This document shows positions 1 to 56,994 of a DNA stretch of 56,994 nucleotides, piece by piece. Below the pieces are notes generated by a model. The model worked only from the letters and a program-made list of their open reading frames with translations, was not told where the DNA came from and did no database searches. The translations under genes were made by a program, and so were the position numbers. Position 1 is the stretch's first letter. Each line of letters opens with the position of its first letter. The DNA is from an uncultured Clostridia bacterium (GTDB lineage: Bacteria > Bacillota > Clostridia > TANB77 > CAG-465): positions 1 to 56,994 of the forward strand of contig CALXBV010000083.1 in NCBI GenBank assembly GCA_944386635.1, written 5' to 3'.

Positions 1-569
1 TTACAGAATGTAAAGAGGAAGTAGAATTTTTCAATAAATTCTTTGATAAAGAGCTTATTGAAAGATTAAATCATATATATAATTCTGAGTTTGTAAGAAT
101 TACATATACAGATGCTGTTGAATTATTAAAAGAGCATAATGATGAATTTGAATATAAAGTTGAATGGGGAACAGATCTTCAAACAGAACATGAAAGATAT
201 TTAACAGAGAAGATATTTAAAAAGCCTGTTTTTGTAACAGATTATCCAAAGGATATAAAGGCGTTTTATATGAAACAAAATGATGATAATAAAACAGTAA
301 GAGCTGTAGATATGCTTGTTCCGGGAATAGGTGAGATAATAGGTGGCTCACAAAGAGAAGAAGATTATGACAAATTAGTAAATAGAATGAATGAACTAGG
401 ACTAGATCGAAATGAATATGAATGGTATTTAGACACTAGAAAATATGGTACAGTTGTTCATTCTGGATTTGGGTTAGGATTTGAAAGATTAGTTATGTAT
501 ATGAAAGGTATGTCAAATATAAGAGATGTTATACCATTCCCAAGAACACCAGGAAATTGTTTATATTAA
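1..569 (+). CDS. asnS: Asparagine--tRNA ligase, 3' part (5' end outside the window)
   Basis: Frame open from nt 3: [56 protein letters not shown]; TAA 567-569. Confidence 0.96.
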
Positions 570-582
570 GGAGAGATAAAAG

Positions 583-2358
583 ATGAGCGAATATAGAACA
601 CATACATGTAATGAATTAAGAGAAGAGGATGCAGGTAAAGAAGTTAAATTATCTGGATTTGTAAAAACAATTAGAGATCTAGGTGGATGTGTATTTATAG
701 ATTTAAGAGATCATTATGGAATTACACAACTTACAACAGAAGATCCTAAATTATTAGAACAAATTAAAAAAATTAATGTGGAGGCTTCTATAACTGTAGA
801 AGGAACTGTAGTTAAAAGACCAGATGAAAACATTAATGATAAGTTAGCAACAGGAAGAGTAGAGGTAGAATTAAAAAGTATTATTATTCAAAATAATGTA
901 CTATTACCTATGCCTTTTGAAGTTGAAAAGAGTCATGATGTAAAAGAAGATCTAAGATTACAATATAGGTTCTTAGATTTAAGAAATGAGTCTATACATG
1001 AAAAAATAGTTTTTAGAAGTAAAGTATTAAAATGTTTAAGAGATAAAATGGACAGTATGGGATTTGTAGAGGTACAAACTCCAATTCTTACATCATCATC
1101 ACCAGAGGGTGCAAGAGATTATCTTATACCATCAAGGTTACATCCGGGTGAATTTTATGCATTACCACAGGCACCACAGCAATTTAAACAGTTACTAATG
1201 ATTTCAGGCTTTGATAAATATTATCAAATTGCTCCATGTTTTAGAGATGAGGATCCAAGAGCAGATAGATCACCAGGAGAGTTTTATCAACTAGATTTTG
1301 AAATGTCATTTGTTACACAAAAAGAAGTACTTGAAACTCTAAAAGAGGTAACAACACATGTATTTACAAAATATGGTCATGGAAAAATATCTGAGGATTC
1401 ATTTATAGAGATTCCATATAAAACAGCAATGGATAAATATGGAACAGACAAACCAGATTTAAGAAATCCATTAGTTCTTACTGATGTTAGTGAATGTTTT
1501 AAGAATTCAGGATTCAATGCTTTCAAAGGAAAGACTGTCAAAGCAATTGCAATTGATAGTAGTTTAGTAACAAGAAGATTTTTTGATGAGATGACAGATT
1601 TTGCTAAATCAGAGCTAGATATGAAAGGTCTTGCTTGGATAAAAATAAATGAGGACTCAACAGTTGTTGGGCCAATCGCAAAATATTTATCTGAAGACAT
1701 ATTAAAGGATATGCTTGAAAAGACAGGTGCTAAAGAAAATTATGGAATATTCTTTATTGCAAATGAGGATTACTTAACTGCATGTAAGGATGCTGGAAAT
1801 ATAAGAAATGAACTTGGAAAAAGATTAGGATTAATAGATGAAAATATATATAAATTCTGCTTTATTGTAGACTTTCCTTTTTATGAGTTAACTGATGATG
1901 GAAGAATTGATTTTGGACATAATCCATTTTCTATGCCACAAGGAGGTCTTGAAGCATTAGAAACTAAAGATCCTTTAGATATTTTAGCTTATCAATTTGA
2001 TATGGTTGGAAATGGCTACGAACTTGCATCTGGTGCTGTTAGAAATCATGATACTGCTATTATGACTAAGGCATTTGAAATAGCCGGTTATAGCGAAGAG
2101 ACAGTAAAAAATAAATTTGGTGCATTATACAATGCATTTAAGTATGGTGCTCCACCACATGCTGGTGCTGCTCCTGGAATTGATAGAATGATAATGGTCC
2201 TTTTAGGAGAAACAAATATTAGAGAGATTATTGCTTTTCCTAAAAATAGTAAAGCAAGAGATCTTTTAATGCAAGCTCCAAATTATGTAACAGATGAGCA
2301 ATTAAGAGATGTTCACATAAAAATCGATATAAAAGATAAAGATAAAAGAGAGGAATAA
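583..2358 (+). CDS. aspS: Aspartate--tRNA ligase
   Basis: YRTHTC, FIDLRD, LRLQYRFLDLR, YALPQAPQQFKQLLM, CFRDED, GIDR; GGAGAG RBS. Confidence 0.97.
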   Translation: MSEYRTHTCNELREEDAGKEVKLSGFVKTIRDLGGCVFIDLRDHYGITQLTTEDPKLLEQIKKINVEASITVEGTVVKRPDENINDKLATGRVEVELKSIIIQNNVLLPMPFEVEKSHDVKEDLRLQYRFLDLRNESIHEKIVFRSKVLKCLRDKMDSMGFVEVQTPILTSSSPEGARDYLIPSRLHPGEFYALPQAPQQFKQLLMISGFDKYYQIAPCFRDEDPRADRSPGEFYQLDFEMSFVTQKEVLETLKEVTTHVFTKYGHGKISEDSFIEIPYKTAMDKYGTDKPDLRNPLVLTDVSECFKNSGFNAFKGKTVKAIAIDSSLVTRRFFDEMTDFAKSELDMKGLAWIKINEDSTVVGPIAKYLSEDILKDMLEKTGAKENYGIFFIANEDYLTACKDAGNIRNELGKRLGLIDENIYKFCFIVDFPFYELTDDGRIDFGHNPFSMPQGGLEALETKDPLDILAYQFDMVGNGYELASGAVRNHDTAIMTKAFEIAGYSEETVKNKFGALYNAFKYGAPPHAGAAPGIDRMIMVLLGETNIREIIAFPKNSKARDLLMQAPNYVTDEQLRDVHIKIDIKDKDKREE

Positions 2359-2360
2359 AT

Positions 2361-3332
2361 ATGAAAATAGCAATTCTTGGAGTTGGAGCTTATGCTATAG
2401 CTCTCGCAAGAGTATTTAATAAAAATGAAAATAATGAGGTAATGATGTGGGCAAAGTTTAAAGAAGAAGCATCAGTTGTAATAAAAAAAAGAGAAAATCC
2501 TGGTGTATTACCAGGAGTAAAAATCCCTAGTAATATAAAGATAACTATGAATTTGGGGGCATGTATGGAGGGGGCAAGTATTGTTATACTTGCTGTTCCT
2601 GCCGTTGCTGTAAGACAAGTATCTGAAGAGGTAAGTGTGTATGCTAAAAAAGATCAAATTTTATGTGTAGTTTCAAAAGGAATTGAACCTAAGACAAATA
2701 TGTTTATGAGTGAAATATTGTATCAAGCAACAAACAATGAGAATATTTGCATGATATCTGGTCCTTCTTTTGCAATAGAAATCGCAAATGGTGGAAAAAC
2801 TGGATTTAATATAGCTTGTAAAAATATTGATATAGCTAATATTGTAAAAGAACAATTTGAGAATGGACTTGTAGTGAGTACATGTGATGATATTATTGGC
2901 GTACAAGTTGCGGCATCAATAAAAAATGTTTTTGCAATATTTATGGGAATGCTAACTGGTATGGATATGACAGATTCATATAAGGCTAGTTGTTTGGCTT
3001 GTTTGGTAAGAGATCTAGGTGATACAATAGTAGCACTAGGGGGAAAAAGAGAAACAATATTTACTTATGCTGGACTTGGAGATATGCTTCTTACATGTAT
3101 GAGTACTAAGAGTAGAAATTTTACCTTTGGTACATATATAGGAAGAGGATATACAATGCAAGATGCTTTTGAGACTATGTCAGTAAAGACAGTAGAAGGA
3201 ATATATACACTTAGTACAATAAAAGATTTAATGAAGAGTAAAAATTTCAATATAAAATCTTTAGATGTTTTATATGGAATATTATATAATAATGATTCAA
3301 AGGAAGATTTATTAGATAAGATTAAAATGTAA
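2361..3332 (+). CDS. gpsA: NAD(P)H-dependent glycerol-3-phosphate dehydrogenase
   Basis: MKIAILGVG Rossmann start, SKGIE, ISGPSFAIE, IKNVFAI, GLGDMLLTC, SRNFTFG, VEG. Confidence 0.93.
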   Translation: MKIAILGVGAYAIALARVFNKNENNEVMMWAKFKEEASVVIKKRENPGVLPGVKIPSNIKITMNLGACMEGASIVILAVPAVAVRQVSEEVSVYAKKDQILCVVSKGIEPKTNMFMSEILYQATNNENICMISGPSFAIEIANGGKTGFNIACKNIDIANIVKEQFENGLVVSTCDDIIGVQVAASIKNVFAIFMGMLTGMDMTDSYKASCLACLVRDLGDTIVALGGKRETIFTYAGLGDMLLTCMSTKSRNFTFGTYIGRGYTMQDAFETMSVKTVEGIYTLSTIKDLMKSKNFNIKSLDVLYGILYNNDSKEDLLDKIKM

Positions 3333-3348
3333 CAATGGAGATGTTTTA

Positions 3349-3948
3349 ATGGAAAAAGAAGAAATTCTTTTAAATATAAAAAAAGAAGCTTTAGATAATC
3401 ATATACCTATAATAGAAGATGACTCTTTAGAGTATATAAAAAAAATACTTGAAGAATGTAAACCCAACAAGATATTAGAAATTGGAACAGCTGTTGGATA
3501 TTCAGCTATAAATTTCTCAAAGTATTTATATGGAGAAAATAGTAAAATTACAACAATAGAAATAAAAGAGCAAATGTATGAAAAGGCAATTGAGAATATT
3601 TCTTTAATGAAATTACAAGACAAAATTGAGGTAATCAATGCAGATGCTACTAAATATTTAAAGCAAATCAACGATCAATATGACGTAGTTTTTATTGATG
3701 CTGCTAAAGGACAATATTTGGTATTTTTAGAAGAAGCAATTAGACTATGTAAAATCGGTGGAATTATAATTGCTGATAACATGCTATATAGAGGCAGAAC
3801 TTTATCTAATTATAATGAGCATAAACATAGAACTGCTACAAATAGATTAAGAGAATATTTAGTTCAAATGGAAGAAGATGAAAGACTGGATTCTAAACTA
3901 GTGAAAGTAGGAGATGGTCTTGCAATAAGTATAGTAAAAAGTAAATAA
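3349..3948 (+). CDS. SAM-dependent O-methyltransferase (YrrM/TrmR-like)
   Basis: ILEIGTAVGYSA motif I, YDVVFIDAAKGQY, GGIIIADN, GDGLAI. Confidence 0.85.
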   Translation: MEKEEILLNIKKEALDNHIPIIEDDSLEYIKKILEECKPNKILEIGTAVGYSAINFSKYLYGENSKITTIEIKEQMYEKAIENISLMKLQDKIEVINADATKYLKQINDQYDVVFIDAAKGQYLVFLEEAIRLCKIGGIIIADNMLYRGRTLSNYNEHKHRTATNRLREYLVQMEEDERLDSKLVKVGDGLAISIVKSK

Positions 3949-3951
3949 GGA

Positions 3952-4995
3952 GTGAAATATTTGTCACATTATAATAGCTTTGATAGTTTTAGAACTAAAA
4001 AAAGTAAAGAAAAAAAGGATAAGGCAAGAAAAAAAGCATTAACTAATACAGTAATAAAAGATGATTTTGTTGTAGATTATGCTGAAGATTTTGGAATAGT
4101 AATAGAAGTAAAATATAATAATGCATATGTTTTATATCATGATGATATTGTATTTGCGAAATTAAGAAAAGATTTAAATATCGCTTGCAATAAAATTGTA
4201 TATCCAGGAGATAAAGTAGTTTTGGAAAAAAAGAATAATGACTATATTATTCAAAATTTAATAAAGAGAAAATCACTTTTATCTAGAATAAAAGTAGATA
4301 GTACAAGAATCGAAACAAAGGGAAGTTTAAAAAATATTGCAGCAAATGTTGATTTAGCTGTTATTGTTGTATCTGCTAAAGAGCCACCTTTACATTCTAA
4401 ATTTATAGATAGATATCTTTTAATTTTACAAAGTAGTAATATTGATAGTGTGATTTGTCTAAATAAGAGTGATTTAAAAAGTGAACAAGAAGAAAAAATA
4501 CTTGATATATATAGGAAAATAGGAATCAAAGTTATTGAAACCTCTACATATGAAAATATAGGTATAGAAGAACTAAGAGATGTGTTAAGAGGAAAGCAAG
4601 CTATTTTTGTAGGTAATAGTGGAGTTGGAAAATCTTCTTTGACTAATGCAATAATGAATTATAATGATATAAAAACAGGAAGTATAAGTCAAAAAAGTAA
4701 AAGAGGCTGTCATACTACAACTTCATCTAAATATTATATTTGGGAAGATGATTCATCTATAATAGATACACCAGGAATTAGAAGTCTTGATGTATCATCT
4801 TTTGATATAGAAGAGATAAAAGAGTATTTTTATGAATTTGATGAATATAAAGGAAAGTGTAAATATAGGGATTGTCTACATTATAAAGAACCTTTAGATT
4901 CTTGTGCTATAAAATATGCAGTCGAGCAAGGAAAGATTAATAAAAATAGATATGATAGCTATGTTAGAATAATTGATGGATTAAATAATAAATAG
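3952..4995 (+). CDS. rsgA: Ribosome small subunit-dependent GTPase A
   Basis: Circularly permuted GTPase: NKSD, GNSGVGKSSL, GCHTTT, IIDTPG; C-terminal Zn site CKYRDCLH..E..C; GTG start. Confidence 0.93.
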   Translation: MKYLSHYNSFDSFRTKKSKEKKDKARKKALTNTVIKDDFVVDYAEDFGIVIEVKYNNAYVLYHDDIVFAKLRKDLNIACNKIVYPGDKVVLEKKNNDYIIQNLIKRKSLLSRIKVDSTRIETKGSLKNIAANVDLAVIVVSAKEPPLHSKFIDRYLLILQSSNIDSVICLNKSDLKSEQEEKILDIYRKIGIKVIETSTYENIGIEELRDVLRGKQAIFVGNSGVGKSSLTNAIMNYNDIKTGSISQKSKRGCHTTTSSKYYIWEDDSSIIDTPGIRSLDVSSFDIEEIKEYFYEFDEYKGKCKYRDCLHYKEPLDSCAIKYAVEQGKINKNRYDSYVRIIDGLNNK

Positions 4996-5005
4996 TTATA
5001 GAAGC

Positions 5006-5037
5006 AAAAAAATGTTGAGTTTACTCAACATTTTTTT
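5006..5037. terminator. Bidirectional intrinsic terminator between convergent rsgA and the hypothetical gene
   Basis: aaaaaaatgttgagt-tt-actcaacattttttt. Confidence 0.85.
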
Positions 5038-6733
5038 ATACTCTTACAAATTTAGATATCTCTGTGCTTTGATTTTTATATTTTTTATCAGAATAAGAGA
5101 CATTAGAAATATTAAATACTTCATATTTTTCTGACATTTTAACATTGTTGCATTTGACTTTATCATTAATAATATCCATTTTAAATATTTCAAAATTATC
5201 ATCAGAAATTGCTATAACTAATGTAGTATCATTTAAGTTTGTTATAAATACATTTTCTATATCTAAATTTTTGTATTTTTTATTCTTTAAGTATGTATAT
5301 ATTTTTTCTATATTTTGTGTACTTTTTACAGATATTGGACTGTTTAATAAAAACTTTAGATTATCTATTTTTATAATTTCAGTATTATCTTTTAACTCTT
5401 TAAAAGGCAAATCAAGGTCTTTTATTCTTAATAGTTGTAAGAATGTGCCATCTACAGATAAAGCTATTATTTCCGTATTATAAGGCAAATTAAGGCCATC
5501 TAATCTATTAAAATTCATATTGCTATATATTTTAGTATATTTTTCAGAAGAAAGTACTTCTGAAGCAATACTATATTTAATTTTTTCAATTAAATTTGAA
5601 GAGCTATTTTCAAAAGTATTTAATACTTTATATGATATTGTATTAAAAATACTATCCTCTAATTTTTTATTTTTGAAAATCATCATTTTAGATAATTGTT
5701 TTTGTTTTATTGTAAATTGAATAGGTGAATATTTATCTTCTGAATTTAAAAGTGTATCTACTAGTATATTTTGTATATTTACAACATCTTGGATTATTTC
5801 TTCTTCAAGTTGATTCATTGTCTCTGAAAGACTTACTTGTATATCTTCAGTGTCATCATCTTCTAGTTCAGGTCTAATTTTATATATTTCTCTAGAAATC
5901 TGATATACTAAATTATCTTTTTCTCTAATAATTTTTTCATCTACTTTTTTATCAGGCAATACTTTTTTAGAAGATATAAAATTGTCATCTAATAATTTAT
6001 TAAAATATATAAGTTTATTATAATTTGAGTAATTTTTACTTGCTTTGTCAAATATATTTAATAATTTTTCTGGATCATTTACTTTATTCTTTTTTAGTAT
6101 TTTATTAAAATAAGTAGATGGATTTATAAATAGGTGATAGTATAGATCTTCTTCTTCGATATTTAAAGAGTAGCAGATTTGCTTTAATATTTGTCCTTCT
6201 AAGAAATATATATTGTTATCAGTAGTTATTCCATTACCTAAAAAATCATTTGTATATGTTCTATATGTTGGAACTATACTTAGTGTAGTAGGCTCAGTGT
6301 ATAGTAGTCTACATACAAGGTTTGATACCACAGCTCTATTAAGGCCAAAGTTTGTATGTACTTGTTTGTAACTTGATTTTGACAAAGATGTTTTTGAGTA
6401 ACCAACATAAAAAGTATTATCGTTTTTCTGCGATGTAGTTATAGCATAAATAAGACGCAAAAATAACGATTCTAAGTCATTAGAATCTTTTATATACAAT
6501 TCTTTTTTAATAGCATCATAATATCCTGTTTTATAATCATGAGCTTTGTCTGAACTTAGAAAAACAGCATCTACATTATTATATAATTTTTTTGAAAGCT
6601 TAGATACATTTATATTATCTAGATATCCAAAGCTTATTAATTTTTCAAATAGAAAATTTACTTTCTCAATAAATTCATTATCCAATTTACATTTTTCTTG
6701 AAATTTTTCTAAATAATTCATATAAACCTCCAC
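5036..6733 (-). CDS. Hypothetical protein, 565 aa; N-terminal region resembles a zincin-like domain that has lost its metal ligands
   Basis: Long ORF with GGAG-type RBS; family resemblance judged by eye only. Confidence 0.7.
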   Translation of the reverse strand: MEVYMNYLEKFQEKCKLDNEFIEKVNFLFEKLISFGYLDNINVSKLSKKLYNNVDAVFLSSDKAHDYKTGYYDAIKKELYIKDSNDLESLFLRLIYAITTSQKNDNTFYVGYSKTSLSKSSYKQVHTNFGLNRAVVSNLVCRLLYTEPTTLSIVPTYRTYTNDFLGNGITTDNNIYFLEGQILKQICYSLNIEEEDLYYHLFINPSTYFNKILKKNKVNDPEKLLNIFDKASKNYSNYNKLIYFNKLLDDNFISSKKVLPDKKVDEKIIREKDNLVYQISREIYKIRPELEDDDTEDIQVSLSETMNQLEEEIIQDVVNIQNILVDTLLNSEDKYSPIQFTIKQKQLSKMMIFKNKKLEDSIFNTISYKVLNTFENSSSNLIEKIKYSIASEVLSSEKYTKIYSNMNFNRLDGLNLPYNTEIIALSVDGTFLQLLRIKDLDLPFKELKDNTEIIKIDNLKFLLNSPISVKSTQNIEKIYTYLKNKKYKNLDIENVFITNLNDTTLVIAISDDNFEIFKMDIINDKVKCNNVKMSEKYEVFNISNVSYSDKKYKNQSTEISKFVRV

Positions 6734-6812
6734 TGATTATTTATTATGATTTTATAATAAAGTAGTAAAATATACAAGCATATTGACAAAAAGAAACATA
6801 AATAAAATAAAG

Positions 6813-6837
6813 AAAAGGCAAACTATGTTTGCCTTTT
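6813..6837 (-). terminator. Intrinsic terminator after glmU
   Basis: aaaaggcaaac-tat-gtttgcctttt directly after tandem TAG TAG. Confidence 0.75.
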
Positions 6838-6843
6838 AAACTA

Positions 6844-7908
6844 CTAATTATTTTGAAACTCTTTTAAAGAAGGAATCACTGTATTATCTTTGATATATGT
6901 GTTTGGTAAAATATTATTAAAAGGTCCAACTTTGCAATTATTTCCGATAGATGACCTATCTACTTTAGAACTCTCTATAATAGTATTATTTCCAATAGAA
7001 GAAGAAATAATAGTAGAATTTGGTCCTATAATGCAGTTTTCTCCAATTATTGTTTCACCTTGAATATTTGTACCAGGATAGATAATAGTATCTTTTCCAA
7101 TTTGTACATCTAAAGATATATAGGTGTTATCTGGATCTATTAATGTGACACCACTATCCATATGTTTTATACGATTGTCACGTAGCAAAGTTTTTGTTAC
7201 AATTGAAAGATCGTTTCTAGAATTTACTCCTTGTGCTTCATCTGAATTTTGAATTACATAAACTCCAATTTTTCCTCCATTTTTAATGATATAGTACGGA
7301 ACATCTGTTATATAATATTCATTTTGTGCATTGTTATTGTTTAGTTTCGAAAAAGTATCTTTTAAATATTTTCCCTTAAAACAATAAAGTCCAATATTTA
7401 CTTCTTTTATTGCAAGTTCATCTTCATTACAGTCTTTTTGTTCTACTATTTTAGAGAGATTTCCATATGAATCCCTAATAATTCTTCCATATGCTGGAGT
7501 CTTATCAAAAACAGCAGATACAAGAGCACCATCAAAGTTACCAAGCTCTAAAAAAGAAATGAAAGATGTAATTGTATAAGGTGAAATAAGAGGCATATCT
7601 CCATTTACTATTAAAACTAAATCATCATCTTCAATGTATTTGCTTGCTTGCATAACTGCGTGCCCTGTACCAAGTTGTTCTTTTTGATAGATACATTTTA
7701 CATTTTCTCTTGTCTTTAGTTGTTCTTCTACTTGTTCATGCATATGTCCAACAATTACGTAAATATCATCTATATTAGCATTTTCACAAGCATCACAAAC
7801 GTAGTCTATTATACATCTATCATATACTTTGTGCAGTACTTTAGGTAAGTTAGATTTCATTCTAGTACCTTTTCCTGCTGCTAAAACTATAGCTTTTATT
7901 TTTTTCAT
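6844..7908 (-). CDS. glmU: GlmU-like protein: uridyltransferase domain plus only the start of the left-handed beta-helix (C-terminally short)
   Basis: LAAGKGTRMKSNLPKVLH, QKEQLGTGHAV, YGRIIR, EYYITD, GVTLIDP, hexapeptide repeats ending after VGPF; ATG 7908 fits the AAGGAG spacing better than GTG 7917. Confidence 0.88.
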   Translation of the reverse strand: MKKIKAIVLAAGKGTRMKSNLPKVLHKVYDRCIIDYVCDACENANIDDIYVIVGHMHEQVEEQLKTRENVKCIYQKEQLGTGHAVMQASKYIEDDDLVLIVNGDMPLISPYTITSFISFLELGNFDGALVSAVFDKTPAYGRIIRDSYGNLSKIVEQKDCNEDELAIKEVNIGLYCFKGKYLKDTFSKLNNNNAQNEYYITDVPYYIIKNGGKIGVYVIQNSDEAQGVNSRNDLSIVTKTLLRDNRIKHMDSGVTLIDPDNTYISLDVQIGKDTIIYPGTNIQGETIIGENCIIGPNSTIISSSIGNNTIIESSKVDRSSIGNNCKVGPFNNILPNTYIKDNTVIPSLKEFQNN

Positions 7909-7991
7909 TAATATCACTTCTCCTTAATAAATTATATTTTTACTTATTAAAATATAACAAGATCATTTTATCATAGTAGATGCTAATTGTC

Positions 7992-8028
7992 AAAAAAATA
8001 AAGGTAACAAAATTTATTCTGTTACCTT
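7992..8028 (-). terminator. Intrinsic terminator after rmuC
   Basis: aaggtaaca...tgttacctt stem with a U-rich tract on the minus strand. Confidence 0.65.
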
Positions 8029-8060
8029 GAGATTTTTTATAATATATTTATGAAAAAAAT

Positions 8061-9365
8061 TTAATCTTGATCTGCTTCTTCTGAATTTATTGTATAATTA
8101 TCATCTTCAAAAGTATCATCTGATGAAGGGAGCGCATCCATTAAATCTTTCCCATAAAATTCATCTTCATCAGTGACTGGGAGTGCTTCAACATTTTTTA
8201 GTTTCCTTTGTATAGTTCTTGTCTTAGCACTAGCTCTTTCCATTGTATTACTAATTTCTTGTAATTTTTTATTAGTTTTGTCTAGTAGATCTCCAAATTT
8301 TTCAAATTCTGATTTTACGCCTCCTAAAAGTTTCCAAACTTCACTTGATCTTTTCTCGATAGCAAGTGTCCTAAATCCCATTTGTAAACTATTTAAAAGA
8401 GCAACAAATGTGTTTGGTCCAGATACTATTACTCTATATTTTTGTGCTAGTGTTTCTACGAGTACCGTATTTTTTACGATTTCACAATATAAGCTTTCGG
8501 TAGGTAAGAACATAATACCAAAATCTGTTGTGTATGGTGTTTCTATATATTTGTCATGAATATCTTTTGCAAAAAGTTTTATTGAATTTTCTAGGCTCTT
8601 TTTAGCATCATTAATTTGTTGTAAGTCACCAGCTTCTTGTGCATCAACAAGTCTTTTATAATCTTCAACTGGAAATTTTGAATCTACAGGAAGTAGAACA
8701 TTTTGTCCATCAGTTTTTCCAGGAAGTTTAATAGCAAATTCTACAAATTCTGTAGCATTTGGCTTTGTTTTAGCACTACAAATATATTGGTCTGGAGTAA
8801 GGTATTCTTGTAATATATTTCCAAGTTCAACTTCACCCCAAGTGCCACGAGCTTTAACATTAGTAAAGATTTTCTTTAAATCTCCAACACCTTGAGCCAA
8901 ATTTTGCATTTCTCCAAGACCTTTATATACAGATTCAAGTCTATCGTTTACTACTTTAAATGATTCACCAAGTCTTTGTTCTAGTGTACCTTGTAATTTT
9001 TCATCAACTGTAACTCTCATTTTCTCTAATTTATCTGCATTATCTTTTTGTAGATATAGTAATCTATCTTCAACTGTTCTACGTATTAATTCTAGTTTTT
9101 CTTCCATATTTTTACGTGTATTTTCTAATTTTTGTTCATTTATATTTGTTAAATTTGCGAGTTGAAGCTGCTGAGTATTACCATTTTCAGATATTTTAGC
9201 ACCTATATTATTTAAAAGTTCTTCACGTGTATGCATAAGCATAGTAGATATTTCTTGTCTTAAATTATCTGAATTATTGCTTTTATTTTTTAAATTAATT
9301 AATAATGCTATTATAACTATTAATAAGAGTAGTATAATACCACATAAAATTGTTGTTAAATCCAT
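8061..9365 (-). CDS. rmuC: DNA recombination protein RmuC
   Basis: N-terminal TM, coiled coil, KARGTWGEVEL, LPVDSKFP, DFGIMFLPTESLY, LQMGFRTLAIEKRSSEVW. Confidence 0.93.
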   Translation of the reverse strand: MDLTTILCGIILLLLIVIIALLINLKNKSNNSDNLRQEISTMLMHTREELLNNIGAKISENGNTQQLQLANLTNINEQKLENTRKNMEEKLELIRRTVEDRLLYLQKDNADKLEKMRVTVDEKLQGTLEQRLGESFKVVNDRLESVYKGLGEMQNLAQGVGDLKKIFTNVKARGTWGEVELGNILQEYLTPDQYICSAKTKPNATEFVEFAIKLPGKTDGQNVLLPVDSKFPVEDYKRLVDAQEAGDLQQINDAKKSLENSIKLFAKDIHDKYIETPYTTDFGIMFLPTESLYCEIVKNTVLVETLAQKYRVIVSGPNTFVALLNSLQMGFRTLAIEKRSSEVWKLLGGVKSEFEKFGDLLDKTNKKLQEISNTMERASAKTRTIQRKLKNVEALPVTDEDEFYGKDLMDALPSSDDTFEDDNYTINSEEADQD

Positions 9366-9474
9366 ATATTTACCTCATTTCTATACAGCAAAAATTATAT
9401 CAAACAAACAAAAGTTTGTCAATTGAATCTATATTATATAATTTTAAATTTATGATTAAATTATATTAAAACTA

Positions 9475-9503
9475 TTGACAAAATAGTTGGCATATGTTAT
9501 TAT
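9475..9503 (+). promoter_or_regulatory. SigA promoter of tRNA-Leu
   Basis: TTGACA-17 bp-TATTAT with extended TG. Confidence 0.7.
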
Positions 9504-9516
9504 AATAAGCGTAGTT

Positions 9517-9601
9517 GCGGGTATGGTGGAATTGGCAGACACGTCGGTCTTAGAAGCCGATGCCGCGAGGCGTGAAGGTTCAAGTCCTTTTACCCGCACC
9601 A
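9517..9601 (+). tRNA. tRNA-Leu (anticodon TAG)
   Basis: Acceptor GCGGGTA/TACCCGC, D loop GGAATTGGCAGAC, anticodon arm TCGGT-CTTAGAA-GCCGA, long variable arm, GGTTCAAGTCC, encoded CCA. Confidence 0.97.
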
Positions 9602-9605
9602 CACT

Positions 9606-9632
9606 AATCATCTTTTTAGATGATTTTTTTTT
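9606..9632 (+). terminator. Terminator of tRNA-Leu
   Basis: aatcatct-tttt-agatgatt followed by a T tract. Confidence 0.8.
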
Positions 9633-9696
9633 GTCTTTTTTTAATTATGTTGAAAAAAATAATTATTAATGCTATTCTAAAAATAGAGGTGTTTAT

Positions 9697-10485
9697 ATGG
9701 AAGAGAATAATGGAAATTTAAATGATACAAAATCAGGAGAAAATAAAAGAAAAATAAGTAAGATATGGTTAATAATTCTTCTTTTAGTAGCAATATTACT
9801 TATTATTATATTTATAAGGTTATTAAATAATCAATATAATAAAAATGAATATGAATATGATGATAAATATGATAGTGAAGATGAATATAAAAATGAATTT
9901 TTAAATTATAATAAATATGGATATCCAACTATTGATAAACCTATAATATATTTATATCCAGAAGAAGAAACTGAGATTTCAGTTGAATTAGGAAATTCAG
10001 ATAAATTAACAAGTGTATATCCAGAATATAATAATGGATGGACAGTGATCGCATATCCAGATGGAACTTTAGTAGATAAGAAAACAGGAAGAGAATATTA
10101 TTCACTATATTATGAAAGTGAAAATAATAAAATATATAATAAAGATATAAAGGATGGATTCGTTGTAAAGAATGAAGAATTAGTTAAATTCTTAGAGGAA
10201 AAGCTTGATATACTTGGATTAAATGATAAAGAGGCAGAGGAATTTATTATTTATTGGTTACCAAGATTACAACAATATGAGTATGTTTATATTAGATTTC
10301 AAACAATGGAAGAAATAGAAGAGAATATGCCTTTAATACTTAGTCAAGAGCCAGATACTTTAATACGAATTATGATGGAGTGGAAAGGTTTAGATAAGTA
10401 TGTAGATGTAAAAGAACAAGAAATAACTCAAATCAATAGAACTGGTTTTACAGTTGTAGAATGGGGAGGAACAGAAATACAATAA
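9697..10485 (+). CDS. Membrane-anchored conserved hypothetical protein (KPIIYLYP...VVEWGG domain)
   Basis: GAGGTG RBS; one N-terminal TM; blocks IDKPIIYLYP, GWTVIAYPDGTL, EFIIYWLP, PDTLIR, GFTVVEWGG resemble a recurrent uncharacterised domain. Confidence 0.75.
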   Translation: MEENNGNLNDTKSGENKRKISKIWLIILLLVAILLIIIFIRLLNNQYNKNEYEYDDKYDSEDEYKNEFLNYNKYGYPTIDKPIIYLYPEEETEISVELGNSDKLTSVYPEYNNGWTVIAYPDGTLVDKKTGREYYSLYYESENNKIYNKDIKDGFVVKNEELVKFLEEKLDILGLNDKEAEEFIIYWLPRLQQYEYVYIRFQTMEEIEENMPLILSQEPDTLIRIMMEWKGLDKYVDVKEQEITQINRTGFTVVEWGGTEIQ

Positions 10486-10608
10486 ATAAGAATGATAATT
10501 TGAGTATAATAGAAATATTAAGCCTTGTTGTTTATCCTGTTTTATGATATAACATATAGACGAAAAAATTAATGGCTAAGCTAATAAATAATTTTAGGAG
10601 GCGATGTT

Positions 10609-11091
10609 ATGTGTAAAATAGATAAAGACATTTATATAGATGTTGATGGAACTTTAATAAGGAATACTTTTTGTGATGATGGTGTAGGAATTGGACTAAG
10701 AGATAATGCAGTAGAATTTGTAAGATTTTTTGCAGATAATTTTACAAATGTATATTGGTTTAGTACAAATAAAAGATTTTGCCTAAATGGATTTAGAAAA
10801 ATAGCAGGAGAAAAGTTAAATAGTAAAGTTAAATACAAAGAATTTGAATATTCAAAATATGAAATATTAGATTTTTCAAGACCATTCTATATATTTGACG
10901 ATGAGTTAAAATATGACTATTTTAATAGTCATGGCTTTTTAATAGATGAAGCACCTGTATTAGAAAAAGATCCATATAAATCTAAATTAAACCCCAGAAT
11001 TCATATTTTGTATTATATACCATCAGATGCGCCAATGAATTTTTTAAAAAAAGTAATTGAAGATGTAAAGAAAAAAGAAAATATAAAATAA
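10609..11091 (+). CDS. HAD-superfamily hydrolase-like protein
   Basis: Motif I IYIDVDGTL, FCP1/NIF-like LRDNAVEFVRF, motif IV IFDD; AGGAGG RBS. Confidence 0.6.
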   Translation: MCKIDKDIYIDVDGTLIRNTFCDDGVGIGLRDNAVEFVRFFADNFTNVYWFSTNKRFCLNGFRKIAGEKLNSKVKYKEFEYSKYEILDFSRPFYIFDDELKYDYFNSHGFLIDEAPVLEKDPYKSKLNPRIHILYYIPSDAPMNFLKKVIEDVKKKENIK

Positions 11092-11115
11092 GAACGACTT
11101 TTAGTCGTTCTTATT
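11087..11115. terminator. Bidirectional terminator overlapping both convergent stop codons
   Basis: 13-bp stem aataagaacgact-ttt-agtcgttcttatt. Confidence 0.85.
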
Positions 11116-11748
11116 GCATAAATTATTTATTGGACATTCGTCACATTTAGGACGATTAGCTATACATATAGCTCTACCATGAAGTACAAGCACGTGATTT
11201 ATTTTCCCCCAATATTTTTTATTAAAAAGATTTAAAAGATCATTTTCAATTTCAAACTGGTTTTTTCCGTTTGAGAATCCTATTTTTCTAGATATTCTAG
11301 TTACATGTGTATCTACAGCTATTCCTATGATTTTTCCGAAGCATTCTTGAAGAATGATATTTGCAGATTTTCTTCCTATTCCACATAGTTTAGTTAAATT
11401 TTCCATAGTATCTGGAACTATGCCATTGAAGTCATCACAAATAATTCTTGCACTTTCAATAATAGAATGAGCTTTATTTTTGTAAAATCCGCAAGGCTTT
11501 ACTATATTTATTACGTCATTAATATCTGCATTTTTTACATCTTCAATTGTTTTAAATTTATTAAAGAAAATAGGAGTTATTTCATTAACTCTTTTATCTG
11601 TGCATTGTGCGGCAAGAATAAGTGCTACAACTAAAGAAAATGGAGTAGTGTAGTCTAATCCACATTTTGCATCTTTATATTCGTTAATTAATATTTTGAT
11701 TATTTCTTCACTTTGCTTTTTTGTTTGCTTTTTATATTTTTTACTCAC
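11101..11748 (-). CDS. nth: Endonuclease III
   Basis: LILAAQCTDKRVN, HhH LCGIGRKSANI, AVDTHV, 4Fe-4S CIANRPKCDECPINNLC; GTG start after AGGTG. Confidence 0.96.
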   Translation of the reverse strand: MSKKYKKQTKKQSEEIIKILINEYKDAKCGLDYTTPFSLVVALILAAQCTDKRVNEITPIFFNKFKTIEDVKNADINDVINIVKPCGFYKNKAHSIIESARIICDDFNGIVPDTMENLTKLCGIGRKSANIILQECFGKIIGIAVDTHVTRISRKIGFSNGKNQFEIENDLLNLFNKKYWGKINHVLVLHGRAICIANRPKCDECPINNLCNKND

Positions 11749-11781
11749 ATTAATTCACCTAGTTCATAGTATATAGTAGTC

Positions 11782-11810
11782 ATTTTACAACAATTTTTAT
11801 TGTTTGTCAA
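11782..11810 (-). promoter_or_regulatory. SigA promoter of nth
   Basis: Minus strand TTGACA-17 bp-TAAAAT. Confidence 0.7.
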
Positions 11811-11824
11811 AAAGGAGGATAATA

Positions 11825-11977
11825 ATGTTTACAAGTGGATTTAGAAAAACAATAGGGTTATTTTTATTAGCTTTTGGAATAGGAGTAGGAGTGAGTATTG
11901 TTCTTCCTTTTTGGGGCTGGGTAGCAATTTGTGCAATAGCAATAGCTATTTTTGGAATTACATGGCTATTTTGTTAA
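11825..11977 (+). CDS. Small two-TM membrane protein, 50 aa (absent from the ORF track)
   Basis: AAGGAGG RBS; MFTSGFRKTIGLFLLAFGIGVGVSIVLPFWGWVAICAIAIAIFGITWLFC. Confidence 0.75.
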   Translation: MFTSGFRKTIGLFLLAFGIGVGVSIVLPFWGWVAICAIAIAIFGITWLFC

Positions 11978-11991
11978 AGGAGGAATAATAT

Positions 11992-12060
11992 ATGAAAGTA
12001 GTAATATATAAACCTGGAAAATTTATGAAATTGATACTAAAGACTATATTTAAAATATAA
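11992..12060 (+). CDS. spoVM: SpoVM-like 22-aa amphipathic peptide (absent from the ORF track)
   Basis: AAGGAGG RBS; MKVVIYKPGKFMKLILKTIFKI aligns in register with B. subtilis MKFYTIKLPKFLGGIVRAML; convergent with rpmB as in B. subtilis. Confidence 0.65.
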   Translation: MKVVIYKPGKFMKLILKTIFKI

Positions 12061-12135
12061 TTTTTTTTAGAACATGAGTAATAAATATGTGGGAGATATA
12101 ATGATAAAAATATAAAATCATATAAAAATAGTGGT

Positions 12136-12161
12136 AAGAAGAGAAAATTCTCTTCTTTTTT
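12136..12161 (+). terminator. Terminator after the small-ORF operon
   Basis: aagaagagaa-aa-ttctcttctt followed by T residues. Confidence 0.65.
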
Positions 12162-12164
12162 AGT

Positions 12165-12194
12165 AAAAAAAATGAGAAACCATTAAGGTTTCTC
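12165..12194 (-). terminator. Terminator after rpmB
   Basis: gagaaacc...ggtttctc stem with a U tract on the minus strand. Confidence 0.6.
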
Positions 12195-12207
12195 TATATA
12201 TAAATTA

Positions 12208-12393
12208 TTAGACTCTTTCTACTTTTCCACTTCTTAAACATCTAGTGCAAACATTTATTTTCTTTGGTGTTCCGTTAACGTTAACTCTTACTGATTGAAC
12301 ATTAGGTTTAAATGTTCTAGCTGTTCTTCTGTGAGAGTGACTCACTTGTAGTGAATATGTTACATCTTTATCACAAATTTCGCATTTTGCCAT
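12208..12393 (-). CDS. rpmB: 50S ribosomal protein L28 (Zn-binding type)
   Basis: MAKCEIC...VSHSHRRTARTFKPNVQ...VCTRCLRSGKV. Confidence 0.97.
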   Translation of the reverse strand: MAKCEICDKDVTYSLQVSHSHRRTARTFKPNVQSVRVNVNGTPKKINVCTRCLRSGKVERV

Positions 12394-12487
12394 TTTGAAA
12401 GCCCCCCTTTATAAAAAAATAATTCAATTACTCATCTATTTTAACATAATTATATCAAATAATCAAGCAATAAGATGATATTTTAAC

Positions 12488-12524
12488 AAAAAAATAAGGT
12501 AATTTATAAAAATCACCTTATTTT
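12488..12524 (-). terminator. Terminator after pyk
   Basis: aaaataaggt...accttatttt. Confidence 0.65.
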
Positions 12525-12533
12525 ATATATAAT

Positions 12534-13988
12534 TTATACTCTTACTATTTTACCAGTAATTTGATCTTGTAAAGAGCTACCATTTAAGAATCCACCACTT
12601 AAAACTATTGTATCGTTAGTCTTTAGGTATCCTTTTTCTTTTAATATATTCAATCCTTTATCTAATAGAGTATTAAGGTTAGTTTCTCCTTCAATAAGTA
12701 TAGGAGTAACGTTTTGCTCAATTGCCATGTGTCTGTATGCTTTAACACTTGGTGTTATTGCATATATAGGACATCCAATTCTAAAGCTTGATAGAATTGA
12801 AGCAGTCTCGCCAGTTTCAGAAACAGCAACTACAGCACTTGCATCTGAAAATAGTGCTGAGCAACAAACAGAAAAGTTTGCTTGTCTTTTTAAATCTTTT
12901 TCTTCAACTTTTTGATCTGAAGAGCAAGCTTTATTTAAGTTATATTTTTTAAATCTTTTCCAGTAATTTATATCTTTTTCTGTAGCATTTGCTATTTTAG
13001 TCATAGTCTCAACACAATTTAAAGGATAATCTCCTTGTGCAGATTCTCCAGAAAGCATTATTGCAGAAGTACCATCATATATAGCATTAGCAACATCTGA
13101 TACTTCAGCTCTTGTAGGTCTTGGATTCTTTTGCATAGACTCTAGCATTTGAGTAGCAGTTACCACTGGTTTTCCAGCTTTAATACATTTTTTAATCATC
13201 ATTTTTTGAGCAGCTGGTACATTTTCTTCAGGTATTTCAACACCTAAATCACCACGTGCAACCATTATACCATCTGTAACTTTTAATATTTCATCAAAAT
13301 TATCTAAACCTTCTTGATTTTCAATTTTAGAAATAATTTTTATTGAATTCTTTCCACAAGAGTTAAGATATTCTCTCATATCAATTACATCTTGAGCTTT
13401 TCTAATAAATGATGCAGCTATAAAATCAAAATCATTTTCAACGGCAAATCTTAAATCGGCTTTATCCTTTTCTGTCATAGCTTTTAATTGTAATTTAGCT
13501 CCAGGAACATTAACTCCACGTCTTCCTTTTAATACAGCTGAGTTTTGGAATGTACATTTTATTTCATCTCCAGAAATCTCATCTATTAATAAATCTACAA
13601 GACCATCATCAATTAAAATATGTCCACCAACTTCAACATCTTGTGGTAAGCCCTTGTAACTTACAGATAGAAGATCTTTAGTACCTTCAACATCTTTAGT
13701 TGTAAGTGTTATTTTATCTCCTTTTGTAAAGCTTACACGAGTGTTTTGGTCACTTCCAAAAGATCCAGTTCTAATTTCTGGTCCTTTAGTATCTAGCATA
13801 AAAGCTACATTTGTTCCAAGTTCTGCATTAATTTCTCTTAATGTTTTTACTTTTGCTAAATGTTCAGCATGATCACCATGAGAAAAGTTTAATCTCATTA
13901 CATTCATTCCAGCTTTGATAAGTGAAGTTAGAACTTCTTTGCTTTCACTAGCTGGTCCAATTGTACAAACAATTTTTGTTCTTTTCAT
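12534..13988 (-). CDS. pyk: Pyruvate kinase
   Basis: KRTKIVCTIGPAS, RLNFSHG, LDTKGPEIRTG, IISKIEN, MVARGDLGVE, ATQMLESM, MLSGESA. Confidence 0.98.
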   Translation of the reverse strand: MKRTKIVCTIGPASESKEVLTSLIKAGMNVMRLNFSHGDHAEHLAKVKTLREINAELGTNVAFMLDTKGPEIRTGSFGSDQNTRVSFTKGDKITLTTKDVEGTKDLLSVSYKGLPQDVEVGGHILIDDGLVDLLIDEISGDEIKCTFQNSAVLKGRRGVNVPGAKLQLKAMTEKDKADLRFAVENDFDFIAASFIRKAQDVIDMREYLNSCGKNSIKIISKIENQEGLDNFDEILKVTDGIMVARGDLGVEIPEENVPAAQKMMIKKCIKAGKPVVTATQMLESMQKNPRPTRAEVSDVANAIYDGTSAIMLSGESAQGDYPLNCVETMTKIANATEKDINYWKRFKKYNLNKACSSDQKVEEKDLKRQANFSVCCSALFSDASAVVAVSETGETASILSSFRIGCPIYAITPSVKAYRHMAIEQNVTPILIEGETNLNTLLDKGLNILKEKGYLKTNDTIVLSGGFLNGSSLQDQITGKIVRV

Positions 13989-14064
13989 TCTTTACATCTC
14001 CTTAAAATAAAATTTGCAAAATATAAAAATTATTACACTAAATATTTTGCCTAATGCAATTACT

Positions 14065-14093
14065 AGTATACATTTTTAATCTATAAAAGTCAA
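14065..14093 (-). promoter_or_regulatory. SigA promoter of pyk
   Basis: Minus strand TTGACT-17 bp-TATACT. Confidence 0.65.
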
Positions 14094-14145
14094 TATTTAT
14101 TGTGCAAAAAATGGAAAAAAAAGGCAATCTTAATTATAATAAAAC

Positions 14146-14174
14146 TTGAAAAATTAACATAAATAATGTATAAT
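14146..14174 (+). promoter_or_regulatory. SigA promoter of the mntR-like/hypothetical/mnmA operon
   Basis: TTGAAA-17 bp-TATAAT. Confidence 0.65.
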
Positions 14175-14202
14175 ATTAAACATAATGTAAAAGGGAGATT
14201 AG

Positions 14203-14646
14203 ATGATGACAGCATCTTTAGAAGAGTATTTAAAAACAATATATATTTTATATAATAAAAAATCAATTGCTCGTGTAACAGATATTGCTTTAGAAATGAA
14301 ATGTACAAAGCCAAGTGTTAATAGAGCTTTAAAGGTATTAAAAGAGGAAGGATATATCGATTATAAAGCATATGGAAGTATACATATGACTAGAAATGGT
14401 GAAGACCTTGCAAAAAAAATAATAAGATCACAGATTGCTATTGAGTCTTTTTTAACAGACATTTTAAAAGTAGATGAAAATGTGGCAAAAGAAGAGGCAA
14501 AGATTATGAGGTATGCAGTTTCTGAAGATACTATAAAAAAATTTGAGGATTATGCTAAAAAATTTATAAATATAGAAGAAAAAGAATGTAGCTTATATGA
14601 TCCACAAAATGAAAGATGTATAAATTGCAAAAAACGCAAAAAATAA
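14203..14646 (+). CDS. DtxR/MntR-family metal-dependent transcriptional regulator
   Basis: SLEEYLKTIY, ARVTDIA, KPSVNRALKVLKEEGYI, A..EA..M...VS dimerisation block. Confidence 0.88.
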   Translation: MMTASLEEYLKTIYILYNKKSIARVTDIALEMKCTKPSVNRALKVLKEEGYIDYKAYGSIHMTRNGEDLAKKIIRSQIAIESFLTDILKVDENVAKEEAKIMRYAVSEDTIKKFEDYAKKFINIEEKECSLYDPQNERCINCKKRKK

Positions 14647-14672
14647 AATAAGTAGTTATAGAGGTGCTAAAA

Positions 14673-16223
14673 ATGGAAAGTAATATATTTTTTTTGGATT
14701 TGAATTTTTTAGATAAAAAAGGCGATGATAAGTTAAAAAAATTTGCAAAAGATGAAGAACTAGATGAAAAAGATATAATAAAAATAATATATAATGAAGC
14801 AAATAGAATAGGAATAAAGGATAAGGTAAAAGTAACATTTAAAATTGTTGATCCAAAAGAAGGAAGTTTTAGAGTTATAGTAGAGCCTTCATATGTAAAA
14901 TATAAAGGTGTAGTTATATATCCTTTTGATACAATAAAATCACAAGATTTTGAATTACCATTAGATATTGTATGTGGAAAGGTTACATTATATAATAAAA
15001 AAGATGTATTAAAAAATATTAGTGTGACTATAGATTATGTGGCTTTAGACTTATTTGCTATGACATATAAAAAAGCAAAAGATTTTTTAATTAATATAAG
15101 TGATAGAAAAGGAAAAAATGGATATATAGATTTAAAAGATTCTATTTGCTTTAAACAATATGGTATAAAATTAAATGCTAAAAAAGATAAAAATGGAAAT
15201 GTTTTAGAAAATAGTCTTGTAAATAGTATTGATGTTTATAATGAAGAAGAATTTTTTAAAGAATTTCATTTTAAAGAAGAGCAAAAACAAGAAGAAAAAT
15301 ACGATGTAAATATCCCTATGAGTATTGATATAGAATCAAGTGTAAAAGAAAGTGATAGTGATAAGAAAGAAAAATCAGCTACATCAATAGCAATAGATAA
15401 TAATCCGGATATTGAAATAGAAATTCCTATAGAAGAAACTAAAAAAGTAAATGATGTGAAAACTAATGATATAAAAAATGATGTTAAAGAAGATAAGAAG
15501 GAAGAAATAAAAAAAGAAAATGTTAATGTAGATGCAAAAGCAAAAGAAGAATTAAATCTTACAAACCAACAAGTAGAAGTGGTTAAAGATAAAGATAAAG
15601 AAGACATAAAAGAATTAGAAAAGTTGTTTGAAGAAGAAAGAAAACAACAGCAGATTCTTGAAGAGAGAATAAAGGCTAAACTAGAAGAACTAAAAAGTAA
15701 AATACAACAAAAAGAAGAAAAAGTTATAGAAACTGTAAGTGTAATGGAGCCAGAAAATTATAAAGCTTATGAAATAGAAAGTTATAAAGGTATAAAAGAA
15801 AAAGGGAAAAGTGATTTATGTGTATTTTTTGGGCAAAGTAAAAATGATGTAAGAAAATATTTTGGAGGTATGCCAAAAGAAATTAGAGAATATGAAGAAA
15901 TGGAAATATATGATATTTTCTATGCCTATTATGATGAAGATGATACATGTACTGGTATAGGAATATATAATCAAGACTTTTATAAAGATAAAGTAGCATT
16001 ATATTTTGAAAACGAAAATTTAATTACAATGACTTATTCTCAAATAGTAAGTTTGCTTAAAAAATATGATTACAATACAATAGAAGATGAAGATGGAATA
16101 ATATCTTTAAAATATGGAATATCTGTTGATCCACAAGAATGTGATGATTTCCAAAATAAAATATGTGAGGTAATACATATATTTAAAAAAGGATATTATG
16201 ACGCTGTATATGAGAATGTATAA
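14673..16223 (+). CDS. Hypothetical protein: two globular domains joined by an acidic/lysine-rich linker and coiled coil
   Basis: Long ORF; ATG 14673 follows GAGGTG; co-transcribed between the regulator and mnmA. Confidence 0.7.
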   Translation: MESNIFFLDLNFLDKKGDDKLKKFAKDEELDEKDIIKIIYNEANRIGIKDKVKVTFKIVDPKEGSFRVIVEPSYVKYKGVVIYPFDTIKSQDFELPLDIVCGKVTLYNKKDVLKNISVTIDYVALDLFAMTYKKAKDFLINISDRKGKNGYIDLKDSICFKQYGIKLNAKKDKNGNVLENSLVNSIDVYNEEEFFKEFHFKEEQKQEEKYDVNIPMSIDIESSVKESDSDKKEKSATSIAIDNNPDIEIEIPIEETKKVNDVKTNDIKNDVKEDKKEEIKKENVNVDAKAKEELNLTNQQVEVVKDKDKEDIKELEKLFEEERKQQQILEERIKAKLEELKSKIQQKEEKVIETVSVMEPENYKAYEIESYKGIKEKGKSDLCVFFGQSKNDVRKYFGGMPKEIREYEEMEIYDIFYAYYDEDDTCTGIGIYNQDFYKDKVALYFENENLITMTYSQIVSLLKKYDYNTIEDEDGIISLKYGISVDPQECDDFQNKICEVIHIFKKGYYDAVYENV

Positions 16224-16226
16224 GGA

Positions 16227-17285
16227 GTGATTATGAAAAAAAAGAGAGTTTTACTTGGAATGAGTGGTGGAGTTGATAGTAGTGTCTCAGCACTACTATT
16301 ACAAAGACAAGGATATGAAGTGATTGGAATTACTATGCTTTTATGTTCTGGAGAAGATACTCAGGCAATACAGGATGCTAAAGATATATGTAAAAAACTA
16401 AATATAGAGCATTATGTTTATGATTTACAAAAAGAGTTTAGAGAGAATGTAATAAATGATTTTATAAAGAAGTATGAAGAATGTCTAACTCCAAATCCAT
16501 GTATAAAATGTAATAAATATATGAAGTTTGGTTATATGTATCAAAAAGCAAAAGAATTAAATTGTGAATATATAGCAACCGGACATTATGCAAAAGTTGA
16601 ATATAGCGACAAATATAATAAATATGTTATAAAAAAATCAAATGCTGGCAAAAAAGACCAGACATATGTACTTTATAGCATACCTAGCAAACTAGTTTCA
16701 CATATATTATTTCCTTTGTCAGAATTTTCATCTAAGGATGAAATAAGAAAAATTGCAAAAGAAAACAATTTAGTTACTGCAAATAAACCTGATAGTCAAG
16801 AAATTTGCTTTGTACCTAATAATGATTACGTTACTTTTTTGGAAAAACATAATATCCAAGGTATGAAATATGGAAAAATTATAGATAAAGATGGAAATAT
16901 ATTAGGAAAACATAAGGGACTGCATAGGTATACTATTGGTCAAAGAAGAGGAATGGGAATATCTAGTGATACACCTTTATATGTATTAAAATTAGATAAG
17001 AAAAAAAATCAGCTTATTGTTGGAAAAGAAGAAGAATTATATACAGATACAGTATTGGTGAATGAAATAAATTGTATTTTATTTGATAAATTTACAGATG
17101 GAATGGAAGTATTAGCTAAAATTAGATATTCATCAGAACCTAAAGAAGCTATGATTCATTTAAATAAAGATAATACATTAACAGTAGTATTTAAAGAAAA
17201 AGTAAGAGCTGTAACACCAGGACAAGCAATAGTATTTTATATAGATGATATATTAGTAGGTGGTGGCCAAATAATAAGTAAATAA
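16227..17285 (+). CDS. mnmA: tRNA-specific 2-thiouridylase
   Basis: GMSGGVDSSV, TPNPCIKCN, ATGHYA, KKDQTY, DSQEICF, YTIGQRRG, VTPGQAIV. Confidence 0.97.
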   Translation: MIMKKKRVLLGMSGGVDSSVSALLLQRQGYEVIGITMLLCSGEDTQAIQDAKDICKKLNIEHYVYDLQKEFRENVINDFIKKYEECLTPNPCIKCNKYMKFGYMYQKAKELNCEYIATGHYAKVEYSDKYNKYVIKKSNAGKKDQTYVLYSIPSKLVSHILFPLSEFSSKDEIRKIAKENNLVTANKPDSQEICFVPNNDYVTFLEKHNIQGMKYGKIIDKDGNILGKHKGLHRYTIGQRRGMGISSDTPLYVLKLDKKKNQLIVGKEEELYTDTVLVNEINCILFDKFTDGMEVLAKIRYSSEPKEAMIHLNKDNTLTVVFKEKVRAVTPGQAIVFYIDDILVGGGQIISK

Positions 17286-17315
17286 AATGGTGACTTAAAT
17301 GGTCACTATTTTTTT
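17284..17315 (+). terminator. Terminator after mnmA
   Basis: atggtgac...gtcactat followed by a T tract. Confidence 0.65.
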
Positions 17316-17345
17316 GTACAAAAAATGGAAAGTTTTGTATTTTTA

Positions 17346-17373
17346 TCATAATTACCTCAGTATAGAATATATT
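17346..17373 (+). promoter_or_regulatory. Possible SigE-type promoter of spoIVA
   Basis: TCATAAT...AATATATT loosely matches the SigE -35/-10 elements; a weak match in an AT-rich context. Confidence 0.3.
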
Positions 17374-17402
17374 TGTATTAAAGTTATCTTTGGAGGTAAA
17401 AA

Positions 17403-18881
17403 ATGAAGGATATAGAAATATATAAAGATATATCAAAAAGAACAAATGGTGATATATATATTGGAGTTGTAGGTCCAGTTAGAACAGGAAAGTCTACTTT
17501 TATAAAAAATTTTATGGAGAGCTTTGTTATTCCTAATATAGAAAATGAATATAAAAAAGATAGGGCAATGGACGAATTGCCACAAAGTGCATCTGGAAAA
17601 ACTATAATGACTACAGAGCCTAAATTTGTACCAAACGAATCTGTTGAAATATGTTTGGATAATAATGTAAGATTTAAAACTAGACTTGTAGACTGCGTGG
17701 GATATTTAGTGGAAGGAGCTGTAGGCCATTTAGAAAATGACATGCCAAGAATGGTAAAGACACCTTGGTCACAAGAAGAAATTCCTTTTTCAAGAGCAGC
17801 AGAGATTGGTACAAAAAAGGTAATTAATGATCATTCGACAATTGGAATAGTGGTCACAACAGATGGTAGTATCACAGATATTCCTAGAGAAAATTATGTT
17901 GAGGCAGAAGAAAGAGTAATAAGAGAATTAAAACAAATAAATAAGCCTTATGTTGTTTTATTAAATTCTACAAAGCCAAATAGTAAAGAGGCAAAAAGTT
18001 TAGAAAAAGAGCTTTCTGAAAAATATAATTCTAGGGTAATTAGTGTTGATATAGAAAATATGGGAGAAGATGATTTTACAAATATATTTGAGCGTGTACT
18101 TGAGGAATTCCCAGTAAGTGAAATAGGTTTTGATTTACCTGATTGGTTTAGCATATTAGATTTAGATCATTGGCTAAAGCAAGATGTTATAAATATAGTT
18201 AAAGAAAAATTTGACGATAATTATTCTATAAGAGAAATAAATGATATTTTAAATGATATTAATAAAAATGAAATATTTGATAAGGTATTTTTAAAAGATG
18301 CTAATATGTAAGATGGAAGAGTAAAAGTAGAGATGAATATTACACCTGATGTCTTTTATAGAATACTTACAGAAGAATCGAATTTTGAAGTAAAATCTGA
18401 TGCGGACATATTTACATTGCTTAGAAAATTTGCACAAGCAAAAGCGGATTATGATAAGATAGCAATGGCAATGGAAGAAGTAAAAGTTAAAGGATACGGA
18501 ATAATAACTCCTGGAATAGATGAATTAAAATTAGAAGAGCCTGAGATAGTAAAACAAGGTAATAAGTATGGTGTAAAATTAAAAGCATCAGCTCCATCAA
18601 TTCATATGATTAGAGCAGATATAGAAACGGAAGTATCTCCAATAGTAGGTAGTGAAAAGCAATCAGAAGATTTAGTAAAATATTTATTATCTGAGTTTGA
18701 AAATGATCCAAAGAAGATATGGGAGTCTAATATATTTGGAAAATCTTTACATGAACTTGTAAATGAAGGTCTTCATAATAAATTATATAAAATGCCGGAT
18801 GAAGCACAAATGAAGTTGCAAGAAACACTACAAAAAATTATAAATGAAGGAAGTGGTGGCCTAATTTGTATAATATTATAG
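17403..18881 (+). pseudogene. spoIVA: Stage IV sporulation protein A interrupted by an in-frame TAA (18309-18311)
   Basis: ORFs 17403-18311 and 18333-18881 share one frame; P-loop GVVGPVRTGKSTF, DELPQSASGKTIMTTEPKF, C-terminal EGSGGLICIIL; junction reads NM*DGRVKVEM. Confidence 0.9.
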
Positions 18882-18885
18882 TAAG

Positions 18886-18923
18886 AAAAGATGAATTTTG
18901 TAAAACACATAATTCATCTTTTT
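18886..18923 (+). terminator. Terminator after spoIVA
   Basis: aaaagatgaatt...aattcatctttt. Confidence 0.7.
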
Positions 18924-19009
18924 AATATAGATATTATAATTGTTTAAAAATCCAATTTAATAAGTAATAAGCTGTATAATTTAAATTGTACCAAAAGTCT
19001 TATATTTTC

Positions 19010-19037
19010 TTGACAATTGGCAAATAAATGGTAAAAT
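19010..19037 (+). promoter_or_regulatory. SigA promoter of the pyruvyl-transferase-like gene
   Basis: TTGACA-16 bp-TAAAAT with extended TG. Confidence 0.6.
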
Positions 19038-19054
19038 GTAATAAATAAAGAGGG

Positions 19055-19996
19055 ATGGTTATGGAAGTAGCAATATCGTTTTTTAATAATAGAAAAAATA
19101 TAGAATACCAGGATGCATTACAAATTTATTCTTTATTTGAATACATAAAAAAATTTGGAGATCAAGTGCAAATAATTGATTATAGTTTATATGATAGCAA
19201 AGGAAAAAATAATAAATTATTATATGATTTCTTAGAAGATAATACAATATTAACCTCTATAAGGTATAACAGTATTAATGAGATAAAAGAGTATCCACCT
19301 CTTGCAGATAAGTATATTTTTGTAAATGGAGATTTTTCTGAACTTAGTGCATGTGCTTTAGAAAAAGATAAATGCATTGCCTATGGTATAAAAGATATAA
19401 ATAAAGATGAAATAGGCAGTATAGAACAAAAATATGAAAAAATATCTACTCTGTTTGATATTGGAGATAATAGCGTTACAAGGTGTTTAGATCCTATGTT
19501 TTTGTTAAATTGTGATCAATGGGACGAGTTTTCTCAAAAAAGTAAATTAAATGTAGAAAAAGATAAATATATACTAGTTTATTGTGATAATGTGACTAAG
19601 GATATTTTAGAATATAGTAGAAAAATATCAGAGGATTTAAAAATATATATAGTATCTGATAAAGTACAATTTATGTTTTATAAAGGTAAAAGGATAAAAA
19701 ATGCTATGCCATATGATTTAGTAAAGCTTATTGAAAATGCAAAAGATATTGTTACTAACCATGAAGATGCAATAAAATTATCTATTATATTTAATAAAAA
19801 TTTACATATTATATTAGACGAAAATAAAGAAGATAATTATAAAATAGAGATGATAAATGAGTATGGATTAGTAGATAGAGTTATAAATTTATATAGTGAT
19901 AAATTAGAAGAAAAAACAGATTACACTCAAGCTGATGAAAAAATAAATTCACTTAAAGAAATTACATTTAAATTTATTCAAGAAAAAAACACATAA
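19055..19996 (+). CDS. Divergent polysaccharide pyruvyl transferase-like protein
   Basis: LQIYSL..G..VQIIDY, DPMFLL, KYILVY, LIENA..VTN, SIIFNK follow the family layout, but the usual GSDQ and SFHG motifs are missing. Confidence 0.55.
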   Translation: MVMEVAISFFNNRKNIEYQDALQIYSLFEYIKKFGDQVQIIDYSLYDSKGKNNKLLYDFLEDNTILTSIRYNSINEIKEYPPLADKYIFVNGDFSELSACALEKDKCIAYGIKDINKDEIGSIEQKYEKISTLFDIGDNSVTRCLDPMFLLNCDQWDEFSQKSKLNVEKDKYILVYCDNVTKDILEYSRKISEDLKIYIVSDKVQFMFYKGKRIKNAMPYDLVKLIENAKDIVTNHEDAIKLSIIFNKNLHIILDENKEDNYKIEMINEYGLVDRVINLYSDKLEEKTDYTQADEKINSLKEITFKFIQEKNT

Positions 19997-20019
19997 GTAA
20001 AAAAACTTATGTGTTTTTT
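19984..20019. terminator. Bidirectional terminator
   Basis: aaaaaacacataagt-aaaaaa-acttatgtgtttttt. Confidence 0.85.
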
Positions 20020-20623
20020 AAAACATATTAGATAGATCTTTAAATGAAGAGAATAAACTTATTAATAAAGCTATAACTAATAATAGTAATAATATTAATT
20101 TTATACCGACATCTTTAAATATATTTTTATAATATGCTTTTGTTTCCTCTTTTTTTAATTTCTGTAACTCTTCTAAAGACATTCCTTCATATGGATTGTT
20201 ATTAGGTGGATTAAAATTATTGAATCCATTTTGGTATTGATTACCGTATTTTTCTTGAACAGGAGAATAAGAAGAATTGTATTCTGAATTTGTAAATGGA
20301 GAACTAGACAATCTTTTTATTATATCATCCTTTTTTGCAATTACTTGCTTCAAGTATTCATTTTCTTCTAGTATAGTCTGTAATTGTGTATTGTTTTGTG
20401 ATTCTTCTGCTTTTAATTGCTCATCATATTTTGCTCTTTCATTATCATCAGATAAAACATTATATGCTTCGGTATATTCTTTAGATTTTTCTTCAGCCTT
20501 TTTCTTCTCTTCACCTTGAAATAAATCAGGGTGGCATGCTTTCATATGAATTTTAAAAATTTTATTTATTGTGTCTTTAGAAGCTTTTCTGCTTACCTCT
20601 AAAATTTCATAATAATCTTTCAT
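20018..20623 (-). CDS. J-domain (DnaJ-class) protein with C-terminal membrane anchor
   Basis: MKDYYEILEVS, HPD motif, EAYNVLSD..RAKYD; hydrophobic LILLLLLVIALLISLF. Confidence 0.85.
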   Translation of the reverse strand: MKDYYEILEVSRKASKDTINKIFKIHMKACHPDLFQGEEKKKAEEKSKEYTEAYNVLSDDNERAKYDEQLKAEESQNNTQLQTILEENEYLKQVIAKKDDIIKRLSSSPFTNSEYNSSYSPVQEKYGNQYQNGFNNFNPPNNNPYEGMSLEELQKLKKEETKAYYKNIFKDVGIKLILLLLLVIALLISLFSSFKDLSNMF

Positions 20624-20657
20624 TTAACTACCTCAAAAATATATTACATATAAATAT

Positions 20658-20686
20658 ATTTTACTGTAAATAGTAAACAAAGTCAA
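20658..20686 (-). promoter_or_regulatory. SigA promoter of the J-domain gene
   Basis: Minus strand TTGACT-17 bp-TAAAAT. Confidence 0.6.
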
Positions 20687-20751
20687 GCAGAGGGCGAGTA
20701 TGACAAAAAGATATAAAAAAGTAAAAAATATAATTAATTTTTTACTTCATA

Positions 20752-20780
20752 TTGAAATAAAAAAATAGGTATAATATAAT
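20752..20780 (+). promoter_or_regulatory. SigA promoter of pyrG
   Basis: TTGAAA-17 bp-TATAAT. Confidence 0.6.
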
Positions 20781-20797
20781 ATAAATATTTAGAGTAA

Positions 20798-22426
<1,629 letters not shown>

Positions 22427-22504
22427 AATGTATATTTGTATTGAAAATATATACTAAATAAGGTATTATATTATTATGTATAAAATTTGTTAGGAGGTTT
22501 TTTT

Positions 22505-22867
22505 ATGATTAAAGAAAGAAGTATTGTCGTATCTATTATTCTAACAATTATAACTTGTGGTATTTATGGAATATATTGGTTTATAACTTTAACTGATGAT
22601 GCCGCAAGAGCTGCTGGGGATCCAGATTTTTCTGGTGTAAAATCACTTTTATTTTCACTTATAACATGTGGAATATATGGATTATACTGGTATTATAAAA
22701 TGGGTAAAACAATATATGTTGCTCAACAAAAAGTAGGAGTTGCTGCAAGTGATAATTCAATATTATACATAATATTAGGAATAATAAGTGCTGGAATTAT
22801 ATCTTACTGTATAATGCAAAATGATTTGAATACTATTGCAAAAGCTCAAAATGGTGTAAATAACTAA
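22505..22867 (+). CDS. DUF4234-type membrane protein
   Basis: Twice-repeated ITCGIYG.YW; ATG 22505 follows AGGAGG. Confidence 0.8.
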   Translation: MIKERSIVVSIILTIITCGIYGIYWFITLTDDAARAAGDPDFSGVKSLLFSLITCGIYGLYWYYKMGKTIYVAQQKVGVAASDNSILYIILGIISAGIISYCIMQNDLNTIAKAQNGVNN

Positions 22868-22870
22868 TAT

Positions 22871-23242
22871 ATGAGGAAAAAAATTTTAGTAATTATATTA
22901 ATAATTACTATAACAGCTTTTCTGTATTTTAATAATTTGATAAGTATTCCATGTGTATTTTATGAGTTAACAGGATTTTATTGTCCTGGTTGTGGAATAA
23001 CAAGAGTGATTATGTCATTAATTCATGGAGAAATATATCAAGCTTTTAGATATAATATGATATTATTTTTAGATGTACCAGTATTAATAATATTATATGT
23101 TATTAATTTAAAAATAGGTAAAGATAAAAGAGTAAGGAAATGTATAAATGCAGTTGTAACTGTATTATTAGTAATTACTATTTTGTTTGGAATACTAAGA
23201 AATATATCTAAATTTAGTTTCTTAGCACCAATTAGTATTTAG
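22871..23242 (+). CDS. DUF2752-type membrane protein
   Basis: IPCVFYELTGFYCPGCGITR, AFRYN. Confidence 0.85.
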   Translation: MRKKILVIILIITITAFLYFNNLISIPCVFYELTGFYCPGCGITRVIMSLIHGEIYQAFRYNMILFLDVPVLIILYVINLKIGKDKRVRKCINAVVTVLLVITILFGILRNISKFSFLAPISI

Positions 23243-23275
23243 GATAGGATATAAAACAAATATCCTGTCTTTTTT
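23243..23275 (+). terminator. Terminator after the DUF2752 gene
   Basis: gataggatat...atatcctgtc followed by a T tract. Confidence 0.65.
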
Positions 23276-23343
23276 CTTGCAAAAAAGCTTTACATATAGT
23301 AAAATATTATATAGTTTTAAAATACAAATTAGGAGATGATGAA

Positions 23344-23997
23344 TTGTTAAATATATTTACAAAAGAGGGATTAATAACTTTTTTATATACATTACCAGCA
23401 CTCTTAATATCACTTTCTATACATGAGTATGCTCATGCATGGGTAGCGTATAAATTAGGAGATATTTCACAAAAATTAAGGGGAAGATTAACACTTGATC
23501 CATTTAAGCATATTGATCCTTTCGGATTTTTATGTATAGCCTTGTTTGGTGTTGGATGGGGTAAGCCTGTAATGATTGATGACAGAAATTTTAAAGATAG
23601 AGCAAAAGGAACAATGTTTACAGCACTTGCAGGACCAGTTTCTAATATTTTACTTGCATTATTTTTAACTATAGTATTAAAAATTTTAATTATGGTTGGT
23701 CTATTAAGTTTAACAACAACTAATCAAGTGGTAGGATTACTTGTTAATATGCTTGTTGTAACTATTCAATTTAATGTTGTTTTTGGAATATTTAACATGA
23801 TACCTTTGCCACCATTTGATGGCTCAAAAGTGTTATTTTATTTTTTGCCACAAAAATTTAAAGGTATAATGTATACTTTGGAGAGATATTCTTTCCTTAT
23901 TATATTTTTTATATTTATAACTGGTATAGGATCAATTATTATATCACCAGCATATTCTTTAATATTAAGATTTTTGAATTTTATATTAAGATTATAG
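23344..23997 (+). CDS. Site-2 protease family (M50) membrane metalloprotease
   Basis: HEYAH, LTLDPFKHIDP, ALAGPVSN, FNMIPLPPFDG; TTG start. Confidence 0.9.
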   Translation: MLNIFTKEGLITFLYTLPALLISLSIHEYAHAWVAYKLGDISQKLRGRLTLDPFKHIDPFGFLCIALFGVGWGKPVMIDDRNFKDRAKGTMFTALAGPVSNILLALFLTIVLKILIMVGLLSLTTTNQVVGLLVNMLVVTIQFNVVFGIFNMIPLPPFDGSKVLFYFLPQKFKGIMYTLERYSFLIIFFIFITGIGSIIISPAYSLILRFLNFILRL

Positions 23998-24011
23998 AAA
24001 AGAGGAATAAA

Positions 24012-25013
24012 ATGATTTGTTTAGGAATAGAAAGTAGTTGTGATGAAACATCTGTTGCAATAGTAAAAAATGGAAGAGAGGTATTATCTAATATAGTTTC
24101 AACTCAAATACCAATACATAAAAAGTTTGGCGGAGTTGTACCAGAAATTGCTTCAAGAAAGCATTTAACAAATATTTCTTTTGTAGTTAAAGAGGCATTA
24201 GATAAAGCAAATTTAGATTTTAAAGATATAGATTATATAGGAGTAACTTATGGACCAGGATTAATAGGAGCTTTATTAGTAGGAGTAGCATATGCGAAAT
24301 CTCTTGCATATGCGCTAAATATACCTATTGTTCCAACTCATCATATAGAAGGACATATTGCAGCAAATTATTTAACTTACGAAAGTTTAAGACCACCTTT
24401 TATGTCTCTTGTCGTATCAGGAGGACATACACATCTTATATATGTAAAAGATTATGCAGAGTTTGAAATAATTGGGAAAACACGTGATGACGCTGTTGGG
24501 GAAGCTTTTGATAAAGTAGCACGAGTATTAGGTCTTCCATATCCTGGTGGCCCAGAAGTAAGTAAGCTCGCAAGAGATGGAGAGTTTACATATAAGTTAC
24601 CAAAAACTAAATTCGACAATTATGATTTTAGTTTTAGTGGTATAAAAACCGCAGTTATAAATATTGCGCATAAGGAAAAAGAAAATCTTAGAAGAGAAGA
24701 TTTAGCTTGTTCTTTTGAGCAGACTGTAACAGATGAGTTAGTAGATAATTGTATGAGAGCAATGAAGGATTTAAAAATAAACAAAGTAGTACTTGCAGGA
24801 GGTGTATCTGCTAATTTAGTATTAAGAGATAAATTGCAAAAAGCAACCAAAGAAAGAAATTATGAATGTTATTTACCCGATTTAAAATATTGTACAGATA
24901 ATGCTGCTATGATAGCAAGTGCTGCACATTATAATTATATTTGTGGAAAAAGTTTTGATATAAAAGATAAATTAGACTTAAATGCAGTAGCTAATTTAAA
25001 GATAGGGGAGTAG
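24012..25013 (+). CDS. tsaD: tRNA N6-adenosine threonylcarbamoyltransferase
   Basis: LGIESSCDET, GGVVPEIASRKH, HHIEGH, SGGHT, DDAVGEAFDKVAR, CTDNAAMI. Confidence 0.97.
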   Translation: MICLGIESSCDETSVAIVKNGREVLSNIVSTQIPIHKKFGGVVPEIASRKHLTNISFVVKEALDKANLDFKDIDYIGVTYGPGLIGALLVGVAYAKSLAYALNIPIVPTHHIEGHIAANYLTYESLRPPFMSLVVSGGHTHLIYVKDYAEFEIIGKTRDDAVGEAFDKVARVLGLPYPGGPEVSKLARDGEFTYKLPKTKFDNYDFSFSGIKTAVINIAHKEKENLRREDLACSFEQTVTDELVDNCMRAMKDLKINKVVLAGGVSANLVLRDKLQKATKERNYECYLPDLKYCTDNAAMIASAAHYNYICGKSFDIKDKLDLNAVANLKIGE

Positions 25014-25021
25014 GTGAGGTA

Positions 25022-25729
25022 ATGTCAATATATGCTATATCTGATCTTCATTTATCATTTGGTGTAAATAAGCCAATGAATATATTTGGAAAAATATGGG
25101 ATAATTATGAAGAGACAATAAAAGAAAATTGGCTAAAAACAGTAACTGATGATGACACAGTAATTATTCCTGGAGATATTTCATGGGCTATGACACTCAA
25201 TGAGAGTGTTAAGGACTTTGAGTATATAGATAAATTACCAGGGAAGAAAATTATTTTAAGAGGAAATCATGATTATTATTTTTCAACTAAAACAAAGATG
25301 AATAATTTTTTTAATAATCATGGATTTAAAAATTTTTACGTACTTCATAATAATGCATATGAAGTAGAGAACTATATAATTTGTGGAACACGTGGATGGG
25401 GAAAAACAGAAAATAATACTTTAGATCAAGATAATAAAATTATAGCTCGTGAAGAAAATAGACTTACAAATTCATTAAAAGAAGGAAAGAAAATACAAGA
25501 CGAACTAATGCAAAAAGGAATAAAAAAAGATATAATTGTAGCTTTGCATTTTCCTCCGTTTATATCTAATTTTATTAATATAATGGAAGAGTATAATGTA
25601 AAAAAATGTATATATGGGCATTTACATGGATATGGACATTCACTAGTAAAAGAAGGAACTATTAATAATATTGAATATATAATGGTGGGATGTGATTATA
25701 CAGGATTTAAATTAATAAAAATTGGATAA
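25022..25729 (+). CDS. Calcineurin-like metallophosphoesterase
   Basis: ISDLH, PGDISW, RGNHD, HFPP, YGHLH. Confidence 0.9.
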   Translation: MSIYAISDLHLSFGVNKPMNIFGKIWDNYEETIKENWLKTVTDDDTVIIPGDISWAMTLNESVKDFEYIDKLPGKKIILRGNHDYYFSTKTKMNNFFNNHGFKNFYVLHNNAYEVENYIICGTRGWGKTENNTLDQDNKIIAREENRLTNSLKEGKKIQDELMQKGIKKDIIVALHFPPFISNFINIMEEYNVKKCIYGHLHGYGHSLVKEGTINNIEYIMVGCDYTGFKLIKIG

Positions 25730-25765
25730 AAAATGATACAAGAAAAAATTACTTGTATCATTTTT
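25730..25765 (+). terminator. Terminator after the phosphoesterase gene
   Basis: aaaatgatacaag...cttgtatcatttt. Confidence 0.75.
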
Positions 25766-25866
25766 GTTACCTTTTAAAGTATTATATTCAATTATTTATA
25801 TTATCACAAATTAATTCTGTATATTTTTCATAGATACTTTAATAAATTGTATTAATTTAAAATATA

Positions 25867-25893
25867 AAAACTCCAAACAAATTTTGGAGTTTT
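25867..25893 (-). terminator. Terminator of tRNA-Trp
   Basis: aaaactccaaa...tttggagtttt. Confidence 0.7.
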
Positions 25894-25898
25894 GTATT

Positions 25899-25972
25899 TG
25901 GCAGGGGCACTAGGAATCGAACCCAGCTCTGGAGTTTTGGAGACTCTTATTCTACCGATGAACTATGCCCCT
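25899..25972 (-). tRNA. tRNA-Trp (anticodon CCA)
   Basis: Reverse complement AGGGGCA-TA-GTTC-ATCGGTA-GAAT-A-AGAGT-CTCCAAA-ACTCC-AGAG-CTGGG-TTCGATT-CCTAG-TGCCCCT-G-CCA. Confidence 0.96.
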
Positions 25973-25987
25973 ATGTTAACAATGATA

Positions 25988-26016
25988 ATTTTAGCATTTT
26001 TTTAAATTATTTTCAA
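25988..26016 (-). promoter_or_regulatory. SigA promoter of tRNA-Trp
   Basis: Minus strand TTGAAA-17 bp-TAAAAT with extended TG. Confidence 0.7.
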
Positions 26017-26172
26017 GTACTTTTTTATAATAATATAAAAAAAATGATATTACTGTAAAATATATTGAAAAAAGATATATTTAAATAATATAATTAAGTT
26101 AGATTGGATAGTAACATACATAAATTTATTCAAAAAGCAATAGAGAATATAAAGGTGTAAAGGAGGTATAAT

Positions 26173-27159
26173 ATGAGGTGCATTGTTACTGGAGCAACTG
26201 GACATATTGGAAATGTTTTAGTAAGAAAATTGTATAAGAAGGGATATGAAGTTGTAGCTTTTGTATTAAAAAATGATAATATAGATATGTTTAATGGATT
26301 GAATATTGAATATAAATATGGTGATGTTACAAATTTAGAAAGTTTGGAAAAATCTTTTGATGGTGCGGATGTAGTATTTCATTTAGCTGGAATTATAGAT
26401 ATAGGTAATGGTAATAAAAAGAAAATGTATAACGTAAATGTTGAGGGGACAAAAAATGTAGTAAAAGCTTGTAAGAAAGTGGGAGTAAAGAAATTAATTT
26501 ATACTAGTTCTGTACATGCAATACCAGAAAGGCCAAAAGGAGAGATTATAACTGAGACTACTGAATTTTCTAGTAAACTTGTCAAAGGGACATATGCTAA
26601 GACAAAAGCAGAGGCTACAAAATATGTACTTGAGTCACAAGATGAAAAGTTAGATGTTATAATAACTCATCCATCAGGAGTAATAGGTCCTTATGAGTAT
26701 AAACGCTCAAATTTAGGACAACTTATAATAGATTGTTATTATAAAAAAATGAAGGCATATTTAGATGGAGGATATAATTTTGTGGATGTTAGAGATGTAG
26801 CAGATGGATTGGTAGAAGCACTAGAAAAGGGACGCCCAGGTCAGTGTTATATTTTAGGAGGACATTATGTAAGTATAAAGCAACTTATGAAATATATAGA
26901 AGATATTACTAAAGTTCCAGCACCAAAGTTTAAAATAGCAAGGTGGTTTGCATATGCTACTGGATTTTTAGCTGAAATATATTATAAAATATTAAAACAA
27001 AAACCATTATTTACCTCATATTCAGTATATACAACTGGTACAAATAGTAATTTTTCAATAGAAAAAGCTCAAAAAGAGCTTGGATACAAAACTAGGCCTA
27101 TTGAAGATACAATGAAAGATACAATAGAATGGTTAAAGGAAAATAATATAATTAAATAA
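26173..27159 (+). CDS. NAD-dependent epimerase/dehydratase (extended SDR, dihydroflavonol-reductase-like)
   Basis: VTGATGHIG, VFHLAG, YTSSVHA, YAKTK (YxxxK), VDVRDVA. Confidence 0.9.
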   Translation: MRCIVTGATGHIGNVLVRKLYKKGYEVVAFVLKNDNIDMFNGLNIEYKYGDVTNLESLEKSFDGADVVFHLAGIIDIGNGNKKKMYNVNVEGTKNVVKACKKVGVKKLIYTSSVHAIPERPKGEIITETTEFSSKLVKGTYAKTKAEATKYVLESQDEKLDVIITHPSGVIGPYEYKRSNLGQLIIDCYYKKMKAYLDGGYNFVDVRDVADGLVEALEKGRPGQCYILGGHYVSIKQLMKYIEDITKVPAPKFKIARWFAYATGFLAEIYYKILKQKPLFTSYSVYTTGTNSNFSIEKAQKELGYKTRPIEDTMKDTIEWLKENNIIK

Positions 27160-27194
27160 TAATACACCTAAATTTGTTTAGGTGTATTATTTTT
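27158..27194. terminator. Bidirectional terminator
   Basis: 15-bp stem aataatacacctaaa-tttg-tttaggtgtattatt. Confidence 0.85.
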
Positions 27195-28253
27195 GAATAT
27201 ATATAATTTTTGAATCATGTAGTTTATTATAAATAATAATATCTCTACAAGTATTTTAGATATTACTAAATTAAACGAAAATCTGACAGTTAATATTTCT
27301 AAAAATGCATAATTTAAAAATAGTATAGCTACTGCTAGAATGTAGTATTGAAATAATGATTTAAAAACACTAGAGCGATTTTTAAATACAACGTTTCTGT
27401 TAAGTATAAAATTAAAAGCAGAGCTAATAATTCTTGCAAGTACAACATCTATTAATAATGATAAATCTTTATTTTGCATTTGATATGTTATTTTATTAAA
27501 TGCAATTACTAGTAAAAAATCGATTATAAATGATATTATAGCAGATATTACAAATAGTAAACCTATTAATAAATCAGAATTTTTAAGTATACATTTATAT
27601 ATTTTAAAGGAGTCTTTTACTGCGTTGAAGCTAGAAGCTTTATTATTGTCAATATATACAGTGTGTATTCTAATCTCTTTAAAATCTATATTATTTTTTG
27701 CACAGTATAATAACATATTTATTTCATATTCATATCTTTGTCCTTCAATATTTATAAACTCTTGTAAATATTGAAATGGTATTCCTCTAAGTCCAGTTTG
27801 TGTGTCATATACACTTCTTTTTGTAGCAAGTTTAAAAACTAATCTAGTTATAGAATTACCAAGTCTACTTTTAAGTAACATTTCCTTATTTTGAAGCCTA
27901 GTTCCAAGTATAATACTAGATAAATCATTATTTAGTTCCTTAGCAATATTTAATATATCACAAAGTAAATGTTGACCATCTGCATCTGCTGTTATTACAC
28001 CTTTGCACTGAATATTTTCTAGAATATATTTAAATCCAGTCTTTAAAGCTTGACCTTTTCCCATATTTTGATTATGTTGCAATAGTATTACATTTTTATT
28101 AATTTTTTTGAATATTTTTTGCGTTTTATTATTACTTCCATCATTTACAACAACAACAGTAAATTTGTTCTTTATTAATTCTTTCGTAAGTGAAATTAAA
28201 TCTTTAGTTGGGTTATATGCTGGAATAAGTACTACGATATTTTTGTCTTTCAT
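27168..28253 (-). CDS. GT2 glycosyltransferase fused to a GtrA-like membrane domain
   Basis: LIPAYNP, VVVNDGS, NMGKGQALK, TADADGQH, DTQTGLR, RYEYE; C-terminal four hydrophobic segments; ATG 28253 after GAGG. Confidence 0.9.
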   Translation of the reverse strand: MKDKNIVVLIPAYNPTKDLISLTKELIKNKFTVVVVNDGSNNKTQKIFKKINKNVILLQHNQNMGKGQALKTGFKYILENIQCKGVITADADGQHLLCDILNIAKELNNDLSSIILGTRLQNKEMLLKSRLGNSITRLVFKLATKRSVYDTQTGLRGIPFQYLQEFINIEGQRYEYEINMLLYCAKNNIDFKEIRIHTVYIDNNKASSFNAVKDSFKIYKCILKNSDLLIGLLFVISAIISFIIDFLLVIAFNKITYQMQNKDLSLLIDVVLARIISSAFNFILNRNVVFKNRSSVFKSLFQYYILAVAILFLNYAFLEILTVRFSFNLVISKILVEILLFIINYMIQKLYIFKNNTPKQI

Positions 28254-28454
28254 AAAGTTTATCCTCACTATATTTAAAATAATATACCATAAAATTATAT
28301 ATACTTCAAATAAATAGCAAAAAAATATATAATTTCTACAAAAGTTATTTGTTGACTTTTTATGTTATACAATGATATAATAAATCACTAGTATAGAATA
28401 TATGAATATTATATATAAAGTAGAAATACTTTATTTTAAATTTTTTATTTTGGA

Positions 28455-29327
28455 GTGAAACAATTGGATAGATTTGAGACAACTAGAAGAGTAGGAATTT
28501 TGGGGATAGTAGGAAACATATTTTTACTAATTATTAAAATAATAGTAGGTATTTTATCTAAGAGTCAGTCTATGATTGCGGATGCAGCCAATAGTGCAAG
28601 TGATATTTTTGCATCTGCAATGACTTTTATAGGAAATAAGATTGCTAGTGAACCAAGTGATGAAGATCATAATTTTGGACATGGAAAAGCGGAATATATC
28701 TTTTCATTATTAATTAGCATATCTATGATAGTATTATCTTTAAAAATATTATATGATTCGTTATGCTCTATAATATATAAAAATGAGATTAGATTCTCTT
28801 GGTGGCTAATAATTGTATGTATAGTAACTATAGTAACAAAGTTAGTTTTATATTTGTATTCTAAAGGTGCATTAAAAAAATATAACAATATTTTATTAGA
28901 ATCAAATATGAAAGATCACAGAAATGATTGCATTGTAACTAGTTTTACAACTTTATCAATAATACTTAGTTTATTTGGTATATATTGGGTTGATGGTGTA
29001 GTTGGTATAGGAATATCTATTTGGATCTTCTATACTGGTGCTAAAATTTTTATTGAGAGTTATAATGTTTTGATGGATAAATCTATAGATTCAAAAGTCA
29101 AAGATGAAATATATAAAACTATTGTAGAATTTAAAGATATAAAAGAAATATTGGGAATGCATACAATTCCAACAGGATATAAGTATATTTTAGTTTTAAC
29201 TATTGGTGTAGATGGAAAATTAGACACATTTAAAAGTCATGATATAGCAGATAAATTACAAAAAAATATAGAGGAAAGATTTGATGTTATAGATAAAGTA
29301 ATAGTACATGTTGATCCATTAAAATAG
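28455..29327 (+). CDS. Cation diffusion facilitator (CDF) family transporter
   Basis: SQSMIADAANS, DEDHNFGHGKAE, DHRND, SHDIAD, VIVHVDP; GTG start. Confidence 0.92.
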   Translation: MKQLDRFETTRRVGILGIVGNIFLLIIKIIVGILSKSQSMIADAANSASDIFASAMTFIGNKIASEPSDEDHNFGHGKAEYIFSLLISISMIVLSLKILYDSLCSIIYKNEIRFSWWLIIVCIVTIVTKLVLYLYSKGALKKYNNILLESNMKDHRNDCIVTSFTTLSIILSLFGIYWVDGVVGIGISIWIFYTGAKIFIESYNVLMDKSIDSKVKDEIYKTIVEFKDIKEILGMHTIPTGYKYILVLTIGVDGKLDTFKSHDIADKLQKNIEERFDVIDKVIVHVDPLK

Positions 29328-29345
29328 AAAAAGAGGAGAGATGAT

Positions 29346-30197
29346 ATGTTAAAGAAAGTATTGATAACAATTGGTATGGTAATTATAGCAATATTGGTAA
29401 TCTTACTAATGTTTGGTGTTCAACCTCAAATTTGGATTAGTAAGGTATTGTTATGTATTTTGCTATTACTTTTTGGTATGGTTATATTTTTAACATACAA
29501 GGATAATTTGAAGAATAAAAAGAAATTGGTGGCTAATATAATATTAGTACAAGTTGAAGTTATAATTGTTTTCATGATATTTTTAACTTTAGTAAATATT
29601 AATGCAAATGTATATATATTAGAAAGAAATGGGCAAAAATTTGTTATGAGTATTGATGTGAATAACTATATAAAGAAATATTTTACTTATATAAATCCAT
29701 TATTTATAAGTAGAGATTCTGCAATAGAGGAGTATATGAATAGAAGTTCATCAAATAACTCATATGAACAATATATACCAGATGTTATTAAATATAATAA
29801 AAATGTTTTTCCGGATGAAGTAGATTTATATAGTATTAAATCGACCAAAAGAATAATAGAATGTGATGGCTTAAATAGTAATAATAGAGTTGTAGAGTAT
29901 ATAGAAAATGAGGAACAAATGGAAGAGTTCAGAAACACATATAATTTGCAGTTGGAAGAGTATGATGAGGAATTTTTTACAGATCATGACATAGTAGCTG
30001 TTAGTTATGAAGTACTAAAAGAGGTTATTCCGTTTGTAGCTTATGGAGTAGACGATAATATATACGTATATATCAAAGATGATGAAGATGCTACAGCATC
30101 TTCAACAGCATTCTCGTTTATTATAATAGATAAGCAAAATGCACAAAATGTTTATATAAAAGATTATGATACAACAATGAAAAATAATTATGTATAA
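29346..30197 (+). CDS. Hypothetical membrane protein (three N-terminal TM segments plus soluble domain)
   Basis: GAGGAG RBS; hydrophobic N-terminus. Confidence 0.65.
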   Translation: MLKKVLITIGMVIIAILVILLMFGVQPQIWISKVLLCILLLLFGMVIFLTYKDNLKNKKKLVANIILVQVEVIIVFMIFLTLVNINANVYILERNGQKFVMSIDVNNYIKKYFTYINPLFISRDSAIEEYMNRSSSNNSYEQYIPDVIKYNKNVFPDEVDLYSIKSTKRIIECDGLNSNNRVVEYIENEEQMEEFRNTYNLQLEEYDEEFFTDHDIVAVSYEVLKEVIPFVAYGVDDNIYVYIKDDEDATASSTAFSFIIIDKQNAQNVYIKDYDTTMKNNYV

Positions 30198-30213
30198 AAT
30201 CTAATATTTGTAT

Positions 30214-30250
30214 AAAAAATTAAGGGGATAATTGAAATTCCCTTATTTTT
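30214..30250 (+). terminator. Terminator
   Basis: aaggg...ccctt stem followed by a T tract. Confidence 0.5.
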
Positions 30251-30318
30251 ATGCTATTATTAAATAATTGTTAGAGATGGTAAATATTATAGTAATAGTA
30301 ATATTTTAGGAGGTAAAA

Positions 30319-32904
30319 ATGCTAGAGCTAAAAAATATAAGAAAGAGTTATAAAACTTCTGAATTTACACAAGTAGCATTGGATAATATAAATTTAGAGT
30401 TTAGAAAAAGTGAATTTGTATCAATACTTGGTCCGAGTGGAAGTGGAAAAACTACTTTACTTAATATAATAGGAGGACTAGATAGATACGATAGTGGTGA
30501 TTTAATTATAAACGGTAAATCAACAAAAGATTTTAAAGATAAAGATTGGGATGAATATAGAAATAACTCAGTTGGATTTATTTTTCAAAGTTATAATTTA
30601 ATAGGTCATATTAATGTGTTAAGTAATGTTGAAATGAGTATGACTTTGAGTGGCGTTGGAAGTAAGGAGAAAAGAAGAAGAGCACTTGAAGTTTTAGATA
30701 AAGTTGGTCTAAAGGATCATGCGTATAAAAAGCCAAATGAACTTTCGGGTGGACAAATGCAAAGAGTAGCAATTGCAAGGGCATTAGTAAATAATCCAGA
30801 TATTATTCTTGCAGATGAACCTACGGGAGCACTTGATAGTAATACTTCTATTCAGATAATGGAGCTTATTAAAGAAATCTCAAAGGATAAGTTAGTTATT
30901 ATGGTTACACATAATCCAGAGCTTGCACAAAAATATTCATCAAGAATTATAAAGCTTTTAGATAGTAAAATAATAGATGATACACAGCCATATAATCCTA
31001 CAAAAAAAGAAAAGGAAGAAGCAAAAAAAGATTCAAAAAAAGTAAGGAAGACTTCTATGAGTTTTTTAACAGCTTTATCTTTGAGTATTAATAATTTAAA
31101 AACTAAAAAAGGAAGAACAATACTTACTGCATTTGCTGGAAGCATTGGAATAATAGGAATAGCTGCTATAATGTCTTTGTCAAATGGAGTTCAAAAATAC
31201 ATAGATAAAGTTCAAGAAGACACTTTATCATCATATCCGCTAACCATACAGGAAAATACTATAGATGCTTCAGCAATGATTGAACTTATGATGGGGCAAA
31301 ATAATGTTGATACTTCTTCACAAGAAGAAAATAGAATATATTCAAATGATATAATGAATGAGGTTATGAGTACAATGTCATCAAAAATTGAAAAAAATAA
31401 TTTAAAAAGATTTAAAGAATATCTAGATGGCAATAGAGAAAAAATAAATGATAGTGTAACAGCTATTGAATATAATTATGATTTAAATTTAAATATTTAT
31501 AGTCAAAGAGGTGGAAAGACTATAAAGGCAAATCCAAGTACTGTATTTGAAAAAATAGGTATGAATTTTGGTGGCTCAAATTCTATGATGTCTCAATTTA
31601 CATCAACAGATGTGTTTTTAAAACAATTAGATAATGAAGAACTTGTACATTCACAATATAATTTGCTTGCTGGAAATTGGCCACAAAATTATAACGAAGT
31701 TGTACTTCTTGTGGATAAAAATAATCAGGTGAGTGATTATACCTTATATAGTTTAGGACTAAAAGATCAAGATGAACTAGAAGCAAAATATAACAAAATA
31801 TTATCTGGAGAAGAAATAGAAAGTGATGAACAATCATCATATACATATGATGATATATTAAATTTAGAGTTTAAGATCTTACCTCAAACAGAATATTATG
31901 AAAAAGAAGGAAATGTTTGGGTAGATAAATCTAATGATGAGGATTATATAAATCAAAAACTAGAAAGTGCTGATACTTTAAAAGTGGTTGGAATAATTCA
32001 AATAGATGATGAATCTGTTGCTAATACAACAGCAGGGGTTATAATGTATACAAAAGAATTAGAGGAGCATGTAATAGATCAAATTTCTGATTCGGAAATA
32101 GTAAAAGAACAACTTTCAAATGATAAGATAAATGTATTTACAGGCTTAGAGTTTAATGAAGAGAGTACATCAAAAGAGTTTGATATTAATTCTTTATCAG
32201 ATGAACAAAAAGCGTATTTAATGAGTTTATCCCAAGAAGAATTAGCCAATGTAATTGCAGCATACTCAGAAAATGCTAATGCAACATATGAGACAACATT
32301 AGATAAGATAGGCTATGTAAATATTGATGAGCCTTCAACAATAAATATATATCCAAAAGATTTTGAGTCAAAAGAAAATATTGAAAACTTTATATCAGAA
32401 TATAACACAATGGTGGAAAATGAAGGAAATGAAGCAGATACAATAAATTATACAGATACAGTTGGACTTATAATGTCATCTGTAACATCTATAGTAAATA
32501 TAATAAGTTATGTACTTATAGCTTTTGTATCAATATCTCTTGTAGTTTCATCAATTATGATAGGAATAATTACATATATTTCTGTACTTGAAAGAACAAA
32601 AGAAATAGGAATATTAAGAAGTATAGGTGCATCTAAAAAAGATATATCAAGAGTATTTAATGCAGAAACATTAATTATAGGATTTATTGCTGGAGTTTTA
32701 GGTATTGCATGTACATATCTACTTACTTTCCCAGCAAATGCAATTTTGAAAAATATTGTTAATGTATCAGGACTCGTTCAAGTTCCATGGATACCTGCTT
32801 TAGTATTAGTATGTATAAGTATGATACTTACTGTAATATCAGGACTTATACCATCAAAAATGGCAAGTAAAAAAGATCCTGTAATTGCTTTAAGAACTGA
32901 ATAA
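30319..32904 (+). CDS. MacB-like ABC transporter, fused ATPase and FtsX-type permease
   Basis: [31 protein letters not shown]; [17 protein letters not shown]. Confidence 0.93.
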
Positions 32905-32946
32905 AAAATTAATTTAGAATTAAATTTATATAAATGTAAATAATAT

Positions 32947-32980
32947 AAAAAGAAACAGTATTAAAAAACTGTTTCTTTTT
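32947..32980 (+). terminator. Terminator after the ABC transporter
   Basis: aaaaagaaacagt...actgtttcttttt. Confidence 0.8.
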
Positions 32981-33076
32981 GTTAAAAAAATATTACATTT
33001 TAGTTAAAAATAATAATTATTCAAAAAAATATTGTAATATATTAGTGTATAAATAAAAAAGGAAAGGAAAGTTAAT

Positions 33077-34825
33077 ATGAAAAAAGGTAAAATTAGTTTT
33101 TTTGTAATTTTTATGTTAGTAGTAGTTACAATAACTAATAGTGTTTTTGCTGTTACACAATCAGTAATTGATACTACGAGAAAAGGTTCACTTGAAATTA
33201 CAGCTTTAAATCAAGAAAATCAAAATATTAATGACAGTACGCCTATAGCTAATGTAACATATACATTATATATGGTAGATGAAGCTGTAAATAATGTAGA
33301 TGATGCAGAAGAATATATAGTAGATAATAATGAAACTATAGATGAACAAACTACAGGTGAAAATGGAAAAGTAAAATTCGAAAATTTAAATTTAGGAAGA
33401 TATTATGCAAAAGTTACTGCATATCCTACAGGAACTAGTGAAATTCCAGAATCATTTTTAGTAGATGTACCTATGGTAAATGAGGCTGGAGATGGTTGGA
33501 TTTATGATATAACTGTAAGCCCTAAAATTCAAACAGCTCTTGGAAATGTTGAACTAACTAAAACAGATCTTGCTGCTACTCCTATGGCAGATATTCAATT
33601 TAAAGTACAAGTAAGTACACAAGATGGTGTATGGCAAGATTATGTTCCAGAAGGACAAAGTGAAACTTTAGTTCTTACAACAAATGAAGAAGGAAAGATT
33701 TCATTAGAAAATTTACCATATTCGTTTAATCAAGAAAGAGCAAAGTTTAGATTAGTTGAAATGAATGCACCAGAAGGATATATTATAGACAATAAGTATC
33801 CAGATACTATTGAAGTACAACCAGATGGTACAGTTGTAATCACAAATGCAAGAACAGTAGAAGCATCTACCGCAGCTCAACTTGGAGAGATAACTGTAGT
33901 AAATGAAAAGCCAGGTATTGTAAAAACCGTTAAAAATCAAGATGGAACATTTGATGATGTAGCAAGTGCAAATGTTACTGATACAGTTACATTTAATGTA
34001 ACTGTAGATGTTCCAACATATGTTGAAGATTTAACAACATTTACTTTAACAGATGAAATGCCAGCTGGATTTGTATATGATGACAGCTCAATAGAGGTTA
34101 AAGGACTACTTGCAGAAGGTGGCTCTGAAGAGACTTTAGCTGCTGATGCATATACTAAAACAGGTGAATTTACATTAGCTTTTGATACTCAAAAAATAAC
34201 TAAATATACAACTATAGTAGTTACATATGATGTAACATTAGACAAAGATAATGTTGTAATAGGATCTGAAGGAAATGTAAATACAGCTACACTTGAATAC
34301 ACAACAAATGTAGATACTGATGGTACAGAACAAGATACTACTACAACAGAAGATACATCTAAATTAGTTACAGGTGGTATTCAAATAAGAAAAGTAGATA
34401 CTCAAGGCACAGTTTTAGCTGGAGCTAAATTTAAAATAGCAACAACAGAAGAGAATGCTAAAAATGGAGTATTTGTACAAGATGAAGATGGAAATGATGT
34501 TGAAGCTATATCTGGTCAAGATGGTATGGCTACAATAGAAGGCCTAGCATATAATGATGATGAAACAGCAAGAGATTACTGGTTAGTTGAGGTTGAAGCT
34601 CCTAGTTATGTAGAAAATGAAGAAACAAAATATTATACACTATTAGGTGAACCTTTAAAAGTTGCAGTTGATGGAGATTCTCATACAGTTGCAATTGAAG
34701 TTGTAAATAGAAAGCCATTCTCATTACCACTAACTGGTGGATTTGGAACAGTAATATTTACAGTTGTAGGCATAGCAATTATTGTTATTGCAAAACGTAT
34801 TAAAAAAGATGAAGTAAAAGAATAA
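33077..34825 (+). CDS. Sortase-anchored backbone (major) pilin 1
   Basis: Signal peptide, pilin motif WIYDITVSPK, E-boxes LVEMNAPEGY and YWLVEVEAPSY, LPLTG + TM + basic tail. Confidence 0.9.
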   Translation: MKKGKISFFVIFMLVVVTITNSVFAVTQSVIDTTRKGSLEITALNQENQNINDSTPIANVTYTLYMVDEAVNNVDDAEEYIVDNNETIDEQTTGENGKVKFENLNLGRYYAKVTAYPTGTSEIPESFLVDVPMVNEAGDGWIYDITVSPKIQTALGNVELTKTDLAATPMADIQFKVQVSTQDGVWQDYVPEGQSETLVLTTNEEGKISLENLPYSFNQERAKFRLVEMNAPEGYIIDNKYPDTIEVQPDGTVVITNARTVEASTAAQLGEITVVNEKPGIVKTVKNQDGTFDDVASANVTDTVTFNVTVDVPTYVEDLTTFTLTDEMPAGFVYDDSSIEVKGLLAEGGSEETLAADAYTKTGEFTLAFDTQKITKYTTIVVTYDVTLDKDNVVIGSEGNVNTATLEYTTNVDTDGTEQDTTTTEDTSKLVTGGIQIRKVDTQGTVLAGAKFKIATTEENAKNGVFVQDEDGNDVEAISGQDGMATIEGLAYNDDETARDYWLVEVEAPSYVENEETKYYTLLGEPLKVAVDGDSHTVAIEVVNRKPFSLPLTGGFGTVIFTVVGIAIIVIAKRIKKDEVKE

Positions 34826-34840
34826 TAACTAATATTATAC

Positions 34841-34877
34841 AAAGAATAACTAGTATGGACTGGTTATTCTTTTTTTT
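34841..34877 (+). terminator. Terminator/attenuator between pilin 1 and the sortases
   Basis: aaagaataactag-tatgga-ctggttattcttt followed by a T tract. Confidence 0.7.
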
Positions 34878-34905
34878 ATGTTGTATAATAACAATAGGTG
34901 TTATT

Positions 34906-35805
34906 ATGAACAAGAAAATTTTAAAAATTATTTTATATATTGCTGGTATAATTTGTATAGCATATCCTATATGCTCAAAATATATTTCATATAGAAATCA
35001 GACAAATACAATATATGATTATAATGAGCAGATATCAAATAGAAATCAAGATGAAATACAAGATACTTATGATAAGGCCGAAGAGTTTAATAATAATATA
35101 GCTACAGATTCTAGAGTAATAGATGTAACTCAAGCAGATAATGAGAGTACAAGTGTATATAAATATAATTTCTTAGAGGTTGGGCAGATGATAGGATATA
35201 TATCAATACCCAAAATAAATATTGAAATTCCAATATATGAAGGAGTTGATAATAATAATTTACTAAGAGGAGTAGCGCATTTAGAAAATACGTCTTTACC
35301 TAATGGACAGTTAAGCACACATAGTGTTCTTGCAGGTCATACTGGTATTTCACAGGCTGAAATTTTTGATAACATTGATCAACTAGATTTAGATGATGTA
35401 TTTTATGTTACTTTTCTAGATAATACATATGAGTATAAAGTAATAGATAAAAATATAGTTGTTCCTGATGATACAAGTAATTTAAAAATAGAAGATGGAA
35501 GATGTTTAGTAACTCTTGTAACATGTACACCAAAAACAGTAAATTCACATAGATTACTTATTACTGGTGAAAAAGTTCAAAATTATAATAATGATGATAA
35601 TACAGAGCAAAATATACAACAAGATACTGAGATTAATACAACTACAAGTATGAGTGAGCTAAATATACTTATCAACTTTATAAAAAATAATATATATATA
35701 CCAATTATAATAATAATATTACTATTATTATTAATATTTGTTATAATAAGAAATAGAAAAAAGAAAAAATATAGAGGGGGATACAATGAAAAAGATTGGC
35801 ATTAG
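34906..35805 (+). CDS. Class C (pilin-polymerising) sortase 1
   Basis: N- and C-terminal TM; GVAHLENTSLP, LAGHTG, TLVTCTP, HRLL; ATG 34906 after AGGTG. Confidence 0.92.
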   Translation: MNKKILKIILYIAGIICIAYPICSKYISYRNQTNTIYDYNEQISNRNQDEIQDTYDKAEEFNNNIATDSRVIDVTQADNESTSVYKYNFLEVGQMIGYISIPKINIEIPIYEGVDNNNLLRGVAHLENTSLPNGQLSTHSVLAGHTGISQAEIFDNIDQLDLDDVFYVTFLDNTYEYKVIDKNIVVPDDTSNLKIEDGRCLVTLVTCTPKTVNSHRLLITGEKVQNYNNDDNTEQNIQQDTEINTTTSMSELNILINFIKNNIYIPIIIIILLLLLIFVIIRNRKKKKYRGGYNEKDWH

Positions 35806-36682
35806 AGTATTATTTATTATTGGACTTTTAATTTTTCTATTTCCATTTGTAATGAGAACTATATCATATTTTAATCAAACTACAGCAATTTATAATTATA
35901 AGAGCTCAACTGAAAACTTAACAGAAGAAGAATTGAATGAAAAAAAGGAGCAATCTAAAGATTATAATGAGGAATTGGCAGATGAAAATCCTATAGTGGA
36001 AATGGGAGAGGATGATTTTAATATTGATGAAACTAAAAGTAGTTATGATTTCTTAAATAGTGATGATGCAATAGGAACATTAATAATTCCTAGTATAAAT
36101 GTAAATTTACCAATCTTTGATGGTGTAAGTAATATAAATCTGCAAAAGGGAATAGCGCATCTAGATAATACATCTTATCCTACTGGAGAACCTAGTACAC
36201 ACTGTGTACTAGCAGGACATAGTGGACTTTCAAGGGCAAAAATATTAGATGATTTAGATAAATTACAAATTGGAGATACATTTCAAATAGATTATTTAAA
36301 TTCAGTACATAATTATGTTGTTATAAATATACAAGTAGTTTTACCAGATCAAACTGATAGTTTAAGAATACAACAAGGAGATACTTTAGTAACACTTGTT
36401 ACATGTACACCTAAAAATATAAATACTCATAGGTTACTTGTAACAGGAAGATTAACTGATGAACTACCTCAAGAAGATAGTATTAGTACATTAGATTATA
36501 TAATTCAATTTTTAAGATTAAATTATATATATGTTATTTTGTTTATAATATTTATAATATGCTTAATTATATTTATTATAGAAAGAAAAAAAGAAAAGAA
36601 GATAGATAAGGAAAAAGATGAAAAAGAAAATAATGAAAATAATAATAACAAAAATGAAGTTAAAGATAATAATAAAATATAA
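35786..36682 (+). CDS. Class C sortase 2
   Basis: GIAHLDNTSYP, LAGHSG, TLVTCTP, HRLL; overlaps sortase 1 by 20 nt. Confidence 0.92.
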   Translation: MKKIGIRVLFIIGLLIFLFPFVMRTISYFNQTTAIYNYKSSTENLTEEELNEKKEQSKDYNEELADENPIVEMGEDDFNIDETKSSYDFLNSDDAIGTLIIPSINVNLPIFDGVSNINLQKGIAHLDNTSYPTGEPSTHCVLAGHSGLSRAKILDDLDKLQIGDTFQIDYLNSVHNYVVINIQVVLPDQTDSLRIQQGDTLVTLVTCTPKNINTHRLLVTGRLTDELPQEDSISTLDYIIQFLRLNYIYVILFIIFIICLIIFIIERKKEKKIDKEKDEKENNENNNNKNEVKDNNKI

Positions 36683-36702
36683 TAAATATTAAAAATAAAG
36701 AT

Positions 36703-36731
36703 AAAACTATCTAATATAGATAGTTTTTTTT
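36703..36731 (+). terminator. Terminator after the sortases
   Basis: aaaactatct...agatagtttt followed by a T tract. Confidence 0.7.
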
Positions 36732-36817
36732 ACAAAAATATTACAAATATTGTAGAAATATAGTATAAATTGTAAAATTAATATGAAAGACTGTAATTAA
36801 AAATAGAGGAGAGATAT

Positions 36818-39800
36818 ATGAAGATAGACTTAAGTGTATTAAAATCAAATAAGAAGAATATAGCTTTAGTATTGATGATATTAATATTTGCAGTATTTAT
36901 TATTAATAGAAATGATATAATATATAATTTTAATAACTTAGATAATGAAAATGCAATGCAGACAAATTATGATACTATTACTGATTTTACAAAAGCTAGA
37001 TGGACAGAAATACAAAGTAATGTCTTTGGAGAAGGTGTAGCAAGCTCTGTAACGGATACTAAGTTGTCTACAGCTAGTGTAATAGATGGAAATGAATACT
37101 TTAATTGGACTGATACTAGTACTTTTAATATTATTCCTTGGAATGGGACTGCTAATAGATTAGATGGAGTAGCTATTACAGATGCAGATTTTTATAACGA
37201 AGATGGAGTTTTACCAACAGAAGAATATCATTATTCAACAGAAGTTGATGGTGGATATATTGATACTAAAGATGTTACATATTATGTGTATAATGTTGAT
37301 ACAGCGGAGAAGCTTTTTTATGTGATTAGTCAGAAATGCAGGAATAATACTAATAATATAAAAATAAATCTTACTAACGACATTGATATGGGTGGTAAGG
37401 ATGGAAGAGTATTATCAAAATATAACTTATCTAATAGTTCATATATAGTGTATATAGAAGGAAATGGACATACAATATACAATTTAAATACTACTAGCGG
37501 ATTATTTAATACTGTTTCTAGTGGCTTAGTAACTAAAAATCTAAATTTTAAATCTACAAAAATAGTTGGAACTGGTGCTTGTGGAATAATGGGAACAATA
37601 AGTAGTACAAATAGAGGATTATTGCTGGAAAATGTAAACATAGATGAAGCATTTATACAGACATCATCAGGTAATACCGCAGTGCTAACAGGTACCGTAT
37701 ATGCAAGTAATGCATATATAAAGGATTGTAGTGTGAAAAATGCATATACAAGGGGCGCCGGACATATAGGAGGATTTGTTTCAATTTCATGTTCAGGACT
37801 CGATAGTGCTGTAAAATATGATGCTACTATTCCAGATCAGCCAGAGGCAACTTTTGGAAATACTGCCACTACAGCTGGATCAAATGCTAGATATCCTATT
37901 ATAATTGAAAATTCATATTCTATAGATTCAGAAATTTTTTCTACATCAGGACATTCAGGCGGATTTATGTCATGTGATGGTGGAGGAATAATTGTTAGAA
38001 ATTGTTTTACTAATAATTCTATGTATGGAGAATCACAAACAGGAGGATTTATAGGTTCACAAATAAGTTGTAAAGAAAATGAAGGAAGTTCACATGGAAA
38101 TCAAACAGATGATGCTGGAGTCTCAAATATATCTGCATATTTTGAAAATTGCTATTCATCAGGTGTAGTAGAAGGAAAAAGAGAAATTGGTGGATTTGTA
38201 GGAAATGATGCACAAATTAATAGAGGCGAAACTGGAGGAGCTGCAATATATAAAAATTGTTATTCAACAACAATGACAGGTATGGATTATTCAGGAACAT
38301 ATGTAGGAGGATTTGTTGGAATAGCAAATAATATAACTCCAGATATAACTATAGATGGATATGGTACTTTTACAGGCTCATTGTATATAAACTGTTATGC
38401 AGCGGGTGAAGTTGGAAATATAGATACACAGACAGACATAGATATAGCTAAGAACAATAAAATAGGTGGATTTATGGGAGGATATAACTCAAATACACTA
38501 TCTATTTCAAATATATATAATTGTTTTTATGATAAACAAACAACAGCAATGAGAGAAGTAGCTGTTGGTATGCAAGGAAATGGTACAGATACATGTCAAC
38601 TTAATGGAGTTACAGGCGTATATACTGAAGAATCTCAAGTAAAAGGAGTACAAGGACTTACAAATATAGATATGCAAGATGGAAGTGCATGGGTGTATAA
38701 AGAAGGATATTATCCTCAACTTAGAGTATTTGCGGATAATGCGATAGATAATTTTTCAAATAGTGAACTTGTACAAAGCTATTCAACAGCATCTACTGCT
38801 ACAGTGTTTTTAGATCATTGGGATAATTTAATGACAGAAGATGGTCAAATACAGAGTGGAAAAGATGCAAAAGAAATATATGATACAATAAGAGATATAA
38901 CATCAACATTTGAATTTACAAGTAATGCGAATTCAAATTCATCTGGATATGATATAACATGGCAAGTAGATAGTGAGACAAATGCAACCAAAGGATATGT
39001 AGAAGAATTAAAGATAATAGAAGAAGATGGAACAGAAAAAACAGTACCAGTATTATCAATACAAAATCCAGTAAAAAATAGAGAAGAAGGTTCAAATTTT
39101 GGACTAGAAGCTCAAGATATATATAAGTGTTATGATTTTGCACCTGGAAAGTCATGGGTTAAAGTTACTGTAGAAAATACAATAGGAAATAACGTATTAG
39201 GAACAAGAAAATTAAGATTACTACCAACAGCATATATAGATGCTGGGGAATATGCAGAAATAACACTTGTAACAGATAATTCAGATGAAGGAAGAGTAAT
39301 AGAAAATAATATTGAAATAAATGGCGAAATGATAAAAGATGATACATATAAACATGCACAAGATACAATGTATGTAATAACAGATTCAGAAAATTTAGGA
39401 GACAATAAAATAATATATCCAGGACAAATAGTAACAAAAGATGAGAATGTAATAAATCTATTTGCATTATGGAATAGATATCCAGAAGATGAGAATACAA
39501 GTGGCGTAACAGACAAAAGATTTGACGAGATGTATGATCAGGCATTAATAGGAAATTCAAAAGATACAGGGCTTGCAAAAGTAGAGATATATAGTTTAGG
39601 AATAACATATAGAGAAATAGAAGATGGAGTAGAAGTACCAGTAATAAATTATGATGAGAAGGAAAGAATAACAGCAGATGCATTAAATGATGCAAAATGG
39701 AGAGGAGAAGAGTTATTTGATGTAGATGATGCAGGATGGTATGAGTTAAAGTATTACTGGAGATTAAATGATGGAAGATATTTAACAGATAGTAAAATAG

Positions 39801-42800
39801 TAGTAATAAAAGGAAATGAAGTATCAGCAACATTAAATAATAACATAATAAAAGGTCAACAAGATTATGAGAATGGAGTATTACAAATAACACCAGATAT
39901 AAAGCAAGATACAGAAAATATAGCGGATTTAAATACAAGTTACATAAAGGTGGAAGAAGATAAAAGAGGAGTAAAAACAACAATAAATAGCAATGGAACT
40001 GTGCAAAAAGTAATAAAAATAAGAGAATTTGTGGATGATCAACTAGTAGCAGGATGGAGAAATGATGAAAGATATGAAATAAAAGAATTAAAAGTAGAAG
40101 TAAGTAGAGACGGTGCGGCATGGGTAACATTACCATTAGACTTAAATAACACAGATGAGGCAGAGTATACATATTTAGATCAAAACTGGCAAGTAAAGCA
40201 ATATACAGATACAAAAGAATATTATATAGATCCTACAGGATATCCAATAGAAATAACATTAATAGCAAATCATATAAGAAATGAAGATAATGACTATATA
40301 ATATTTAACTTTTTAATAGATAATAGAGAGAGTTCAGATTTAGTAACAAATAGTAATATAAGAGTAACAGCGACATTTGTACCTATAGAAGAGATAACAG
40401 TACAAAAAGAATGGATAGATGATAATAATGTATTAGGAATACGACCAACAGAAGTAAAATTAAACTTAATAGGTAGTGATGGAAATGTATATAAAAATAA
40501 TGTAAGTCAGTCAAGTGAATGGAAAGCAACGATAAAAGTACCACAATATGATATAAATGAAAATGAAATAATTTATACAGTAGATGAAGAAAGTGTACCA
40601 GAACAATATGAAAAAATAATAGATAACGAAAATAAAAAAGTAACAAATAGATTAATAAAATATAATATAACAACACAAATTGATGGCGTTGGTGGAACAA
40701 TAAGTGGTCAAGATGAAACACTATATGAAGAAGTTGTATATGGTGGAACAAACCAAAAACCTATAGTAATAACACCACAATATGGATATGAGATAACAAG
40801 TATAAAGATAAATGGAGTAGAACAAGAATTGCCAGAATACTCAAAAAGAGATGAACCATATACATTAGAGAGCTTTGTAAATATTTTAGAAGATAAAAAT
40901 ATAGTTGTAACATTTAGAGAAAATAAAGAGAATATACAAGTAACAAAAATATGGAATGATAATAGTAATGAAAATCAAAGAAGACCAGAAAAGTTAAAAG
41001 TGGTGCTAAAGAATAATAATGTAGTAGAATATGAAAAAGAAGTAGATGTATCAAGTGAAGATAGTCAAATAATACTATTTGAAGATGTAGAAAAATATGA
41101 TAAGCAAGGAAATGAGATATTATATATAGTAGATGAAGAAGAAGTAAACGCAGGCGATTTGGACTTTTATACAAAGCAAATAAATGGATATGAAATAACA
41201 AATACATTTACAGTTCCGGAAGATAAAACAAGTGTAACTGTAACCAAAAATTGGGTAGATAGCAATAATTTGGCAAATAAGAGACCAACGAGTATAATAG
41301 TAGAATTAAGAAATGAAAAAAATGAGGTTGTTGGATCGCAAACTTTAAGTGGGTCAAATGGATGGACTTATACTTTTGATAATTTACAAAAATATAATAA
41401 TAGTGGTAATGAGATAAAATATACAATAGATGAAAGAGAAGTAAATCAAGGAGATTTGTATTTTTATTCAAAGAGTATAAATAATGATACATATACAATA
41501 ATAAATACATTTACAGTACCAGATGAGAAGATAAGTATAACTGCAAATAAAGTTTGGCAAGATAACAATAATGCTGCAAGAAAAAGACCAACAAGTGTAT
41601 TGTTACAAATAAAAAATGGAGACGAAGTAGTACAAAGTAAAACGGTAACAAGCTCAACTAATTGGAGCTGTGAATTTACAGATTTATCTAAATATGATAG
41701 TTTAGGAAATGAAATAAAATATACAATAGATGAGCAGGAAGTAAATACAGATGATTTAAAATTCTATGAAAAGCAAATAGATAATAATACATATACAATA
41801 ACTAATATATTTAGAGTACCAGATGAAATAACAAGCATAACAATAACAAAAATATGGGAGGATAATAATAACTTAGCTCAAAAGAGACCAGAAAGCATAG
41901 AAATAGGAGTAAAAAATGGAAATGAGGTAGTAAAAACACAAGAAGTAACAGGAAATTCAAATGTATGGATTACTCAAATAGATGGATTACCAAAGTATGA
42001 TGAAAAGGGAGATACAGTAAGGTATACAATAGATGAAAAACAAGTAGATTTTTATGAAAAGCAAGTTAATGGTTATACAATAACAAATACATTTAATGTA
42101 CCAGAAGATAAAGTAAATATGCAAGTAACAAAAATATGGGAAGACAGTAGTAAAGAGAATGGAGTAAGGCCAGAAAGAATAACATTAATAATAAAAGAAG
42201 GAGAAAATGAAATAAAAAGAGAAGAAGTAGAAGTAACAGATGTAGATGAACAAGTATATTTAATAGAAGGATTAGATAAGTATGATGAATTAGGAAATCA
42301 TATAGAATATACAGTAGATGAAGAAGTAGTAGAAGGATATGAAAAAGCAATAGAAGGAAATACAATAACAAATAGTATAAAGAAATATAAAATAACAACA
42401 GAAGTAGTAGGAGAAGGAGGAACAATAAGTGGTCAAAACGATTCGCCATATGAAGAAGTAACATATGGAGGAGAAAGTAAAAAGGAGATAGTAATAACAC
42501 CAGAAGAAGGATATAAAATATCAAAGATAAGAATAAATGGAGAAGAAATAGAGTTTATACCGAGTGGAGAAGAATTTGTATTAGAAAATTTCGTAAATGT
42601 AAGAGAAGATAAAAATATAGAGGTAGAATTTGAAAGAGAAGAAACAAGTGTACTAGTAAAACATTTAGATGAAGAAGGAAATGATCTAGTAAAGCCAGAA
42701 ACAATACCAGGAAAAGTAGGAGATGAATACACAACACAAGCAAAGGACTTTGAAGAATATGAAGTAAAAGAAGTAATAGGGGAAGAGACAGGAGAAATGA

Positions 42801-43270
42801 CAGTAGAGCAAATAACAGTAACATATGTATACAAAAAAGTAGAAGGAAGCATAGATATAACAAAGGTAGATAAAGAAGATAATGATAAATTAATAGAAGG
42901 AGCAACATTTAGAATAGAAAAATTAGACGATAATGGAGAAGTGGATGAGACATTTTCATATGTAGAAAAAACAACAGGAGAAGATGGAAAAGTAATGTTT
43001 TCTGGATTAGAAGTAGGAAAATATAGAGTAACAGAGACAAAAGCACCACAAGGATATGAGCTTACAAAGGAAAGTATAGAAGTAGAAATAACAAAAGAAA
43101 ATAGAGATATAAAGCTTATAGCAGAAAATGAATTAAAGCTAGTACTTCCAGAGACTGGTGGCATAAATAATACAATAGTATTTGTAATAGTTGGAATCTC
43201 ATTAATGTGTATAACTTTTATTATAATTAAATCTGAAAAAATAAAGAAATATTATATAAGACACAAATAG
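36818..43270 (+). CDS. 2150-aa LPXTG surface adhesin / probable tip pilin
   Basis: N-terminal hydrophobic segment; GLUG-like GGF.G repeats; six CnaB-type repeats; two InlB-B-repeat-like modules; MucBP-like domain; SpaA-like domain with E-box YRVTETKAPQGY; LPETG + TM + basic tail. Confidence 0.9.
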   Translation: MKIDLSVLKSNKKNIALVLMILIFAVFIINRNDIIYNFNNLDNENAMQTNYDTITDFTKARWTEIQSNVFGEGVASSVTDTKLSTASVIDGNEYFNWTDTSTFNIIPWNGTANRLDGVAITDADFYNEDGVLPTEEYHYSTEVDGGYIDTKDVTYYVYNVDTAEKLFYVISQKCRNNTNNIKINLTNDIDMGGKDGRVLSKYNLSNSSYIVYIEGNGHTIYNLNTTSGLFNTVSSGLVTKNLNFKSTKIVGTGACGIMGTISSTNRGLLLENVNIDEAFIQTSSGNTAVLTGTVYASNAYIKDCSVKNAYTRGAGHIGGFVSISCSGLDSAVKYDATIPDQPEATFGNTATTAGSNARYPIIIENSYSIDSEIFSTSGHSGGFMSCDGGGIIVRNCFTNNSMYGESQTGGFIGSQISCKENEGSSHGNQTDDAGVSNISAYFENCYSSGVVEGKREIGGFVGNDAQINRGETGGAAIYKNCYSTTMTGMDYSGTYVGGFVGIANNITPDITIDGYGTFTGSLYINCYAAGEVGNIDTQTDIDIAKNNKIGGFMGGYNSNTLSISNIYNCFYDKQTTAMREVAVGMQGNGTDTCQLNGVTGVYTEESQVKGVQGLTNIDMQDGSAWVYKEGYYPQLRVFADNAIDNFSNSELVQSYSTASTATVFLDHWDNLMTEDGQIQSGKDAKEIYDTIRDITSTFEFTSNANSNSSGYDITWQVDSETNATKGYVEELKIIEEDGTEKTVPVLSIQNPVKNREEGSNFGLEAQDIYKCYDFAPGKSWVKVTVENTIGNNVLGTRKLRLLPTAYIDAGEYAEITLVTDNSDEGRVIENNIEINGEMIKDDTYKHAQDTMYVITDSENLGDNKIIYPGQIVTKDENVINLFALWNRYPEDENTSGVTDKRFDEMYDQALIGNSKDTGLAKVEIYSLGITYREIEDGVEVPVINYDEKERITADALNDAKWRGEELFDVDDAGWYELKYYWRLNDGRYLTDSKIVVIKGNEVSATLNNNIIKGQQDYENGVLQITPDIKQDTENIADLNTSYIKVEEDKRGVKTTINSNGTVQKVIKIREFVDDQLVAGWRNDERYEIKELKVEVSRDGAAWVTLPLDLNNTDEAEYTYLDQNWQVKQYTDTKEYYIDPTGYPIEITLIANHIRNEDNDYIIFNFLIDNRESSDLVTNSNIRVTATFVPIEEITVQKEWIDDNNVLGIRPTEVKLNLIGSDGNVYKNNVSQSSEWKATIKVPQYDINENEIIYTVDEESVPEQYEKIIDNENKKVTNRLIKYNITTQIDGVGGTISGQDETLYEEVVYGGTNQKPIVITPQYGYEITSIKINGVEQELPEYSKRDEPYTLESFVNILEDKNIVVTFRENKENIQVTKIWNDNSNENQRRPEKLKVVLKNNNVVEYEKEVDVSSEDSQIILFEDVEKYDKQGNEILYIVDEEEVNAGDLDFYTKQINGYEITNTFTVPEDKTSVTVTKNWVDSNNLANKRPTSIIVELRNEKNEVVGSQTLSGSNGWTYTFDNLQKYNNSGNEIKYTIDEREVNQGDLYFYSKSINNDTYTIINTFTVPDEKISITANKVWQDNNNAARKRPTSVLLQIKNGDEVVQSKTVTSSTNWSCEFTDLSKYDSLGNEIKYTIDEQEVNTDDLKFYEKQIDNNTYTITNIFRVPDEITSITITKIWEDNNNLAQKRPESIEIGVKNGNEVVKTQEVTGNSNVWITQIDGLPKYDEKGDTVRYTIDEKQVDFYEKQVNGYTITNTFNVPEDKVNMQVTKIWEDSSKENGVRPERITLIIKEGENEIKREEVEVTDVDEQVYLIEGLDKYDELGNHIEYTVDEEVVEGYEKAIEGNTITNSIKKYKITTEVVGEGGTISGQNDSPYEEVTYGGESKKEIVITPEEGYKISKIRINGEEIEFIPSGEEFVLENFVNVREDKNIEVEFEREETSVLVKHLDEEGNDLVKPETIPGKVGDEYTTQAKDFEEYEVKEVIGEETGEMTVEQITVTYVYKKVEGSIDITKVDKEDNDKLIEGATFRIEKLDDNGEVDETFSYVEKTTGEDGKVMFSGLEVGKYRVTETKAPQGYELTKESIEVEITKENRDIKLIAENELKLVLPETGGINNTIVFVIVGISLMCITFIIIKSEKIKKYYIRHK
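40388..42640 (+). repeat. Intragenic degenerate repeats: six CnaB-type units (starts near 40388, 40928, 41228, 41531, 41831, 42113) and two GGTISGQ modules (near 40660 and 42385)
   Basis: Recurrent .VTK.W.D..N...RP..I and Y....N.I.YT.DE..V; GGTISGQ....YEEV.YGG twice. Confidence 0.85.
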
Positions 43271-43304
43271 TGTCTTATATAATATCAGTTATTTATTATA
43301 ATTA

Positions 43305-43334
43305 TTGAAAATTTTTGTAGATTTATGATATATT
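43305..43334 (+). promoter_or_regulatory. Probable promoter of pilin 2 (duplicated at 56597)
   Basis: TTGAAA-18 bp-TATATT with extended TG. Confidence 0.55.
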
Positions 43335-43363
43335 GATAATGATATATATAGGAGGAAAAATAT

Positions 43364-45271
43364 ATGAAAAACAAAATAAAAAAATATAGTCTGCTTTTAG
43401 TTGCTATAGTTATGGTATTAGTATCATGTATAGCAGTAAAAGTAAACGCAGCTGATCCAACAACAGGATCAATTACAATAATTGTACATGAGCAGCGAAA
43501 TGAAGATACAACAACAAATCCACCACTATCTGGTATAGAATATACTGTATATAAGGTTGACGAAACATGTAATTCCAAATATGAGGCTGAAAATTACATA
43601 GAAGAGAATTCTGTGGAAGGAATATCTAAAACAACAGGAGAAGATGGAACTGTAATTTTTGAAAATTTGGAATTAGGTAGATATTATGTAAGCGTTACAA
43701 GTTTACCAGATGGAGCTTTACAAATTGATGAATTTTTAGTAGATATACCAATGACAAATGCTGAGGGTACAGGATGGGACTATGATATAACAGTAGAACC
43801 TAAGGTTAAAACTGCATATGGAAATTTAGAATTAACAAAAAAAGATATATCAGGTAATCCTATTGAGGGAGTTACATTTAAATTACAAGCATATAGAAAT
43901 ACAATTATGGCTATGAGTGTTGAAGATATGGAAGAAAAAGAATGGGTAGATTATATACCAGAAGGTAGCGATACACCATTAACAGTAACAACAGATGAAA
44001 ATGGCAAAATTTATATAAATAATTTACCTTCAAGTTCAAAGTATGTTGATGAGGATATTAGTTATGAGGTAAAATATAGACTAATAGAAATATCAGCTCC
44101 AGATGGATACATTATAAATAATTATGCATTAAAGCCAATAGAATTTTTTGTAGAGTATGATGGTAGTATTAGTTTTAGTTATTCTGAATTTCTTGATTTA
44201 AGAGTTTTTCCAGAACCTGATTATGATGAGGAAAATAATATAACAAAGATTACATATATAAATGAGAAACCAGAAATAGTAAAAAAAGTAAAAAATAGTA
44301 ATGGAGAACTTGTAGATAGTATAGGTGCAAATGCAACAGATAGATTAACATTTAAAATAACAGCAGATGTACCAATACAAATATATGATATGGCAACGTA
44401 TAAAATAACAGATGAGCTACCAGATGGAATAATATTAGATAGAGATAGTATAAAAGTTGAGGGAACAACAGAAGATGGATCTGAAATAATATCAGAAGAT
44501 ATGTATACTTTATCACAAGATGGACTAGAATTAACATTTGATACATCTAAAATGTATGATGTAATATCTTATAGTGATGGATATTTTACTTATGTAGATG
44601 ATATAGTTTCAAAATATGAAAATATAATAATAACATATGAAGCAACAATAGATAAAGATAATGTAGTAATAGGTGGAGATGGAAATATAAACACAGCAAC
44701 ATTAGAATATACTAATAATATGGATGTGGAATATGATGAGTATGGAAATCCTGAATCTCCTTTAGAAATTAGTACAACAACAGTTTCAGATACTGCAGAG
44801 GTACATACAGGAGCAGTAGCAATAGAAAAGGTTGAAAGAGGAAATGTATCAGCAAAACTTGCGGGAGCAAAATTTAAAATAGCTACTACAAGAGAAAATG
44901 CAGAAAATGGAGTATTTATACAAGATGAAACAGGAGCAGAAATAGAGGTAATAACAAATGATCAAGGGCAAGCAATAATAGAAGGATTAAAATATGAAGA
45001 TGATGGAAGTAATACATCATACTGGTTAGTAGAAACACAAGCACCAAGTTATGAGGAAGATGGTGAAACTAAATATTATAATTTACTAAAAAATTCAGTA
45101 GAAGTACAAGTTGGAAAAACAACACATGAAACTCCGGTACAAATACAAAACTCAAAAGGATTTGATTTACCAGCAACTGGTGGAATAGGTCTTGCATTAT
45201 TTACAGTAGCAGGTATAACATTTATGGCTGTTGCAGTAGTATTAAATAAAAAACAAAAAGTACAAGAATAA
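43364..45271 (+). CDS. Sortase-anchored backbone pilin 2
   Basis: Signal peptide, WDYDITVEPK, LIEISAPDGY, YWLVETQAPSY, LPATG + TM + basic tail; paralogue of pilin 1. Confidence 0.9.
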   Translation: MKNKIKKYSLLLVAIVMVLVSCIAVKVNAADPTTGSITIIVHEQRNEDTTTNPPLSGIEYTVYKVDETCNSKYEAENYIEENSVEGISKTTGEDGTVIFENLELGRYYVSVTSLPDGALQIDEFLVDIPMTNAEGTGWDYDITVEPKVKTAYGNLELTKKDISGNPIEGVTFKLQAYRNTIMAMSVEDMEEKEWVDYIPEGSDTPLTVTTDENGKIYINNLPSSSKYVDEDISYEVKYRLIEISAPDGYIINNYALKPIEFFVEYDGSISFSYSEFLDLRVFPEPDYDEENNITKITYINEKPEIVKKVKNSNGELVDSIGANATDRLTFKITADVPIQIYDMATYKITDELPDGIILDRDSIKVEGTTEDGSEIISEDMYTLSQDGLELTFDTSKMYDVISYSDGYFTYVDDIVSKYENIIITYEATIDKDNVVIGGDGNINTATLEYTNNMDVEYDEYGNPESPLEISTTTVSDTAEVHTGAVAIEKVERGNVSAKLAGAKFKIATTRENAENGVFIQDETGAEIEVITNDQGQAIIEGLKYEDDGSNTSYWLVETQAPSYEEDGETKYYNLLKNSVEVQVGKTTHETPVQIQNSKGFDLPATGGIGLALFTVAGITFMAVAVVLNKKQKVQE

Positions 45272-45290
45272 TATAATATATTATGGATTT

Positions 45291-45324
45291 GAAAAGGCTT
45301 GATTAATTCAAGCTTTTTCTTTTT
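45291..45324 (+). terminator. Terminator closing the pilus locus
   Basis: gaaaaggcttga...tcaagctttttc followed by a T tract. Confidence 0.75.
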
Positions 45325-45402
45325 GTATAACTATAAAATAATATAATGTCGAAAAAATTTATATAGATAACTTTTTATGATATAATACTGTTGGTGATAG
45401 TA

Positions 45403-46824
45403 ATGAATGTAGACGAAAAATATGAAAAATTAATAAGCTTTTTTAAAGAATTATCTAAAGTACCTAGGAATTCTAAAAAAGAACAGAAAATAGCAGATTT
45501 TTTGTGTAATTTTGCAATAGAGAGAAATCTTTGGTATAGAAAAGATGAGTTTAATAATGTGCTAATAAAAAGAGAAGCAAGTGCTGGATATGAAGATAGA
45601 AAAGTAATTATGTTTCAGGCTCATACAGATATGGTATGTGAGAAAACAAAAGAAAGCACACATGACTTTGATAAAGATCCAATTGAAATAATTGAAGATG
45701 GAGATATATTAAGAGCCAAAGATACCACTCTTGGCGGAGATGACGGAATAGGTGTTGCATATCTTATGCTACTTTTAGATGATAATGATATTAAATTACC
45801 TGCAATAGAGTGTTTATTTACAACTCAAGAAGAAATTGGAATGAATGGTGCAAGAGCTTTTGATTATAGTGATATAAAAGCATCATATTTAATAAATTTA
45901 GATGGAGAAGAAGAAAATACTGCAATAGTAGGATGTGCAGGAGGAGTAAGTATAACTTATTCTAAAAAAGTTGAAGTAAAAAAGTGTAAAGATAAAGTAT
46001 ATAGAATAGAAGTAAATGGACTTTATGGCGGACACTCTGGTGTAGATATAGATAAAGGAAGAATGAATTCAAACTATTTATTGGCTAAATTATTATCTAA
46101 AATATCAGATATAAAAATAATATCTTTTAATGGTGGAAGCAAAGATAATGCAATAGCTAATAGAAGTGAAATTAATTTTAGCAGTAATATGAATAATATT
46201 GAAAAAATAGTTAATGAAGAATTATCTGTTGTTAATTTTGTAGACGAAGATAAGAATGTAAATGTTAGAGTATCATTGTTAGATAATTTGGAACATAACT
46301 GTATTAGCAATGATGAGAGTATTAAATTTTTATATTTAATTAGTAATTTAAAGCAAAATGTTATAGAATATAGTAGTGATATAAAAGGACTTGTTGAGAC
46401 ATCTGGAAATATAGGAATAGCTAAAATAGAAAATGAAAATATTTTTATAGCAGAGTCTTTAAGATCAAGTATAGATTCTAAAAAAGAGAAAATAAAAAAG
46501 TATAACAATAAGTTAGCAAAAGATAATGGCTATGAAGTAAAAGATGAAGGAGAGTATCCAGGTTGGAAATATAATCCTAATTCAGAGCTTGAAAAATTAT
46601 ATGTTCAAGCATATAAAAAATATCACGATGGAAAATCACCAATAGTATGTGCTATACATGCTGGAGTTGAATGCGGGATGATATATGAAAAGCTTCCATA
46701 CTTAGATATGATATCATTAGGACCAGATGTAAAGGATGTTCATACAGTAAAAGAAAAATTATATCTTTCATCTTGTAAAACTTTGCTTAAAACTTTAATT
46801 GAAATTATACACAATTTACACTAA
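45403..46824 (+). CDS. pepD: Aminoacyl-histidine dipeptidase (M20C)
   Basis: VPRNS, FQAHTDMVCEK, TTLGGDDGIG, QEEIGM, NLDGEE, GGHSGVDI, IHAGVECG, HTVKE. Confidence 0.92.
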   Translation: MNVDEKYEKLISFFKELSKVPRNSKKEQKIADFLCNFAIERNLWYRKDEFNNVLIKREASAGYEDRKVIMFQAHTDMVCEKTKESTHDFDKDPIEIIEDGDILRAKDTTLGGDDGIGVAYLMLLLDDNDIKLPAIECLFTTQEEIGMNGARAFDYSDIKASYLINLDGEEENTAIVGCAGGVSITYSKKVEVKKCKDKVYRIEVNGLYGGHSGVDIDKGRMNSNYLLAKLLSKISDIKIISFNGGSKDNAIANRSEINFSSNMNNIEKIVNEELSVVNFVDEDKNVNVRVSLLDNLEHNCISNDESIKFLYLISNLKQNVIEYSSDIKGLVETSGNIGIAKIENENIFIAESLRSSIDSKKEKIKKYNNKLAKDNGYEVKDEGEYPGWKYNPNSELEKLYVQAYKKYHDGKSPIVCAIHAGVECGMIYEKLPYLDMISLGPDVKDVHTVKEKLYLSSCKTLLKTLIEIIHNLH

Positions 46825-46853
46825 AAATATGCACAATTAAGTGCATATTTTTT
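46823..46853 (+). terminator. Terminator after pepD
   Basis: aaaaatatgcac...gtgcatattttt. Confidence 0.75.
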
Positions 46854-46907
46854 CTTTATTTTTTCTTATTTGTATAGTATAATAATGTCGATATGAGGTG
46901 AGTGTAA

Positions 46908-47330
46908 ATGATAATAGAAAAACTAAAAAGACAAGATTTGAGTGGGTATAAAGCATTAATAGATGATGCGTTTGATGGAAGTGAATCAATTCAAAGCTAT
47001 TTAAAATATGATGAGAATAATCCATCATATGAGATTATAGTTGCTAAAGATGGAGATGAAGTGGTAGGTAGTGCTACAATGTATAAAATAGATTTGTTTA
47101 CTTTTTCTTTTCAACCTACTATTGAATTATTTAATGTTGCGGTAAGAAGTGATTATAGAAGAAAGAAAATTGGTAAGATGATAATGAAATATGTAATTAA
47201 ATATGCTAAAGAAAATGGATATAAGAATATTCATCTTACATGTTTAGAGTCTGAAAAAGATGTTCATAAATTTTATGAAAGTATTGGATTTAAAAAGGCA
47301 GATAGTAGAAAATATAATTTGAGTATATAG
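46908..47330 (+). CDS. GNAT-family N-acetyltransferase
   Basis: VAVRSDYRRKKIGK acetyl-CoA motif A, FYESIGF. Confidence 0.88.
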   Translation: MIIEKLKRQDLSGYKALIDDAFDGSESIQSYLKYDENNPSYEIIVAKDGDEVVGSATMYKIDLFTFSFQPTIELFNVAVRSDYRRKKIGKMIMKYVIKYAKENGYKNIHLTCLESEKDVHKFYESIGFKKADSRKYNLSI

Positions 47331-47338
47331 GAGATAAA

Positions 47339-48901
47339 ATGTATAGATTAAGTGACATAAAAATAAGAGAAGGTTTATCTGAAGAAGAAATTATAAATGT
47401 TGCATTAAAAAAATATAAAATAAATAAAAATGAAATAAAAGAGGCATATATAAATAAAAAATCTATTGATGCTAGAAATAAAAAAGATATCTTTTTTAAT
47501 TATTCAATAAATATTAAATTAAAAAAAGAAAGAAAAATAAAGGGAGCTATATTTGTAAATGAAGATGTGATTCCTAAAATTGAAGTAAATAGAAAAAGTA
47601 AATATAAGCCTATAATTGTTGGTGCAGGACCTGCTGGATTATTTGCAGCTTTAACATTGGTGGATAATGGAATAGCACCCATAATTATAGAGCAGGGCTC
47701 AAAAGTAGAAAAAAGAGTAGAAGATGTAGAAACCTTTACTCAAAAAGGAATTCTTAATACATTTTCTAATATACAATTTGGAGAGGGCGGAGCTGGAACT
47801 TTTTCTGATGGAAAATTAAATACTGGAAATAGTTCTATCTTCTCTAGAAAAGTTTTAGGAGAATTTGTGAAATTTGGTGCTCCAAAAGAAATATTATATA
47901 ATGCTAAACCTCATCTTGGAACAGATAATTTGGTAAAAATAGTAAGAAATATAAGGAAATATATAATATCAAAGGGTGGAGAGTTTCAATTTGATACAAA
48001 AGTTGAAGACTTTGTTATTAAAGAAAATAAAATTGTATCTATTTGTACAGGTAAAAATATAATTGAGACTGATACAGTGATACTTGCAATAGGACATAGT
48101 GCAAGAGATACATTTAAAAAGCTCTTGGAAAGACAAGTAAATATTATTCCTAAAAGTTTTGCTGTAGGTGTTAGGATAGAACATTTACAAAGTAAAATAA
48201 ATACAGCGCAGTATGGAGAAAATCCAAAACTTAAACTTCCTCCTGCAGATTATAAATTAGTGTATCATGCTAAAAATGGAAGAGTATGCTATACGTTTTG
48301 TATGTGCCCTGGAGGACAAGTAATGGCATCATCTTCACAGAAAGAAACAATTGTAACTAATGGTATGAGTAACTTTAAAAGAGATGGCAAAAATGCAAAT
48401 AGTGCTTTACTTGTAAACATTACACCAGATGATTGTAAATATGATACACCTCTTAAAGGAATGTATTTTCAAGAAGATTTAGAGAAAAAAGCTTTTGTAA
48501 TGGGTGGAAAAAATTATTTTGCTCCAGTACAAAGAGTGGAAGACTATTTAAAAAATGAAAAAAGTATAAAAATTGGTGATGTTATACCTACATATATGCC
48601 GGGTTATACATTATCTAATATAAATGAATTATTTCCAGAATATATAAATGAGACTTTAAAAGAAGCTTTGGTAGAGTTAAATAAAAAACTACAAGGATTT
48701 TTGGATGGAGACGCTATACTTACAGCTGTTGAAACGAGAACTTCTTCGCCTGTTCAAATATTAAGAGATAAAGATACATTGGTATCTAATATTAATGGAT
48801 TGTATCCATGTGGTGAAGGTGCTGGATATGCTGGTGGGATAATGACATCAGCTATAGATGGTATAAAGGTTGCAATAGAAATATTAAAAAAGAGTAAATA
48901 A
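47339..48901 (+). CDS. Uncharacterised FAD-dependent oxidoreductase
   Basis: IIVGAGPAGLFAA, FGEGGAGTFSDGKL, AIGHSARD, FCMCPGG, ETRTSSP, GEGAGYAGGIMTSAIDG. Confidence 0.88.
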   Translation: MYRLSDIKIREGLSEEEIINVALKKYKINKNEIKEAYINKKSIDARNKKDIFFNYSINIKLKKERKIKGAIFVNEDVIPKIEVNRKSKYKPIIVGAGPAGLFAALTLVDNGIAPIIIEQGSKVEKRVEDVETFTQKGILNTFSNIQFGEGGAGTFSDGKLNTGNSSIFSRKVLGEFVKFGAPKEILYNAKPHLGTDNLVKIVRNIRKYIISKGGEFQFDTKVEDFVIKENKIVSICTGKNIIETDTVILAIGHSARDTFKKLLERQVNIIPKSFAVGVRIEHLQSKINTAQYGENPKLKLPPADYKLVYHAKNGRVCYTFCMCPGGQVMASSSQKETIVTNGMSNFKRDGKNANSALLVNITPDDCKYDTPLKGMYFQEDLEKKAFVMGGKNYFAPVQRVEDYLKNEKSIKIGDVIPTYMPGYTLSNINELFPEYINETLKEALVELNKKLQGFLDGDAILTAVETRTSSPVQILRDKDTLVSNINGLYPCGEGAGYAGGIMTSAIDGIKVAIEILKKSK

Positions 48902-48913
48902 GAGTGGTGATAT

Positions 48914-50263
48914 ATGATGTCTCGAAAAAATATAACTAATTTAATTAAGGTTATGGTAGTAGTTATTATTATGATGTTACTTATGTTTGTATATAGTTTT
49001 ACATTAAATCTTGAAGATAATACACAAGAAATAGAAAATAAATTGGATAGCGTTTTTGAAAATGTAGAGCCTAATATGGCATATGTAGAACTGTATACAA
49101 TATATGGTAATCATTTAAATACTAATGGCTATATACTAAAAGAAAATATACCTGATATGACAGTAAGTGATATAGATTTAATATTAAAAGAAGATGATGG
49201 ACAAGTATACGAATATGATTTACAATATACAGATCAAGAAGATAGATATGAATTCCTATTATCGGATAATATTAATGAGGGAATAGATCTTAACAATATA
49301 ATTAATGGGGATTATATTGTTTTTGTAAGAGTAGAAGAGATACAACAAGAAAATACTGTTGAAAAATATTTTTCTATTGACAACTTGAGTGAGTATACAC
49401 AAAATGAGTATTATACTTTAACAGATAATAATACAAATTATAAAATAAATATTGGATTTAACACATATACTAAAGATGATTATAATATAGATTATATGGG
49501 GATTACATCACAATATTGTGTACTTCCACAAAGCGTTGTAGATATAGTAATAGATCCTGGGCATGGTGGAAGGGACTGTGGTGCTATATATGAAAATTAT
49601 GAAGAGGCGGATTTTACTCTTGAATATTCACAAGCTTTAAAAGAAAAACTAGAATCATTGGGATTTAAAGTTGCACTCACAAGAGATAAAGATGTATATA
49701 CAGAATCTTATGGAGAAAATGGACGAGCTGTTATACCATATTCAACTAAAGCAAAACTTGTATTATCTATACATTTAAATAGTACAGCTACACTTCCAGT
49801 AGCAGGTGGTGTTGAAATATATGCACCTAATAACGCTAATTTAACATTTGCAAAATCATTAGCAGATAATATTGTAAATTATGTTCCAACTAGATATTCT
49901 TCAAATGGAGAAAATAGAGTAATGGATGGAGTATATGTAAGAACATATACACAAGAAGATATAGAGGATGCAAGAGAATATGCACAATATATGGGATATG
50001 ATATGTATGAAAATATAACTACACAAACGCCATATCTTTTTATGATAAGAGAAACAGGTGGAATAATGACAGGAGCTTATGTTGACGGTAGAAACACTAG
50101 TATGGAAGAAAATCCGTATTATAACAGTAATATGTCAGCAGAAGCATATTTAATAGAGCTTGGGTTTATAAATTCAGATGATGATTTAAATACTTTAATT
50201 AATAATAAAGATGCATATATAAATGCTATAGTAGATAGTATAGTTAATAATTATGGATTATAG
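48914..50263 (+). CDS. Membrane-anchored N-acetylmuramoyl-L-alanine amidase (Amidase_3) with an extra N-terminal domain
   Basis: N-terminal TM; IVIDPGHGG, LTRDKD, LSIHLN, GVEIY, LIELGFI. Confidence 0.88.
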   Translation: MMSRKNITNLIKVMVVVIIMMLLMFVYSFTLNLEDNTQEIENKLDSVFENVEPNMAYVELYTIYGNHLNTNGYILKENIPDMTVSDIDLILKEDDGQVYEYDLQYTDQEDRYEFLLSDNINEGIDLNNIINGDYIVFVRVEEIQQENTVEKYFSIDNLSEYTQNEYYTLTDNNTNYKINIGFNTYTKDDYNIDYMGITSQYCVLPQSVVDIVIDPGHGGRDCGAIYENYEEADFTLEYSQALKEKLESLGFKVALTRDKDVYTESYGENGRAVIPYSTKAKLVLSIHLNSTATLPVAGGVEIYAPNNANLTFAKSLADNIVNYVPTRYSSNGENRVMDGVYVRTYTQEDIEDAREYAQYMGYDMYENITTQTPYLFMIRETGGIMTGAYVDGRNTSMEENPYYNSNMSAEAYLIELGFINSDDDLNTLINNKDAYINAIVDSIVNNYGL

Positions 50264-50290
50264 TAATAAAAATATTGTTGTAAAATACAG

Positions 50291-50319
50291 TTGCATTGTA
50301 TAAAATACAATGATATAAT
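50291..50319 (+). promoter_or_regulatory. SigA promoter of the nrdD operon with an overlapping palindromic site
   Basis: TTGCAT-17 bp-TATAAT with extended TG; CATTGTAT-AAA-ATACAATG at 50294-50312. Confidence 0.65.
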
Positions 50320-50351
50320 TTCAAATAATTAGTAGTAGGGGTGAAATATTC

Positions 50352-52598
50352 ATGATAACTAAAGTTATAAAAAGAGACGGAAGAAAAGTAAATTTTAATG
50401 TAGAAAGAATAGCAAAATCAATATATAAAGCTGCTAATTCAATCGGAGGACAAGACTATTCAAGGTCAAAAGAACTAGCTGAAATAGTATATAAAGAGTT
50501 AGATAAAATTCAACAAAATAATCAAATAGAATCTAGTAAAATTTATGATATAGTACAAGACGTATTAAAAAAAGAAGGCCATGAGTCAACACTCAAAGTA
50601 TATACTTTATTCAGAGAGGAAAGAGACAGAGTAAGAGAAAGAAGTTTGCCAATAATTAAAACATATGAAAAACTTACCTTTCAAGATTCTAAGGATAGCA
50701 ATGTAAAAAGAGAAAATGCAAATATAAATGCAGATACAGCAATGGGAACAATGCTAAAGTATGGCTCTGAAGGAGCTAAGAATTTTTATCAGTTATGTGT
50801 CTTAAAACCACAGCATGCACAAGCACATAAAAATGGTGATATTCATATTCATGATTTAGATTTTTTAACTCTTACTACTACATGTTGTCAGATAGACTTA
50901 ATAAAACTTTTTAAAGATGGATTTTGTACTGGCGAGGGATTTTTAAGAGAGCCACAAAGTATAGGAAGTTATGCTGCTCTTGCTGCAATTGCAATACAAT
51001 CAAATCAAAACGATCAACATGGTGGACAAAGTATACCAAACTTTGAGTATGCTATGGCAAAAGGAGTAAAGATATCATATAAAAAAGAATATTTAAAAAA
51101 TCTTACAAAAGCAATAGAGCTTATAACAGATGAAAAAGAGCCAGAAAAACTTGCAAGTGATATAGTAAAATCTATTAAATATGATAAAGACTTGGTAGCC
51201 TCATATGAAGATTCAAATGGATATTTAAAAGTAGAAAGAGCATATTTAAGTAAGTATTTTGATAAAAATACCATCAAAAAAATACAAGATTTCTGTGTAA
51301 AGTATACAGATAAAGAGGTAGAAAGAGCTACATATCAAGCTATGGAAGGATTTATCCATAATTTAAATACAATGCATTCAAGAGCTGGTGCACAGGTACC
51401 ATTTAGTAGTATTAATTATGGTCTTGATACATCTGCTGAGGGAAGGCTCGTTATGAAGCAGTTATTATATGCTACAGAGGCAGGACTTGGAAATGGTGAA
51501 ACTCCAATTTTCCCTATACAAATACTTAGAGTAAAAGATGGAATAAACTATAATCCAACAGATCCTAACTATGATATATTTAAGTTAAGTTGTAGAGTAT
51601 CAGCAAAGAGATTGTTCCCAAACTTTTCTTTTATTGATGCACCATTTAATTTAAAGTATTATAGAAAAGGAGATTATAATTCTGAGGTCGCATATATGGG
51701 CTGTAGGACAAGAGTTATGGCTAATGTATATGATCCATCAAAAGAAGTAACATGTGGTAGAGGTAATTTAAGCTTTACTTCTATAAATCTTCCAAGACTT
51801 GGAATTGAAGCAAAAGGAGATATAGATAAATTTTTTGAAATGCTAGACGAAAAGATGGATTTAGTAATAGATCAATTGAAAGCAAGATTTGAAATACAAG
51901 CAAATAAACATGTATATAATTATCCATTTTTAATGGGACAACATGTGTGGCTTGACTCAGAAAAGTTAAAAAATACAGATAAAGTAGGAGAAGTTTTAAA
52001 ACATGGTACTCTTACAGTTGGATTTATAGGACTTGCTGAAACTCTTAAAGCTCTAATTGGAAAGCATCATGGGGAAAGTGAAGAGGCAAGAGAACTAGGA
52101 CTTAGAATCGTTAGACATATGAGACAAAGAGTAGATGAGGAGTCTCAAAAAGAAAAACTTAACTTTACTCTTATTGCAACTCCAGCAGAAGGCTTATCTG
52201 GTAGATTTGTAAAAATAGATAAGAAAAAATATGGAATAATAGAAGGCGTGACAGATAGGGAATATTATACAAATTCATTTCACATACCTGTATATTATAA
52301 AATTAGCGCTTTTAATAAGATAAAAATTGAAGCTCCATATCATGAGTTAACAAATGGAGGTCATATAAGCTATGTAGAACTTGATGGTGACCCTACTAAA
52401 AACTTAAAAGCTTTTGAGCAAATAATAAGATGTATGAAAGAATCTGGAATAGGTTACGGCTCAATAAATCATCCTGTAGACAGAGATCCTGTGTGTGGAT
52501 TTACTGGAATTATAAAAGATGTATGTCCATGCTGTGGAAGAAAAGAATTTGAAGAAGTAGATAAAATTAGTGAAAGAATATTAAGAATAAGGAGGTAA
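50352..52598 (+). CDS. nrdD: Anaerobic (class III) ribonucleotide reductase large subunit, lacking the glycyl-radical tail
   Basis: ATP cone (VIKRDG), IHIHDLDF, TTTCCQI, YMGCRTR, GRGNLSFTSINLPR, ATPAEGL, YYTNSFH, DPVCG...CPCCG; ends ILRIRR-stop with no ITGY. Confidence 0.95.
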   Translation: MITKVIKRDGRKVNFNVERIAKSIYKAANSIGGQDYSRSKELAEIVYKELDKIQQNNQIESSKIYDIVQDVLKKEGHESTLKVYTLFREERDRVRERSLPIIKTYEKLTFQDSKDSNVKRENANINADTAMGTMLKYGSEGAKNFYQLCVLKPQHAQAHKNGDIHIHDLDFLTLTTTCCQIDLIKLFKDGFCTGEGFLREPQSIGSYAALAAIAIQSNQNDQHGGQSIPNFEYAMAKGVKISYKKEYLKNLTKAIELITDEKEPEKLASDIVKSIKYDKDLVASYEDSNGYLKVERAYLSKYFDKNTIKKIQDFCVKYTDKEVERATYQAMEGFIHNLNTMHSRAGAQVPFSSINYGLDTSAEGRLVMKQLLYATEAGLGNGETPIFPIQILRVKDGINYNPTDPNYDIFKLSCRVSAKRLFPNFSFIDAPFNLKYYRKGDYNSEVAYMGCRTRVMANVYDPSKEVTCGRGNLSFTSINLPRLGIEAKGDIDKFFEMLDEKMDLVIDQLKARFEIQANKHVYNYPFLMGQHVWLDSEKLKNTDKVGEVLKHGTLTVGFIGLAETLKALIGKHHGESEEARELGLRIVRHMRQRVDEESQKEKLNFTLIATPAEGLSGRFVKIDKKKYGIIEGVTDREYYTNSFHIPVYYKISAFNKIKIEAPYHELTNGGHISYVELDGDPTKNLKAFEQIIRCMKESGIGYGSINHPVDRDPVCGFTGIIKDVCPCCGRKEFEEVDKISERILRIRR

Positions 52599-52603
52599 TA
52601 TAT

Positions 52604-52876
52604 ATGAAAATAAATACAAGTGGAGAAAGTATTTCTCAAGATGAAATAAATGAATATGTAAAATATGTGGAGGAAAAATATCCAGATAAAAAGATTGCTA
52701 CATTAGATTTAAACATAAATGGAGATTATGTAGATTTAAGCTATACCTTTGAAAATGATGTACCATTTGAAAGAATTAGAAGAATAACAGGGTACTTAGT
52801 AGGAACATTAGATAGATTTAATGATGGTAAAAGAGCTGAAGAACGTGATAGAGTAAAACATGATGTGTTGGTATAG
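52604..52876 (+). CDS. Stand-alone glycyl-radical domain protein of the class III RNR, 90 aa
   Basis: Own AGGAGG RBS; FERIRRITGYLVGTLDRFNDGKRAEERDRVKH is the NrdD C-terminal radical motif (Gly63). Confidence 0.9.
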   Translation: MKINTSGESISQDEINEYVKYVEEKYPDKKIATLDLNINGDYVDLSYTFENDVPFERIRRITGYLVGTLDRFNDGKRAEERDRVKHDVLV

Positions 52877-52884
52877 GAGAAATT

Positions 52885-53391
52885 ATGTGCGATAAAATAA
52901 AAATAGCAGGCATTGTAGAAGAATCAATTGTAGATGGTCCTGGAATTAGGTTTGTCATATTTACGCAGGGCTGTCCACATAAATGTATTGGATGTCATAA
53001 TCCTCAAACTCACGATTTTAGTTTAGGTAGATATGAAGATATAGATAAGTTAGTGGATATGATAGATTCAAATCCACTACTTAGTGGTATTACACTAAGT
53101 GGAGGAGAGCCTTTTATGCAGCCTTTGCAACTTGTAAGTCTTATTGATAAAATAAAAAATAAAAATTTAGATGTTATAACTTATACAGGATATACATATG
53201 AAAAATTAATGCAAAGTAAAAATAAAGATATATTAGAGCTTTTAAAAAGAACAGATATATTAATTGATGGGGAGTTTGTATTAGAGTTAAAAGATGAAAA
53301 CTTGGAATTTAGAGGTAGCTCAAATCAAAGAGCTATAGATGTAAAAAAAAGTATGAATAAAGGATGTATAATAGAATATAATTTTTCATAA
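52885..53391 (+). CDS. nrdG: Anaerobic RNR activating enzyme (radical SAM)
   Basis: SIVDGPGIR, GCPHKCIGCHN (CxxxCxxC), ITLSGGEP, FRGSSNQR. Confidence 0.95.
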   Translation: MCDKIKIAGIVEESIVDGPGIRFVIFTQGCPHKCIGCHNPQTHDFSLGRYEDIDKLVDMIDSNPLLSGITLSGGEPFMQPLQLVSLIDKIKNKNLDVITYTGYTYEKLMQSKNKDILELLKRTDILIDGEFVLELKDENLEFRGSSNQRAIDVKKSMNKGCIIEYNFS

Positions 53392-53450
53392 TAAATTTAT
53401 ATAAAATATTATTAGAGGAATAATAAAAATAGGCACACAAAGGAGGAAAA

Positions 53451-54593
53451 ATGGAAGAGAATAAATTTGACTTTAAATTTTTAAATAAAGTCATGTATAT
53501 AGTTACAATTATAGTAGTATTTTTCTCACTTAAAGAAATAGGTGTAATAGATAAGATTGTAGATATCTTAGTAGCACTCACACCTTTTTATATGGGTGTT
53601 ATTATATGTTGGTTATCTAGGCCACTTGCAAATAAGTTAAGAAAGTGGGGATTAAATAAAAGTCTATCGGCTATAATTTCTCTTATTGTAATATTTGCAA
53701 TAATAATTATTGCTTTATCATATATAATACCAGTAATAGTAAGTCAGATTACACAGTTAGTTAAGGATTTACCAACACTATATTCTAGTGTTATAAATAA
53801 GATAAATCTGTTATTATATGATAAATTTGGACTTGATTATCAAATATCATCAGATATTGGTGACTTGAGTTTTGTATCAGATTATCTGGGAGAAATTGTA
53901 AGTTATTCACTAAATACAGTTCAAAAAGTTGTAGGTTTCTTAATTAGTGCAATAACAGCCATTATAATATCATTCTTTATGGTTAAGGATATGGATAGAA
54001 CAAAGAATAGTTTGATAGTATTTCTATCTAAAAATAGTAAAGATTCTAATAGATATAAGATGTTAGTAAAAATGGATGAAATACTTAACTCATATATAAG
54101 AGGATTATTACTTGATAGTATAATAGTTGGGATAATGACAACTGTTGTATGTATGGTATTACAATTAAAATATGCAGTTATATTTGGAATACTAATAACT
54201 TTCTTAAATTTAATACCATATATTGGAGCAGTTATATCATATACAATAACATCTATATATGCCTTTACAGTAGGTGGCCCTGTACTTGCAATAATAACAT
54301 TTATAGCATCATTTATTATTCAACTAATAGATGCAAATATACTACAACCTAATATAATAGCTAAATCTGTTAAGCTTCATCCTGTTGTAGTAATTTGTGG
54401 ATTATTAGTATTTGAAAGATTGTTTGGAATAATTGGAATGTTAATTGCAATGCCATTTCTTGCTATTGCTAAGATATTTATTAAATATAAATTTGGAATA
54501 AATTTTGATTTATCAGATGAAAATGAAAATAATCATAAAAAGATATCATTTAAAAGAAAAAAGTCAAATAAACAAATCAGTAAACAAAATTAA
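53451..54593 (+). CDS. AI-2E (PerM) family transporter
   Basis: Multi-TM; YIRGLLLD, LNLIPYIGA, NILQPNI, LHPVVV, GIIGMLIAMP. Confidence 0.9.
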   Translation: MEENKFDFKFLNKVMYIVTIIVVFFSLKEIGVIDKIVDILVALTPFYMGVIICWLSRPLANKLRKWGLNKSLSAIISLIVIFAIIIIALSYIIPVIVSQITQLVKDLPTLYSSVINKINLLLYDKFGLDYQISSDIGDLSFVSDYLGEIVSYSLNTVQKVVGFLISAITAIIISFFMVKDMDRTKNSLIVFLSKNSKDSNRYKMLVKMDEILNSYIRGLLLDSIIVGIMTTVVCMVLQLKYAVIFGILITFLNLIPYIGAVISYTITSIYAFTVGGPVLAIITFIASFIIQLIDANILQPNIIAKSVKLHPVVVICGLLVFERLFGIIGMLIAMPFLAIAKIFIKYKFGINFDLSDENENNHKKISFKRKKSNKQISKQN

Positions 54594-54623
54594 GGGAATA
54601 ATAAAAGAATTATTCCCTTTTTT
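54592..54623. terminator. Bidirectional terminator
   Basis: aagggaataat...attattccctt followed by a T tract. Confidence 0.8.
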
Positions 54624-55596
54624 CTATTAGTTCTTCATGCAATTTTTCCATAAATATTTTAGATTTCTTAGTATCTACTATGATGTTTATTGAAAGTTCA
54701 CTAAATGATATCATGTATATTTCAATATTCTCATCATTTGCTATTTTAAATATTTTAGAAATAGCTTTTCTATTAGATAGCATCATAGGTCCTACAATAC
54801 ATATTTTTGATATATCATCTTTTTTAGTTATAAAGTGAATATTAAAATCTTCCTTAATATTTTTTCTAACTTTACTTCCTCTAGAGTCTTTAAATGTATT
54901 TTTAGCAGATATATTTATATTATACTCTTTAGCAAGATTTACTGATCTGTTATGTAGAACTTTTGCTCCAGCAGACGATGCTTCTAGCATTTCATCAAAA
55001 GATATTTCTTTTAATAATTGTGAATTTGGTATTACTTTTGGATCTGCTGAGTATATACCATCTATATCGCTATATATCTCACATTTTTTTGCATTTAATG
55101 CTCCAGCAAGAGCAACAGCACTTAAATCTGAGCCACCTCTTCCAAATGTAGTAATGTTTCCAAGTTTATCCATTCCTTGAAATCCTGTTACTATTACTAT
55201 GTAATTGTCTTCTATGTAAGATAGAAGGTTAGATGTTACAACATCTATTATTTTTGCATTACCATAATTTGAATCAGTAATTATACCAGCTTGCGCACCT
55301 GTAAGGCATACAGATTTTATTCCTTTTGAATTTAGCATAAGGGATAGTAAAGAGGCACTTTGCATCTCCCCAGTGGATAGTAGAAAATCTAAATCTTTTT
55401 TAGATATTATATCACTATTATTTGTATATTCTTCAGCTTTAGCTATTAAGTTGTTGGTTGTTTTTCCTTGTGCAGATACAACAACTACAACATTATTATT
55501 CTTATTCTTTTCTTTTATTATTTTATTGCATATTAGCTCTAGTTTTTCTTTATCTGCAACAGAGCTTCCACCATATTTTTGTACAATTATATTCAT
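54610..55596 (-). CDS. Aspartate kinase, short form with a single ACT-like domain (328 aa)
   Basis: VQKYGGSSV, VVVSAQG, STGE, VTGFQG, TFGRGGSDLSA, SDIDGIYSADP, GAKVLH; ATG 55596 after GGTGGTG. Confidence 0.92.
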   Translation of the reverse strand: MNIIVQKYGGSSVADKEKLELICNKIIKEKNKNNNVVVVVSAQGKTTNNLIAKAEEYTNNSDIISKKDLDFLLSTGEMQSASLLSLMLNSKGIKSVCLTGAQAGIITDSNYGNAKIIDVVTSNLLSYIEDNYIVIVTGFQGMDKLGNITTFGRGGSDLSAVALAGALNAKKCEIYSDIDGIYSADPKVIPNSQLLKEISFDEMLEASSAGAKVLHNRSVNLAKEYNINISAKNTFKDSRGSKVRKNIKEDFNIHFITKKDDISKICIVGPMMLSNRKAISKIFKIANDENIEIYMISFSELSINIIVDTKKSKIFMEKLHEELIEKRE

Positions 55597-55682
55597 AATT
55601 TCACCACCATAATGTATTTTATGCTTTAGTTTTAAAAATGTTATAGTATAACTAAATATTAATATACTTATATGATTATTGC

Positions 55683-55711
55683 TTGACATAAAATAAAATG
55701 GATGATATAAT
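55683..55711 (+). promoter_or_regulatory. Consensus SigA promoter followed by a leader of about 115 nt
   Basis: TTGACA-17 bp-TATAAT with extended TG. Confidence 0.8.
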
Positions 55712-55831
55712 TACTTTGCAGTTATTTTTTAAATGTAATAACTATTGGAATTACAAGAGTACGGATACATGGGAGTTTAAACGCTTGCGTTTAAAAAATC
55801 TGTAAAAAAATTTTAAAAAGGAGGAATGAGT

Positions 55832-56500
55832 ATGAAGAAAACATACAAATTCATATCAAGACTTATAGTTGGTATTGCTTTAATTGCTCTTGCAATATGG
55901 CTTATATGGACTGTACTTAGTACTATAGTGTTTCCAGGATTACCATTAAAAGATAATGTAGATTATGTACAGGACGTTTCAAATTCAATGTCCGAACCAG
56001 ATAAAACTTATGCTAGAAATGCAATAAGTAAGGCAGCAAAAGAAAACAAAATAGCAATAGTTTTAGATTATCAGCTAACTACATTTAATGTGGATCAAAC
56101 ATATATAGACAAGATAGTTGGAAACATAGTAAATAATGTATATAAGACTCAGCCATATGTTGTTTATACTTACTTTAAAGATACAGAAACTTTAATAATA
56201 AGTACAAATATTGATGATACGTTAAAGGACATTGTGGATAAAACAAAAGAGGGTATAAATAATGATGCTAGAGTTGTAAAAGAAATACTATATTATCAAC
56301 AAAATCTTGAAAAGGGAATGGGACTTAGAAGTTGGAACTTTAATTTAAATCCAGAGTATGCAAGAAGTACAGCATTTGCAGGTATAGGATCAATAATTTT
56401 ATTAATACTTGGATTTGGTGTATTGCCTACATCTGAAGAAGGACTAAGATTTCCATTTAGAAGAAAGAAAAAAGCAAAAAGAGAAGCAAGCTCTGAATAA
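55832..56500 (+). CDS. Hypothetical membrane protein with two TM helices and a possible TPM-like domain
   Basis: AAGGAGG RBS; TM at both ends; DYVQDVSNSMS...KIAIV resembles the start of a TPM domain (weak). Confidence 0.65.
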   Translation: MKKTYKFISRLIVGIALIALAIWLIWTVLSTIVFPGLPLKDNVDYVQDVSNSMSEPDKTYARNAISKAAKENKIAIVLDYQLTTFNVDQTYIDKIVGNIVNNVYKTQPYVVYTYFKDTETLIISTNIDDTLKDIVDKTKEGINNDARVVKEILYYQQNLEKGMGLRSWNFNLNPEYARSTAFAGIGSIILLILGFGVLPTSEEGLRFPFRRKKKAKREASSE

Positions 56501-56508
56501 TAAATTAT

Positions 56509-56540
56509 AGATTGTCAATTAATTTTGGCAATCTTTTTTT
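56509..56540 (+). terminator. Terminator
   Basis: agattgtcaa...ttggcaatct followed by a T tract. Confidence 0.7.
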
Positions 56541-56596
56541 GATTTTAGGGAAAACCACTTCAGTTATACCAGTAGATTTTTATTTATTATTAGATA

Positions 56597-56626
56597 TTGA
56601 AAAATTTTATAAATTTGTGATATTTT
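56597..56626 (+). promoter_or_regulatory. Probable promoter of pilin 3 (copy of 43305-43334)
   Basis: TTGAAA-18 bp-TATTTT with extended TG. Confidence 0.5.
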
Positions 56627-56659
56627 AATAATAGATAAATTAAAAAGGGAGGATAATAT

Positions 56660-56994
56660 ATGAAAAGTAAAATAAAAAGATATACTATGCTTTTAGTTGC
56701 TATATTTATGGTATTGGCATCATGTGTAGCATTAAAAGTAAACGCAGCAGATCCAACAACAGGATCAATAACAATAATTGCACATGAGCAACAAAATGGA
56801 GATACAATAACAAATCCACCACTTGTTGGAGCTGAATACACTATATATAAGGTAGATGAGACTTGTGAAAATACTTCTCAAGCTGAAAATTATACAGAAG
56901 AAAATAATGTACAAGGAATATCTCAAACAACAGGAGAAGATGGAACTGTAGTTTTTGATGATCTAGAACTTGGTAGGTATTATGTAAAATTAAC
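56660..56994 (+). CDS. Backbone pilin 3, 5' part (runs off the window)
   Basis: GGGAGG RBS; MKSKIKRYTMLLVAIFMVLASCVALKVNAADPTTGSITIIAHEQ...LELGRYYV; 82 of 111 aa identical to pilin 2. Confidence 0.88.
   Translation, partial: MKSKIKRYTMLLVAIFMVLASCVALKVNAADPTTGSITIIAHEQQNGDTITNPPLVGAEYTIYKVDETCENTSQAENYTEENNVQGISQTTGEDGTVVFDDLELGRYYVKL

Follow-up and report, generated by a model that had tools for sequence, protein, structure and literature searches.

A probable two-subunit class III ribonucleotide reductase with its predicted glycyl radical on a separate small protein, and the family of free-standing radical tails to which that protein belongs

The window (the whole 56,994-nucleotide stretch of DNA from an uncultured Clostridia bacterium, a gut anaerobe, that we analysed) carries three consecutive genes, nrdD', a gene for a 90-residue protein and nrdG, which, judged from their sequences, probably encode a two-subunit class III ribonucleotide reductase (RNR), evolved from a GrcA-like spare part, and its activase (Table 1). 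What defines the glycyl radical enzymes is a radical carried by a C-terminal loop of the enzyme itself and, to our knowledge, GrcA, which repairs oxygen-cleaved pyruvate formate-lyase, is the only functional exception. We propose a mechanism drawn from NrdD and GrcA biochemistry. NrdD' would supply the ten-stranded barrel, the ATP cone, the thiyl-radical cysteine and the Zn site, with no glycine for the stable radical, and the 90-residue protein would supply the missing RITGY loop and C-terminal tail. NrdG would abstract a hydrogen from Gly63 of the small protein, and the radical-bearing loop would enter the NrdD' barrel beside Cys451, like the cis loop of the one-piece enzymes. Oxygen would cut the small chain only and a fresh copy would take its place; we infer from this scheme an exchangeable radical carrier and an economy under oxygen exposure, as a preliminary description of the locus had also argued.

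Table 1. Features of the nrdD'-small gene-nrdG locus (positions in the window)
Feature	Position	Strand	Basis
nrdD', class III RNR catalytic chain, 748 aa, without glycyl-radical loop	50352..52598	+	ORF
ATP-cone domain of NrdD', aa 4-93	50361..50630	+	Pfam PF03477, E 1.6e-16
Cys178 codon (TTCCQ), aligned with conserved active-site Cys of P. copri NrdD	50883..50885	+	Alignment to 8P23
Cys451 codon (MGCRTRV), finger-loop cysteine, putative thiyl-radical carrier	51702..51704	+	Same motif in P. copri NrdD
Zn-site Cys cluster (Cys715, Cys725, Cys727, Cys728), kept on the large chain	52494..52535	+	NHPVDRDPVCGFTGIIKDVCPCCG
Remnant of cis glycyl tail (ERILRIRR and TAA)	52572..52598	+	Collinear with ERIRRITGY of full-length relatives, codon by codon against two of them
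AGGAGG, Shine-Dalgarno of the small gene and codons Arg747-Arg748 of NrdD'	52590..52595	+	Sequence
Small glycyl-radical subunit gene (predicted), 90 aa	52604..52876	+	ORF; homologues; dN/dS
N-terminal domain of small protein, aa 1-53, family-specific, predicted beta-alpha-beta-beta	52604..52762	+	Conservation, AlphaFold2
NrdD-type glycyl-radical loop and tail, aa 54-86, PFERIRRITGYLVGTLDRFNDGKRAEERDRVKH	52763..52861	+	Pfam NRDD 532-562
Gly63 codon GGG, predicted radical site	52790..52792	+	G of RITGY invariant across 48 family members
nrdG, radical-SAM activase, 168 aa, Cys30-x3-Cys34-x2-Cys37	52885..53391	+	TIGR02491, Pfam Fer4_12, Radical_SAM

The large chain is an NrdD in all but its end. 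In profile searches it matches Pfam NRDD (PF13597) over positions 1-537 of 562 (E 3.7e-193) and NCBIfam NF005497 over positions 1-719 of 746 (1077 bits, cut-off 764), and it matches Prevotella copri NrdD (PDB 8P23) with E 1.5e-173. The NRDD barrel, the finger-loop cysteine, the second active-site cysteine and the Zn-site cysteines are all found in its sequence; the thiyl-radical role of Cys451 is presumably the one established by NrdD biochemistry. The Zn-site residues lie in a stretch common to the orthologues (NHPVDRDPVCG...CPCCG) that aligns with the Zn site of the 8P23 glycyl-radical domain, and Zn binding by the four cysteines is putative, the residues being present. What NrdD' lacks is an RxxGY motif on the same chain: the profile match breaks off at 537 of 562 and the protein ends in CPCCGRKEFEEVDKISERILRIRR, ERILRIRR, with the stop codon (52596-52598) two residues short of the glycine position. 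Among 15 full-length orthologues 256 core columns are invariant, and NrdD' keeps 245 of these, against only 4 of 22 in the tail. Since the RxxGY motif is encoded by the next gene, NrdD' alone is no canonical NrdD, and the pair together possesses every feature. From its sequence, NrdD' looks like a genetically fixed counterpart of an oxygen-truncated NrdD.

The start of the small gene (ATG at 52604) lies 8 nt downstream of AGGAGG and in a frame different from that of nrdD', and AGGAGG or GGAGG is found at comparable spacing upstream of the small gene in relatives. The encoded protein consists of 53 residues unrelated to NrdD followed by PFERIRRITGYLVGTLDRFNDGKRAEERDRVKH, and thus carries FERIRRITGYLVG...RVKH with Gly63. 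It matches Pfam NRDD over positions 532-562 only, so that the anatomies of the two chains are complementary, which counts for the two-subunit reading. Residues 55-86 align to residues 707-738 of P. copri NrdD (8P23), Gly63 aligning with the radical glycine of that loop (Gly711 in the numbering of PMC11226230), and the loop and tail are nearly identical to the cis tails of the NrdDs that we call type A. In the N-terminal domain, E14, Y18 and G40 are invariant in 48 sequences and AlphaFold2 gives pLDDT values of 75-81, the Gly loop of the isolated protein being modelled at low confidence. The domain had no match in Pfam, NCBIfam or the PDB; in a Foldseek search of the small protein against the PDB no hit had an E below 0.046, and the hits were generic beta-alpha-beta-beta folds, those of ribosome hibernation factors among them; and hhalign, comparing the small-protein family with the last 200 NrdD columns, placed the domain on the preceding NrdD segment at zero confidence, with no detectable homology. 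The domain is conserved and predicted to fold, and it may serve in docking. The downstream NrdG scores 151.4 bits against TIGR02491 (cut-off 126.1), has its three cysteines within GCPHKCIGC and is preceded by an AGGAG that overlaps the TAG stop of the small gene. The preliminary description had already reported these elements, namely the 748-residue NrdD with ATP cone, catalytic cysteines and Zn site ending at ERILRIRR, the double use of the two AGG codons, the 90-residue protein with its distinct N-terminus and Gly63, and nrdG behind it, and coordinates, profiles and sequence bear it out on each.

Neither sequencing nor assembly error accounts for the split. Thirteen metagenome contigs, assembled independently and stemming from several studies, show the identical junction, 90-residue homologues lie on hundreds of contigs, and a sister species shares the layout with another stop codon (TAG) and many synonymous differences; that the split is an artefact, or that one MAG recently acquired a pseudogenising mutation, as the state of the window's assembly (77% complete, 105 contigs) might suggest, therefore has a negligible probability. 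The preliminary description had depended on relatives not having one continuous ORF across the junction, and these 13 assemblies and the sister species indeed keep the genes apart. A fusion of the two ORFs by programmed -1 frameshifting, near the two consecutive AGG codons, into a single chain in which 53 extra residues precede the glycine loop is also very improbable. Three clade relatives have a spacer of 530-1000 nt with stops in all frames between nrdD' and the small gene, which makes a fused product impossible there, and the two genes are unlinked in R. albus 8 and in another genome, G244. The small gene has its own start (AGGAGG-8 nt-ATG), no X XXY YYZ slippery heptamer is present, and window and sister species differ in the sequence immediately upstream. 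All this outweighs the short gap between the ORFs (5 nt), the frame of the small gene being open for 10 codons upstream of its ATG (stop-to-stop 100 aa) and the fact that tandem AGG codons are frameshift-prone sites in E. coli. The spacers of the relatives are AT-rich (22% G+C) and non-coding, and the Gly-less NrdDs of clade relatives end, each before a stop, in ERITRIRR, ERITRRRIK or ERLKRKSSFCCK. No mobile element was found at the break, given the 5-nt spacer, the absence of Rfam hits in the locus and of a conserved ORF in the spacers of relatives; a split by a homing endonuclease, intron or intein was rejected on these grounds.

Both nrdD' and the small gene are under strong purifying selection. 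Compared with the sister species, dN/dS is 0.054 for nrdD' (dS 0.70), 0.070 for the small gene and 0.169 for nrdG; across the clade the small gene gives 0.04-0.29 overall, with mostly 0.15-0.25 in the N-terminal domain and 0-0.12 in the Gly tail. The genome of the window also contains, on another contig, a canonical nrdD-nrdG pair (second NrdD of 735 aa, ...ARRTCGYIG...), and the sister genome too has a complete second nrdD with its own nrdG. NrdD' could hence be a dead relic or a protein with a role other than reduction, the canonical pair doing all the reduction and the small protein being a leftover or serving the second enzyme. Consistent with this are the long stem branch leading to NrdD' in the NrdD tree (0.42) and its drifted ATP cone (of 13 lineage-specific replacements at positions invariant elsewhere, 10 lie within aa 19-87), which could reflect altered or reduced function, as well as nrdR, which was not found in the window's 77%-complete, 105-contig assembly. 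We nevertheless consider a relic quite unlikely: the low dN/dS of nrdD' was measured over a dS of 0.70 with the split already fixed, the catalytic core is retained, including the thiyl cysteine and the Zn site, and the Gly-less state is kept throughout a clade in which identity among the small proteins has fallen to 73%. Moreover, the tail of the small protein is of type A (RRITGYLVGTLDRFN) whereas that of the second enzyme is of type B (RRTCGYIGTNFWN), the small protein next door is the only type-matched glycine carrier for NrdD', and the same design is the only RNR of other genomes (see below). The preliminary description had proposed an obligate two-component RNR. The two-component part is supported by the absence of a glycine on NrdD', the adjacent type-matched carrier, the selection and these other genomes, but "obligate" does not hold here: with the canonical pair on another contig, the organism does not depend on the split enzyme, and a need for it is not demonstrable in this genome.

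The survey that the preliminary description had suggested, of nrdD genes lacking RxxGY for a small ORF carrying the glycine, found such enzymes elsewhere. A class-wide scan detected a Gly-less NrdD in 11 of 399 genomes. Seven genomes (92-100% complete) have a single NrdD, which is Gly-less; the sole Gly motif of each lies on another ORF, and neither a class I nor a class II RNR was found in these seven MAGs. In one of them (G244) the carrier is of the same long type as in the window, and flavodiiron and rubredoxin genes adjoin it. The NrdD tree requires at least four independent losses of the cis glycine among carriers of the long-type (90-aa) gene, each with a different tail remnant; besides this type, a separate short type of radical-tail protein (50-80 aa) accompanies Gly-less NrdDs. 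Same-genus and same-family relatives of the window's organism have the operon nrdD(full)-small gene-nrdG-nrdR, and the window's clade lost its cis tail when the small gene was already inside the nrd operon of its family. A single deletion in a full-length ancestor, beginning at the Thr codon of RITGY and reaching the Shine-Dalgarno in front of the small gene, was considered and rejected, as the spacer-bearing clade relatives are already Gly-less; the tight 5-nt junction is more likely due to a later deletion of the spacer, and we infer the order of events on this basis.

The small protein belongs to a large family, with at least 7999 homologues of 50-157 aa; at E<=1e-10 there are 637 clusters at 50% identity, of which the best 150 are small proteins throughout. 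Members of the family occur in no fewer than 575 species, which belong to the Clostridia and to some Coriobacteriia and Erysipelotrichia. Longer members, of 180-236 aa, have additional stretches at the N- or C-terminus and may be gene-call merges, and the long type was seen on phage-labelled DNA only in two short unannotated "Bacteriophage sp." faecal contigs, from which we make no claim about phages. Annotation pipelines list the small genes as "hypothetical" or as partial NrdD and call the large Gly-less chains intact NrdD. Of 80 loci, 79 have a stand-alone small gene, with neither nrdD nor nrdG within a distance of 4 kb, and 13 of the 16 genomes with such loci that were examined have full-length NrdD only. 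As the protein is thus a member of a big family that usually coexists with a complete NrdD, the split in the window arose secondarily, by loss of the cis tail, its lineage having already possessed a spare-part-like gene in the nrd operon. Like GrcA, the family consists of free-standing duplicates of a radical segment with the complete enzyme encoded elsewhere and, by analogy, its stand-alone members most plausibly serve as spare parts for oxygen-cleaved NrdD. Rubrerythrin or flavodiiron genes adjoin the stand-alone copies in 12 of 79 loci (15%), this oxidative-stress neighbourhood being limited to two lineages (Ruminococcus and Christensenellaceae), and a divergent Crp/Fnr regulator adjoins them in 12 of 79. 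We count these neighbours, the operon of the relatives, the selection, the seven genomes and the repeated losses in favour of the two-subunit reading.

The coexistence with a complete NrdD, the lack of linkage to nrd genes in most genomes, the conserved additional domain and the location of some copies beside stress genes would also suit a regulator or decoy, such as an NrdG-titrating sink, a radical store or a partner of another glycyl radical enzyme, with no part in catalysis. This is unlikely, because the tail is nearly identical to that of type-A NrdDs and tracks the tail of its own genome (29.5 of 35 residues alike within genomes, 28.1 of 35 across genomes; permutation p ~1e-4, n=11), although gene conversion instead of a shared partner could account for the within-genome match. 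In addition, no other glycyl-radical family was matched (PF01228 absent at E<=0.01), a Gly-less NrdD occurs, in the genomes examined, only where a separate Gly ORF is present, and in G244 the small protein is the sole glycine carrier for the sole RNR. We favour, on balance, a catalytic role, in which this unnamed NrdD-type family of at least 575 species would be the class III counterpart of GrcA and the first spare-part system outside the formate lyases; it would repeatedly have let NrdD drop its glycine loop (with the 90-aa type on at least four occasions, and again with the short type), giving rise to true two-subunit RNRs that are the sole deoxyribonucleotide route in some gut and rumen anaerobes. 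Our literature search found no description of a two-piece class III RNR or of its small-protein family.

If this is true, the spare-part principle extends to a DNA-precursor enzyme of strict anaerobes, with the radical on a replaceable 10-kDa chain, and a spare part can turn into a permanent subunit. The system would offer a natural setting in which to study the exit and re-entry of the glycine loop from the barrel and its recognition by NrdG, and it bears on the survival of gut and rumen anaerobes under transient oxygen. The existence of cultured carriers (Ruminococcus flavefaciens and R. albus 8) makes the idea open to experiment.

The closest known parallel is GrcA/YfiD of E. coli (and Y06I of phage T4), likewise a small free-standing copy of a C-terminal glycine-radical segment that usually coexists with the complete enzyme. 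By analogy, one would expect the radical-SAM activase of the enzyme itself to activate the small protein, and the small protein to replace the piece lost to oxygen cleavage at the glycine. The partner of GrcA is a formate lyase, whereas that of the small protein would be a class III RNR, and the two are unrelated as sequence families: the small protein matches Pfam NRDD and not Gly_radical (PF01228), which makes it an analogue of GrcA and not a member of its family. It further differs in comprising the loop and tail only, the Zn site being left on NrdD', and in having its own N-terminal beta-alpha-beta-beta domain, predicted to be folded. Finally, in this lineage and no fewer than three others the large enzyme has lost its cis glycine, which would make the small protein a constitutive subunit, a state not reported for pyruvate formate-lyase. 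According to a June 2026 review (PMC13450708), spare parts are known for no glycyl radical enzymes other than the formate lyases. Compared with the one-piece NrdD and NrdG systems (P. copri NrdD, 8P23; phage T4 NrdD, 1H7A), the core, ATP cone, Zn site, thiyl-cysteine loop and activase are the same, but the glycine loop and C-terminal tail are here on a separate gene in another frame. A genes-in-pieces RNR has reportedly arisen in Aeromonas phage Aeh1, where the class I nrdA is split by the homing endonuclease gene mobE. In both cases the catalytic chain of an RNR is made as two polypeptides that need reassembly; in Aeh1, however, the break is a mobile endonuclease gene in the class I catalytic core, whereas here, with no mobile element, it falls exactly at the radical cofactor segment, and the small piece pre-existed as a free-standing gene family.

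The preliminary description of the window reported a class III ribonucleotide reductase (RNR) divided between two chains, and each statement of that observation was right: the open reading frames, the C-terminus of the catalytic chain, the AGG AGG codons, Gly63 and the gene order up to nrdG were all verified. nrdD', the catalytic-chain gene without a glycyl-radical loop, the small gene, whose product bears a RITGY loop, and nrdG lie head to tail on one strand, with no terminator-like site between them. In profile searches NrdD' covers positions 1-537 of the 562 of Pfam NRDD (E 3.7e-193) and positions 1-719 of the 746 of NCBIfam NF005497. Its alignment with Prevotella copri NrdD (PDB 8P23, E 1.5e-173) takes in Cys451 in the finger loop MGCRTRV, Cys178 in TTCCQ, and the Zn-site cysteines at 715, 725, 727 and 728. 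The C-terminus of NrdD', ...KEFEEVDKISERILRIRR, is followed by TAA, and the protein contains no RxxGY motif. The small gene is read in a different frame and its stop codon is overlapped by the AGGAG of nrdG. The first 53 residues of its product, for which no database match was found, are followed by a segment, PFERIRRITGYLVGTLDRFNDGKRAEERDRVKH, which corresponds to NRDD positions 532-562 and to residues 707-738 of 8P23. Judged from these alignments, the two chains are complementary in anatomy. Upstream of nrdD', an AT-rich stretch (50264-50351) contains the short palindromes ATACAgttgcaTTGTAT and TACAATGATATAAT near promoter-like hexamers; Rfam matches in the whole window are limited to two tRNA genes, at 9517-9598 (+) and 25902-25972 (-).

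Features of the split nrd locus in the window and of the canonical nrd locus in the same genome
Feature	Sequence	Position	Strand	Remark
nrdD'	window	50352-52598	+	748 aa
ATP cone of NrdD'	window	50361-50630	+	aa 4-93
AGG AGG, last two nrdD' codons	window	52590-52595	+	8 nt before small gene ATG
small gene	window	52604-52876	+	90 aa
Gly63 codon of small gene	window	52790-52792	+	predicted radical site, in PFERIRRITGYLVGTLDRFNDGKRAEERDRVKH segment
nrdG	window	52885-53391	+	168 aa
Crp/Fnr-family regulator gene	contig C11, locus L002	414-1055		minus strand; divergent, upstream of second nrdD
second nrdD	contig C11, locus L002	1147-3354		735 aa
second nrdG	contig C11, locus L002	3356-3844		162 aa

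The split is real and under selection. Thirteen contigs, assembled independently in several studies, share an identical nrdD'/small-gene junction; two shorter nrdD calls among them are due to scaffold gaps of N. The sister species has the same layout but with a TAG stop in place of TAA. Between the two species, nrdD' has a dN/dS of 0.054 (dS 0.70), the small gene one of 0.070 and nrdG one of 0.169; in the wider clade, the N-domain of the small gene mostly gives 0.15-0.25 and the Gly tail 0-0.12. By these comparisons both nrdD' and the small gene are conserved.

The family of free-standing proteins to which the small protein belongs is large. At least 7999 homologues of 50-157 aa came up in a word-indexed search. 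When 1.84 billion representatives were searched exhaustively with HMMER, 2030 clusters passed E<=1e-3 and 637 of them E<=1e-10; the best 150 are all small proteins, most spanning residues 1-88. At least 575 loci encode it in a species-representative genome collection, the hosts listed including Ruminococcus flavefaciens, R. albus, Christensenellaceae, Oscillospiraceae, Lachnospiraceae, Erysipelotrichaceae and Eggerthellaceae. Neither nrdD nor nrdG lies within 4 kb of the small gene at 79 of 80 loci examined, the sole exception being the window's sister species, and in 13 of 16 genomes examined from this set all NrdDs are full length with their own glycine motif. In an alignment of 48 members the tail is nearly invariant (F55, R57, R59-L65, G67, K76, E79, R83 and H86) and E14, Y18 and G40 are conserved in the N-domain. 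In an AlphaFold2 prediction the N-domain folds as beta-alpha-beta-beta (pLDDT 75-81), whereas confidence in the Gly loop is low; structure and profile comparisons found no relative of the N-domain. There is no Pfam or NCBIfam model devoted to the family, whose members are annotated in the source records as "hypothetical protein" or NrdD. Some (P0208, P0131, P0259, P0262, P0170 and P0196) are 180-236 aa long with extra parts. In P0208, for instance, two ferredoxin-like CxxCxxCxxxC motifs lie in an N-terminal segment that is joined to the small protein's second half. Such proteins may be genuine fusions or the result of gene calls run together.

Gly-less NrdDs also occur in other genomes, and these suggest that the glycine of such an enzyme can be supplied by a separate carrier. 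Among 399 evenly sampled Clostridia genomes, ten carry a long-type small gene, that is, one with the N-domain, and nine (G372, G207, G153, G395, G234, G246, G298, G036 and G220) carry a short type, an ORF (56-84-aa frame) with the Gly motif only, lying 200-250 nt 3' of an NrdD that the profile matches as far as about position 531 (e.g. G207:C55:22313-24503). The single NrdD of genome G244 (97% complete, 0% contamination) has 751 aa and ends in ...EHERIPGSVRLPRVKHE, and this genome has no Gly motif other than that of a long-type small protein, whose gene is unlinked. A search for class I/II reductases (PF02867), which matched 12 of 14 control genomes, found none in seven near-complete genomes (G244, G220, G372, G395, G153, G234 and G207); no RNR other than the split enzyme was thus detected in these, and some genomes apparently have it as their sole RNR. 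Of the 256 core-invariant positions 243-256 are kept in Gly-less NrdDs, but of the 22 tail positions only 4-8. The maximum-likelihood tree indicates that the cis glycine was lost repeatedly, at least four times independently in lineages that carry the long-type gene: in the window's clade, in "Clostridiales bacterium strain 16" (adjoining Zhenpiania hominis), in R. albus 8 (adjoining R. flavefaciens) and in G244. The remnant of the lost tail differs in each of the four.

Relatives of the window suggest how the arrangement may have arisen. Two same-genus genomes (G415 and G347) and one of the same family (G032) have an operon of full-length nrdD, small gene, nrdG and nrdR, in which the NrdD reads ...FERIRRITGYLVGT...RVKH...; the ERILRIRR tail of NrdD' is collinear with ERIRRITGY of such relatives. 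All members of the window's clade have a Gly-less NrdD and share the order amidase, nrdD', small gene, nrdG, AI-2E transporter and amino-acid kinase, with 73-100% identity between their small proteins. A 5-nt junction is found in the window, the sister species and locus L130. Some clade relatives have an AT-rich spacer of 530-1000 nt with stops in every frame, after the NrdD tails ERITRRRIK, ERLKRKSSFCCK and ERLKRPAKYSCCN; at loci L132, L134 and L136 this spacer is non-coding, has 22% G+C and replaces the lost cis tail, and the antisense ORFs of 91-95 aa placed there by gene callers are probably spurious. It is likely that a spare-part-like gene was already within the nrd operon, that the cis tail of NrdD was then lost and that deletion of the spacer finally put the Shine-Dalgarno of the small gene inside the last nrdD' codons.

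The stand-alone copies give hints to a role. Cis tails and small-protein tails agree at 29.5 of 35 residues within a genome vs 28.1 across genomes (permutation p ~1e-4, n=11), as would be expected from a shared partner or from gene conversion. At 12 of 79 loci the stand-alone gene lies directly 5' of a rubrerythrin (8 loci) or flavodiiron protein gene (4 loci), and a divergent Crp/Fnr regulator precedes it at 12 of the 79. The order small gene then rubrerythrin is seen at L005, L008, L009, L012, L013, L015, L017 and L020, and small gene then flavodiiron O2/NO reductase at L006, L007, L010, L027 and L118, on the same strand with gaps of 34-51 nt and often with the divergent regulator upstream; in G244 the small gene adjoins flavodiiron, rubredoxin and Crp/Fnr genes. 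These neighbourhoods suggest that in the Ruminococcus and Christensenellaceae groups the small gene belongs to a small oxidative-stress unit; they are limited to these groups and are not general.

The proposal of a two-component RNR with a separate radical carrier was largely borne out by the complementary chains, the selection and the seven genomes in which no other RNR was detected, but it was incomplete. The window's genome has, on contig C11, a second, canonical nrdD with a cis ...ARRTCGYIG... motif and its own nrdG, and the organism is not dependent on the split enzyme. The tail of the small protein is of one kind (type A), unlike that of this second NrdD (type B). NrdD' lies on a long branch in the maximum-likelihood tree, and of its 13 lineage-specific replacements at sites that do not vary among 15 full-length orthologues, ten are in the ATP cone, at aa 19-87 (K19R, A23S, E62S, Q65Y, E69Q, A81L, I85T, Y87F and others). 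nrdG is followed by nrdR in same-genus relatives and by the AI-2E transporter gene in the window, and no nrdR was detected elsewhere in the genome, which is 77% complete. The operon may have undergone a change in both allosteric and transcriptional control.

The best reading of the small protein is as a glycyl radical protein of the spare-part kind, here for class III RNR, which has turned into a constitutive subunit. Searches of the openly accessible full-text literature turned up neither a split NrdD nor an NrdD spare part. By analogy with the biochemistry of NrdD and GrcA, the radical would be formed by NrdG at Gly63 in the small chain, and the loop of that chain would enter the NrdD' barrel next to Cys451, the Zn site remaining on the large chain; O2 would then cut only a 10-kDa chain, which could be replaced. 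In P. copri NrdD the glycyl radical domain is mobile and, even with the radical on it, can be disordered (PMC11226230), which makes such an exchange plausible. Ending two residues before the Gly position, NrdD' resembles an oxygen-truncated NrdD.
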